Assembly (NCBI GenBank): GCA_951406725.2
Contig: OX597822.1
Coordinates: forward strand, 3,720,001 to 3,784,000
Direction: 5' to 3'
Length of the DNA stretch: 64,000 nt
Source of the DNA: Octopus vulgaris
Lineage: Eukaryota
The translations under genes and the position numbers were made by a program. The notes under the pieces are model-generated. The model was given only the letters and a program-made list of their open reading frames with translations. It was not told where the DNA came from and did no database searches. Shown here one piece after another: positions 1 through 64,000 of the stretch (position 1 is its first letter; each line of letters opens with the position of its first letter).

Positions 1-670
1 GAGTTAGTGGTGTTAATTGAAAGGCTTGTAGTGTTCTGTATTATGTTATATGTTCATATTGAGTTGTGGAAGATATTTATAGATGAAAGTTGCCTCTTGA
101 TTCATTCTGTATTGTACTGAGGTATTCCGTGAACATTGATAGAAGGGGAAATTAGGAAATTAAGATTAAGATATATATATATATATATATATATAATTTG
201 GATATAGAAGCTGAAGATTTCGAAGCAGTTGTCTGTCTTTCTCTTTGGTATTCGAGGAGATATTCACATCACCAGGACAACTAACCTGTCAGATGGTTAT
301 GCCAGTACAGACGATACGCCGCTATTCCTGAAAAGAAATAATGAGATTTTGATTAACGTTACAATACCTTTGATTATAGAGTAGCTGAAATTGAGCTGGC
401 CTGGGATTAAAGAAAAACAACAACTTCAATAAAAGAGCCATAAAACCACACAGCTTTCTACTCTGGCAAGACAATAAGAGTAGTAGTTTTATAAAGCAGC
501 TAGCCATGCAAGAAATAGAAGCCTAGTATCTGCCTATTGATAAAATACCTTCATATTTTTTTTTGATTCCGAAAGAGTAAAAACCAACCAAAAGAAATGA
601 ATTTATTAAAAAGTTGTTATAAATATAGTACTGACAACGTCACGCACGCGTTTTCGGATAGGATACATAA

Positions 671-800
671 CGAGCACTCCGGCGGTTACAACGACTAGGA
701 TTCCAGTTGATCCGATCTACGGAACAACCTGTTCGTAAAATTAACGTACAATTGGTTGGGCACAACTGAAACATGTGCACCCTTAACGTAGTTCTCAGCA
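671..800 (-). mobile_element. 3' fragment of tRNA-derived SINE (same tail as copy at 14166-14530)
   Basis: Reverse complement matches the 14445-14530 segment (gagaactac.ttaagggt.cac.t.t...cagccaattg.acgt.aattt). Confidence 0.65.
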
Positions 801-1127
801 GTCAAACATACACACATACTAAGTTTAACTTCATACTTTAGACGAATAGTACAATTGATAAATTTCTTTATTAAATATCTGTTATACTAACCATATCCCA
901 TTATGTATTATCCAGAATTGTGCTCAGATCTGGAGTGGAACAAATACGAGAAGGCATCTCTTCCAACGTTCTTACAGGATCTCCAACCTTTTATACTGGG
1001 TTGTTATCGTTATTAATCCAACGAAATTTGAGACAAACTTTATCTGAGTGGGATATGAACTTAGCATGTGCATTGCAGATAAAATGCACAACATATACAT
1101 GTATGTATGTATGTATGTATGTATGTA

Positions 1128-2400
1128 TCAGGTCATCCCATAAGTTCCGTCCGAATTTTGAATAAAGAAAACAAATGATCAAATGTTATATTTAATTGAA
1201 ATTTAATTATCAATGTACTTTCCCTGATTATCTATGACTTCCCTCCATCTATTTACAAGCTTTTTAATCCCATCAATGTAAAACTCTTTTGGTTTCCAAG
1301 CCAAGAACTATGAAATGTCAGTTTCGACTTCCTCCTGGCTTGCGAAAGTTATGTCCCCCAAATGATTCTGTAAACTATGAAACAAATGGTAGTCTGGAGG
1401 AGCAAGGTCGGGAGAATAAGGTGGATGAGGAATTTTTTCCCAACCAAGCTCTTCGATCTTCAGTGATGGGGTCGCGCATTGTACTGATGAAACATCACTC
1501 CTTTTCGATTCACTAAAGAGGGTCTTTTTTTTTCTTTAAAGCTTGGTTCAAACGCTCTAATTACGGACAGTAGACTTTCGCATTGATTGTTGCATTAGGT
1601 GGTAACAATTCAAAGTGAATTACTCCTTTGCAATCCCACCAGATAGAGAGAAGAACCTTTTTTCCATGAAGTTCCCTTCTCGGTTGTGCTTAAACTTTTT
1701 TTCCCTTTTACCAAGCCACTGTTTACGACGTTTAACATTTCGATAGGGGATCCATTTTTCCTCACCAGTTACAAGTCTGTCCAAAAAAGATGAAATGAGT
1801 TCGCGGGAATGGAGAGAAGAGCAGATGTCAACTCAGGATATGCGGTTGCTTTCGGACAATTCATGAGGCACCCATTTTCCAAGTTTAGGAACCTTTCCAA
1901 GTTGTTGAAGATGACGATGAACAGTCGTATGGTTTGAACTATGCTTTATTGCCAATTCTTCAACTGATAATGCAGGATTTTCTTCAAGTAATGCCTCAAG
2001 GAACTTATCATCAAACTCAACTGGATGTCCTGTTCGATCTTCATCTTCAAGGCTGAAATCTCCACTTCTGAATTTTGCAAACCATCTTCTGCAAGTTTTT
2101 TCATTCAAGCATTCTTTCCCATAAACTGAGTGTATGTTTCGAGTCGTTCCGGCTGCAGAGTTTCCTTTTTTTGTTCTCATAAAGCATTATGTGCCTTAAA
2201 TGCTGTTTGGATACTTTCATTTTAGAAAGGGTTTTAATGAAAGAAATTTAAATTCTATTATTCTGTAAAATAATATTTAATTAGTTTAAATGTACACAAA
2301 TACATAAAAATAATCTTTAATGCCATTAAACGTTCTAAAATACTATTAAATTTCATTTAATTTTAAAAAGGGTAAAATCGGAGAGAACTTATGGGATGAC

Positions 2401-2404
<4 letters not shown>
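1128..2404 (-). mobile_element. Full-length decayed mariner DNA transposon (1277 bp)
   Basis: TIRs tcaggtcatcccataagttccgtccgaatttt (1128-1159) and aaaatcggagagaacttatgggatgacctga (ending 2404), TA on both sides; length typical of mariner; transposase motifs inside. Confidence 0.95.
1200..2220 (-). pseudogene. Mariner transposase pseudogene (frameshifts and stops)
   Basis: Starts MKVSKQHLRHIML at 2220; ORF 1833-2180 has HTH region RRWFAKFRSGDFSLEDEDRTG and WVPHEL; LVTGEEKW near 1750-1780 (first catalytic D changed to E); YSPDLAPPDYHLF at about 1381-1420. The 3' limit is approximate. Confidence 0.9.
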
Positions 2405-2463
<59 letters not shown>

Positions 2464-2726
2464 GTGTGTGTGTGTGTGTGTGTGAGTGTGTGTGCATAAA
2501 TAATAAGGATAAAAAATTGATATTAATCTGACTAATATCAATTTAAACCAGTGGCTTAGCATATAGAAAAAATATGTAGATTCAGAAAAATTATATTACA
2601 TACAAAGAGACAATGGTATCATTGAGACCCAAAGGTGTCAAGTAATGGGTATAAGTGGTATAGACAGACCATACTTATATTCATGCACACACACACATAT
2701 GTATACATAGATGCATACATATTTCT

Positions 2727-2759
<33 letters not shown>

Positions 2760-3569
2760 CTTATGTATATATATGTATATATAAGTAAGTCTGTGTCTGT
2801 ATATAAATTTATATATATATATATCCATCCATATATCTTCAGATGTTCGTATATTTTCATATACATATTCATGTGCTTATATTCTTAATGCATAAGCATG
2901 CCGATTTATTTACAACAAAATGGCTTTACACAGCTGCTGTATAAAACTGCATTTCTAATAAGATATACAGTGCAGCAAATTGCAGAGATGCAAACAGATA
3001 AACCTGATATATATATTCCTGTTCGATGCATCTAGGGTAACAGAGAAATATGCAGCCTGTTTTGTGCATTGCAGCATTTAGTTGTTGCTTGTGTTTGGTG
3101 CTGCATCGTCAGCTTGCTTGTGCATCTGCAGAGTTTTCAAGCTTCCACTTGACAGACAGAGCAAGGTGACCAAATATATCGATGACGTAAATATGTGTGC
3201 ATAACAAGAGACTTCTGTGTGTGTGTGTGTGTGTGTGTGTATTTATATATATATATATATGCGTGTGTGTGTATATGCGCATGTATGTATATGCTATGCG
3301 TTTATATTTTAAGTACGTTCGTGTTTCTTTGGTTTCCGCAAGTGGATGCGTGTATATGAATGCGTGCACTTTTTTTATGATTTCTGCTATATATATTTAT
3401 TTCCTGGTGGTTCCATGGTTTGTAATAATTGCTCTCTCGCGACACATATGCCGATATACATACACCATACATATATATATATATATATATGCATATACAT
3501 ATATATATGTATATGCATATGTATATATATATATATATATATGCATATATATATATATATGTATGTATG

Positions 3570-3614
<45 letters not shown>

Positions 3615-3949
3615 CTTTCTTGGCAGTCATGGCTCTATCTCTCCCTCTGCCCGTCTCTCTTCCTCTTTACCCCTCTCTATTTCTCATTTTGCTTACGTCT
3701 ATCAGCCTCTTGCTCTATGTTTCTTCCTTTCTCCCTCTCTCTTTCTTTCTCCTTCTCTCTATCTCTGTCTTTCTCCCTCTCTCTCTCTCTCTCTCTTTCG
3801 TTCTCCCTCTCTCTCCCTCCCTCTTAATATATGCATACATATAAGCCACACAACTTTAATACATTTAATGTTATGGAATAGATTATATATGCTGTTATAT
3901 ATGCAATATATATATATATATGTACATGTATATGCACGCAAATATCTAT

Positions 3950-3997
<48 letters not shown>

Positions 3998-4727
3998 ATG
4001 CACGCAAATATCTATCTTTATATATATATATATATACACATACATAAATACATATATACATACATACATAAATACATACATACATATATACATACATACA
4101 TACATACATATAGACACACACACTTCCATATAAGTACATATATGTGTAGGGCTGCATGTTTGTCGATGTTCTCGTGTGTGACTCTGTGTGTATGTGTGTG
4201 CGTGTGTGTGTGTGCGGGTCCGCGCGAATTATTTGTCTATCAAAACGACGTTTGTGCTTCTGTATATGTTCCTGATACTGTGTGCGTGTGTTTTCTGGTT
4301 TCGATTTGTTTGCTCTGTATTCTTGGAAATAGCATCTAGCATCAGTTAATTCCTCATTATGTTCTTTGCTTTAACTACCATTTTATTGGAGCGGTGCGGC
4401 TTCATGCCAGACTATCAGGAATCCATTATAAGTGCGAGGTGTCAACCTCTATTTCTAGCAAAATAAGCCCTACTCAATAAAATATAACTGCTACATGCAC
4501 AAAGAAATATATTTCTATACCAATGCCTTTGTGTATGTGTGTATGTGTATGCATGCGTGTCTATGCATGTATAAACGGGTTTGCGCTTGTGTGAATGCGT
4601 GTATATATGTGTATGCATGCATGCATATATATATGCACAAATATATATACATATTTTTAAATATATATGTTTGTGTGTTTATATGCATATATAGAGAGAG
4701 AGATTTAGATTTATGTATATATATTCG

Positions 4728-4808
<81 letters not shown>

Positions 4809-5299
4809 ATGTATACACATATATACACGCATTCACACTAGCGCAAACCCATTAATATATGCCCAAATATATATACATAAATATATCTAAGTATATATGG
4901 GTACATACATACATACGTACATACATACATGCAAACATACATGCATACATACATACATACATACATACAAAATACATACATACATACATGCATACATACA
5001 TACATACATATATCCAAATATGCATGTGTACATGCCGACATGCTCCTATGCATATATGATGGCTTTCAAGTCATGACCAAATACACCATCGCTAACCATT
5101 AAGACCATTGTGTACTCAGACGAAATTATACTTTACACTTGTGGCCCCGTTGATGACTACATCCGTAGATATTACAGGTCAAACTTCTTCCATTCACTAC
5201 GTTTTTATTCAGCTCGTCTAAATTCTGCATGAGACATGCATGTTTCTTTGACAATAATGACTCCTTCGCTTGTTTTCTCCACTGGTGGCAATAGCAATT

Positions 5300-5700
5300 A
5301 TTTCTTTCTCAGTTGACTTCCTATACTTTCAACGAGGACTTTACACAATCCTTAAACTGTAGTTATTTCTGTTGGTACCGATGTCCACAAGTATGTTTTG
5401 TAGTATCTGTTCTTTCGATTATTCATATGAACAAACTTTACTTGTGCAACTTCGCCCCAATGCTCAGGACATCTGCTAGCCTCAACGCCTCTGTATCTGA
5501 ATTTCGCAAGGATCAGCCAACACTCAGAATGTGTTTCATACATTTTTGAGGGAAGCTTTCAAGAAATCCTAAATTCGGTCTAAGCAATAGCCTGGACAAA
5601 GTTGATCTAATATTCCTGCCTGCACCTGGAGACACGAGAAACTATACGAGTTGAACGGAAAATATTGAAAGTGGTAGACAAGTCTCTATCTGGTCAGAAC
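5300..5700 (-). mobile_element. Degraded RTE-clade LINE, C-terminal region
   Basis: Minus-strand translation FLESFPQKCMKHILSVG*SLRNSDTEALRLADVLSIGAKLHK resembles the RTE C-terminal LE.FHQ.CLR.IL...W.D.I.DTEVL block. Confidence 0.55.
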
Positions 5701-7069
5701 AGTCAGCCTTCTTGATACTTGGATGATGAAATATCTTTAAGGCTTCGTGGGGCATTTGGTTCCTTCTGAGTTCTTGAGTTTCATGCTTGGTCCCAACTTA
5801 ACATCACGAGAGAACAAAAGTTAATGTATGCCGTGCGTGTGTGCTGACACCGCTCCTTTGCTTACCTGAGGCATGGACCCTTTGCATACATGCATACACG
5901 CATGCCTGCATACATACACACGTACATACATGCACACATACATATATACATACATACATGCATACACACATACATACATACAAGCATACATACAAACATA
6001 CACACATACATGCATACGTACAAACATACATACATATATACACATATATGCATGCATGCATACATGGTGGCTGCCCCCTCGTTATCGAGTATGGCCATTG
6101 CACGAAGCTTAATCAATGTTGTTATCATGCAATGCCTGTGCAAGAATACTTTTTTTAAAAGTGAGGAAAGGCTGTGCACTGAGTCAATCCCACTCACTAA
6201 GCAACAGCAGCCATAATCCGAAAAGAAAAACAAGTCAACATCATCGGTAACCACTGAGCCGCAGATTTTATGTCGGAGTTATCCCAGTTATCTGAGTTAC
6301 TTCTCCTAGAAGGATGCCCTAACAAATGCTAGGAGTCCTTCACTCCCAATGATTTAAACGCGCGATCGGGTATTCAGTCCGATTATTTCTATGTCCCCGC
6401 GCATGATACAGCGTTAAGACATTTATTGGATGGCCGTTGATTCTCAAGAGTTCCTCCGCCCTTTGGCAGGTTTTGTTTTTCATCCCGCAGGGTGTCCAAT
6501 AAACACCCTCCTCACCAAGAAGCTTGGTGGGGTTGCCGGTTTAGTCGCCGACGACCCGACCATGCAACAGCTTGTACTGGGTTACATGTTACCAGTAGCA
6601 CTCGAAAGTGACCTGACATATGCATACACACATACAGGCATATGCATACACACATACATACAAGCATACATACAAACATACATACAAGCATACATACAAA
6701 CATGCATACAAGCATACATACAAACATACATACAGACATGCATACATACAAACATACATACATATATACACACATATATGCATGCATGCATGCATACATA
6801 CACGTATACAGACATATGCAATGCAACCATTGAAGGATGATTTTATGAACAAATGATTTTGTAATCTCTGATATTTCCCCAGCGGTGATTTTGTGCAAAA
6901 CTGTCACCTGTGTTCTTTGACTTCGTATATGTTAGTGACAAAGGGCAATGTTCTCATGTTCTCTATCGGGAACGTAAATACTTAAATGCATAAATTTTCG
7001 TGTACATTACGTACATTACCCTCGTGCAGAAATGTAATGAAAGGAATTTTCCGTTTGCTTCGTCTATTC

Positions 7070-7514
7070 GGATCTTTTCGGTTTGAACGGTAGTTTTTTA
7101 ACATAATTTCTAGGTAACTAAACATTTTTAATCCTTGTATACTGGTAGAATGTGTTTATAAAACATCTTTTCCTCTTGGCTTTATTGAGAAAATTCTATA
7201 GTTTGTAAGATATTTGTTGGTTTTTTTTCTTGAATTTCTGCAATTTCAAACAATCAATGACGTCTACTGAGGTAAAAAAAAAACATGCTGTGCCGTATGA
7301 ATATGTCCCTCGTTTAAGAAATAGATTGGGTTTATTTACATCTGTGAAGAAAAAAAAGGTACTCTTCTCCCCACCCTAACCCTAACCCTAACCCTAACTA
7401 TCCCTAAACATAAAACAGATTGAAATGCAATGGATCGATACTAGGGTCATAATTATGGGTGACAATTTCATATGACACCGCTAGAAAAAACTGCCGTTCA
7501 AACCGAAAAGATCC
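7070..7514. mobile_element. MITE with GG-terminal TIRs and 8-bp TSD (Merlin-like), containing (CCCTAA)n
   Basis: TIR ggatcttttcggtttgaacggtagtttttt / aaaaaactgccgttcaaaccgaaaagatcc; exact TSD gtctattc at 7062-7069 and 7515-7522; telomeric hexamers at about 7374-7408. Confidence 0.85.
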
Positions 7515-7827
7515 GTCTATTCATTTTTTTTCTTTTGCTATTTTTCGCTTATCGTACAAATATTCTTTGTTTATGCTTAATACCCCAGGGAGGGAGAAAG
7601 GAGAGACAGACAGACAGAAGAAACAGAGAGGAGAGAGACGGAAAGAGACAGAAGGAGAGAGAGACGGAAAGGGAGAAAGAGATGGTTGGATGCATGGATG
7701 ATTGCATGATTGAGTAGATGGATGTGTGTATGTTCATAAATATATGAAAGCGTATGTATAAAGTTATATATATTTACATGTAGAATTTTCTGTATGTATA
7801 TACATATGTATGTATGATTGCATGTAG

Positions 7828-7828
<1 letters not shown>

Positions 7829-7921
<93 letters not shown>
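7829..7921. repeat. (AAT)n microsatellite, 5' target of the R4/Dong-like element
   Basis: About 31 perfect AAT units directly read. Confidence 0.97.
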
Positions 7922-7923
<2 letters not shown>

Positions 7924-9746
7924 GCGCAGTACGGGTATAAAATGTTTGATAAAAATATAAATCATCTCGTTTACATGGATGATTTAAAGCTTTTTGCAAA
8001 AAATGATCAACAACTCAAGGGCTTACTAGCGATAGTCAAACAATTCAGTGACGACATCAGAATGCAATTCGGCCTCGATAAATGTGCAAAGGCTACCTTT
8101 ATCAAAGGAAAAATGACAGAAACATCTAACGTTAACCTTGACCAACAGAATGTAATAAAAGAACTAGACCCAGCGGAGAGCTACAAGTACCTAGGGGTAA
8201 TTGAAGGGGACGGAATAAGGCATTCAGTGATGAAGGAAAGGATCAGGAGAGAATGCTATCGAAGAGTGAGAGCAATACTCAAGACAGAGCTGAATGCAAG
8301 AAACAGGATCGAAGCGATCAATGCATTAGCCATACCAGTCGTGACTTACAGTTTCAATATTGTTAACTGGTCAATTACTGAAATATGTCAGCTCGACAGA
8401 AAAATAAGGAAACTGTTGACAATGCATAGAATGCACCACCCTAAGGCAGATACAGAACGACTCTATCTGCCAAGAAAAGAGGGAGGCCGTGGTCTTTTGC
8501 AACTGGCAATAACAATGAAGATTGCTACAATTGGCCTAGACACCTACCTGAAAAACTCTGAGGACTGGATGTTAAAACTTGTCTCAAAACATGAAAACAA
8601 GAAAGCATCATACTCAGTCACAAAACAGGCAAAGGAATATCTAAGTGAATTTCAATACAACCAATTTCGGAATTAGAGATAGATATACAAGAAACAAGCA
8701 CAGAAAAAGCTAGGCGCATGAAAACCTGTGCCAAAACTGCGGCCTTAGATATTCTGAATGATAAATGGCAAGAAAAACCTCTCTATGGCAAATACCCAAA
8801 GAGAGCGAATAATGCAGATATCGACAAAGCCCTGACCCATCAATGGCTAATGGCCTCTGGCTTAAAATCTGAAACAGAGGGGTTTATCATAGCAGCTCAA
8901 GATCAATGCCTACCAACAAGAAACTACCAGGCCAACATATTAAAGAACGGCAGTAGCCCAACATGTCGTGTATGCCGACAACAAAATGAAACCATTGACC
9001 ATGTTGTCTCCAAATGCAGTCTTCTAGCGCCTACAGAGTACCTCAGTAGGCATGATAGAGCTGCACAATATATTCACTGGGTAATTTGCAAAAACCTGGA
9101 TTTGCCCCATGAAAAAAACTGGTGCGAACACAATCCACCTCCTGTGCTTGAAAATGACCACATCTCACTCCTCTGGAACTTCACCATTCAAACTGACAGG
9201 AAGATAGATGCAAATAGGCCAGACATTATATTGAAAGACTTCAGACAAAGAACATGCCTCCTCATTGATATGACTGTCCCAATCGATATAAACGTATCTG
9301 TCAAGACCTACCAAAAACTGAGCAAATATAAAGATCTTGAAATAGAAATCAGCAAAATGTGGAAGCTGAAGACTAAAACAATACCTGTTGTCATAGGTGC
9401 CCTGGGAATGATAGCGAAAGGGACTGATTGCTACCTCAGATACCAGGAAACCCCAAAATGGCAGAAATTCAAAAGATAGTGCTCATGGGAACTGCTCATA
9501 TCCTACGCAAAATACTCTCTATGTAATCCCAAGGTTTAAAACAAACTTTTATTTATTTATTTATTTATTTATTATTTTTTTTATGTATTAGACATTCACT
9601 AGTACAACACCAAAAAAAAAAAAACCCAAATATATGGCACAGAACTTCCAACCTGTTGTCTCTTGAGGTCTCTGGGTGAGACTTGGAGCCAACTTGTACA
9701 GACATAAAGCAAAAGTCAAACATAGAATAATAATAATAATAATAAT
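7922..9746 (+). mobile_element. 5'-truncated R4/Dong-type non-LTR retrotransposon (RT C-half, CCHC knuckle, restriction-like endonuclease)
   Basis: RT motifs HLVYMDDLKL, FGLDKC, YKYLG; CRVC...ETIDHVVSKC knuckle; RHD, RPDI, LIDMTVP, KLSKYKDL, PVVIGALG endonuclease motifs; about 200-bp 3' UTR; (TAA)n on both sides. Confidence 0.92.
7942..9526 (+). pseudogene. RT-RLE polyprotein remnant split by two frameshifts
   Basis: ORFs 7942-8676 and 8718-9479 are consecutive parts of one protein; C-terminus IQKIVLMGTAHILRKILSM* ends at 9526 in another frame. Confidence 0.88.
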
Positions 9747-9899
9747 TTTGGTTTCCAAAAGTTGTTAAATATTACTGTGGTTCTAAACGTTTGACCAAAG
9801 CACCACATTTTGCATAGGTTCGCTGTTTTGGGTTGTTAGTGCCCTTTTGGGGGCTGTAATCTCAGAATCAATTTTTCAAAATTTATTAAAAAAATAAAC

Positions 9900-12800
9900 A
9901 AGGCGAAGCCAGGTTTGTTGAAAGACATCGGGTGAGGTGTGCTTCACATTGAGAGGTGCAAAATGCCTTAGTGTCCTACGACTACTACCCACAAATAGAA
10001 GGGGAGACGAGCACACAGCAGGTTCAAATTCTCGAGCAAGAAATGGCCAAATCGTCAATCAAAAATAATAGAAGCAACCAATTCAGCGACTTAAGAAACT
10101 ACGGAGCTGAATTCCCTCCAATCCAATGGAATATTCCAACACAAAAGACAGCTCATAGCAGCACCACCACGACTACAACGAATAAACTAAAGACAGCACA
10201 TAGCAACAGTATCACAACAACCGACTCCACCACCTCCAACACTACAATGAATAACATAATAAATGGCAAAAATTCATTCACTTTAGCGGCAGCCAAGAGC
10301 AAGGAATTCTTTTGCATTGATCTGCTTCAGAAGGACATGCGTCTAGCAGCGGCAGCTAAATTAATAAAACTTGGGAAAAAGTGTGAACGGAAATTACTAT
10401 CGTCATCGAGGTCTTAATAGAAACAAAGACAAAAACTGTGTTGTATAGATTCTTCTCCGTAAACACGAAGTGGCTAGGGATGGAGAGCCAAGCGGACGTG
10501 GAATGGGCACTGAAAAAAATAATGCCGGACATTCTACATATTTCGAGGGCAAAACAGTTTTCGGGCATTTCAGTACTCCTTAAATTTTGAAGCTCTGGTT
10601 ACCAAACACTCCGTGGTTCCTGTCGGGTGTGCTCCATCCATCCTATTTAGGCAGGAGGATGGTTCGCATAAATAAGATGATAGCTAGAATACCGCCGGGG
10701 GTAAAGTTATGATGGGTTGTGGTGATAGTTTTGGAAGGGAGTTACAGCACCCTGGAATTGAGGAGGACACAACATGAAAATTGGTCAGGGACCAGTGTGG
10801 AGGTTCTCCACCACATTCAACCAGAGCTATTCACAAGATCCCAGACCTGATTCGCCTTCCAGGAGGGGATGAATTACATGTTTCAGTTGAGAGTGCCACG
10901 ATGTCACCTATGTGAAGCGGCAGGGCACTTGAGAGCCTAATTCCCTTAGCAGAAGACAGGGAAACATGGAAGTCCCTTACTGCCAACACCAGGTTAGCAA
11001 AAAGCTCAACAACAACGACCAGCAATGAAATCTGCTCCAGCCCCGGAAACAACGGCATCCTCATCATCAAGAACAGTAAAACCAATAAGCGAGGATAAAT
11101 CACTAATACCAGCATCACCTGCAACCCCGGTAGCAAAAGCAACCCCAGCAACAGCAACAGTACCAGCAACAGATGCACCAGGTTCACTCGCTTTAACAAC
11201 AGAAGCTCTATCAACGAAGCTCTTCCTCTCCCTCTTTCTACTTCAAACCCCTTTGACTCACACCCTGATTCCACAGACACAGATTCATCGGCTACACGCA
11301 GCGAAAATGAGAGGAAACCCCCAAAACCGAAAAAAAAAACAATGAAAAGGAAACACAAAAAAACAACATGTCTCACATCAACACACACAGCAAAAAACTT
11401 AGGAAACAAACACACAACTGCCGCAGATACACCTAAAACCTACCCAGCATCACAATAGCAAACTGCTCCATCAACACTACCCCAACTTTAACAACCAACT
11501 AAAACAAAGCACAACAACAACAACACTTAATGGACCTGTTAGCATGAAGGATGTCGAGAGAGTAGGTGTGATCTTTAATACCAGGACTTTTCAAGTACCA
11601 GAAAAACTGTTGGTGCGAATGCCCATAGAGGCATATAAACTAATTAGGGAAAGCTTCCCGCAAGACGTGAAGACCCTTCATGAAAAGGCCACGAGTAGGC
11701 TTTCAAAGGGGTTCCCAGAGAAACCCCAATAACTCATGGACTTTGAGCTACCTGATTTCCGGCGACAACTGAGGAGTAAGTAGACGCCTTTTGTGTCTTC
11801 TCCAAATTCTGTCCGGTAATCATAAGTGGTTTAAGAATAGGAAGTAGGAATGTTCGTGGTCTGGGGTCACCCTGGAAGCAGGGTCACCCTGAAAGCAAGG
11901 TCGCCTGCTCAATGACCTCAAGTTACTATCTGTGGATGTGACAGCCGTCAAAAAAACCAGGATTTACGACACGCGATCTAGTGCCCGTTTTCGATGATTT
12001 TGAGATATACGCATCTCTTAGTCAGCCTGGAATGGAGGGGGAGAAGATTCCAGGTATATATGGTCTGCCCTTCGATCTTTATTTTCATATGCCAGACTTG
12101 TTCGGTGATCTCTTGGCAGATGTCTACTACAACTGGCAGCAGAACGGGAGAATACCGTGGCGTGGTTGTGCTGTCGAGATAGGATCCGAGCAATGGGGAC
12201 CAAATAGATGATTTTCGGCCCATAACTCTGTTAAACAAAGATGATAAGATTGGTCAAGGTGTTAGCCAAGAGGTTTGCGATTGTCGTTATAATCTGGTGG
12301 GCAACGCGCAGAAGTGCGCTTTACTTAATAGATCTATCCACGTGCTACATCATAGAGGGGGTGGGAAACGAATTTGAATCAAACGAAAGATTTTGAAAGA
12401 ATCGACCATCAACATTTAGAGGCTGTCCTTGCAGCGGCCGGCCTCAGTCTCGATTTCAGAGGCTGGAGCGCAGCAGTGTATAGCAGCATCTGTTCTGTGG
12501 TCAAAGTAAACGGCCATCTGTCGGAACCATTTAGCATCACTCGCTCGGTCAGTCAAGAATGCTCACTCTCTCTCTTCACGGAGGAAGTTGGATATTTCGA
12601 GGGGCATCCGGCGTGATCTAGGATGCGGAATTTTCGTGTCGGCTAATGCGAACGACGTCACCCTAATAGTGTCGGACAGCTCACAAATCGAGGTGAGCGG
12701 CTCTACCTTAAGAGAGTACGAAGCGGTGACAAGAGCAAAAATTAATCGGGACAAGTCGGTAGGCCTGCAGCTCGGCGCCTGGAGAGGCAGGTCTATGGTA

Positions 12801-13970
12801 ACCGACAGCGTTGTAGGGCGCTGGTTGGAAGAACCAGTTAAATTGCTCGATGTCTGGTTTAGTCCGGACCTCCAGGTGGGCAAGACCTGTGAGGAGGTGA
12901 TGAGCAGGGTAACTAATCTCACCCAGAAATGGGCAGAGAGGAAGCTATCCCTGAATGGTCGGGCGGTGGGTGGCGAATGCGCACATCGCTTGTGTCATCT
13001 ACTACCACCTGACCGTATTCCCATGCCATGCTTCATAGCTGACTAAGCTGGAGTGCTTGCTCTTCCGCTTTCTGTGGAAGGGACATGTTCCGATCGTCAG
13101 ATGATCCATCTGTTGTCACCAGCCGCTAAGTAGAGGATTTGGCATGCTGTGGCTAATGATACGCAGACACGCACTGAGGCTGCAATAACTCCAGCACTTT
13201 TTTTAACAGTGAAAAGGTATGTTTGCCATTTGTCAAGCTGAATTTTCCGCAGATCCTCTCATTGACGGAGCTACAGTCCTAGGTCAAGCGTAGACCAAGA
13301 AAGGGTTCTTGGCACCTGGAGTTTCAGCAAGAGCTCACAGCTTTCTGCAAAGTCGAGCAATGCGGTTGGTGGAATTCCACCATGGAGTTCAGTAGGGGAT
13401 TAGTGACATGCAAGAGCGACGACGTCTTCGGGAAAACTGTAATCGTCGGGAAGGATCAATTAACTGGTCATTCGGGAGGACTTTCCGGGTTGGGGCCTAT
13501 GGATAACTTCCAGAAATCCTCTGCCGGTACGAAAAAAAGCTCTACAGACGCAGAAGTGCTGTCGGACTGACCTGTCCGAGATGAGTGCAGGGCAACGAAA
13601 CCGTCATGCTCGCATTCGTCCATTGTCCGTGCATTACTAACATGAGGAGTTTTATCGAACAGCTGTTATTACATGTAGGACGGATCCGGTTATCAGTCCA
13701 TCGTGATTATCTCCCCGCCGCCTTCCTTTGGCCGGGAAAAAAAGGCAGCTTTCCTCTGTCTGGTGGCCAAGGGAAAACAAGTAGGGTGGTGGACGAGATT
13801 GAAAGGGCTGAAGACAGATACTTTCCTCTTTGGTGAAGCCCTCATCGACTTTTTCAAGTGGAACTTGAAAAGGAAAATGAGAGTAAGAGGAAAGTTCTGC
13901 CCCCACCCATTCGCCAATAATTTTTTTTTAAAATTGGGTGCATGTGGCGAGAATGGCCCGTGTGAATGTA
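9900..13970 (+). mobile_element. Decayed Tx1/L1-clade LINE (ORF1-like region, APE endonuclease start, RT), internally deleted
   Basis: LRIGSRNVRGLG at 11831 (APE N-terminus); PGIYGLP, FRPITLLN, QTKDFERIDH, VKVNGHLSEPFSITRSVSQECSLS, ANANDVT (decayed YADD), AKINRDKS, LSLNGR. Low-complexity Thr/Ala/Pro ORF fragments at 9956-11732 are taken as ORF1. The 5' boundary is uncertain. Confidence 0.85.
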
Positions 13971-14102
13971 CGCCGAGGTCGACTTTGCCTTTCATCCTTT
14001 TGGAGTCGATTAATAAGTACCACCTACGCACTGGGGTTGATGTAATCAACTTAATCCTTTTCTCCAAATTTGAAGCCTTGTGCTTCGAGTAGAAAGGATT
14101 AT
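13971..14102 (+). mobile_element. 3' half of SINE family D
   Basis: cgccgaggtcgactttgcctttcatcc...aagtacca...gccttgtgc...gtagaaaggattat shared with copies at 24650, 32753, 48050 and 54399. Confidence 0.85.
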
Positions 14103-14131
14103 AATTATCACCACAATAGACACATACATTA

Positions 14132-14165
<34 letters not shown>

Positions 14166-14166
<1 letters not shown>

Positions 14167-14530
14167 GGCACGTGGCTTAGTGGTTAGGGTATTCGGCTCA
14201 CGATCGCAAGATTGGTGTGTAAACAACAAATAGATGTATTAGTTTAACTCCCGGAAAGTGAAAAAGTCTTTTACGTTTCGAGCCTACGTTCTTCGATAGT
14301 GAATTCAACTCCCGGCGACGCGTTGTGTCCTTCAGCAAGACACTTTATTTCACATTGCTCCAGTTCACTCAGCTGGCAAACATGAGTTGTACCTGTATTT
14401 CAAAGGGCCAGTCTTGTCACATACTGTGTCACACTGAGTCTCCATGAGAACTACATTAAGGGTACACGTATCTGTGGAGCGCTCAGCCAATTGCACGTCA
14501 ATTTCGCAATCAAGGTGTTCCGTTGAACCA
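14166..14530 (+). mobile_element. tRNA-derived SINE (family G head) interrupted by a foreign 90-bp insert
   Basis: A-box gtggcttagtggttag, B-box-like gaattcaactcc, core ttgtgtccttcagcaagacactttatttcac shared with copies at 33722, 34748 and 54989. Confidence 0.8.
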
Positions 14531-14589
14531 CATTGTTCTGGGTTCAGACGCACAGCGTGGCATCTTGATCAAGAGTCTTCTATAATATC

Positions 14590-14670
14590 CTCGGGCCGAT
14601 CAAAGCCTTGTGAGTTGGATTTGGTAGATGGAAACTGAAGAAAGCCCATATACATATGCATGTGTGTGTG

Positions 14671-14709
<39 letters not shown>

Positions 14710-14901
14710 TGTGTGCTTGTGTTTGTCCTTCAACCATCGCTTGACAACCGATGTTGGTGTGTTTGCGCCCCCGTAACTTAGTAGTTTGGCAAAGGGACGG
14801 ATAGAATAAGCACTAGGCTTACAAAAAATAATTTCAATAATTGTTCAACTGAAGGCGGTGCTCCAGCATGACTGCAATTAAACCACTGATGCAAGTAAAA
14901 G
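14590..14901 (+). mobile_element. SINE family B, 5'-truncated, with internal (GT)n
   Basis: Reverse complement of the family B copies at 40601 and 42353. Confidence 0.8.
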
Positions 14902-15164
14902 AACGTATATTGCAATTAAAATAAACGGGGATACGCAGTTGATTCCATCTCTACAGGATTATGGTTGATGTTGTTAGCCCTTCTCATACTTTCAGCTGTT
15001 GGTTGTGCTTCCGCTATGGTGAGATAGAAATCCGCAGTTTACCAATATTTCATCTTTGTTCCTATAAATGTGCCAATGGAACAAACAAATCACAAAACTT
15101 GACATTAAGGTGTTTGTAGCAATAATCTTTTCTTTCTATTTTCACTTATTTCGCTAATTTGATC

Positions 15165-15448
15165 AGGCCATGCTGGGGCAGCACCTTCAAGGGTTTTAAT
15201 CGATCACATTAACCACAGGATTTTTTTAAAACATAGTTCTTATTTTATTGGTCTCTTTTGCCGAACAGTTAAGTTACGGAGCGTAAACAAACCGACACTA
15301 GTCGTTAAGTGGTGGTGGGTGACAAAGACACGCACACACATTCCGTCTACCAAATCCACTCGTAAGGCGTGAGTGCCACTCGGTGGAATTGAACTCGGAA
15401 CCATGTGGTTGGGAAGCAAGCTGCTTACCACACAGCCACGTCTGTGCC
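15165..15448 (-). mobile_element. SINE family B, degraded
   Basis: ggccatgctgg.gca...ggtctcttttgccgaac...ggaaccatgtggttgggaagcaagct.cttaccacacagccac. Confidence 0.75.
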
Positions 15449-16607
15449 TTTAATGTCGAAACATCCTTCAAAATTTCTATACCGACCTTCTCAAAACTTT
15501 TAAAGGTATTCCTTGAATAGAATCGTCTTCAACTGTCATAATTATTTATTCGCGTGTAAATTTTAAAAATTGTGATTCGGTTTCACTCACAGGTGAATTC
15601 TTCGGCATAATTTGTAAACAAGGGAGATAGGCTGAAAGAGAGAGAGAGAGAGAGAGAGGTAATAGTGCAAATAGTATTCTATGAAAGGATAGGAGAAACA
15701 TTGTAATATGTTACTGATTAATCCGTATTTGAATAATGTTCGACATTAATGTTTTCTATAGGATTAACAGTTTATTATAAGGCCGCCAAGCCAGCAAGAT
15801 CGTTAGCATGCTGGGCAAAGTTCTTAGTGCCATTTCTTCAGCCTTTTCATTCTAAGATCAAATTCCCGTTTTGGTCCTTTCACATTGGATGAAATAAATA
15901 ACGGTTTAACACTGACATGTAAGTGGTTACTCCCTGCGATCAAAATTTCAGGCATTGCGCCGACGGCCAAAAGAATAGACAAAAGTATTTGAGTAAAATG
16001 TATAAAATGTGAAAGAAACAGTTTGAATATTTTAAAATTGACAGACAAATATGTTATGTACAGAGCTAAAATTTAAGATGGCAAAAAAAGAAAATGTATT
16101 TAAATGCTTGATTACAAAGAGCAAAGTGGAATTTATGGTTAAAGAATTTAGACGAGTAAGATGAAGTTCTTTTACTGTAGAATTCTGAGATGTTATGAAA
16201 TTATGCTAATTTGAAGAAATTTGAACAGTAGTAAGAATATTATCAAATTAACGAAGTCGACGATGTAAGAAGTGAAATGAAAGCATGTTGAGAAATGTCA
16301 GTGAAATAATGTTAATTATTGAGGAAGCGTTAAATCGTGTCTGGGTATCTGATTAATGCTTATGAGAAATGACAATAGCTATCGTAATAATAACGAACGA
16401 GGTTAAGTAGATATGAGACATACATTAAATTATATATATATATATATGTACGTATATATATATTCATACGTATATATGTATATATATATATATGTATGTA
16501 CGTATATATATATATATATATTACATACATTTGTACATATATTTATATGTATTTATATATATACATACATGTGTATGTGTGTGCGTGTGTGTGTGTATGT
16601 ATCTATC

Positions 16608-16658
<51 letters not shown>

Positions 16659-16752
16659 GTAAAATTGAAAACGAAGAAAATGCTCCAGGATGATATTATA
16701 ACATTTCTAACTTCATATCTTCTACATATGAGACTCTCAGAATGATATAGAC

Positions 16753-16795
16753 GCCTCTGATGAGAACAGAATAAGATTCGAAAATCGATTAATGT
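16753..16795 (+). ncRNA. Degraded minimal type I hammerhead ribozyme motif
   Basis: CUGAUGA (16757-63), 3-bp stem II GAA/UUC, GAAA, palindromic stem III AAUCGAUU, UUA site; stem I is weak. Confidence 0.45.
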
Positions 16796-16816
16796 TGTTC
16801 ATCATTTCTATAGGCA

Positions 16817-16972
16817 CTGAAGTGGCTGTGTGTTAAGTAGTTTTTTTACCAGCCACAGGCTTCTGGGTTCAGTGCGGCTGCGTGGCACCTTGGGCATGTC
16901 TTCTATAGCATCGGGCCGACCAAAGTCTTGTGAGTGGATTTGGTAGATGGAAACTGAGAAAAAGCCCGTCGT
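16817..16972 (+). mobile_element. SINE family B, 5' half
   Basis: gtggctgtgtg.taagtag...gggttcagt...ctgcgtggcaccttgggca...gtgagtggatttggtagatggaaactga. Confidence 0.8.
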
Positions 16973-17015
16973 ATATATATACACAAGAAAAAAGCAACAA
17001 GAATAGATTAGTTGT

Positions 17016-17102
17016 TCAGTACAATTGTTTCACACGAAGAACAGCTTTATTAAAAGCTGCAAATATTGCAGCAAATACAAGCGTCCCGTATTCATCAGCC
17101 AA
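17016..17102 (-). ncRNA. Type I hammerhead ribozyme with intact core and extended branched stem II
   Basis: Minus strand: UUGG CUGAUGA AUACGGG...UUCGUGU GAAA CAAUUG UA|CUGA; palindromic stem III ACAAUUGU; GUA cleavage triplet. Confidence 0.75.
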
Positions 17103-17738
17103 AACACATATGAGTTTTCCAAACATTCTAGGGGGTGAGGCTACACTCATGAAGTATCGAAGAGAGTTCTATGAAAAGCAAAGTTAGATTGTAAGCAGAC
17201 TTCAAATGTTCTCTAACGATGCACAGTTTTATAAAAGGTTTTTAAAAAAGTTTATTAGCTTCACAGAAAAGGTAAATCCATCCATAATAATGCAGGTGTA
17301 ATTTCCGGGGATATGAGAAGATATTTTAAATTCAGAGAAGATGAATGTATCCATAATAATGTAGATGTAATTTCCTGATATATGAGAAGATGTTGATCAC
17401 ACTTCTATTCGTTACACCAAACTACTATGTTGGAAGAACAGATTGGCTATATTGGCTAAAAGAAGTCGCAAAAGAAGTCAGTGAAGCAGAAACCGCCCCA
17501 AAAAGGACATTATGGGACATTATGGGAGGAAGGGGTGTAAGTACACAACCTACAAAGTTTAGTTTATTTCTGTGGTGACAGAAATTCTAGGTCAGTGTTG
17601 CAGGAATCTGAAATTTATAATTTATAAAAGAGAACATTACTTTTGACCATCATACAGCTATTAACTGCCACTCCTACAGAGTTAAAGGCGGGTATAAAAA
17701 TATACCCGCCCACATAGTAGTATCTTCCAACAATAATC

Positions 17739-17776
<38 letters not shown>

Positions 17777-17926
17777 TGTATGCATATTTGTATGTATATA
17801 TGTGTGTGTGTGTGTATTTATGTATGTATATATGTATGTATATGTATGTGTGCATGCATATATACATATATATGTGTATGTATATATATATATATATATA
17901 CATATGTATGTATGTATATATGTAGG

Positions 17927-17973
<47 letters not shown>

Positions 17974-18199
17974 ATATATGTATGCCATAGATGAACCAAT
18001 TTCACAGCAGACAACGCAAATGAGGACAGCAGCACCAAACTCCCTCATGCACCAAACGTCAATTTCTAAAAAGTATTCGTGAAGTAAAATTATGCCGCAG
18101 CATCAAGTGGCGGTGCCCCATCATGGCCACAGCTCATGAGCTGAAACTAGATCAAATCAAATCAATTCAAATCAAATTGTATATGTGTATATATATGTA

Positions 18200-18269
<70 letters not shown>

Positions 18270-19230
18270 TGCATGTATGTATGTATTCTATGTGTTTCTA
18301 TCTGTGTATATGTAGGTATATATGTATGTATGAATGTATGTATGCCCCTTCCACACGCTCTCACATACACTCTTTAAAATAACACTATATATACACCACA
18401 GTCTACTTGACTTCCAGCAATTAACAATTGTAATTTTAATTTAGCAATCAGAAAGATGTCCACATTGCTTTTAAAATTATTGTGCAAAATAGTGGGGAAA
18501 CATATGTTTTTACCACAAAACACACACACACACACGCAAAGAGAGAGAGAGAGAGGTCTGTGGTAATTTGAGATGCTACAAATAGCAGCTAAATATCTAT
18601 TAAAACACACATTTTCATCAAATAAAAGACACAAATTTACAGTATTTCAGGAAAAAAACAGAAAATAGGGACGGGTCTGTTACATCAGAGGCAACTCTGG
18701 GCTAAACAAAACATACATATATAACATACTTCACATTAAAAGCTTGTCTTCTAAATAATACTTATAAATTTGACGGTATATCTTCGAAGCTTCTTCCCTG
18801 GTTAAACGCCATTTCTTTCAAACATTTTCTCATTATAAACTATGTAATGTATATTGTTCAGTCAGAGTTGCCTCCTTTTCTTAAAGACGTCAAAATAGTG
18901 CGATCTGACCTCGTTTCCGAGGTTATTCTTGTAGTAATAAAGAGTTGTGTAAAAAAAACATCCTTTATTTGGTAGGCGAAACATAACTGAATATTTTGAT
19001 ATCTCATACACCAATATCGGCAAGTCAGTTTTCGAATCCATATGGAATGCACGCACACAGAAAACACACAAAGTATGTTTTATATATTAAAATATACATA
19101 TGTGTGTATATATAAACATACACATACACAGACAGACATGTGTATTCGTGTGTGAATGAAGTTTTAGATATACACGGATATGTGTGAGACTTTACAATTT
19201 TGTATGTGTAAATGTATATATATATATATA

Positions 19231-19539
19231 TCACCGTGATCACCGTGATCGGCCAGGCTCTCAGATGTTGCTACATACCGCTGGTCACGATGCGCTTCGC
19301 ATTGTTTTAGCCTTCAAATGACGCCACCCCGCTGGCTAAGAGAGCAAGCCAACAGAAGAAAGAGTGAGAGAAAGTTGTGGCGAAAGAGTACAGCAGGGAT
19401 CTCCACCACCCCCTGCCGTTGCCTCGTGGAGCTTTAGGTGCTTTCGCTCAATAAACACACACAACGCCCGGTCTGGGAATCGAAACCGCGATCCTATGAC
19501 CACGAGTCCGCTGCTCTAACAACTGGGTCATTGCGCCTC

Positions 19540-19540
<1 letters not shown>
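19231..19540 (-). mobile_element. tRNA-derived SINE family C, full length
   Basis: Head ggaggcgcaatgacccagttgttagagcagcgg...ggtttcgattcccagacc (A and B boxes); tail (atcacggtg)2; second copy at 25471, fragment at about 22122-22195. Confidence 0.88.
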
Positions 19541-19627
<87 letters not shown>

Positions 19628-20411
19628 TATATATAGTTATGTTTGCATAGATACGTATGCATGTCTGGGTATGTGTGTTTGTCTGCATCGTGTCCCTCAC
19701 ACGTCTATAAGCGATTCGTGCCCATTTGTATATATTTTTGCATGAAACCAAGGCAAATATAAGCATAGCAGTTCATTCAATTTTGTAGTTTTCATATAAA
19801 GAGTGGTTCTTATTTCTATATTTATATTATTAACTATATGACATTCTATATCAATCATATGTCATTTCATTAACTCTTCAAATAGTTATTGTCGACTCCT
19901 CCTTTGTTAAAGAACTTCAATTACCGAGAACATATTTTTCATCAATTCATACATCGGATAAAAATTTGACTTTCACTTTTTTAAGATTGTGTATATATAT
20001 ATGTGTGTGTGTCTGTGTGTCTGTGTGTGTGCGTGTTTGTGCGTGCGTGTGTGCGTGCGTGTGTGTGCGTGCGTGTGTGTGCGTGTGTGTGTATGTATGG
20101 ATCTATGTGTGTATATGTATATATATGTATATATATATACATATGTGTACATACGTATGTATACATATATATACAAACTTACATTTACATACATAGTATA
20201 TATATATACATAAGTATATACATATATATGCACATACATATATACATATGTATACATACGTATATATATATATACATACAGATATACATATATATACAGA
20301 CATATATACATATATATACATACATATGTACATATATATATAGATATACATGCATATATATACAAACATATATACATACATATACATATGTGCATACATA
20401 TAGATATACAT

Positions 20412-20528
20412 AGTGAGAATTTACAAAAAAAAAGACGAAGATTGGTGTGTAAACAACAAATAAATGTATTAGTTTAACTCCCGGAAAGGGAAAAAGTCTT
20501 TTACGTTTCGAGCCTACGTTCTTCGACA
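20412..20528 (-). mobile_element. Truncated HHR-bearing short element, family E
   Basis: Homologous to 22738 and 39236; breaks inside the HHR core (gtcgaagaacgtaggctcgaaacgtaaaag); abuts a TA-rich microsatellite. Confidence 0.75.
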
Positions 20529-20544
20529 ATACGCTCAGGATCAG

Positions 20545-20950
20545 TGCATTTTAAGGGAGGATTTGTTCATTCAGAGAGTGTCGGCGAAATTCATCCCAAA
20601 GTTGCTGTCAGAGCAGAATAAGCAACTCCGCATTTAACTCGCTCAGGACATGCCGGACTGTGCAAAATACTACTCAGATTTCATGAACGCCATTATCATT
20701 GATGATGAAAGATAGGTTTATGAACAATGCTCGATATGTTTGGTCATCTTACGGGAAAAAGAAAATCCAGTGATAGCAGGCTACATGTCTGTACTCAAGG
20801 AGTAACAACAAAATACTGACGCGGCCTATCGGCACCGAAATTTTGGTTGTTCACAGAATGTGAGGCGTCACCTCCAAGTTAAATAATTTTGCCTGCGTCA
20901 CATTTGTTTTGACGGGAAATATATGGTCGGATACATTCTGGATGCACCGC
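20545..20950 (+). mobile_element. Mariner remnant
   Basis: Translation VSAKFIPKLLSEQNKQLRI*LAQDM...FMNAIIIDDER*VY matches the mariner KFVP...IITGDE.WVY region. Confidence 0.7.
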
Positions 20951-20955
20951 ACACA

Positions 20956-21843
20956 CACGGTGTTACCAAGATGTTCCCGGACTAGTTCCGTACCGCTCAA
21001 CAGATGGCATCACACGGTTGCGTGCGCAGTGAGAGCTGGCAGTGAACTTCATGAAACAGTGTGTGGAGTCGTATCGCTGTCTTTACTTCGCGAGTTGAGA
21101 AATTTGTGTTTTCGTGATAACGTGTATGCTGTAGTCTGCGATTTTGTCATGGACAGGAACAAAGAACCAACGTGAGATTTTGGGATAAACCTGGGAGGTC
21201 TGCAAAAGAAACATTGAGGATGTTTCGGCAATGGGTCGTACTTGATGGGTCGTAATTGAGTGTCAGGGGTGCTTTAAAAGCGGAGTAACATCTCTGGAAG
21301 ACGACGAGCGATCTGGAAGACTTGCCACGAGAGTCAAGTTAGGAAATGTGGTATTGTACATGGAAAATTCGTCCCCCAGAACAAGACAGTCAATCGAGAG
21401 TTCTATTGCGATGATTTGAAGTGATTGAGCGAGGACATTCGGTGAAACTGACCGGATCTATGGAGCGCAGGAGACTGGATTCTTCATCGAGCTCAGCTCA
21501 CTCGTGAGTGTCTCGCCAAAAACAAGGTGTTATCGCCGCGGCATCAACCCTATTCGCCAGATTTAGCACCTGCAGACTTCCATCTTTTCGTCAAGATCAA
21601 AATGGAGTTCAAAGGTCACCGTTTTAACACGGTTGTCAAGATCTAGAGTGAATCGCAGAAGGTCCCCGAAACATTTACGGAAAACGACTTCCAGGCCGCA
21701 TTCCCAAAGTGACAGGAATGTTAGAACCTGTGTATTGCCGCACAAGGTGACTATTTCGAATGAGACGATGCCAAAACTGAAGTAGATACGCTATCTTTTT
21801 TTATTAAGTATAACGAGTCTGGGAATCTTTGGATACTACCTCA
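20956..21843 (+). mobile_element. Internally deleted mariner element
   Basis: LEDDERSGR, FVPQNKTVNREFY, PYSPDLAPADFHLF, GDYFE*; diverged TIRs (ggtgttaccaagatgttcccggactagtt / aacgagtctgggaatctttggatactacctca). Confidence 0.85.
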
Positions 21844-21942
21844 TATAAATATATATACTCTTTTACATATACATACACACACACACACAAACACACAAAC
21901 ACACAAACACACACACACGTAAACATATATATATATACAGAG

Positions 21943-22044
<102 letters not shown>

Positions 22045-22619
22045 AAAGATAGATAGACAGATATACATATACATAGATATATGCATATACATATATACAT
22101 ATACATCTATCTATCTATATATATCACCGTGATCAACCGTGACGGACCAGGTTGTCAGATGTTGCTACACATCGCTGGTCAAAATGCGCTTCGCATATAT
22201 ATATATATACATATCTATATATCTGTATATATGCGTACATCTCTCTCTCTCTGTATATATACATATATACATATACATGTGTGTATGTGTGCATGTGTGT
22301 TTATGTATGTGTGTGTGTATTTATGTGTGTGTGTGTGCATATATACGTATTTATATTAAGTGTTCAAGAATGAAATTTTCTGCATCAACTTTATTCCTTA
22401 GGAGAATTTCGACTATACATGCCAAATCGTTCTCCATTAATATAAATATGAATAAGAATATAAATGCTTTTATAGTATTACAGTATATGACATGTGATCG
22501 TGTGTATCTCATTAGGCAAGGTTAAATAGCAATACAATCCAAAGTTTGAAACTATGGAACATGGAGTTTTTTTTGTCACCGCTAGAGGAATTCTGGATAA
22601 GCGTGTCACACAGGCACAC

Positions 22620-22668
<49 letters not shown>

Positions 22669-22737
22669 CTGGTATTTGAGTACTCTTTTTTCCACCTTGT
22701 TTCACATTTATGTGTTTACTCCGGTATATATATATAT

Positions 22738-22935
22738 ATAGGGAGAGTTTACGAAAAAAACAACAAAAGACGAAGACAGGTAGTGTACAAAACAAACAGA
22801 TGTTATAGTATAACGCTCAGGAGTAGAAAAAGTCTTTTACGTTTCGAGCCTACGCTCTTCTACAGAAAGGGACACAGAAAACAAGGAGAGAAACAAGGGT
22901 AGAAAAAAGTAGTGGCTAATGATCTATCATGGTGT
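22738..22935 (-). mobile_element. HHR-bearing short element, family E (Penelope pseudo-LTR-like)
   Basis: About 200 bp next to (TA)n; HHR-like motif 22834-22869: CUUU CUGUAGA A GAGC guag GCUC GAAA CG UA|AAAG; homologues at 28145 and 39236. Confidence 0.75.
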
Positions 22936-22939
22936 CTCT

Positions 22940-23478
22940 AAGAATTGCATTGCTGAATTCGACACATTTCCTTTTATCGCCAACACGGAGAGTTTGTACA
23001 ATTTGTAAGTTATATGACTTCATGGTCAAACGTTTCCTTAACACACACTACTCCGTTGTGTGAGGTAATGCAAGTTCTCTGCGAGCAGGCTCAAACACCT
23101 GTTGAACTCTTCGCGCATTTTACTCAGTAATGCGTGGTCGACCTGGACTTTTCCCCTTGCACAAACATCCAGGCTCTTCAGACTGCCTATACCAACGACG
23201 GGTGTTCTTTGACTGTGGTGGATCAAGATTAAACGGTTACGAAACACACGCTAAACGAAAATCACTGCTTCACTCTACCTAAATAGTGGCACGCAAAACG
23301 CCTACCGTTGAGCGGACCACATTTTGCCAGCTTTCACTGAAGATTAAGGCATGAATCGACCTCTAACGACGATTCTCTAAAACTGTAGACCAAGACAATT
23401 TCAGCCACACACCTATCAATCGCTGGATGCTCCTAGTTTCAAAAAAATAAATTGGACCATTCTTTTTGAAACACCCTG
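22940..23478 (-). mobile_element. 5' part of a Tc1/mariner-superfamily transposon
   Basis: End TA-cagggtgtttcaaaaagaatggtcc; translation NTRRWYRQSEEPGCLCKGKSPGRPRIT...LRKRLTMKSYNLQIVQTL (N-terminal HTH and GRPR). Confidence 0.75.
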
Positions 23479-23583
23479 TACATATAAATTTATGCATATA
23501 TTTTCATATCTTTCCCTATACATACATACATACATACACACATACGTACATACATACATACATACACACATACATACATACAT

Positions 23584-23614
<31 letters not shown>

Positions 23615-23894
23615 TACATACACACATACACACATACATACACACATACATACATACATACATACACACATACATACATACATACATACATACATACATA
23701 CATACACATACGTACATATTTATTAAACCACATACACACACACTCACGTGTGTGTGTACTTTATTTACCTTTATATTTTTCTGATAATTTGAATTTTGTG
23801 TTTTTTCATATAGTTTATTGTATTTCTCTGTTGCTTCATTCTGTGAGGTCGTTGCTCTCTTAAAGCAAATTATAAGTGGTATTATTTGTTACAA

Positions 23895-24060
23895 ATGCTG
23901 CGAGCTAACAGGAACCTCAGCTTGCCGGACAAAATGCTTTTCGTCTGTCTCTATGTTCTTATTAAAAATTCCGTTGAGGTCGACTTTGTCGATACAATAG
24001 GTTGATGTACCCAACTTACCAACCACCCCGAAATTGCTGGCTCAGTGTCAACATTTGAAA
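23895..24060 (+). mobile_element. SINE family D, degraded
   Basis: gcgagct..cag...gccggacaaaatgctt...aaattccg..gaggtcgactttg. Confidence 0.6.
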
Positions 24061-24649
24061 ACGGTTTTGTTTGTTAAAATTCCTTCGATTTATTTTTGGA
24101 TACTTTATTTAAATAAGAACATTACGTATATAGCTGTTGACTAGGTTTGCTAATGGTAATCCTAACAAGGCAGTGGGGAGACTCAAATTCTACCCAATGA
24201 GGAATTAAGCTGGCACTTTCAGGAACGCATGAAAGTAACTGCCACGTGGTTGACGACCTGATGCAGACAGATCTTCGTTTCAACCGCTGTTACATTACAA
24301 GAACCGTGTATCGAACAAGAATCATTTTGTTTGAATCAACTACAATTTATTTTTTTAAGTTTCATAATGCATTTTCTTTGAAAAGCTTTCAGTTATTTTA
24401 CATGGAGATGTTTAGTTATTTCTGAACGTACTCTCTCTCACACACACACACACACATTTAATGTGTGAACTGCGCTGCATTTTCTGTATACATTTAGCGT
24501 TTTTAAATATATGCACATCACAGATGGTTTTGAAGTCAAATCGGTAACAAATACTGCAAGTTATTTTCTGACACTCTAGACTACCAGGAAGGGTGGTGAG
24601 TTAAACACAAAATTTAGAACTTGTGTAAATCCTCATGCTAATTTTGTCA

Positions 24650-24860
24650 CAAGACCAAGGGGAAAGGACCTTGAGGGAAAAGGAAATATCGATTACATCG
24701 ACACCAGGAGTTAACTAATTCTTATTTTATTGACCCCCGAAGGATGAAATGCAAATTCTGCCTCGGAGGTATTTGAACTGAGAACCTAAAAGGCCAAAAG
24801 AAATATCGCCAAGCATTTTGACCGCCGGGCTAACGAATCAGCCAGGACACTGTCTTACTA
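24650..24860 (-). mobile_element. SINE family D
   Basis: tcgattacatcgac...gacccccgaaggatgaaa.gcaaa...tttgaact.agaac...aagcatttt. Confidence 0.7.
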
Positions 24861-24956
24861 ACCTATCGATCAGGAAAGTTACTATTACAACCATTAGGAT
24901 TTTAACTGCATTAAAACAACATCTATGCTTAATGTAGCATTATGCGGACTTCCATC

Positions 24957-25170
24957 AAGGCTGCGATATCACAGAGTCGTTAGTACGCCGGACAAAAATG
25001 CTTAGTGGCATTTTGTCCGTCTTTACGTTCTGAGATCAATTGCCTCCGAAGTCGACTTCGCCTTTCATCTTTTCGGAGTCGATAAAACAAGTACGACTTG
25101 AGAACTGGGGTCGATGTAATAGATTATTCCCTTCCCTCAAATTTCGGTCTTTGGACGAAAACTTGAAAGT
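24957..25170 (+). mobile_element. SINE family D
   Basis: gtcgttagtacgccggacaaaatgcttag...gtcgactt.gcctttcatc.tttcggagtcgataaa...ctggggtcgatgtaat. Confidence 0.8.
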
Positions 25171-25470
25171 ATATGTACTTTTTTTTTCTGTGAAATTTCT
25201 TTTTGTTTGTTTCGAGTTTTACTTTAATATTTCATCTGTTGTGTAAAATGAGTTCTTTACGAGGTGATGATATTTTGTAAGCATTGTATGTATTATGCTA
25301 ATGTTATTGCCGTTGTGTAGAAGACCGACACCAATGATAGGTTCATGCAGTGGCATCGAACCCGTAGCCACGCGGTTGCAAAGCACCTACATATATGTAT
25401 GTTTCCATGTATGTATTATATAAAGTAGAGGAAAAGCTTACCCGGGATATAATATTCATTCTAATGATTA

Positions 25471-25745
25471 TCACCGTGATCACCGTGACCGACCAGGCTA
25501 TCAGATATTGCTACACATCGCTGGTCACAATGCGCTTTGTATTGTTTTAGCCTTCAAATGATGCCACCCCGCTGGCTAAGCGAGCAGGCTAATAGAAGAA
25601 AGAGTGAGAGAAAGAGTACAGCAGGGATCACCCCCCTGCCTAGGTGTTTTCACTCAATAAACACTCACAACGTCCGGTCTGGGAATCGAAACCGCGATCC
25701 TGCGACCGCGAGTCCTCTGCCCTAACCACTGGGCCATTTCGCCTC
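25471..25745 (-). mobile_element. tRNA-derived SINE family C with TSD
   Basis: Homologous to 19231-19540; flanked by attctaatgatta / attctagtgatta (one mismatch). Confidence 0.88.
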
Positions 25746-26369
25746 AATTCTAGTGATTATAGTTCTATTTAATTTTAAGCGAAAATAACGTTTCAAATTC
25801 CCTATTAACTATACGTTTCCAATATATATATACTTACTCCTTACCCACCCCGATATTGTGACGACTCCAGTTATCACATCAATTGTTAATGTACACCTTC
25901 TGACGTTATATCATAACCGATTACGTAACTATGGATTGTTAGAATGCTAGAAATAACAGCCGAATTACTGCCAAACATCGCCTTACGAATTTTAAAATAT
26001 ATGGGACGCACTGAACAGTACTGTAATAATTAATTAAAAATTTACACTTGCTGATGAATACAAATTATTCTCTGAACGACTAAATTTGGTTATTATTTGA
26101 CAACCCTCAACGGAGACATTCACAGAATATTAATTATCTAAATTGTCCTTTGTGAATGATGACGAAAGTGATTTAAATTCCGAATTGTGATCAGAAAAAG
26201 GTCGGGTGAGACACCCCGAAATCAAGATTAGTTTATCTGCCTGTGCATAATGCAAGGAATTTAAGACAAAATTTAAGACATGTGTGTCAAAACTTAGGGG
26301 GTGTGGGTAGCAAAATACTATGACACAAAGAAATGATTATTGGATAAAAAAAGATGCTGACTTTTAGGT

Positions 26370-27180
<811 letters not shown>

Positions 27181-27305
27181 ATCAAATAAATATTAGATGT
27201 AAAATGAGCCAAGCAAAAAATGCAGAAGATACTTAGAGATCAATGTAAATGCTCCCTCACACTCTCTCCCTCTCTCTATTTCACTCTTTTTTTATTTTGA
27301 CACAG

Positions 27306-27443
27306 CCATATCGTTGGGGACCGCTTTGTACATTCAGCAGGTACATCAGCGTTATCAACATTTCGCCCATCATTGTGGTTGCATCACCTACCTGGGACAG
27401 CTATACATAAACTCCCTTCCGAAATTCTGCTGGCATACGGGAA
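27306..27443 (+). other. Candidate 138-bp internal exon
   Basis: Polypyrimidine tract plus cacag acceptor, gaa|gtaagg donor, length divisible by 3, two frames open, higher GC than flanks; no recognisable protein family. Confidence 0.3.
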
Positions 27444-27984
27444 GTAAGGGAAAGGAAAGCAAGAATTTAATTAAAAGAAACAGCAGTGATACATTGTCCA
27501 AAAAGGCAAGAATAGACGCAAGCTCTTTATCTTGGTTTTGATCAAAGTATTCACATTGTCAGAAAGCAGCAGATATCTCAGGGCCTTAAACATTTCGTCC
27601 TCTTAGCGTGTACGCTTCGCCCGAGTGGAACAACTAAATAATATTTATATTATTCTGCAGGAAAGTAGGAAGGAAAGGAAAGTGGCACTTTGCTTCCACT
27701 CCCAACATCTGGCAGCCAGCTACTATTTTTAATCATTTAAAGTAGTCACTGAGGTCGTGGTGTTTAATGTTATCTATTTATGTTTTATGTTTTAAGTAGG
27801 ACACACGTTTACACCCTTTCAGTTACATGAACATAAATGCGCGGATACAAAAGTGTATGTGTGTACGTGTGTATATGTATGTGTATAGACATATATGTGT
27901 GAGTGTGTGTGTAAATATAAATATATATTATCTTTCATCTTTTACTTGTTACACACACTCATAGATATATATACAAATATATGC

Positions 27985-28117
27985 ACGACGGGCTTCTTTC
28001 AGTTTCCGTCTATAGAATTCCACTCACAAGACACTTGACATTTGACCAAGATGCCATACGGTGGGACTGAAAACAGAACCATGTGGTTGGGAAGCATGCT
28101 TCTTACCACACAGCCAC
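27985..28117 (-). mobile_element. SINE family B, 5' half
   Basis: acgacgggcttctttcagtttccgtcta...gtgggactgaa...aaccatgtggttgggaagca...cttaccacacagccact. Confidence 0.8.
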
Positions 28118-28144
28118 TACTTTGTATGCATGTATATATACAGA

Positions 28145-28345
28145 ACGCCATGTTGGATCGTTAGCCCCTACACGCAATTTTTTTCTCTCCTTGTTTCTTT
28201 TCTGTGTATCTTTCTGTCGAAGAGCGTAGGCTCGACACGTAAAAGACTTGTTTTATTTCTATTCCTGAGCGCCATACTAATACATTGTTTGTTTGTATTC
28301 CACCTGCCTTCGTCTTTTGTTTATTTTCGTAAACCTTCCCGTTAT
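28145..28345 (+). mobile_element. HHR-bearing short element, family E (opposite orientation)
   Basis: Motif 28209-28246: UCUUU CUGUCGA A GAGC guag GCUC GACA CG UA|AAAGA (GAAA mutated to GACA). Confidence 0.75.
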
Positions 28346-29035
28346 ATATATGTATGTATGTATGTATAAACACACACACACATACATTGGCCTACACATG
28401 TTTCAACGATTAATAACTGTTGAAATTTTAACCCTACAAAAATAGCGGTGCCGTTTCTTCGAGGTCTTCACTGAATACCATTCGGTTTAACTGTTTAAAG
28501 GTTTTCGTTTGTCTACTCTGCGTTGCATGATGAAGAGTTGTTCGTTAAGTTAGACGCGAACAATCTTCAGCTCAAGTTTTGATTGGATAATCACTTATAG
28601 TCCATTAATTTCAAAACATTCTGTTGTTTAAATGTTTATTGTTCATCTACACTGGGCACATGTGAATTTCTTCATGTGGAAGCATCTCAAAGCTTGTTCC
28701 TGTATAGAATTTATTACATTACTCTTGCACGTAAAAGTCTGATAAAACTCTTCTTTAGTTCCAGGTTTTTGTGGCTTTGCAGTACAAATGAATTCCCAAT
28801 TGATAGTAGAGTCATTAGTTTACTAAGACGTGTTTGTAATATTTTATTTTATCTCTAAATGAACTCAAATATACGTGTGTGTGTGTGTTTGTGCGTGTAT
28901 GTGTGTGTGTGTGTGCGTGTGTGCGCGTGTGTGTGTATGTGTGTGTGTTTGTGAGCCCTCCCCAAGCATTGTAAAGCGCTTCGCGGTTCTCCAGCATGGC
29001 CCCAGGCTTTGGCTGAAACAAGTAAGGGGATACTA

Positions 29036-29069
<34 letters not shown>

Positions 29070-29126
29070 GTTTATATATTTGTTGTGCAAGATATGTGGA
29101 ATCATGTGTTGAAACAGATATTGTTG

Positions 29127-29501
29127 TATTTCGGAATGGTCATTTTGCCAGTTTAGCCAATAAAAACACACGTACTATATATTTGGTGTTACTTTGCTTC
29201 AGTGTTATTTATCTTTTACATTCAACTTAATCTTATTTCGGCCTGAGTTCTTTCGTCACACTCCTGTGACATCATCAGTGGTCCTTTGCTTTCTTCTTTC
29301 TTATTTGTGTGTCTCACACTAACCGTCAACCATTTTGTATTTCTATTGTATGTGTCTTCATTTGCGCATGCGTATATCTCTATGTGCGTCTATGTTTAGT
29401 TAGTGTGTGTACAAAATAAATAACACTGAAGCCAAGTAACACCAAATATATAGTGCGTGTGTTTTTATTGGCTAAACTGGCAAAATGACCATTCCGAAAT
29501 A
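29127..29501. mobile_element. Short element with 86-bp inverted arms enclosing a hammerhead ribozyme
   Basis: Arms 29127-29212 and 29416-29501 are near-identical inverted copies; the right arm abuts (TA)n. Confidence 0.85.
29240..29284 (-). ncRNA. Minimal type I hammerhead ribozyme
   Basis: GGACCA CUGAUGA U GUCAC aggagu GUGAC GAAA GAAC UC|AGGCC: intact core, perfect 5-bp stem II, imperfect stem I. Confidence 0.7.
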
Positions 29502-29565
29502 TATATATATATTTGTGTGTGTATGTGTGTGTATAAATTATCATTTCTAAATGGCTCTACTGAGC

Positions 29566-30280
29566 CATTCAGTAACACTACACTAAAGTAAAGATTATTT
29601 GCCAACATAATGTGGCAGTCCTGGTTCCGACGAATGTTATTGTTATTTAGGCACAAGAAACATCATCTTCAGCGGGCTATACGACACACTATCTGTGTCC
29701 TTATATTTGAAAATTATATATACTTTTGAACAGGAATATAGCAGTGGAATCTCTAGCCAAGCAGTTACTCTGTGTGTTGAGGAGATAACTATCCAGAACC
29801 AGCGGTACGCAGATATTGGTTTCTGCTGAGTGGGGATACTAAACACCATTGTTGGAAAATATAAGGACACAGATAGTGTGTCGTGTAGCCAGCTGGAGAC
29901 GATATTTCCTGGGGCTAAGAACAGTAAGATTTGTCACAACCGGGACTGCCACATTATGTTGGCAAATAATCTTTACTTTAGTGTAGTGTTACTTAATGTT
30001 AGAGAAATTTAGAAAAGATAATATTTCTACTTATTAGCTCAGTGCAGCGGCATCTCTAGCTAATTAGTTATTCTGTGCTGAGGATGGGAAATATTCCAGT
30101 AACTGCGGTACGCAGATATTGCGTTGTGTTGAGAGGGAATGCTAAACTCCCCTGCTGGAAAAAAAAGGACACAGATAGTGTGTCGTATAGCCAGCTGGAA
30201 ATGATGCTTCCTGAGGCTAAATAATAGTAACATTCGTCCCATCCGGGACTGTCACATTATGTTGGCAAATACTCTTTACT
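29566..30280. repeat. 303-bp-period tandem repeat with an inverted partial copy; each direct unit carries an HHR-like motif
   Basis: Direct units at about 29740-29980 and 30043-30280; 29571-29708 is an inverted copy of 29857-29993. Confidence 0.85.
30072..30116 (+). ncRNA. Type I hammerhead ribozyme motif (A13U variant)
   Basis: UCUGUG CUGAGGA UGGGA aaua UUCCA GUAA CUGCGG UA|CGCAGA: 6-bp stem I, 5-bp stem II, near-palindromic stem III; more decayed copy at 29769-29813. Confidence 0.7.
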
Positions 30281-30321
30281 ACATACATATATATACATAC
30301 ATACATACATACATACATACA

Positions 30322-30381
<60 letters not shown>

Positions 30382-30387
<6 letters not shown>

Positions 30388-30600
30388 ATCCAAACAAGAA
30401 AACACAAAAAAACACAACAACGCGAGGATGTGGAAGAAACATAGTATTATTGGACGGTCAGGAAAGAAGGGAAGAAGGAAGGTTTAACGTTTCGAGCGGA
30501 GCTCTTCGTCGGAAACATAGGAGAAGGAAAGATCCAGAGAAGGGAAGACAGAGGGAAAAAATCGTCAACGGTACACACGTGTTCACATTTTGAAAGACCG
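30382..30600 (-). mobile_element. HHR-bearing short element, family F
   Basis: Next to (TA)n; motif 30482-30516: GUUU CCGACGA A GAGC ucc GCUC GAAA CG UU|AAAC; second copy at 39966. Confidence 0.75.
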
Positions 30601-31843
30601 GAAGGAGAAAGGGTGAAGAAGGATGTTTTCAAAGACAGAAGAGTTTTCAAAGACAGAAGAGTAGAATGGTCAAAGACAAGCGAACGTAGGAGGGGGAATG
30701 TGTGTGTAAGTGTGGATGTGTGCGTGCGTGGAGGTCTGCGTGTGTGTGTGTGTATGTGTGCAATGATGACACGTGTGTGTGTGCGTGTGTGTGTGCGTGT
30801 GTGTGTGTGTATGTGTGTGTGGTTGTAGCTCTAAACAACAGGCTAGTAGCTGACTAGTTTGCAAGAATAAGGAGTGGTGTTTTTGTCTCTGCCACAGGTC
30901 AGTGCAATGAAGTATGTGTGTGTGTGTGCGTGTATGTATAAGTATCGTGTGTGTATTTTGTTTGTAGTTTGTGTGTGTGTGTATGTGTGTGTTCGGGTGT
31001 TTATGCGTAGAGTTTGAGTGTGTGTGGCGAATAAATGTGCTTTACTTAGTGTATGTGTGCGTGTGTGCTTGTACGTGCGTATGTGTGTGTGTGTAAGCGT
31101 TTATGGATGTATATGCGTGTATCCGTGGGGTTGTGAGTTTTGGGTGTGTGCATTGGTGTGCGTGTGTGCGTGATACACACACACAGAACGAGAGGCAGGC
31201 AGACAAAGATAAATAGATATATATATAGATATATACAACGGCTTTTTTTCAACTCCCGTCTATACACACACACACACACACACACAAACGAACATATACA
31301 GCACAGGGCGACACACTCACCCACAAACTCCGAGAAACAAACACACGCAATCTGATATACAAATACACATATGCACACACGAACACGTTATAGCATATTC
31401 CGATACCTTACACTTACATTTGTTATTGAAACACATTATGATACACGAATATGTATGGCTTAGTGAATCTATAAGCAACACTGTGTACCTGGTGTGAATG
31501 TGACCGTGGAGGTAGGGAGTCAAAACCCATCTAATTTAACAAGAGGATAATTTTATATTTAGTAGTGTGAAACAGAGCGTGACCGTGTGTCTGCAGTCAT
31601 TTCTCATACGCACTACTATCTAACACCATCACTTTTTCATATTTGGCACCATTCCTAGGAAGTGTCCCTCCCATAAGTGCTTGATTTTGATTTTTCAGTA
31701 TGGACACACACACACACTTGCACATATGCTCACACATATATATGTATCTATCTGTCTATATATATACACACACATATATAAGCATATATACATGTATATA
31801 TATATAAGTATATATACATGTATATATATATAAGTATGCATAA

Positions 31844-31875
<32 letters not shown>

Positions 31876-31912
31876 TTATACATACATATGTATATACATA
31901 TAAATACATATA

Positions 31913-31950
<38 letters not shown>

Positions 31951-32404
31951 CATATATATGCATACATATATACATGTGTGTATATATTTATATGCACATA
32001 TATACATACAAATATATATATATGTGTATATATATATATATGTGTGTGTGTATACACACACATATATACATACTCACTTATAGATGTATGTATGTGTGTG
32101 TGCGGACAGGTAATCAGGCAAATAGCTTGTTTTACTTGTATATTCATTTCAGTCGTTGGGCAACGGCCATACCGCAGCACCATGTTGAAAAGTCTTAATT
32201 GATGAAATGCTTATATCTATGTCTGATATTTACTTTAGAGAATATTTGCCGCACTGTAAACTACAGAATACAAACGCAGACTCCGTGTTTTTAAATGATG
32301 TCATTGCAAAGAAAGAAATACAGATGGAGGCATAGAATCACGCACACACACACACACACACACACAAACACATCACTCACACACACAGATATATATGTGT
32401 GTGT

Positions 32405-32600
32405 GTGTGTTTCCACCACCATTGCTTGACAACCGAAGTTGGTGTGTTTTCGTCCCATTACCCTAGCGGTTCGGCATAAAAGTCCGATAGAATAAGTACT
32501 CTATTTACAAAGAATAAGTCCTTGGATCGATTTGTTCGACTAAAGGCGGTGCTCCAGCATGACCGCAGTCAAATGACTGAAACAAGTAAAAGAGTAAAAA
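32405..32600 (+). mobile_element. SINE family B, 3' half
   Basis: gcttgacaaccga.gttggtgtgttt...ctaaaggcggtgctccagcatgaccgcagtcaaatgactgaaacaagtaaaagagtaaaa. Confidence 0.85.
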
Positions 32601-32752
32601 ATAAATAAAAGTATAAAGTCACGTTTACACACAGAGCAGAACACGACCCTCATGTACCTTAATATTATACACAATAGTACAATCTCAAGACTATTGCGAG
32701 TCTAGTGATATAGTCACTGGCAAGCTATCACGTCGAAAGAAAGGAATATAGT

Positions 32753-33318
32753 TTAATAATCCCTTCTACTAAAGGCACAAGGCCTGAAATTTTGGGTGAG
32801 GGAGACAATTAGAAATTAATTTATCAACCCCGGAAGGATGAAAGGCAAAGTCGACCTCGGCGGAATTTGAACTCAGAACGTAGCGGCAGATGAAATACCT
32901 ATTTCTTTACTTCCCACAAGGAGCTAAACACAGAGGAGACCAACAAGGACAGACAAACAGATTAAGTCGATTATATTGACTCCAGTGCGTAACTGGTACT
33001 TAATTTATCGACCCCGAAAGGATGAAAGGCAAAGTCGACCTCGGCGGAATATGAACTCAGAACGTAGCGGCAGATGAACTACCTATTTCTTTACTACCCA
33101 CAAGGGGCTAAACGCAGAGGAGACAAACAAGGACAGACAAACAGAGTAAGTCGATTACATCGACCCCAGTGCGTAACTGGTACTTAATTTATCGACCCCG
33201 AAAGGATGAAAGGCAAAGTCGACCTCGGCGGAATTTGAACTCAGAACGTAGCGGCAGATGAAATACCACTAAGCATTCGCCCGGCGTGCTAATGATTCTG
33301 TCAGCTCACCACCTTCAT
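32753..33318 (-). mobile_element. Concatemeric SINE family D (head plus 184-bp units) with 15-bp TSD
   Basis: ttatc.acccc recurs at 32821, 33005 and 33189; TSD agaaaggaatatagt (32738-52) / agaaaggaatacagt (33319-33). Confidence 0.9.
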
Positions 33319-33350
33319 AGAAAGGAATACAGTGATGTGCTAAACAGCTT

Positions 33351-33715
33351 TTGATAAAGAAAGGTGGAGTATCTGAAGAAAGGAATCGCAGTAGGAGACT
33401 CGTGGTAATATGCCTTGATTACTGCAAAGTGTTTGACTCCATTACTTGCACGTGGCTTTTGAAATCACTACAACGAACAAAACCACCGACTGTCTTAGTT
33501 TCTGCTGTCAAAAGCTCGAGAAAAACCCCCTCTACAATCCTCACACTTGTAGCTGAAAGGGGAACGGTTGTCTCTGGTGTTGTTAGTATTTCAAAAGGAA
33601 TATTCCAAGGGGACAGGCTAACGGTACTTCTATGCTGTCAAAAACTCGTGAAAACCCCCTCTACAATCCTCACACTTGTAGCTGAAAGGGGAACGACTGT
33701 CTCTGGTGTTGTTGT
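33351..33715 (+). mobile_element. R4-type RT fragment with internal tandem duplication
   Basis: CLDYCKVFDSI...WLLKSL and ISKGIFQGDRL match RT motifs DYKKAFDSV and GIFQGDSLSP; about 80 bp duplicated (about 33503-33583 and 33633-33713). Confidence 0.7.
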
Positions 33716-33721
33716 TTGGTT

Positions 33722-33970
33722 GGAGGCGCATGGCTAAGTGATTAGGGCCTTGGACTTATGATCGTAAGATTGTGGTTTCGGTTCCTTGTGGTGCGTTGTG
33801 TTTTTGAACAAAACACTTCATTACACGTTGCTCCTGTCCACTCAGCTGACAAAAATGAATAATCTTGCGACGAACTGGCGCCCCTTCCAGGTGTGGAATA
33901 TATACGCCATGAAACCGGAAACCCGGCCCTTATGAATCGTTATGACTCGAGAAGGTAACTTTATCCTTTT
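33722..33970 (+). mobile_element. tRNA-derived SINE, family G head with V-domain-like tail
   Basis: ggaggcgcatggctaagtg head; gcgacgaactggcgccccttccaggtg segment, also present at about 37137. Confidence 0.75.
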
Positions 33971-34747
33971 ATTTTAACATATATTTTGTTTAGAAAACAA
34001 TTCCACCATCATTTCAAAAATCTTCAACCAACTAACAAACTGATGATGTAACTAAGAATCCGTCGTTAAATGTTTTCCTCTGAATATGAAGCCTGGAAAC
34101 TTAATGTTGAAACCTTTAGAAACTTGTTCTCTTTTCACAGCAGAATCTCTGATGAATCATGAATACAAAACATGAAGCTTATGTTAACATTGCAGTCCAT
34201 GGGGAAGCTGAAACGAAGAGCATCATGGATTCAGATGAACTGGCCATGTACTAACACTACGTTTTACCACAGGAAATTCTTTACAGAAGATGCAGCAATG
34301 CTTAATAAAACATGCAGAAGAATAACTCAATCAGACTGTGAAGAGTGATGTCAGCTTAATTGTTTTTTAAAGCTGTAGTTCTCCAGTTTTAAAGCAGTGG
34401 TTCTCAAACGCGCAAAATATACCCATTGGAACCACAGTCACCCCTGTCTATCAACTTGAACTCCTACGAACACAAGTTTCACGAAACGGTCAGTCTTCTT
34501 GTATACACTGAGCCATGCGCCTTCACAGCTGAACCTAGAGACACTAATATTCGTAATGATGTCAAGAAACAACGTTTTCTCAATATACTTCAAGGTTTTA
34601 CTGGTCGCCTAGCAATGCATTATATTATTTGTTCCTTTTTTTATAAGCAAAGTCGGCACACGAGGAGTATGAAGCAAAGGACTCTTCTTAATAAATATGT
34701 TTTCGGTCATTTGGGGATGAACAATGCTGACACCTTTGACACTAAAA

Positions 34748-35069
34748 CATGGCTCAGTGGTTAGAGCGTCAACCTTACCATCGCGAGGTTGTCAGTTTGA
34801 ATCCTGGACCGGGCTATGTGTTGTGTTCTTGAGCAAGACACTTTATTTCACGTTGCTCCAGTTCACTCAGCTGTAGAAATGAGTTGCAATATCACAGGTG
34901 CCAATCTGTATAGGCCCCTTTGCCTTTCCCTTGGATAACACTGGTGGCTTGGAGAGGGTAGGCCGGTTTGCATGGGCGACTGCTGGTCTTCCATAAACAA
35001 CCTTGCCCGGACTTGTGTCTAGGAGGGTAACTTTCTAGGTGCAATTCCATGGTCTGGAGGAGGTCTCAG
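34748..35069 (+). mobile_element. tRNA-derived SINE family G
   Basis: catggctcagtggttagagcgtc A-box, gtttgaatcc B-box; collinear with the inverted copy at 54989-55324. Confidence 0.88.
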
Positions 35070-35103
35070 AATACCTTTAGCTGACACGAATATATGAATT
35101 GCG

Positions 35104-35148
<45 letters not shown>

Positions 35149-35309
35149 TGTGTGAGTGTGTGTGTGTGTCTACAAACATGACAGAAGTAAATAGATTTCC
35201 TTACAATCGTTAAAATTTATCTAAATCTGAAATTATACATTCAATTTATTTATTAATTGTTATAATGTGAATTTTTGATACTCAGTAGACATGGCCTTTG
35301 TATTTTTCA

Positions 35310-35530
35310 GTGCAAGAACCCTATTAGGCATGTTACTGATCAGGTGACGAATATTCTCTTTCGGAATTTCTTTCTATTTTTCAGGCAGTAATCCCCAAAG
35401 ATCTGGCTTTGAAGATGCTTTCTTGTCCTGTCCATTATGTCCCAGAAGTGTTCAATGGTGTTCATATCTGGTGACTGACTTGGCCGTGAATGTTTTTAAT
35501 TCCATTCTCATCCAACAGATCTTGGGTCAC
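35310..35530 (-). mobile_element. Tc1 transposase 3' fragment
   Basis: PSQSPDMNTIEHFWD matches the Tc1 WPSQSPDLNPIE.LW motif. Confidence 0.7.
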
Positions 35531-36249
35531 ATTTCCACTGGAGAAGATTGGAAGGAGTGAAGACATATTTATACAAGTCTATGTTTCCCTCACACTCCAC
35601 CAGCTCTGATCAACCATTGCTCCAAATTGCTCCCCAGATATCACAGAATAACTTCCATGTTTCATTGTTTGTTGTAATCTTTTAATATCAAATTCTTGAT
35701 CACAGAGACACTAGACCCTCACTCGATCAATGACAGGAAATACAGCAAATCTGGTCCTATCGCAGAATATGAGAGTGTCCCAAATTGCTAGTGGTCGCTC
35801 CACCATCTCACTGGCCCAATCTTTTCACCGCTTGATGTTATCTGCTCGGAGAAGATGCTTCCTTCTTGGCGCTCTGCAATAGTAGTCAAGTTTATGGAGA
35901 TACTTGACAGCTGTTCTGGGACTGGCATCAACTTCTTCTGCTATATCAGAGGCCTTGCAACAAGGATTATCCCCCATACTTCTCCTAGCAACGAGAAGGT
36001 TCATGTTACAGGGCCCTGGTTGATCTGCACGAGATGATGTGGAATCCTTCCCCCTCTCTGGTGAATATATATATTATGATAAGTAATTGTAAGGACCAAA
36101 GATCTAGGTATAGGAAATTAGTTAACTCCAAGCAGTTCACAGTAGGCATTAAAAAAATCTTAAATAAAAACTTAGATATATTTCGACCAAATAATTGTCC
36201 AGGCCATGTCTAACTTAATAGCACCACCTGATAGGATTATCTAAATCCT

Positions 36250-36650
36250 TTTCAAGTCAAGTTTTGTTTATAGTCCATTGAAGTTGAGTGAGTGTATCCA
36301 GGTATTGGTGGCTTATCTGGTATTCCTCGAAGAAATCTGTCCAGACTCCATTTAACGGTGATGGGATCCTTTTCCTCTTTAATCAGTTTTTGGACAATGT
36401 TAAATAGGGCAGGGCCTGACGAGGATAAGAAATTATGCCACAAGGTACCAATATATTTTGTGATCCTGAATTGGGCAGGGGACGTATGGCCGGTGGTCCC
36501 AGCCTTGGATGAACCTTGAAACTAATGTTCAGATCGTTTGGGCAATGCTAGCGGTATATTCTCCACATCGTACAAACGAGGTACCGTTCGCAGCGGCGCT
36601 GGAGAGAGTAGAGTTTTAAGACTTTAAGGCGGTCCCAGTAATCGAGATCA
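36250..36650 (-). mobile_element. CR1-group LINE 3' end
   Basis: DYWDRLKVLKLYSLQRR...GPALFNIV...LDRFLRGIPDKPPIPGY. Confidence 0.75.
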
Positions 36651-37008
36651 GGAACAAAAATATTTTATTGGCGTAGAAGGTTGTAGGTTTTCCCATTTCA
36701 AATTTCAATAAGCTGACGAAAATTGTTTTATAGTTTGCAGTTAGCATTTTGGGTTGCTATAATGCGAATAACAATCCAAATTGAGGGAGTTGAGTAGGAA
36801 AAAATCCAGGCTACATATGTTTCCTTGCAAGCAGAACCTTAGAAGCAATAATTACTCAACGTGGCTACTCTACTACCTACTCATTTTAAATTAAATCTCC
36901 TGCAAGTTAACTTGGTATTCTTTGATCTCAAATGTAACCTTAATTTAACTAAGGTATCATCGACCTTATGAGTAGCTAGTGGAGTATATATATATATACA
37001 CGCAAATC

Positions 37009-37240
37009 GAAGTGTGTGTTTATGAGCGAAACACGTAAGCTCCACCTGTCTCCGGCAGAAGGTAATGGCGAACTTCTGCTGACTCTTTCGCCACAAATTT
37101 CTCTCACTCTTTCCTCCTGCATCTTGCAGCTCACCTGCGACGGACCGGCGTCTCGTCCAGGTGAGTAACCTATACGCCAAGGTAACCAGGAAACCGGCCC
37201 TTATGAGCCAGGCGTGGCTCGAGTAGGAACAAGCAACTGT
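37009..37240 (+). mobile_element. Headless hybrid SINE (family C body plus V-domain-like tail)
   Basis: gtgtgtgtttatgagcgaaa...ctctttcgccacaa.tttctctcactcttt as in family C, then gcgacggaccggcgtctcgtccaggtg...aaaccggcccttatga as in the 33722 copy. Confidence 0.75.
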
Positions 37241-38199
37241 TCCTCCTAAAAGGTGAAACAACAGCAATAATAATGGAGTCAAAGACATGTTGATATATCG
37301 TAGATTTTGCATAAGAGATTATATTCCCCTTTGTATCTTTTGTGCAATTATCTGAAACACATATTAAATGCATTGAAATATCATTACTTATTTTGACCTG
37401 TATGTGTGTGGTAGTGTATACATGTATATGTATATATGTGTGTGCATGTACACACACATACACACGGGATTATATATATATGTGTGTGTGTGTGTGTGTA
37501 TACACTCTTATCTGGCGGGCTTCAATACAGTTTCCATCAACCAAATTCATTTTACATATCTTCGGTGAAACAGAGAATATGTTAGAAGTCTCGTGGGTGA
37601 CATGCTCAAGTTTCCACGACAGGGGATCGAACTGGGAACCTCGTGGCTAGAAAGGTAAATGCTGATATACCACACAAATGTGCTTAACTTGTAAGTTCAG
37701 AAGCGTAATAATAGTCATGGAAGTGTATAAAAAGAATCGTTGTTGTGGAAGCAAGCACTAAAGGTGATACAAAAATAGTTATGGCGTTCAAGTGATTTTT
37801 GCTTTTGTTCTCTCTGTATCATAAGAGATATAGTTTCTCCATCAAGCTCTGACTTTCTTAAATAGATAAATATACCTGAATGAGATAAAATACTTTCCCC
37901 TCCCAAGCGCTTCCCGATTGTGACTCCACCATTAAACAAAGTCTCGGAAAGACGTTTGAATTCTAACAAATTGTTGCATTATTATAATCCACAGAATACG
38001 AAGTTGATTAAATAATTATAATTATAGCATTTACTTCTTATTTGTCTAGACAGAAATACCTTTGGTAATTATTATATTACTGATTTATACAATTTTTTTT
38101 TTGTTCATCGCTACAGAAATGTTGAAAAACGAAGTCTATTATTTTTGTCGATATTCCGATGATTAGGAACATAATTTGTAAAATACCGATAAAATATAT

Positions 38200-39060
38200 T
38201 TATTTGCGTCGTCGTTGTTCTCGGCATCATCATCATCATCATCATTATCTTCCTCATAATTATTATCATCATCCTGATGAGGATACAATTATCAGCTTCA
38301 CCGTCATCATCTATATTGATCTCACGATTATGATCCTAACCACCACCACCACCACCACCGCTGAAATCATCATCATCGTCTTTGTAATCATTATTATTAT
38401 CGTTGTCGTCGGTGTCGCCATCGTCATCGCCATCGTCATCGTCATCGTCATCATCCAAAGTATGAACACAATCGGCAGCAAGAACTAGCAACAGAAGAGG
38501 AAACAGAAACGGCGTAAGCATCGTTACAATCGTCTTCCTCGTGGCTTCTGTAGTCATCATCGTCGTTGTCGTCGTCGTTATCATCATCATCAACGTCGTC
38601 ATCGTCGTCGTCATTATTATTACGATTGTCTTTTTTATTTTCGTCGTCAATATTCACCATTATCATCATCATTGTCGTCATCTTTCTACTTATCATCATC
38701 TTCATTATTAACCCTCTCGTTCTTTTCTCTTCATACTTCTCTTGATCATCATCATCGTCATCGTCATCGTCATCGTCAACATCATCATCACGAAGACTAA
38801 CAACAACTTCAGCAGCAGCAGCCGTTCAAGAATTTGGACCTGGAGATCTCCGTTTCCAGTGACTTCGAGGGCCACCTCCCAGTGGTGTCGGGCGTCAACG
38901 AAGAGCCCTCGACTACAACAAGACGACCAAAGTTTTTTTTCCAAGGTCTGGGGTCTTCCGCCCCTAAGCCTCAGACCATCACCTAATCACCCTTACCCGT
39001 CTTGTTGCTTAACAACAACAACAACAGCAGCAGCAGCAGCAGCAGCAAAGACAACGATAG
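38200..39060. repeat. Compound trinucleotide low-complexity region (CAT/CGT/CAG/CAA) with a short unique GC-richer core
   Basis: Directly read. Confidence 0.85.
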
Positions 39061-39235
39061 AATATTCTACAGAAAAGAAGCGCTTACTGCCATGGGAAAA
39101 TCTCAAACGTCTACCATGGAAAACTCTTGCTTCAATAAAACAAAAAGAACACATTCCCTTATGTTGCCTTAGGTATAATATCATGTCTGAAAAGAGGTGG
39201 GGATGCTCCCAGCCGATACAACTTTGGTCATATAT

Positions 39236-39436
39236 ATAGGGAGAGTTTACGAAGAAAACAAAAGACGAAGACAGGTGGTGTACAAAACAAACAGATGTAA
39301 TAGTATAACGCTCAGGAATAGAAAAAGTCTTTACGTTTCGAGCCTACGCTCTTCTACAGAAAGGGACACAGAAAAAACAAGGAGAGAAACAAGAGAGAAA
39401 AAAATGTGTGTAGTGGCTAACGATCAATCATGGCGA
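39236..39436 (-). mobile_element. HHR-bearing short element, family E
   Basis: Close homologue of 22738-22935; motif 39329-39363: CUUU CUGUAGA A GAGC guag GCUC GAAA CG UA|AAG. Confidence 0.75.
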
Positions 39437-39965
39437 CTAGTCCATATATACGTTGGTCATATATATGGTGTGCTGTAGATATGTCTCTATATATTTATGT
39501 GTATGTATGTTTCGTAGGTAGGTATATGTTCGTATGTATATGCATGTATGTGTGTGTACATATACATATACGCGTTTGTATGTATATATATATATGTATA
39601 TATACATATATAAATGTGTATGTATATGTGAATATACTTTTATATATGTGAGCATGTATTGCGTACTATATTTTTGTACTTTTGTATATTTGTTTGCGTA
39701 TCCATATGTGCGTATATTTGTATGTATATTTATAGTTAATTAATTTTATGTGTGCGTTTTTATGTGTTAGTTGCGCAATGCATATGAATTATCCAAATAT
39801 GTTCGGTTACATTCAGGCGCCATTATGTACCACTCCCTACCCCCTATTTATTTCCCTCCTTTCTCTCGCTAGTTCTTTGTTTCTCTTTCGCCTGTAATAA
39901 CTAACTTGTATAATTATAGGGTAGGAGATTTTATGCACGTGTATGTGTGCGTATATATATATATA

Positions 39966-40162
39966 TAGTTAATCCAAACATGAAAACACAACAACGCGAG
40001 GACGTGGAACAAGTATAGTATTATTGGACGCTCAGGAAAGAAAGAAAGAAGTGGGATTTAACGTTTCGAGCGGAGCACTTCGTCAGAAACATAGGAAAAG
40101 GAAGGATCCAAAGAAGGGAAGACGGCAGGAAAAAAATCGCCAACGGTACACACGCGGTCATG
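39966..40162 (-). mobile_element. HHR-bearing short element, family F, canonical core
   Basis: Motif 40056-40090: GUUU CUGACGA A GUGC ucc GCUC GAAA CG UU|AAAU; next to (TA)n. Confidence 0.78.
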
Positions 40163-40600
40163 TATACGCATCAGTTGTTCACTTAAATTCGGCAGTTTCG
40201 GCATCTTTAACTCCCCAGTGACTCGTTACACCCTGACGGTAGATTTAACGATGCCTACGCTTAAGATGGTTTTTTTTTTCTGAAGGGAGAATATGGATGC
40301 AGAATCGTATCAAAGTACCAGAAAGCACAAAGTAGAGTGAATGTAGGAAAGCAGAAACAAAATCGTGCTTAAGAGATCCTATATAAAGTTAATGACTTCA
40401 AAGAAAGAAAAAACCAATGCCCTACGTTTGAATGAGTAAGTCTCACGCAGGTATACACACTTGCGCGCGTGTGTGGGTGTGTGCGTGTAGAGACCCACAC
40501 ACACACATACACACACATACACATTAGTAGCGATGCGCAAGTTGACATAGCTGAAATAATGAACCGAAAATCATTTTCAACAAATTGGAACTATTCTGTT

Positions 40601-40806
40601 TTTCTTTCATTCTTTCACTTGTTTCAGTCATTTGACTGCGGCCATGCTGGAGCACCGCCTTTAGTCGAGCAAATCGACCCCGGGACTTATTCTTTGTAAG
40701 CCCAGTACTTATTCTATCGGTCTCTTTTGCCGAACCGCTAGGTGACGGGGACGTAAACACACGAGCATCAGTTGTCAAGCAATGCTAGGGGGACAAACAC
40801 AGACAT

Positions 40807-40837
<31 letters not shown>

Positions 40838-41008
40838 CATATATACGATGGGCTTCTTTCAGTTTCCGTCTACCAAATCCACTCACAAGCCATTGGTCGG
40901 TCCGGGGTTATAGCAGAAAACACTTACCCAAGATGCCACGCAGTGGGACTGAACCCGGAACCATGTGGTTGGTTAGCAAGCTACTTACCACACAGCCACT
41001 CCTGCGCC
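40601..41008 (-). mobile_element. SINE family B, full length, with internal microsatellite
   Basis: tRNA-like head ggagtggctgtgtggtaag...gggttcagtcccact; internal (TA)n(GT)n; tail gaaacaagt plus short A-rich repeats. Confidence 0.92.
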
Positions 41009-42352
41009 TATAGCGGTACAAAGAAGATTAATTAGCGCTAATGACAATTGCCCTGCACAATGGACAAATGATAGAACTCCCAAAATGTTATTAGACCAAA
41101 AATTAAATTAAAATGTGTAGAGGAGGGGATGTTAGTTTCATTTTTGGTAGCTGTTGTGAGTTTAAAATTTTGCTGTAAAGAAAATCCCTGATCAGGCAAT
41201 TAAAAATATTGACATTGGAAAATAGCCCAAGGGAGATCCTTGATGGAGATCAATCGTTATTTCTGAGTTACAATATTTGAGGTAATGTGTCGAAAATAAT
41301 TTTTAAACTGAAATAATTGAAATTATTGCCGTAATAAGATGAAAATTAATTAGCAATAATGAACATTTCCTCTCACAAGTAGGTGTACTTACAAACTAAA
41401 TGGAATTATTGGAATACGTATATATTCTTATATTAAGAGTAAAATATCTATGCGCTATGGTGACAACCTAATAAATCAAATATCTATAACATCAGTTTTG
41501 CACAGCTATGTAATTGTCAGATGGCTTCAAACCAAAAACATTTGACTTACTAAGAGAAACAAAATCAGCTAATTTAGTATACATTCCGTATCTGTACGTA
41601 CGTAGATGATGATAAAAAAGAGAATATATCTACCACTAGTTATTGATATAATGTGAATAACTGTCATAGGTTAGTTTATTTAAATGTGAATGCAAAATTG
41701 TAATTTCAGTAAACGCTGTATTATCTTGAATAATATTTGTACCTAAATCTGCTTTCATGGTAAGGTTGAATATACATCTTTTTCAAACAAAACTTTTAAG
41801 TAGTGTTGAAAGAGAGAGAAGAAAGTGAACGGAAAATATACATGAATATAAGGTTAGCTAAAAGATAATTTCCAAACTTCTTACATTTATTTATAACCTC
41901 AGATTTGATGTTTATCTAGCTTATAGTGTTGGTGAGGTTCCTGAAGATGAAATTTTAACACCGAGTTTCCTATCTGCATATTTTAGTCCCCAAAATATAT
42001 GACAGGTACATTTTACGGAATTCCAATTCCTGCTAAAGCAAGTGTAATATCCAAGCAATTGTTAAATATCGCCGCAAACAATCGTTATCTTAGTGAGGTT
42101 TTTTTCTTCTATCTTTGCGAATGGAGTTATGGTTGAAGTATCTTTGCTTCAATCACCTTTCAATATAGCACTAAAGCATTTACAGCTGTTACCATGGCTT
42201 CTGCTGAGGCTAAAGTTATGATTCTTAGCTAACTGCTTAAATAAAGATAACAGACGCACATACGCACGTACGCAGAGTCGCACACAGAAGGGGCACATGC
42301 AAATACACAAGCATATCACACACACACACATACACATATATATACATACTCG

Positions 42353-42756
42353 TTACTCTTTTACTCTTTTACTTGTTTCAGTCATTTGACTGTGGCCACG
42401 CTGGAGCACCGCGTTTAGTCGAGCAAATCGACCCCAGGACTTATTCTGTGTAAGTCTAGTACTTATTCTATCGTTCTCTTTTGCAGAACCGCTAAGTTAC
42501 GGGGACGTAAATACACCACCATCGGTTGTCAAGCGATGTTGGGGGGACAAACACAGACATACAAACATGTACATACATATATATACATACATATATACGT
42601 CGGGCTTCTTTCAGTTTCCATCTACCAAATCCATTCACAAGGCTTTGGTCGGCCCGAGGCTATAGTAGAAGACACTTGCCTAAGGTGCCACGCAGTGGGA
42701 ATGAACCCTGAACCATGTGGTAGGTAAGCAAGCTACTTACCACACCGCCACTCCTG
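42353..42756 (-). mobile_element. SINE family B, full length
   Basis: Collinear with 40601-41008. Confidence 0.92.
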
Positions 42757-43599
42757 TGGGTATCTATATGTGAGTATATGTATATAAGCATATATGACAG
42801 TGGATATTGAAAAGAACACCAGGCTCAGCTTACCGGCTAATAATCGGAAACAAGCAACTCTAAGTAAGGGAAATTGGAATCTTTCAGTTATGATTTATTA
42901 AAACATACTATGCCCTTTGTATTGAGTCCCCTAATTTATCGCTGCAAGTGAGCCACCGAGATTTATATATACACGCACACACACACTAAACAGGTAGAAA
43001 TATAAAAGAAAAAAGAAGTTGAAAGTGCACTGGGAGGTTAGTTTGGAAGGCTTAGGCAGTTTTACAGATTTTTATGGTTCTCAATAGTTAAGAGAAATAG
43101 AGAGACGTGAGGCTACGCAGCAACTGCCTTGCTTTTGACTGGATTTCGAAAATTCTTTTTTTTTAAATTGAGAGAACATAGCTGGAATTAGTATCTGTTT
43201 AAGAACAAATTTAATTGGCAGAGGATGGTCAAGTAATTAAACTTAGAAATGTGTGTAAGTTACCCGTTACGTCCGTACGTTATTACCATGTGTCAATATT
43301 TTTTGTACTGTAGGTTAAGACTGATGCGATTAAGTGAACATGTCTAATAACAGTCCTAAACGATCTACATTTATTCCATCAAGTGTTACAGTGGACAGGA
43401 TATGTTTGTACGTAGTTCAGTAGCTGAATGGTTGTGATTTGCTATATGTATAGAGGCATAAATTTTTGTTCTCTTATAAATTCGAAGGAGAAAAGTCATG
43501 ATTGTGTCCAATGTTTAGTGTATTGGCTGTGTAAACCTATAATGTTTTGTGGAAGAATGAGTTTGTCTTTGTAGCTCTTAGTGAAAGTACTTTGTTAGA

Positions 43600-44800
43600 A
43601 GTTATTCATTCGTGGTTTGCATTTTTCTATGAATGTATTTTCTTCATTTACTTGTGTTTGATCTGTGATATTGACTGAACAAAAACAAAGCGGCAAGACT
43701 TGGAATTTGAAGGACTCAATTTTTTCCCATGTACGTCTCATATGGCACTGGGGTCTCATATTTATTGACTATGAATAGCCTGTCTATTTCTGAGAGTAAG
43801 TTGTGTCTGACCTCTGTCATTCTCATTACATCTTTTACATCTTTTAATATCATACATCAAAACCTTTGACGAACAGGTAAAATGAATTTTTATGGTAAAA
43901 AATATGTCATTTAAATGTACATGCTTTCTTTGCAAGGAGGTTGATGAAGATCCCACAGTTAGGGCGGCCACGCCTATTGGCTATTGGCGTTAGGTTTGTG
44001 GTAATTTAGCGCTGGTGAGTAGTATTTTGGGTGATATTGATTCTCTTGCGCTTTTGATTATTTCGTGTATTTCGAATGCGTGCTTAGGGATTGTCTTATT
44101 AGTGGTGAGTTCTGGTGGATAATGTTGCAAACTCCTGTAATTTGGGGATCATGTGTTGTAATATAGGGTACAGTTTTGGGTGTTTCTGAAATGTTTGTGT
44201 TTTTCGTAGTTCTTGAATTGCTTTGGCACATTCTATTTGACACACTCTATTAACATTGATGCATATTGTATTTCGAGTAGTATTTGTTTTAATTCCTGAA
44301 TTCTTTAATCCGAATTTTGCAAATTGAAACAATTGTTCTTGTTAGCTTAAATTAAATCTTCGTGTGTTTGGGATGAAATGTAAACAGTAGGTATTGTTTA
44401 GAATCTGTTGCTTGTAATGATTGTCTGTTTCAATGCGTGTGTTTGTTTTGATGATTAGAATTTCCAGGAACGGTCGTTGAGTTTTATTGTATTCCATGGT
44501 GAAGTTAATACTTTTGCTTATACATTTAATTTGGTTTTTCATGTGAATAATCTGTTCAAATGTTTGCATCCAGTTTCCAGTTTTCTAGTAAATATATATC
44601 AAAATCTAAGCAGTATTTTAGCTTACAATGTTCATATATCTGGACCTCCATGTATCTCACGACTGAATTGGCATAAGTTGGAGTAATATTTTTAGCCTAA
44701 AAATCCCGACTAAAACGACAACACGTTGAACCTAGAGTTTCTAAAGACCGAAAGAAATCTGCTCCACACTCTCAATTCTATTCAACAAACTCGACCAGAT
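43600..44800 (-). mobile_element. Decayed Penelope-like element (RT C-terminal part plus GIY-YIG endonuclease)
   Basis: INFTMEYNKTQRPFLEILIIKTNTRIETD (PLE RT FTME/LPFLD); FTCSSKVLMY...CKRCNENDRGQTQLTLRNRQAIH (GIY-YIG region); C-terminal E..FIEKCKPRMN near 43605. Confidence 0.85.
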
Positions 44801-45060
44801 ACAAACCTACACAAAAGAATTTTATGAAGTAGGAAAGAATACTCAATCCCTTACGCAATAATGTTCCAGTGATCTGATGGCTGCAATGATACGATAATGG
44901 ACAACTGCATAGTACAATGCGTAGCATGCATATTGGAGCAGATAAATAGAATAATTTATACTCTGAAATCATTATTACATAGTAATGGCTGCGAATGGCT
45001 ATAATTCTAAGTATAAGAAGTGGTTAAATAAATATATTTACCTCTCATACTTCCTGACTA

Positions 45061-45272
45061 TTTACTCTTTTACTCTTTTACTTGTTTCAGTCATTTGACT
45101 TTGGCCATGCTGGAGCACCGCCTTTATTCGAGCAAATCGACCACAGGACTTATTCTTTGTAAGCCTAGTACTTATTCTATCGGTATCTTTTGCCGAACCG
45201 CTAAGTTACGGGGACGTAAACACAGCAGCATCGGTTGTCAAGCGATGCTGGGGGACAAACACCGACACAGAA

Positions 45273-45339
<67 letters not shown>

Positions 45340-45518
45340 GCAATTAAGGACAACTACTTAATAAGGAAAACTTAACAAGAAATTGTCAGGTAGATAGCGT
45401 GAAAAATTGCATTCGGTGGGATTAGTAATATTTTTGGTAGAAATGACTAATTGTCCCTCTTAGCGTGTGGCATGTATGTATAATGCCCTCTGGCATGTAT
45501 GTATAATGCCCTCTATAT

Positions 45519-45567
<49 letters not shown>

Positions 45568-45729
45568 GATGAGCTTCTTTCAGTTTCCGTCTACCAAATC
45601 CATTCACAAGGCTTTGGTCGGCCCGAGGCTATAGTAGAAGACACTTGCCCAAGGTACCATGCAGTGGGACTGAACCTGGAACCATGTGGTTGGTAAGCAA
45701 GCTACTTACCACACAGCCACTCCTACGCC
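45061..45729 (-). mobile_element. SINE family B with a foreign insert inside its internal (TA)n
   Basis: Both halves match 40601-41008; about 180 bp of unrelated sequence at 45337-45515. Confidence 0.9.
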
Positions 45730-47249
45730 TATGACTGTTTATCGTTTATGTATTCCACATGAAATAATTTCATTACTCGAATCTCTTAAACTTCAGCTGC
45801 ATAGAACTCTAGATAATATGGATTATAATCCTGTGTATGGGATTACTATGTGATATGATAGCTGGGTTCACTAGAAGAGTTTTCTGTGATAGCTACAAGA
45901 TTTTATGAATCCATATATTCCGCTACAATTTTAAAGCAGAATATCAATAAATACATAAAAACACATTCTAGCACAGGCATACTCACTGTACAGTTCTGTA
46001 TGCACCCACAGATCCATCCACCCACTGATCCATCCACCCACACACGTACGCCCACACAAGTGCATGGACACATTACATAAAGAGATACAGAGACAGAGAC
46101 AGAGAGAGAGAGATCATCATAAAGCAACTATGTAATTATTGACGTTACTCCTAGTAACAATTGTATTTACTCATGTCGCCATCGGTCATTATATTTCTAT
46201 CGATTTTTTTTACATCTGGTTTTGGTTTTATGATGAAGTTTATGTCTAGGATCAGAAATTTTTAAGTAAAGAGACTTAATGTCTGCTGAGTTACAGGCTG
46301 TGAGGTGAGGATTTCGCGTCGTTTTATCAACCCTGTTCTCTGTCATCCCAAATGAAGAGAAGTGGTTATGCATGAACTTCGGGACTTTAGCATAAATATA
46401 GTTTGTTATATGAGATAAATTTGCCAACTTTTTCAAAGATAAAACAGCGAACTCAGAGAGACACCCTTAATGGCTTAATACAATCTGCAGTTGCTACTGT
46501 TTAGCTGTTCGTCAGTCCTGACTGCAAAATATTATATCAATACAGGAATATGCTTGAAAGTGGCGTGTGATTACCAATGAAACGGTGAGGTACTGGCGGC
46601 GTCTATAATTTTTTCTCTTCTTATTTCTTTAGATTCTACATCATCTAACCTATCGTAAAAATTGTGACAATTTTGCCTGGCGTCGGATACTGCGGTTCCC
46701 TGTAGATCCTTTCGGCCTCCTCCCACGACCAGGCCGTCATTGTGCTGGTGGCCTTTCACGCCATGTCGCCCTTAACAAATTCCTTAAGCATGGCCTAGAA
46801 ACCACAGGCTTCCCTTCCTCGGCTTGATCCAGCGGGGCTTGACAGAGGGGACAGTAAAAGGTCGGAATACATGACAATTTTCCCGTTCCGTAAAGACAGT
46901 CTCCTCTTTTAGGACGCTACATGGTGTGACATCTTCTCCGGCAGCAGCTTGGTGCTGTCAGCTCGAGTGGGGAAAAGCGGTACCGGTCGCTCTCCGACAG
47001 GTTTATGGTCCAGCCTATGACAGTCGCGACCACCGGCGTTCTTGCACCCTAACCATATCCCCACTCATCGCTGAATCGGGTAGATCGTTGTCCGTATGAG
47101 TCAGAGTAAACTGTTTCAGCGCATCTCCCTTGCGGTCGTCCGAAGCAACGCCTTTTCTATTTTGTCTCCGGCGTCCGCGGAGGTAAATTATGACGTTTGC
47201 CAGCAGGTTTCATCAAAACAACAACACAGTCTTCAATCTCGCATAAAGT

Positions 47250-47283
<34 letters not shown>

Positions 47284-48049
47284 TGATAATAAGAAAAATA
47301 TAAATCAATATATAATGATATATATATTCATTTAAATACGGGAAGTTTAATGACAAAATCTACACCGGTGAACTAGGCATAAAAAAAAAAAAAACGAAGA
47401 AAATGTGTATAACTAAATCCATGCTCCCCTGTTGCTTCCAATCCAATCCAAATTTTGCGAGGCTCTTTACATTGTTAGGTGTATGAGTGAACAGCTCAGT
47501 TTAATAAACACCTGTTTCTCCTCTCTCTTTCAATTGGTTCTGCATATCATTTTTATATAGAAAGCCGAATGCATAAACAGTTGTATACTTTCATTATTTT
47601 CTCACTACCTCCGGTGCTAAATGCGCGACATGGCATTTAAATGACGTACATAAAAAAAAAAAATAATAGTAAATAAGACTATACAAATGCTTCTCTGCCT
47701 ATAGAGCGTTTATCATCTGACTCATAGAGAATTGCTGAAGAAGCGCCACCCACGCAAGCTTTGCCAAGTTTACCAAGCGCAGTTTCCTTCTGGTTGATTA
47801 GCCTAAATTCAAGGGGGTACTCCAGCATGACCGCAGTGAAATGACTGAAATAAGTAAAAGAATAAACGAATAACAGAATATATTCATGTATACAAACATG
47901 GCAGTATGGTTCAGAAGCTCGTTTTACACCAACAGAGTTAGGAAAATCCCTTTGCTGTCACAAGTAAAATAATGAATGAAGAGTGATTTCATATTTTGGC
48001 AGTATTTTGCCTGGTGTACTAACGTTCCGGCCAGCTCACCAGCTTAAAA

Positions 48050-48268
48050 TAATCCTTTCTCCTAAAGACACAAGGCTTGGAATTTGGGGGATGGCGATAG
48101 TCGATTAGATTGGGCTCATTGTTCAACTGGTACTTATTCTATCGACCCCGAAAGGATGAAAGGCAAAGTCAACCTCGACGGAATTTGAAGTCAGAACGTA
48201 AAAACGGACGAAATGCAGCTAAGCATTAAACCCAGCGTGCTAACACTCTCTGCCAGCTCGCCGCCTTG
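48050..48268 (-). mobile_element. SINE family D monomer
   Basis: Head aaggcggcgagctggcaga; core atcgaccccgaaaggatgaaaggcaaagtc; tail aatcctttct. Confidence 0.88.
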
Positions 48269-48787
48269 AAAAAATAATAACAATAATAATAATGAATATT
48301 GGAAATAAATTAAGAGTAATATTTTTCACTACCATTTCCATAATTTAAAATGCATCAGCTTGGGGTATGAAACTCAAATGTGCCGACATTATGGACTTGG
48401 ATAAGTTAGTGGTAAAATATTATTTGTTGTAGGCATTCCCTGATGGTTTTGTTACGTGAAACTAAAATATTAAGGTAATAGCAATGTGGCTGATATATTG
48501 CTTGTTAATGAAGAAAGGGTCAGCTAATCTCCTATTTCAACACTTGAGTTTCAAATGCTATTACGTCCTAACAACTCATTAATGGTTAATTGGATTTTAA
48601 CACGTATGTTTGTGTATTTCGTGAAATAGTAATACACATATACTTATATGCACACAGACACATAGGCATACTCGCACACAAACACATATACACTCGTGTA
48701 CATGTATGTAGATATATATATATATGTATGTATAATACTGTATACATTAATTCTTAACTCCTCCCTGTACATTGGAACGTAGACATA

Positions 48788-48837
<50 letters not shown>

Positions 48838-48854
48838 GAGATAGAGAGAAAGAG

Positions 48855-48891
<37 letters not shown>

Positions 48892-48964
48892 TAGCTGGCT
48901 GGCTGGCTGGATGGATGGATGTGTATGTATGTGTGTATGCATGTATGTATGTATAAACCTAGAT

Positions 48965-49171
48965 TCAAATTGAACATACCATTCCGGAATGTGCGAACAC
49001 TTGTTGATAATCTAAATGAATCGTCCCTGAAACGTAGAACTACATTAGTATCTTCGGAACTACTAAGTTACAGCATTGATATCATTATTGCTGTTTGTTT
49101 TCGAAGAATCATCTTCCGGAGAGCAGACACCTGCAAGTGTGTGTGTGTGGTGGGGGAGACCGTTGTTGTTG

Positions 49172-49203
<32 letters not shown>

Positions 49204-50560
49204 GGTGGTGGTGGTGGTGGTGGTGGTGGCGGTGGTGGCGGTGGTGGTGGTAGAGGACACAATTTCTTTCGAAAATGACGGAAAGATCAAGATAATAAAG
49301 ACGCAGGTGTAAGTTTCGTGATCCGCACAGACTTAGTTCACAGGTAAACAGAATTCCCCCGTGGTGTTGGTGTTGGTGAATGATTGTTGACACCGTGACT
49401 GCTCCTATGCATTGGACGATATGCATCAGCGTGTATGTTCCTACACTTGCTTGTGATAAAGTTAACAAAAGTGATTGTTTAAGACTTCATAAAATACTTA
49501 TTACAATATATTCCTGATAGTGATAAACTTATTAATGTGAGACACTTTTATGCTCAAGTTAGAATCGAATGAGACACTTGAAGCTGCTTGGGAAGTTATA
49601 GTGTCGAAGAAGTCTTCTATAATGCTTTACTTTCGCTGGAGTTATGTTCTGAGTTTTGCCTGCATATCTCAAGCACACAATCCGAATGAAAACGTGATCA
49701 TGTCATAACTTGGATGCATCCAGGTTCCTGCCTGTGGCATTTAATGTGAGATATGCTGTACGTCCGCAATGTCCGTTCTTTATGTAGCACTGAACCCTGG
49801 ACTGACCATGCTTTGATAAGAACCAGACGAGAGATGATTGATAATAACACCGGTCGACAGAAATTATAATAGGAATTCTGAAGCCGTTTGGGTGTTTGAA
49901 AACTCCATTCGCCACGTGTGCTCTAGAGTAATAAATGGCACATTGTCATACGACACTGTTAGAGATTACCCTTATTACGCAGCGCAGGAAATTCTTGGTA
50001 CAACTCCAGCAAATAGTGGAGACTGGCTTGATGAAAGCGACTAAACCCTAAAAACAGTGCTTCCAGAGAAAAATTGATATACTTCGTAAAAGTTGCAAGA
50101 AACGATTTCAAAGAAAAGGCATCTTCAGCTGCAAGAAAATTTCAAGTGTGCATGATTCACAGTTCAACGCACTCTGTGAGCTATGCGGATCCACTGGTGA
50201 TCAAGACTGGCGACTATCATAAAAATAGCAGCTAATACGAAAAAAAAATAGTGCTTTATAGTTTGATGAAGTAATCCTTTGGACCGATATCTACGATGAT
50301 GGTCCCTCTTAGGTCTAAGAAAGAAAGTGTTCTGCTTGTGTGCAGAGAAATCATATCTAAGAGAGGGAAGGAAAATTTCGATGAGCTGCTAAACAGAAAA
50401 TCCTAAGTCGAACCTACATAGAGTGAAAATATTCAGCGAATACAAACTACCAACCACAGACAGATTAAGCAATTCATTCGTGAAAAAGTTGCTGGTAAAG
50501 ATGTCCTTTCTGTAGAGGTTTATAACTTTGGCGGTGAAAGATTATCAAATATTATATTAG
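48965..50560 (+). mobile_element. Decayed RTE (BovB-like) LINE, endonuclease to start of RT, split by (GTT)n(GGT)n
   Basis: LNIPFRNVRTLVDN...KRRTTLVSSELLSYSIDI (RTE APE N-terminus), ISVYVPTL, VPLRSK, KVAGKDVLSVEVYNFGG. Confidence 0.8.
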
Positions 50561-50831
50561 GCACAACATAATTCTGTATGATCTCTCTTTTATTTGTATC
50601 AGTTATTGGACTGCATCCATGTAGGGCACTGAAACAAAGAGACCCAGTGCTTGATGTTATTTTATTTTTCAGTTAAGTCTGTCTTTCCTTTTCGCCGAAT
50701 TGGTGTGTGACCGGTTTTCAAGAAGTGGTGGGAATATACACAAAGACAGAAATAAATACATGCACATACATACAAACATATACGCATACTCACACACACA
50801 TGCACAAGCACATATACATACATACACATGC

Positions 50832-50905
<74 letters not shown>

Positions 50906-52520
50906 GAGTGAGAGAAAGTGAGGGGTAAAATATGAAGTAAGTGGAGAGGTATGAGATAAATATATCTATTTTCAACTATATATATCCAAAGGGTGTTTCG
51001 CAGCCAACATCATGAAAAGATAATCTAATTTTACTGTATGATAAATTTACATGCCTTCACCAGTTTGTATGCTATAATTTTCATAATATTATTGTACATC
51101 TTACAAACGAATGCAGATATAGAAGCCTAGCCCTTCAGATCAACAGAATATTATGGTTACATCAGTTGTTCTATTCCAGTATACACATACAAACATTCAT
51201 TTTCAAATTTTTAATGTACGGAAGACAATAATTAATTTTAAAAAATTACTGTAGAGGCGAAGAAAAGAGATATTGTAAGACAAAAGGAAATTATGAGTAG
51301 TGGTAGTGAATGCGAAAATGATGTATATATTTCGTTCTAGATCATCAGGCTGAACACGAGAAGGACGATTTATAATTTCCTAGCAACTAGAATACTGAAA
51401 TCTTGAAATTCCATTCACTCAGATCACCGAATTTTTATAATATTTTCGAGTGAAATATGAAATTCTAGATTATGAAACATTATTTAGAGTTTTAAAATGG
51501 CTTTACTGTAGAAACATACAATAACATATTTTTCTTTTTATTATGCTTTCTCGCAATAACTATTTTAAAAGAAAATCGCTCTTTAAAAAACATATATAAT
51601 TGCAGAGTTTATTAGAGAAACATAACACTCTTTTTTATTACGCTACGTCAAAATGATTATTTTAAGAGGGAAATAAGAACAATGGTCTTTAAAACGTTTA
51701 TTCATAGTTTAAAACAGATGCTTCAATGGGAGGCATTTAAACATGTTTTCTCTTATTTTGTTCTGTCAAAATAAAATAGGCAAGGACCATAATAGTGTGC
51801 ATAATAACAATATGTTACTAATAAATATATATTATAGGGATTCGCTATCAGAGAGAAGCGGTAATTTTAATAGTTCATTTATCGAATACTTCTTTCCTAT
51901 AAAACTGAGTATTTTTTGAATTATTTATTTCCAAACATATTGTATTTATAATGGGTAGAATAGATTGTTAGAGCTACGTAGGTTTATCGAATGGTGGAGA
52001 GAGTAAATAAAATGATTGATAAATGCTATACTCCAGTAATATCTATCAAAGATGAATATTTAATTGTTTACACTTGTATGTTTGTGTCGTTGTGTATTTG
52101 TATGTTTTGCTTTCGTGTACCTGTATGCACGCACACAAACACACACACATACACACACACACACAAACATGCAGGTTCACACACATATATATGTGTTTGT
52201 ATGTGAATGTAGATGAGTGTGTACCTGTGTGTGTGTGTGTTTGGACATGTATATCTAGGCATAATTGCGTTTAGATATGTAACTATATGTAACTATATAC
52301 GCATGTGTCTATATAATGTGCGTGTCTATATGCACAAGCGTCTGCATCATCGCATACAAACGCAAGTATGTATGAATATGCGTGGGTCTATGCAGTAGAT
52401 ATGCACGCACATACTCGCTTGAATGCCTGTCTGATTGTGTGCAGGACTATGTGTGTGTGTGTGCGTATACATATATGTATATGTATATACATATATATAT
52501 GTATGTACATATATATATAC

Positions 52521-52556
<36 letters not shown>

Positions 52557-52597
52557 CTATATGTATATATACATATGTATAAATATATCTATATATC

Positions 52598-52646
<49 letters not shown>

Positions 52647-53105
52647 ACATTAATATATATATATACATATATACATATATATATATTTATATATATAAAT
52701 GTGTGTGTGTGTGTATGTATGCATATATGTGTGTGTGTGTGAGTGTGTATGCATATGGCGGCTGTATGAATGCATTTGTTGATATGGTATTTCCTGTTAC
52801 GAGTTTCATAGTGCGATACGCGCGTGTGTGTGTCTGTGTGTGTATGTGTATGTGTGTGTGTGATCTGTGTATGTGTGCTGTGTGTGGGCGTGTGTGTGTG
52901 TATGCATGTGTGTATGTGTGTAATGTGGTTGTTATGGTTACGTTGACCTTCTCCTTGCCCTGATTTATCGTTTACAAAACAGCAGAACCAACGCCGTCCA
53001 CTCAGCAGCAATTTGAAGTAACAAAACTGGGACAATGCATTTACAGTCAGTCGAAGTATTTGTTGAGCAGGTGTTTGCAGATACAGCTTATAATGGTTGG
53101 TTTGT

Positions 53106-53169
<64 letters not shown>

Positions 53170-53420
53170 CAGCAGCAGCAGTAGCAGCAGCAGCAGTAGT
53201 AGTAGTAGTTGTAGTAGTAGTAGTAGAAAAAGAAGAAGAAGAAGAAAAAGATCTTTTTAGTGGTGTTGGCAGTTGTTGTTAGGGTGGTGGTTGTACTGGT
53301 GGTTGTAGTGGTGGTGCAGGTCGTGACTTTGGTGGTGGTGTTTGCGGCACAGTCTGCGTTGTTGTTGTTGTCGTTGTTGTGGGTGGTGGTGGTGATCGGC
53401 GGCGGTGGCGGCGTTGGTGA
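53106..53420. repeat. (TAG)n/(CAG)n/(GAA)n/(GGT)n compound microsatellite
   Basis: Directly read. Confidence 0.95.
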
Positions 53421-53423
53421 TGA

Positions 53424-53968
53424 CAGTTTTTTTCTAGCGATGTCATATGAAATTGTCACCCATAATTATGACCCTAGAATCGATCTATTGCATTTCAATC
53501 TGTTTTAGGGTTAGGCTTAGTTAGGGTTAGGGTTAGGGGTGAGGGGAATGGTATCTTTTTTTCTTCACAAATGTAAATAAACCCAATCTGTTTCTTAGAC
53601 GAGGGACATATTCATACCGCATAGAATACTTTTTAAATCAACAGACATCTCTTTCTCTTGGCTTTATTTAGAAAATTCTATAGTTTGTAAGATATTTGTT
53701 GTTGTTTTTCTTCAATTTCTGTAATTTCAACCAATCACTGACGTCTATTGAGGTAAAAAAACATACTATGCCGTATGAATATGTCCCTCGTTTAAGAAAC
53801 AGATTGGGTTTATTTACATTTGTGAAGAAAAAAAAAAGATACCCTTCCCCCCTAACCCTAACCCTAAAATAGATTGAAATGCAATAGATCGATTCTAGGT
53901 TCATAATTATGGGTGACAATTTCATATAACACCGCTAGAAAAAACTGCCGTTCAAACCGAAAAGATCC
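53424..53968. mobile_element. Fold-back variant of the 7070 MITE with about 215-bp inverted arms and (TTAGGG)n/(CCCTAA)n
   Basis: 53424-53649 is an inverted copy of 53740-53947; right TIR intact (...aaagatcc), left terminus missing. Confidence 0.88.
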
Positions 53969-54398
53969 ATTTTTTTATTTTAACAGAATATCTACGTTAA
54001 AGTGGCGATAAATACTACCTCGCTGTTTTTATAATATTAGTCACTGAGATGAAAACATCTTTTCCTCACCACATAATTATTTCTAAGTTTTTCATGTGGG
54101 TGGTGCCCTTGAATAATTACTTTCAGTACTTATTATTGAAAGATATGCTAATTATTCACAATTGTTAAAGTATATATCTACTCAGTCACTCTCGTACCGC
54201 TACTTACGTTGAAGTGAAAGCTTCGCTGGGGAAGTTAAATATACCCAGAATTGTGTCACGTACTTGCTGGAATAATTAAGATAACGTGAATCATTGCGCT
54301 CATATTACATTTTACCGCATATATATTTCTAATTAACCTTTCTTTTTTATTTATGTTCACCACATTGACTATATAAATTAATATATCTGAGACCCCCC

Positions 54399-54982
54399 TA
54401 AGGCGGTGAGCTGGCAGAAGCGGTAGCACGCCGGGCGAAATGCGTAGCCGTATTTCGTCTGCTGCTACGTTCTGAGTTCAAATTCCGCCGAGGTTGACTT
54501 TGCCTTTAAATTAAGTACCAGTTACGCACTGGGGGTCAATATAATCGACTTAATCCGTTTGTCTGTCCTTGTTTGTCCTCTCTGTGTTTAGCCCCTTCTG
54601 GGTAGTAAAGAAATAGGTATTTCGTCTGCCGCTACGTTCTGAGTTCAAATTCCGCCGAGATCGACTTTGCCTTTCATCCTTTCGGAGTCGATAAATTAAG
54701 TACCAGTTACGCACTGGGGTCGATATAATCGACTTAATCCGTTTGTCTGTCCTTGTTTGTCCTCTCTGTGTTTAGCCCCTTCTGGGTAGTAAAGAAATAG
54801 GTATTTCGTCTGCCGCTACGTTCTGAGTTCAAATTCCGCCGAGATCGACTTTGCCTTTCACCCTTTCGGGGTCGATAAATTAAGTACCAGTTACGCACTG
54901 GGGTCGATATTATCGACTTAATCCGTTTGTCTGTCCTTGTTTGTCCCCTCTGTGTTTAGCCCCTTGTGGGTAGTAAATAAAT
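54399..54982 (+). mobile_element. Trimeric SINE family D (184-bp units) with 15-bp TSD
   Basis: t.tgggtagt recurs at 54597, 54781 and 54965; exact TSD atatatctgagaccc at 54381-95 and 54983-97. Confidence 0.92.
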
Positions 54983-54988
54983 ATATAT

Positions 54989-55324
54989 CTGAGACCCGCT
55001 TCGGTCACGACGCTGACCATGGGATTGCATTTAGAAAGTTACCCTCCCAGACACAAGTCTGGGCAAGGTTGTTTATGGAAGACCAGCAGTCGCCCATGCA
55101 TACCGGCCTGTCCTCTCCATGCCATCAGTGTTATCCAAAGGAAAGGCAAGGCCCGATACAGCTTGGCACCTGTGACATCGCAACTCATTTCTACAACTGA
55201 GTGAACTGGAACAACGTGAAATAAAGTGTCTTGCTCAAGAACGCAACACATATCCCGGTCGGAGATTCAAGCTCACAACCTCGCGATCGTAAGCTCGACG
55301 CTCTAACCATTGAGCCATGCGCCG
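54989..55324 (-). mobile_element. tRNA-derived SINE family G
   Basis: Inverted homologue of 34748-35069. Confidence 0.88.
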
Positions 55325-55945
55325 TCACTAATGTAATAACTTAATATATAACTTGTCTGTTAATGCTAACTTTTTAACTGACTTTTTCATGAAATGTTCC
55401 TATCTCCTGGACAGGTAATTCCACAACAGCTTTTGTCTTGTAGATCTATGTTTGTATATGTATACATGCATGCATGTGTACATGTGAGTTTTCTTTCGTT
55501 TTGATTCTTTGAATATTTCTTAGAAACAAGAACCGGCTTTCTAACAAATCAACAAATCTCCATCGCTAAAATCTAGGTAACGACAACAATTAAGAATTAG
55601 ATGTGGAATTTCAGAAAAGCATTCCATATTTTATGTTTCACTTACAGATTAAGTTTGCAAATTTTACGCTCTCTGATTCCTTTATTGACCTTAAAAATCC
55701 GATATTTTTGATATTGTTATTTCAACGCTTAGTAACGTAGTTAAGTCCGGTACAAATGTAAATCATTGGTCGAAATGCTATGTTTTTTGAAGTGGTTATC
55801 CATGAATATTCACTGATTTTGGAAGAAAATGTTTACAGACGCGTGAAGATGTATAGAACGCATTTCCTTCTTAGCTCTGTTCAGTATCATTTATTTTCAT
55901 ATGGACTACATCGAGACTGGTTGATAACTTTTAACAAAAGAAGTT

Positions 55946-56249
55946 TTTCAGTTCTATATTTAAGAGATGAGGAATTATGTACATTATTTACAATTGCCGA
56001 TATTTGTCCTCATCTTGTTTGTTGTTAACACAATGTTTCGGCTGATATACCTTCCAGCCTTCATCAGGTGTCTTGGAGAAATTTCGAAACTGGGTTCTCA
56101 TTCCTAAGGTATTTTTTGATGTTGTTGTTGTTATTATTATTATTATGATTATTATTATTATTATTATACAAGTCACCGCCTGGAATCGAACTCGGAATCC
56201 TGGAGTTAGAAGCCCGCGCTCTTAACCACTACGTCATATGTCCGTGGGC
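55946..56249 (-). mobile_element. Candidate SINE: tRNA-derived head, (TAA)n linker, hammerhead-ribozyme tail
   Basis: Head 56172-56249 with A-box tgacgtagtgg and B-box gagttcgattcc; HHR at 56027-56072 on the same strand; the 3' boundary is approximate. Confidence 0.7.
56027..56072 (-). ncRNA. Minimal type I hammerhead ribozyme
   Basis: GACAC CUGAUGA A GGCUG gaagguauau CAGCC GAAA CA UU|GUGUU: 5-bp stems I and II; stem III reads CA rather than CG (consistent with CpG decay). Confidence 0.78.
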
Positions 56250-56899
56250 ATTTGTATGCAATTCTGAATTGTTTTCTCTTTTTTTTTTCTTTTTTACTCT
56301 ACTTTCGTCAGTTGAACGAATTACAGTTTTAAAACAAACCGAAATATTTTTCGAATTGCAGATTTAAATTGTCTTTATGTAGCATATGTTATGCGAAAGC
56401 GCCTGAGTTATTGGTTAGTGTGCACGGGTTGCAAAAATAACGACGTCGGTTCAATTCTGGGGGAGACGGGGACTTTTGTTCTTGAGCAATGAACTTCATT
56501 TTTTGTTGTTCCCTTCTACTCTGATGTAATATATATCAGCCAGGGACCTAGGGCAACACTGCCTCCCTCTCAGTTGTTACAATATGGATTCTTCACTGAA
56601 TCTGGGGTGGCACGAGGCGAAAGGTTATCGATGTCTGCTCGCAACTACATACGTAAGTGAAAACTATTAGATAAGACGCGGAGCATGTTACCGCACCATA
56701 CCGAATGAAGAGTAACAATAGACTAGCTATTCCTCACGTTTTTCTACATACCTGAGTCAAAGGCAGTTCGATAGTGTAAATATACGTTTCCATACACACG
56801 TTCATTTACGTGTATGTAATTTTGAATGGGAGACAGACTGTCTTTCGCTTCAAAACTGCAGTTAATGAACTCTTCTGCCATTTTGTTTTTCCATTTGTG

Positions 56900-57480
56900 T
56901 CTGTTTCATTGCTTGTGACCACCTCTTCAAGCATTTATAGAGTGGCCTTCGTAACACGATACTGTTTGTCCAATACATTTTGATGTGAATATATCGTTTG
57001 TGTTAGATTATTTTTTTCTTCACCTAGCGACGAATATTTTGTTGTGATGGCTGTGGTATCATGCACTTCTGATGCTTGCTCCAACTCCCTCCTATTCCAC
57101 CTGGCATCAGAAATTTGTCTCGCCACCGATCGCACAATCTTGTCGCCCGGTCGTTCCAGCAGTGATTGCTCACTCTAGCGCTAACCATTTTCGAAATCGG
57201 TCGATTCGGTAATTTAAATTGTTACACACTGAACAAGCCCAGTCGACTGCGAGCCGTCGGAATTTGCGAAGTAAAAGGCTCCAACGACTCGTAATCGACT
57301 GAAATCATTAAAGGACCAAGTGATCCGTGCGCGATTAGTGTTGGCAAGAAAGCCTTTTTCATTTCGGTTTTCTTAGGTTTCATTCGAATTTTCGCAACTA
57401 TCACTGAGATACGGACCCGTACTTGGCTCAAACCGCGCTCGCACTCGCGACTTCCGTACTCGCCACAGAACCCTCCTACT
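56900..57480 (-). mobile_element. Possible Gypsy LTR-retrotransposon gag remnant
   Basis: W.RRELEQASEVHDTTAITTKYS weakly resembles the Gypsy gag N-terminal WF...E..F....IT...TKY block. Confidence 0.35.
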
Positions 57481-57757
57481 CGAACTGGTATCAGAAATCC
57501 ATCTCTGATATATTGGTAATTAGATTCTTCGCTTGCAAGGGCATGGGTATTATTGTGTACGTGGAAACGGTCGTGAATTCATACAAAATACACCATAGCG
57601 TCCTTCACAGAAGTGAGTCGTTCTGAAGAAGATAACTTTGGAGGCCTTAAATACAGCTGCATGTCCTAGTCCTTATGGTAAGCAGAGAGTGGGAGACACT
57701 ATGTCTGTAATTTTTAGCGTAGACGTCAGACTAAATGACGATTCGACAGTTGGGGCA

Positions 57758-57895
57758 GTATGGTAATTAATTTTCTCATAAACCACATGCTTCTGGATTC
57801 AGAGCCACTGTGTGACAACTCCGGCAATTGTCTTTTACTATAGCCTCGAGCCCTCTAAAGCCTTGCGAGTGAATTTGGTGGGTGGAAACTAGAAG
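57758..57895 (+). mobile_element. SINE family B 5' half, degraded
   Basis: aaccacatg.ttc.gg.ttcag..ccactg.gtg.ca...gtctt.tactatagcc...gagtg.atttggt...ggaaact. Confidence 0.65.
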
Positions 57896-58128
57896 AATGT
57901 GTGTATGTGTATGTATGACTGCATATATATATATATACATACATACATATGTACATATATATATAAATGGATGTGTGTAATTTTCCCTTGTTTACAATTA
58001 ACACGGAAAAAATAAATATACAGTTACCAAGGCAGCAAAAAATCACAGAAATAATAAGGACGTAACACCCTATTTGTAAAGGTAGATACTCCGAGTTGAT
58101 GTGAAATATTTTGAATAATATATTTAAA

Positions 58129-58414
58129 TAAATAAATGGAGTTAAACCCGGGTGTTATTCAAGTTCTTTTACTTCCTACATATGTTTCGAAGACAACATT
58201 GTTATTATTCCAAAGGAATAAAATGGTTTAAAACAATGTAATATTCTCATCACGGAAAGAAAGAAAGATTGATGAGTTTGGCTTCTTTCTTTCTTTCCAT
58301 GATGAGAAGATTACATTGATTTACACCATTTTATTCCTTTGGAATAATACCAATGTTGTCTTCGAAACATATGTCGGAAGTAAAATAATTTGAATAACAA
58401 CTGTGTTTAACTCC

Positions 58415-58423
<9 letters not shown>
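58129..58423. repeat. 295-bp palindrome made of two divergent HHR-like units
   Basis: Arms 58129-58268 and 58284-58423, 15-bp spacer; + strand motif 58294-58380: UUUCC AUGAUGA GAAGA...UCUUC GAAA CAUAUG UC|GGAAG; the mirror copy has GUGAUGA and a GUA site. Confidence 0.88.
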
Positions 58424-58483
<60 letters not shown>

Positions 58484-58567
58484 GGCAAAAAAATGTAAGG
58501 ACAAGCAAGTTATATAAAAAAAGTGTTAAATGCATTTAATACAAAGAATGTAGATATGTATGCACTA

Positions 58568-59721
58568 CTAGCAGAAAGACCGCTCTGGGCGGTTTTCTGC
58601 TAGCCCCTTGCGTCAACATATTTTCGTCGCTTTGAAACCGCGACCTATTCACTGGCAAAGCTTCAGAAAAATGTTACAGCATGATATTTTGACAGTTCGC
58701 TGTTCCAAAGAGACGAAAACATTTTGACACAAATGTAATTTAAATGTTGAAGTGAAACTAACTGTTTTTGTGTGTTCTTGAATGGCTTACAAACATCTTC
58801 CATGCTGCAATTGTTATGTACAGGATTTTAATATCATAATTTTCTGTTAGAAAATATTTTTCTACAAACACACACATACGCACCCCACCCCCCACACACA
58901 CACAGCTTCGCTTGATTGAGGTGGGGGTAAAAATTTAGATAACAATTCATTTTGTTGTTTTTCTTTCACCGATGGACCACGCGTGAATTATTTCAGCATC
59001 ATCATTCCATAAAATGTGTTTAATGGGAGAAAAATATGGATAAAACGTGAATACATTTGAGAGCGAAAAGGGAGGGGAGTTTGGGTTGTGCTAAAAACGT
59101 CAGCAAAATTTCTCTTTTCCTCTGAAAATATTTACAACATGTTTTTTGTTTGTTTTTTTTTCTTTTTTTCACTGAAAAGGTTCCTCTCATGGTTTTTAAG
59201 TAAAAAATTAAAATGGCGAAAATCAGCACGGATAGTTATTATTATAAGGCTTACAGCGTTCCAAAACAGCCACAAAAAAATTACTTATAATTTCTTTTTA
59301 CAAAAATTATATGGGTATTTAAAAATTCTTTCATTCAATAAATAATGTTTTTACATTGCGGATACATTAATAGGATAAACTGTTGGTTTCCCAAATACCG
59401 AATTAAAACTTGAAATGAAAACATTAAAAGAGTAAGTGAGAGGCCTTGCAAATGAAAATGGAATATTCCGCAGTGAATGCATGGAATATTTAAATTTGTG
59501 AATAATTGGACGCAGTGAATGCAATGAATATTTAAATCTGAGATAAAAAGGAGTTAAAAACTTGAATAAACTTGAGAAATCGAAATTATAGGAAATTTCT
59601 CAGAACATGAATTTACAAACATATTCCTAGATGGTTAATCCTTTAATAATTGCTTTCTTTTAGTACTTTTAATAAACTTACATACCTGATTAATAAGCAG
59701 CTTTCTCCATTATCGTATAGA
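58568..59721 (-). mobile_element. Probable non-autonomous Helitron
   Basis: Minus strand reads A|TC...hairpin accgcccagagcggt...CTAG|T with no TSD; the 5' end is a best guess. Confidence 0.5.
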
Positions 59722-60616
59722 TATATATAAAAGAAGTCCAATTTACACAGAATTCTTGATATCGTTTCCATTCTGTGTAAGCCGGACTTCTGTATGAATA
59801 CATATGTACATTCTTTGTATTAAATGCATTTAACATTTTTTTATATATTGACTTGTTTAACTTGCTTTTCCTGTAATTGTCCAGGGGCGCAGTTTCTCCT
59901 TTCGGCTAAAGAAACAAAAAACAAATACGGTGGCCCATATTTTCCTATGCCTAGTATATTTTTTGGTTACTAGAACTTTGTTCATTGCATTTTTGAATAC
60001 CTTGGTATTTCTAGCGCTCGTTCTGTGGAATTGGTAAAGTAGAGGGAACAGAAGAAACAGAGAGTCTATTGATATGAATCTTGTGTGTTGGGAAAACAGT
60101 TTTACCTGTTCAACAGTCAAGTATAAACATTCCCTTTGGTCATATATCAGTTGAAAAGGTAGTTATTAAATCGAGTCGTTTCTAAGAATCGTTCGACTTT
60201 CAAGTATGATATACGACGGATAGTTCACATAGAACGTAAACATTACTCTAATGAATTACTCATAACTATCTAGCATGATATTCCACAAAGAAATTGTGGA
60301 TTGTGTACAGCAGTGGTGTCTTTTGTTGTTGTTGACCCTAGCACATAACCGGTGGATTATCTTAAACAGAATCACAGAGTGCCTCTTTAGAATATTCACT
60401 TTCAAGTATTTGTAACACCAAAGACCATCATTCTACTTTCAGCTACAAGTGGGAATATTAACGAACAGGTCATTGGAAGATTTTCAAGGACAGCAACTAA
60501 GGCAGCAAGTGCTTGTGCTGAGTGCAGTTGACTTCGGCGAACATGAGTGGGGAATAGAATCTTGCTTCCCCGTTATCTAACGATATTTTACATGGCTTCT
60601 GTAGTATTTTCGTTCT

Positions 60617-61930
60617 ATGTATGTGAGAATGTAAGTATGTATGTATATATGTATGTATGTATGTATGCATGTATGTATGTATCTATGTATGTATGTGTGT
60701 GTATGTATGTATGTATGTATGTATGTATGTATGTATGTATGTATGCATGTATGCATGTATGTATCTATGTGTGTATGTGTCTATGTATGTATGTCATTAT
60801 TCAGTTTTATTTCAAAATTTCTTGCCAATGGAGAAAGAACCGGTTTCTAACCGAGATCCAAGACTTCTTCATTGGAATTTCAACCTCAACAACAGGGTAT
60901 TTTTGTATGTATGTATGTATGTATGTATGTATGTATGTATGTATGTATGTATGTATGTATGTATGTATGTCTACGTGCAGAATTGTATGTTTTGTTTTAT
61001 GTATTTCTTCTCGTGCATATACTTGTATGCAGATATGTTTGTCTGTATATATGTATGTCTGTATGTATGAAAGTATGTAAGCATGCATGCTTGTATGTAT
61101 GTGTATATGCATGTATGTATCTATGCATTTGTGTATGAATATAGGAATGTATGTATACGTGTAGCAGGAATTATGTATGCATGCATATACACATACATTT
61201 TGCATGTGTGTATGAACGAATGCATGCACCTATGTATGTATGCATGTATGTAGGAATGTGTGTATGTTTGTGTCCAGTATATGTATGAATCTTTGTATAT
61301 ATACATGCACATATACATGCATAGGAATGTATGTATGTATGGAGGTTTGTATGTTTGGGTGTTTGTATATTTGCATGCATGTATGTATGTATGTATGTAT
61401 GTATGTATGTTTGTATGTATGTATGTATGTATGTATGTTGGTATGTATGTATGTATGTCTGCATGTATGTATGTCTGTCTGTATGTATGTATGTATGTCT
61501 GTATGTATGTATGCATGTACGTTGGTATGTATGTATGTATGTATGTATGTATGTATGTATGCATGTCTGAATGTCTGTATGTATGTATGCATGTATGTCT
61601 GTCTGTCTGTATGTATGTATGCATGCATGTATGTATGTATGCATGTATGCATGTATGCATGTATGCATGTATGTATGTATGCATGTATGTATGTATGTAT
61701 GTATGTCTATGTTTGTATGTATGTCTGTCTGTATGTATGTATGCATGCATGTATGTATGCATGTATGCATGTATGCATGTATGCATGTATGTATGTATGC
61801 ATGTATGTATGTATGTATGCATGTCTGAATGTCTGTATGTATGTATGTATGTATGTATGTATGTATGCATGCACGCATGTATGCATGTATGCATGCAGGT
61901 ATGTAAAAATGTATGTATGTATGTATATCT
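60617..61930. repeat. Long degenerate (ATGT/ATGC/GTCT)n tetranucleotide array
   Basis: Directly read; source of many spurious YVCM/HTYI ORFs. Confidence 0.95.
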
Positions 61931-62015
61931 TGAATGTGTTTTAATATAATATTCAAAGCAATTTGTTCAGATGTGAATGTGTGTGTGTGTGTGTGTATGT
62001 GCGTGTCTGTGTGTG

Positions 62016-62053
<38 letters not shown>

Positions 62054-63160
62054 CTGTATTGTTATAGTTGTTGCTGTTGTTCTTATTTTATTACTGCTAC
62101 TGTTGTTGCTGTGTTCCTTAATCCTGCTCTTCGCGCGTGCGCTCGCTGAGTGCGAGTGCGCATGCACGAATTGACGATGCTATCCTTAAATTCATTGATG
62201 TCCCTACAGCTGCTGTTTTCGTCTGTCTGTGCATGAGTGTGTCTGCGTGTGCATGCATGTGTATGTGTGTGTCTGCGTGTGTGTGTGTGTGCGACATAGA
62301 AAGTGCGTGTGAGAGAGAGAGAGCTGTTGTTGCTTTTGTTGTTGTTATTAATCTTGTCTCTCCTCTGGTGCGTTTGCGAGTCGCTTTTGTTGATGTTTTT
62401 AATCTTGCTTCTCTACTTGCAAAGTGTTGTTGTTGATATCTTTGCTGCTGCTGCTGATGATGCTGCTGCTGCACCTTCTGCTGTTGTTGCTGTCGTTGTT
62501 CTTGTCGCACGTCGTCGTCGTTATTATGGCCACTGTTTCAGCTGCGTGGTTTGTGTGATAATTACATTAGCCTAATAGAAGGAACTAAACAAGTGTTAAT
62601 AGCAATAAAGCATACAGTGTTAGAATAATCATTTAGAGATCTTTAGGTGTTTAATATCGCTACACGTCAATAATCCAATGACCTAACAAAGGACAATTCC
62701 AGGCTTTTGACTAGTTTAACACCAACTCCTACACTGCTACAGCCATCACCACCAACGCCAATGACAACAACACCAAACAACAAGAAGATTAGAGAATTTT
62801 AAATGAGTAATAACTTAAAAGCTAATCACTCTATTTGCTTTGAATAATATAGCTTGATCATTTGGTCTTGTTATCGTGAAGAAAGAAATGTAAACACCGT
62901 GTGTGTTGGGAAATAATCGTTCTCTCTTGCTAGAATTTAACACTCAATTTTAAACGACCCTTTTCAAAAGTAAACAACAACGTTGTAATTCTGTTAAAAG
63001 AAAGATCTCCGTTGCAAATGGCGTCCGTGTTTTACAAGCTTCTGAAAACCTGATTAGTTTTAGTCTAAAAAGGAAACCGTCTCGATAATGTTATGGTTGA
63101 CCTTTGTCCTCAATCGTGTGCTGATCCTGTTTCTTTCGCTTGATTGTTTGTTTTTAAATC

Positions 63161-63221
63161 AGTAGTAGTAGTAGTAGTAGTAACGGCGCCTCTAGTGGTG
63201 GTGGTAGTAGTAGTAGTAGGT

Positions 63222-63254
<33 letters not shown>

Positions 63255-63349
63255 ATAGCAGTAGGTGTAGTAGTAGTAGTAGTAGTAGCGGCTCTAGAAG
63301 TAGTATAAGCAGCAACAACGGCGCCTCTAGTGGTGGTTGTAGTAGTAGC

Positions 63350-63380
<31 letters not shown>

Positions 63381-63407
63381 ACCGCAGCAGCAGCAGCAGC
63401 AGCAGCT

Positions 63408-63447
<40 letters not shown>
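63161..63447. repeat. (TAG)n/(CAG)n compound repeat with recurring acggcgcctctag spacer
   Basis: Directly read. Confidence 0.9.
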
Positions 63448-63499
63448 ATTTAAGTTTAACGGGCAAAATTATTGATTTCAAATTTTGACACGAGGTCAG

Positions 63500-63648
63500 C
63501 AGATCAGCTGGTATTTAATTTATCGACACCAGAAAAGATGGAAGGCAAAGTCAACCTCGGCGAAATTTGAACTCAGAGCATGAAAGCGGACGAAGTGTCG
63601 CTAAGCATTCCGTCCGGCGTGCTAACGATTCTACCTGCTCGCTGCTTT
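63500..63648 (-). mobile_element. SINE family D, partial
   Basis: ctggta.ttaatttatcgac...ggcaaagtcaacctcggcg.aatttgaactcaga...ctaagcatt...ccggcgtgctaacgattct. Confidence 0.8.
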
Positions 63649-64000
63649 TTTAGCGGGTAAAATTATTAAGATTGCAATTTGTTTAAAACAATGTCATCTC
63701 TCACTGAACACTGTAATGTGAAGAAATACATTCTAAACGTGACCACCCCGTCTTATTTTCTATATAAGAGACTATACTGTTCCATGTGACCTTCTTTATT
63801 TGATGCGACACCGTGTGACTTGGTGGACATTGAACATCCATTCCTAGTCGCTCGGTGATTGATTAGAAGCCCTCCCTTTCTCTTTCACTCTTTCACATAC
63901 TCTCTTTCTCCCAACTCTCCCTCACTCACTCTCTTTTATCTTCACTTTCTTCCCCCCCACTCTCTCTCTCTCTCGCATATGTTCTCTTTCTGTTTCGTTC

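What the first reader, a model, noticed from the sequence alone, without database searches (positions are those of the whole stretch)
55946..56249. tRNA-headed element ending in a hammerhead ribozyme: candidate Penelope-dependent ribozyme SINE
Seen: on the minus strand a tRNA-like Pol III head (A-box tgacgtagtgg, B-box gagttcgattcc) is followed by a (TAA)n linker, about 50 nt of unique sequence, a minimal type I HHR (GACAC CUGAUGA A GGCUG/CAGCC GAAA CA UU|GUGUU) and about 80 nt of tail, with no TTTT terminator between head and ribozyme. Established: SINEs usually borrow the 3' end of a LINE partner, and minimal HHRs with a vestigial stem III are a hallmark of Penelope-like element (PLE) termini. 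Inference: this is a SINE whose tail is a PLE pseudo-LTR, i.e. a Pol III transcript that self-processes and is copied by a PLE RT. I do not recall this being a standard SINE class. Caveats: only one copy is in the window, no TSD is visible, and this copy has a C-A mismatch in stem III.
Basis: partly seen in the sequence, partly recalled or inferred. Interest (0 to 1): 0.85.

Follow-up and report, generated by a model that had tools for sequence, protein, structure and literature searches.

The report
Penelope retrotransposon with tRNA-derived promoter
This 300-base piece is the detached end-repeat of a self-copying Penelope jumping gene that carries a tRNA-type promoter and a hammerhead-ribozyme motif, and the element likely uses RNA polymerase III (the tRNA polymerase) to make both thousands of such short copies and possibly its protein-coding RNA.

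Summary
The head, (TAA)n linker, minimal hammerhead motif and tail are real and linked genome-wide: 11,095 exact tail 22-mers, control 0. But this is not a separate SINE with a borrowed tail. The whole unit is the pseudo-LTR of an autonomous Penelope/Poseidon retrotransposon. The head follows the RT/GIY-YIG ORF in 26 of 30 ORF loci, and the tail runs in frame into the ORF body in 17 of 20 5' loci. Short copies carry Penelope signatures: head-to-head inverted pairs (44 of 83 loci), two 3' ends 25-35 nt apart, and 10-13 bp target duplications. Copy number falls about fourfold within 43 nt at the head's 5' edge and is flat upstream (3,654 to 922 to 783), as a Pol III start would give. The 2.66-kb unit has no sense-strand TTTT terminator (P 0.004-0.24 by null). 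The ribozyme sets neither end. Pol III use is inferred, not shown. No such element turned up in ten literature searches.

The parts
55949..56250 (-). Solo pseudo-LTR (SINE-like short copy) of an autonomous Penelope/Poseidon retrotransposon
   Evidence: Matches the last ~290 nt of the 2.66-kb element unit at 88.6%; same block follows the ORF in 26 of 30 loci and precedes it in 17 of 20
56169..56250 (-). tRNA-like head; 56250 is the family's modal 5' end, the predicted Pol III start, 14 nt before the A-box
   Evidence: 40 of 59 head-bearing copies not picked by their head start within -12..+12; 3 extend more than 30 nt upstream; genome counts 3,654 vs 922 across this edge
56226..56236 (-). A-box (one CpG change from the family's TGGCGTAGTGG)
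   Evidence: box consensus recalled
56182..56193 (-). B-box GAGTTCGATTCC
   Evidence: box consensus recalled
56122..56168 (-). (TAA/CAA)n linker, variable, 8-284 nt in 35 measured copies; predicted 5' UTR; target of a TAA-inserting repeat
56000..56101 (-). Start of the element's ORF (ATG at 56101); 34 codons match the family N-terminus at 88%, then a 1-nt deletion shifts the frame in this copy
56027..56072 (-). Minimal type I hammerhead motif inside the coding sequence; predicted cut 56032/56031; stem III palindrome decayed CG>CA here
   Evidence: across 21 sequences of this subtype stems I and II covary: 8 of 11 pairs with two-sided changes, score 0.61 vs 0.18 shuffled
55949..55973 (-). Penelope 'tail' between the short 3' end (about 55974-55984) and the long 3' end (55949); inferred two RT initiation sites
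   Evidence: 75 of 131 tail ends at 0-3 nt, 51 of 131 at 24-40 nt from the long end; one of each in 40 of 44 inverted pairs

Best explanation
The window element is a solo pseudo-LTR of an autonomous Penelope/Poseidon retrotransposon whose pseudo-LTR contains a tRNA-type A/B-box promoter, and it was likely copied by that element's reverse transcriptase from an RNA that RNA polymerase III likely starts at the head's first base. Shown: unit = ORF body, 22-nt spacer after the stop, head, (TAA)n, then the first 51 codons of the 835-codon RT + GIY-YIG ORF, which contain the hammerhead; in tandem copies the tail runs straight into the ORF body. Inferred steps: (1) Pol III starts at +1 of any intact head and, finding no TTTT in the 2.66-kb unit, can read through the ORF to the next pseudo-LTR and flank. 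(2) The RT/EN nicks both target strands about 10-13 bp apart and primes internally at two sites about 59 and 84 nt past the ribozyme cut, as shown in vitro for the anole Poseidon. (3) Priming in the promoter-proximal pseudo-LTR, or on RNA from a solo copy, runs off the RNA 5' end after about 300 nt and gives the SINE-like copies; priming in the distal one gives ORF-bearing copies. (4) Two cDNAs joined head-to-head give the inverted pairs with one long and one short end. The hammerhead is inherited coding/RNP sequence that as a monomer likely does not cut; it does not define the ends.
For: Head 160-480 nt (mostly 325-405) after the RT match, 22 nt after the stop, in 26 of 30 ORF loci; 3 of the 4 exceptions are one duplicated, interrupted copy. 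Tail joined to ORF body in 17 of 20 loci; L369 and L375 show EN end + head + linker + tail + body. Majority ORF is open for 835 codons from the ATG in the tail. RVT_1 match in a genomic copy, E 2.7e-6, just under the curated cut-off. 28% identity over 429 aa to a Neptune-like RT/GIY-YIG protein of the same genome, without its Cys linker. Inverted pairs in 44 of 83 loci, 40 of 44 with one long and one short end; all 13 close pairs among the first 100 genome hits are head-to-head. TSD-like match of 12 nt or more in 35 of 61 inverted insertions vs 0.8% of shuffled pairings. Genome-wide exact 22-24-mers: tail 11,095, head 3,654, 43 nt upstream 922, a further 156 nt upstream 783; corrected for retention in ORF-linked copies (13/45, 9/45, 17/47, 17/49) about 38,000, 18,000, 2,500, 2,300. 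No T4 run in the sense strand of the 2,661-nt majority unit vs 30 antisense; P 0.029 (codon shuffle), 0.004 (synonymous by composition), 0.008 (base shuffle); the two Neptune ORFs of the same genome have 9 and 8 at similar T content; in real copies no T4 site recurs in more than 3 copies. Variants are shared by ORF-linked and short copies (e.g. N7 T>A 9/38 vs 21/179).
Against: No transcription experiment exists. RNA-seq from a related organism (3 runs, one study, about 6% of each read) shows reads in both orientations and no pile-up of ends at +1 or at the cut; such libraries rarely show ends, so this is inconclusive. The T4 signal weakens under Markov nulls (P 0.085 order 1, 0.24 order 2) and G4 runs are absent too (0 vs 3.2 expected). 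One of the four same-clade ORF pieces from other animals also has no T4 (L233, 603 nt). The head begins with a small hairpin/palindrome that could itself stop or turn the RT. About 15-25% of head-bearing copies extend upstream, so some templates start further 5'. Short copies are slightly less diverged than ORF-linked ones (4.4 vs 5.8%, P 0.003), which fits extra amplification from solo masters but also my ascertainment by exact k-mer or top hit. How an uncapped Pol III RNA would be translated is unexplained. No single intact pseudo-LTR-ORF-pseudo-LTR copy was seen; the unit is pieced from overlapping copies.
Confidence: 0.75

Rival explanations
1. One reading: an independent tRNA SINE lineage with a Penelope tail amplifies in trans from its own solo masters, and the ORF-bearing element shares the head only through common origin or later recombination.
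For: Short copies outnumber ORF-reaching ones roughly 7 to 1; each solo copy keeps A/B boxes and both priming sites; short copies are somewhat younger. Some trans-amplification is likely and is compatible with the best explanation.
Against: The head is in the ORF-linked pseudo-LTR at a fixed place on both sides of the ORF; no headless ORF lineage was found; none of the 20 variable tail positions cleanly separates short from ORF-linked copies (lowest P 0.047-0.055, uncorrected).
Confidence: 0.12
2. The tRNA-like head is a passive old insertion in the 3' UTR; the element is transcribed by Pol II read-through, and the pile-up of 5' ends at the head is an RT stall or fold-back at the head's hairpin.
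For: Starts peak at +1 and +8, the two arms of the 5' palindrome; T4 absence is not significant under Markov nulls; D. virilis Penelope uses a TATA-less LINE-like promoter in its pseudo-LTR (PMC2377424, passages).
Against: The step is 14 nt before a consensus A-box with a correctly spaced B-box; the pseudo-LTR has little else that could be a promoter (22-nt spacer, head, TAA, ORF start); stall alone does not predict a T4-free ORF.
Confidence: 0.1
3. The two hammerheads of a tandem transcript dimerise through their AACGUU palindromes, cut, and ligate a unit-length circle that is the template, as proposed by Cervera and de la Pena; short copies are abortive products.
For: The palindrome is the family consensus; the three common non-CpG variants in the ribozyme fall at N7 and in loop II (a fourth, in stem I, may be inflated by how picked loci); partial tandems exist.
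Against: No copy ends at the cut (0 of 225) and 5' ends do not gather there (3 of 48); a circle has no 5' end at head +1; the ribozyme also lies under coding constraint; for the anole element cleavage was not needed in vitro (PMC11167929).
Confidence: 0.08

Closest known systems
Poseidon of Anolis carolinensis (PAc; Frangieh et al. 2024, PMC11167929, parts 1-2 of 4 read) and Penelope/Poseidon PLEs generally (Craig et al. 2021, PMC8557442, passages)
   Same: One RT + C-terminal GIY-YIG ORF; ORF start overlaps the pseudo-LTR and the hammerhead; two 3' ends 30-40 nt apart; last end about 85-92 nt after the cut in PAc, 84 here; inverted and partial-tandem insertions.
   Different: Here the pseudo-LTR holds a tRNA-type A/B-box head with a sharp 5' end and no sense-strand TTTT; of 65 hammerheads of the same subtype from other animals' contigs with 300 nt or more upstream, 2 had A+B boxes, both separated from the ribozyme by T-runs and not shared with sister copies. 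The ATG lies 5' of the ribozyme here, inside stem II in PAc.
D. virilis Penelope (Schostak et al. 2008, PMC2377424, passages)
   Same: Internal promoter in the pseudo-LTR drives the downstream tandem copy; 34-bp tail repeat at the ORF start.
   Different: Its promoter is TATA-less, LINE-like with a DPE and a 75-bp intron; here A/B boxes stand in that place and the ATG follows with no sign of an intron.
Schistosome Sm-alpha / Sj-alpha (PMC2770079 and PMC6765202, passages; Ferbeyre 1998 not held)
   Same: tRNA-derived Pol III head followed by a type I hammerhead; tens of thousands of copies.
   Different: Described as often tandem, cut out of multimers, with no autonomous partner named in what I read; here dispersed, ends not set by cleavage, minimal PLE-type ribozyme, and identical to the partner's own pseudo-LTR.
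Non-LTR retrozymes (bioRxiv 10.64898/2026.07.22.740005, part 1 of 5 read) and non-autonomous Chlamys such as MRC1 (PMC8557442, passage)
   Same: Short non-coding elements related to PLE pseudo-LTRs and thought to use PLE enzymes.
   Different: Retrozymes are defined as tandem hammerhead units; here one clear head-to-tail array among 83 loci (L057). No tRNA head was mentioned for either in what I read.
Cassandra, Helenus, Ajax (Kojima 2024, PMC10886601; start of abstract and two passages)
   Same: A small-RNA-derived sequence inside a terminal repeat.
   Different: Those are non-autonomous LTR elements; here the repeat belongs to an autonomous, protein-coding PLE.
Octopus tRNA SINEs OK, OR1, OR2 (Ohshima and Okada 1994; title seen in reference lists, paper not held; family names partly recalled)
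   Same: tRNA-derived short repeats of a probable octopus genome; the short form could be one of them.
   Different: Could not be compared: no sequence available.

Membership tests
EN+ PLE, Penelope/Poseidon clade | [quoted passage not shown] | tested here: met
   835-codon majority ORF with YVDD-type RT and a C-terminal domain with CxC between the two motifs and downstream His residues; RVT_1 E 2.7e-6 in L340. Pfam GIY-YIG did not score on that copy; the EN call rests on motifs and 32-37% matches to same-clade ORFs.
EN+ PLE, Penelope/Poseidon clade | No CX2-5CxxC linker between RT and EN (present in Neptune/Nematis) | tested here: met
   Absent; present in the Neptune-like P0001; criterion from PMC8557442. 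RT segment resembles the Poseidon row of its supplement by eye.
EN+ PLE, Penelope/Poseidon clade | Placement by RT phylogeny with named references | not tested
   No labelled reference proteins were available as stored sequences.
EN+ PLE | Pseudo-LTRs from partial tandems, inverted 5'-truncated copies, 30-40 bp tail at one end | tested here: met
PLE minimal type I hammerhead | Core CUGANGA/GAAA, extra base before G10.1-C11.1, palindromic vestigial stem III, covarying stems | tested here: met
   criteria from PMC4209133. The first three stem II pairs and the core were fixed by my search pattern, so only the other 8 pairs are informative.
PLE minimal type I hammerhead | Self-cleavage as dimer or with protein help | not testable with these tools
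   No genomic ends at the cut; no RNA end pile-up (inconclusive).
SINE (SINEBase definition, PMC3531059) | Under 700 bp and non-autonomous | tested here: met
   About 300 bp, only 51 codons of the ORF
SINE (SINEBase definition) | [quoted passage not shown] | tested here: inconclusive
   A/B boxes, 5' step and T4 absence support it; not measured.
SINE (SINEBase definition) | Copied by a partner LINE RT | tested here: not met
   Insertion signatures are those of a PLE and the sequence is part of a PLE; it works like a SINE but is not shown to be a lineage of its own.
Non-LTR retrozyme | Tandem head-to-tail units each with a hammerhead | tested here: not met
   One clear array (L057) among 83 loci; 0 of 13 close pairs are tandem.

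The most novel reading that the evidence does not exclude
An autonomous, protein-coding Penelope retrotransposon captured a tRNA promoter and is transcribed end to end by RNA polymerase III: its 2.5-kb ORF was purged of TTTT terminators, and internal priming in its own 5' repeat spawns a SINE-like family of well over ten thousand copies, so that SINE and partner are one element.
Probability: 0.5. Interest if true: 0.86.

Novelty: new variant of a known kind. Interest (0 to 1): 0.72.

Why it matters
The SINEBase definitions assign Pol III to SINEs, Pol II to LTR elements and LINEs, and LINE RTs to SINE copying. This element would break both pairings: a SINE-like family copied by a Penelope RT, and possibly an RT-coding RNA made by Pol III. 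It offers a direct route to SINE birth, with no template switch between a tRNA and a partner's tail, because internal priming turns the promoter-bearing repeat into a short mobile unit. Tens of thousands of dated insertions also give in vivo support for the two-site internal initiation shown in vitro for PAc, and argue that the hammerhead does not define PLE ends. In practice, repeat annotation will split it into an 'unclassified SINE' and a 'Penelope'.

Tried and rejected
Chance juxtaposition of head and tail: rejected. Neptune-like PLEs as partner: 50 loci from the GIY-YIG search share no tail sequence beyond one unrelated short-copy insertion and a 27-nt match at E 0.009; they have their own U3-A8 hammerhead variant. 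A second hammerhead family with the same core but another stem I in this genome: all 20 hits were mutated copies of this family. Rfam and ARAGORN recognise neither part, so the source tRNA is unassigned; a resemblance to tRNA-Arg is recalled only. RNase P processing at +8: considered, but the acceptor stem does not pair. An ORF from the ATG inside the ribozyme core: stops after 25 codons. A headless sister lineage (L337-L339): one interrupted copy in a segmental duplication. tRNA heads in other animals' loci: 2 of 65, not the same architecture. The look-up of sequencing runs: no RNA holder listed among indexed runs; raw RNA reads of a related organism were laid and gave no end pile-ups. PDB search found only weak RT matches. 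Earlier scan findings: none. In one search, 16 tail-hit ends at 70 nt from the end were not followed up; they probably are self-matches of an internal palindrome. In one search, 'solo' boundaries are often wrong because short inverted remnants remain, so only the inverted class is used for TSDs.

Full report
Observation. The minus strand of 56250-55949 holds the head, A- and B-box, (TAA)n linker, minimal hammerhead motif and tail as described. ARAGORN and Rfam do not score them. The window lies in a 2.80-Gb genome of 227 contigs, probably an octopus; that is my inference from size, contig count and recall, and no call names it. The element is a large family. All 40 scored hits to the whole sequence are full-length, 26 of 28 head-ascertained loci have the tail, and 16 of 25 tail-ascertained loci have the head. 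One tail 22-mer occurs 11,095 times, control 0. Tail matches average 94% identity to the majority sequence. The window's C-A in stem III is CpG decay of a palindromic AACGTT.

Insertion anatomy points to a Penelope enzyme. Of 83 unique loci, 44 hold two copies head-to-head; among 24 insertions picked only by the exact 22-mer, 18 do (counted by eye; pairs are favoured by that pick). 3' ends are bimodal: 75 of 131 at 0-3 nt and 51 of 131 at 24-40 nt from the long end, and 40 of 44 pairs have one of each. A flank match of 12 nt or more with at most one mismatch is seen in 35 of 61 inverted insertions against 0.8% of shuffled pairings. Craig et al. (PMC8557442, passages) name the inverted truncated copy and the 30-40 bp one-sided tail as PLE hallmarks. 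Frangieh et al. (PMC11167929, parts 1-2 of 4) show that the tail is the stretch between two internal RT start sites.

Finding the partner. Neptune-like PLEs from a GIY-YIG search did not share the tail. Across 21 chosen sequences stems I and II covary (score 0.61 vs 0.18 shuffled, 0.06-0.18 when slid). One such ORF piece as query in the own genome gave 150 scored matches of 9,077 candidates. In 26 of the 30 loci cut out, the tRNA head follows the ORF, 22 nt after the stop, and most of these also have the tail; some of the 30 are duplicates of each other. Three of the four exceptions are one interrupted copy in a segmental duplication. At the other end, 17 of 20 loci picked by the ORF's 5' part (20 of 40 listed) have tail sequence joined to the ORF body, and L369 and L375 show EN end, head, linker, tail and body in a row. 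The majority ORF is open for 835 codons from an ATG 21 nt into the 'tail'. So the ribozyme lies in coding sequence, as in PAc, and the window copy encodes the N-terminus until a 1-nt deletion. The protein has RT, a C-terminal GIY-YIG-type domain and no Neptune linker. The 'SINE' is therefore the element's own pseudo-LTR.

Why do short copies start at the head? Of 59 head-bearing copies not picked by their head, 40 start within -12..+12 and 3 extend more than 30 nt upstream. Whole-genome exact counts give 3,654 just inside the head, 922 at 43 nt upstream and 783 a further 156 nt upstream. Of the first 100 head hits, 9 have the exact upstream motif beside them (by eye). With retention rates from ORF-linked copies, about 15-25% of head copies reach upstream. 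The step lies 14 nt before a consensus A-box, where Pol III would start (recalled). RNA read depth in a related organism also drops across this edge and almost to nothing in the ORF body, mirroring copy number; reads are in both orientations and show no end pile-ups, so they say nothing on polymerase or cleavage.

Could Pol III read the whole ORF? The 2,661-nt majority unit has no sense-strand TTTT (30 on the antisense strand). P is 0.029 by codon shuffle, 0.004 by composition-weighted synonymous codons and 0.008 by base shuffle, but 0.085 and 0.24 under order-1 and order-2 Markov models, and G4 runs are also missing. Neptune ORFs of the same genome have 9 and 8 runs at similar T content, and 8 after the same consensus step. 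Same-clade ORF pieces from other animals have 3, 3, 0 and 2 in 460-830 nt. Real copies hold 43 T4 runs in 92.7 kb, none shared by more than 3 copies. This is suggestive, not proof.

The ribozyme. It is a real member of the PLE minimal class, and the common non-CpG variants fall at N7 and in loop II. But 0 of 225 tail 3' ends and 3 of 48 internal 5' ends lie at the cut, and a cut would remove promoter and ATG. For PAc, cleavage needed the protein, was not required for insertion in vitro, and no RNA-seq reads ended there. Cervera and de la Pena (PMC4209133, parts 1-2 of 4) found minimal motifs inactive as monomers.

Independent SINE or by-product? Variants are shared between 39 ORF-linked and 182 short tails, with no clean separation at the 20 variable sites; short copies are slightly less diverged, which may be ascertainment. 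Solo copies keep promoter and priming sites, so some trans-amplification is likely, but a separate lineage is not shown.

Known systems. A tRNA head plus hammerhead is known in schistosome Sm-alpha/Sj-alpha (PMC2770079, PMC6765202, PMC8490949; passages). Non-autonomous PLE derivatives are known (retrozyme preprint, part 1 of 5; Chlamys). Small-RNA sequences in terminal repeats are known for non-autonomous LTR elements (PMC10886601; abstract start and passages). D. virilis Penelope has a LINE-like promoter in the same position (PMC2377424, passages). Ten full-text searches (listings only, except papers named here) returned no PLE with a tRNA-derived promoter. The octopus repeat annotation (PMC13282606, parts 1-2 of 3 and a supplement search) and the mollusc SINE paper (PMC4758252, passages) do not mention one in what I saw. 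The library lacks most subscription papers, Repbase and Dfam; Ferbeyre 1998, Lunse 2017 and Ohshima and Okada 1994 were not held, so the short form may already be named.

Verdict. Shown: real family, solo pseudo-LTR of an autonomous Penelope/Poseidon element, PLE-type insertion, fixed 5' end at the tRNA head. Inferred: Pol III initiation there (about 0.8) and Pol III read-through of the whole ORF (about 0.5). New variant of a known kind; interest 0.72.

Noticed in passing
L089:1640-2200; also L080, L081, L045, L151, L291, L298, L365, L373: A repeat of at least 560 bp sits inside (TAA)n tracts, often this family's linker; 24 loci hold it and 19 of 20 3' ends are followed by AAT repeats. Possibly the 3' end of a TAA-targeting Dong/R4 LINE (recalled, untested).
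   Followed up: partly
L121:430-5672 (G000:C16) and L095, L097-L129: A young Neptune-like PLE family (781-residue frame, many near-identical copies) with a U3-A8 hammerhead variant about 75 nt before its short end, a ~35-nt tail, and a second long frame (359 residues) upstream of the RT ORF.
   Followed up: partly
L099:208-454, L129:3043-3289: An inverted pair of a different hammerhead-like motif with a long loop II next to a Neptune-like copy.
   Followed up: no
short 3' ends of many copies, e.g. L017, L037, L077, L141: A 9-nt repeat in the tail varies in copy number (2-4), at both long and short ends, suggesting primer slippage at initiation.
   Followed up: no
window 55330-54990, minus strand: Another, unrelated tRNA-headed SINE-like element (A-box near 55315) about 600 nt downstream.
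   Followed up: no
window 56400-56475, plus strand: A further tRNA-like stretch with A/B-box-like motifs about 150 nt upstream of the element (by eye).
   Followed up: no
L057: Three tails in head-to-tail array with TAA spacers and no head, a retrozyme-like arrangement.
   Followed up: no
L171-L289 (metagenome contigs): Many animal-derived families share the same hammerhead subtype with covarying stems; most loci show no ORF nearby and may be solo pseudo-LTRs.
   Followed up: partly
proteins P0030, P0042, P0053, P0061, P0075, P0099, P0113: Neptune-like PLE proteins are deposited under bacterial symbiont names, probably host DNA in symbiont assemblies.
   Followed up: no
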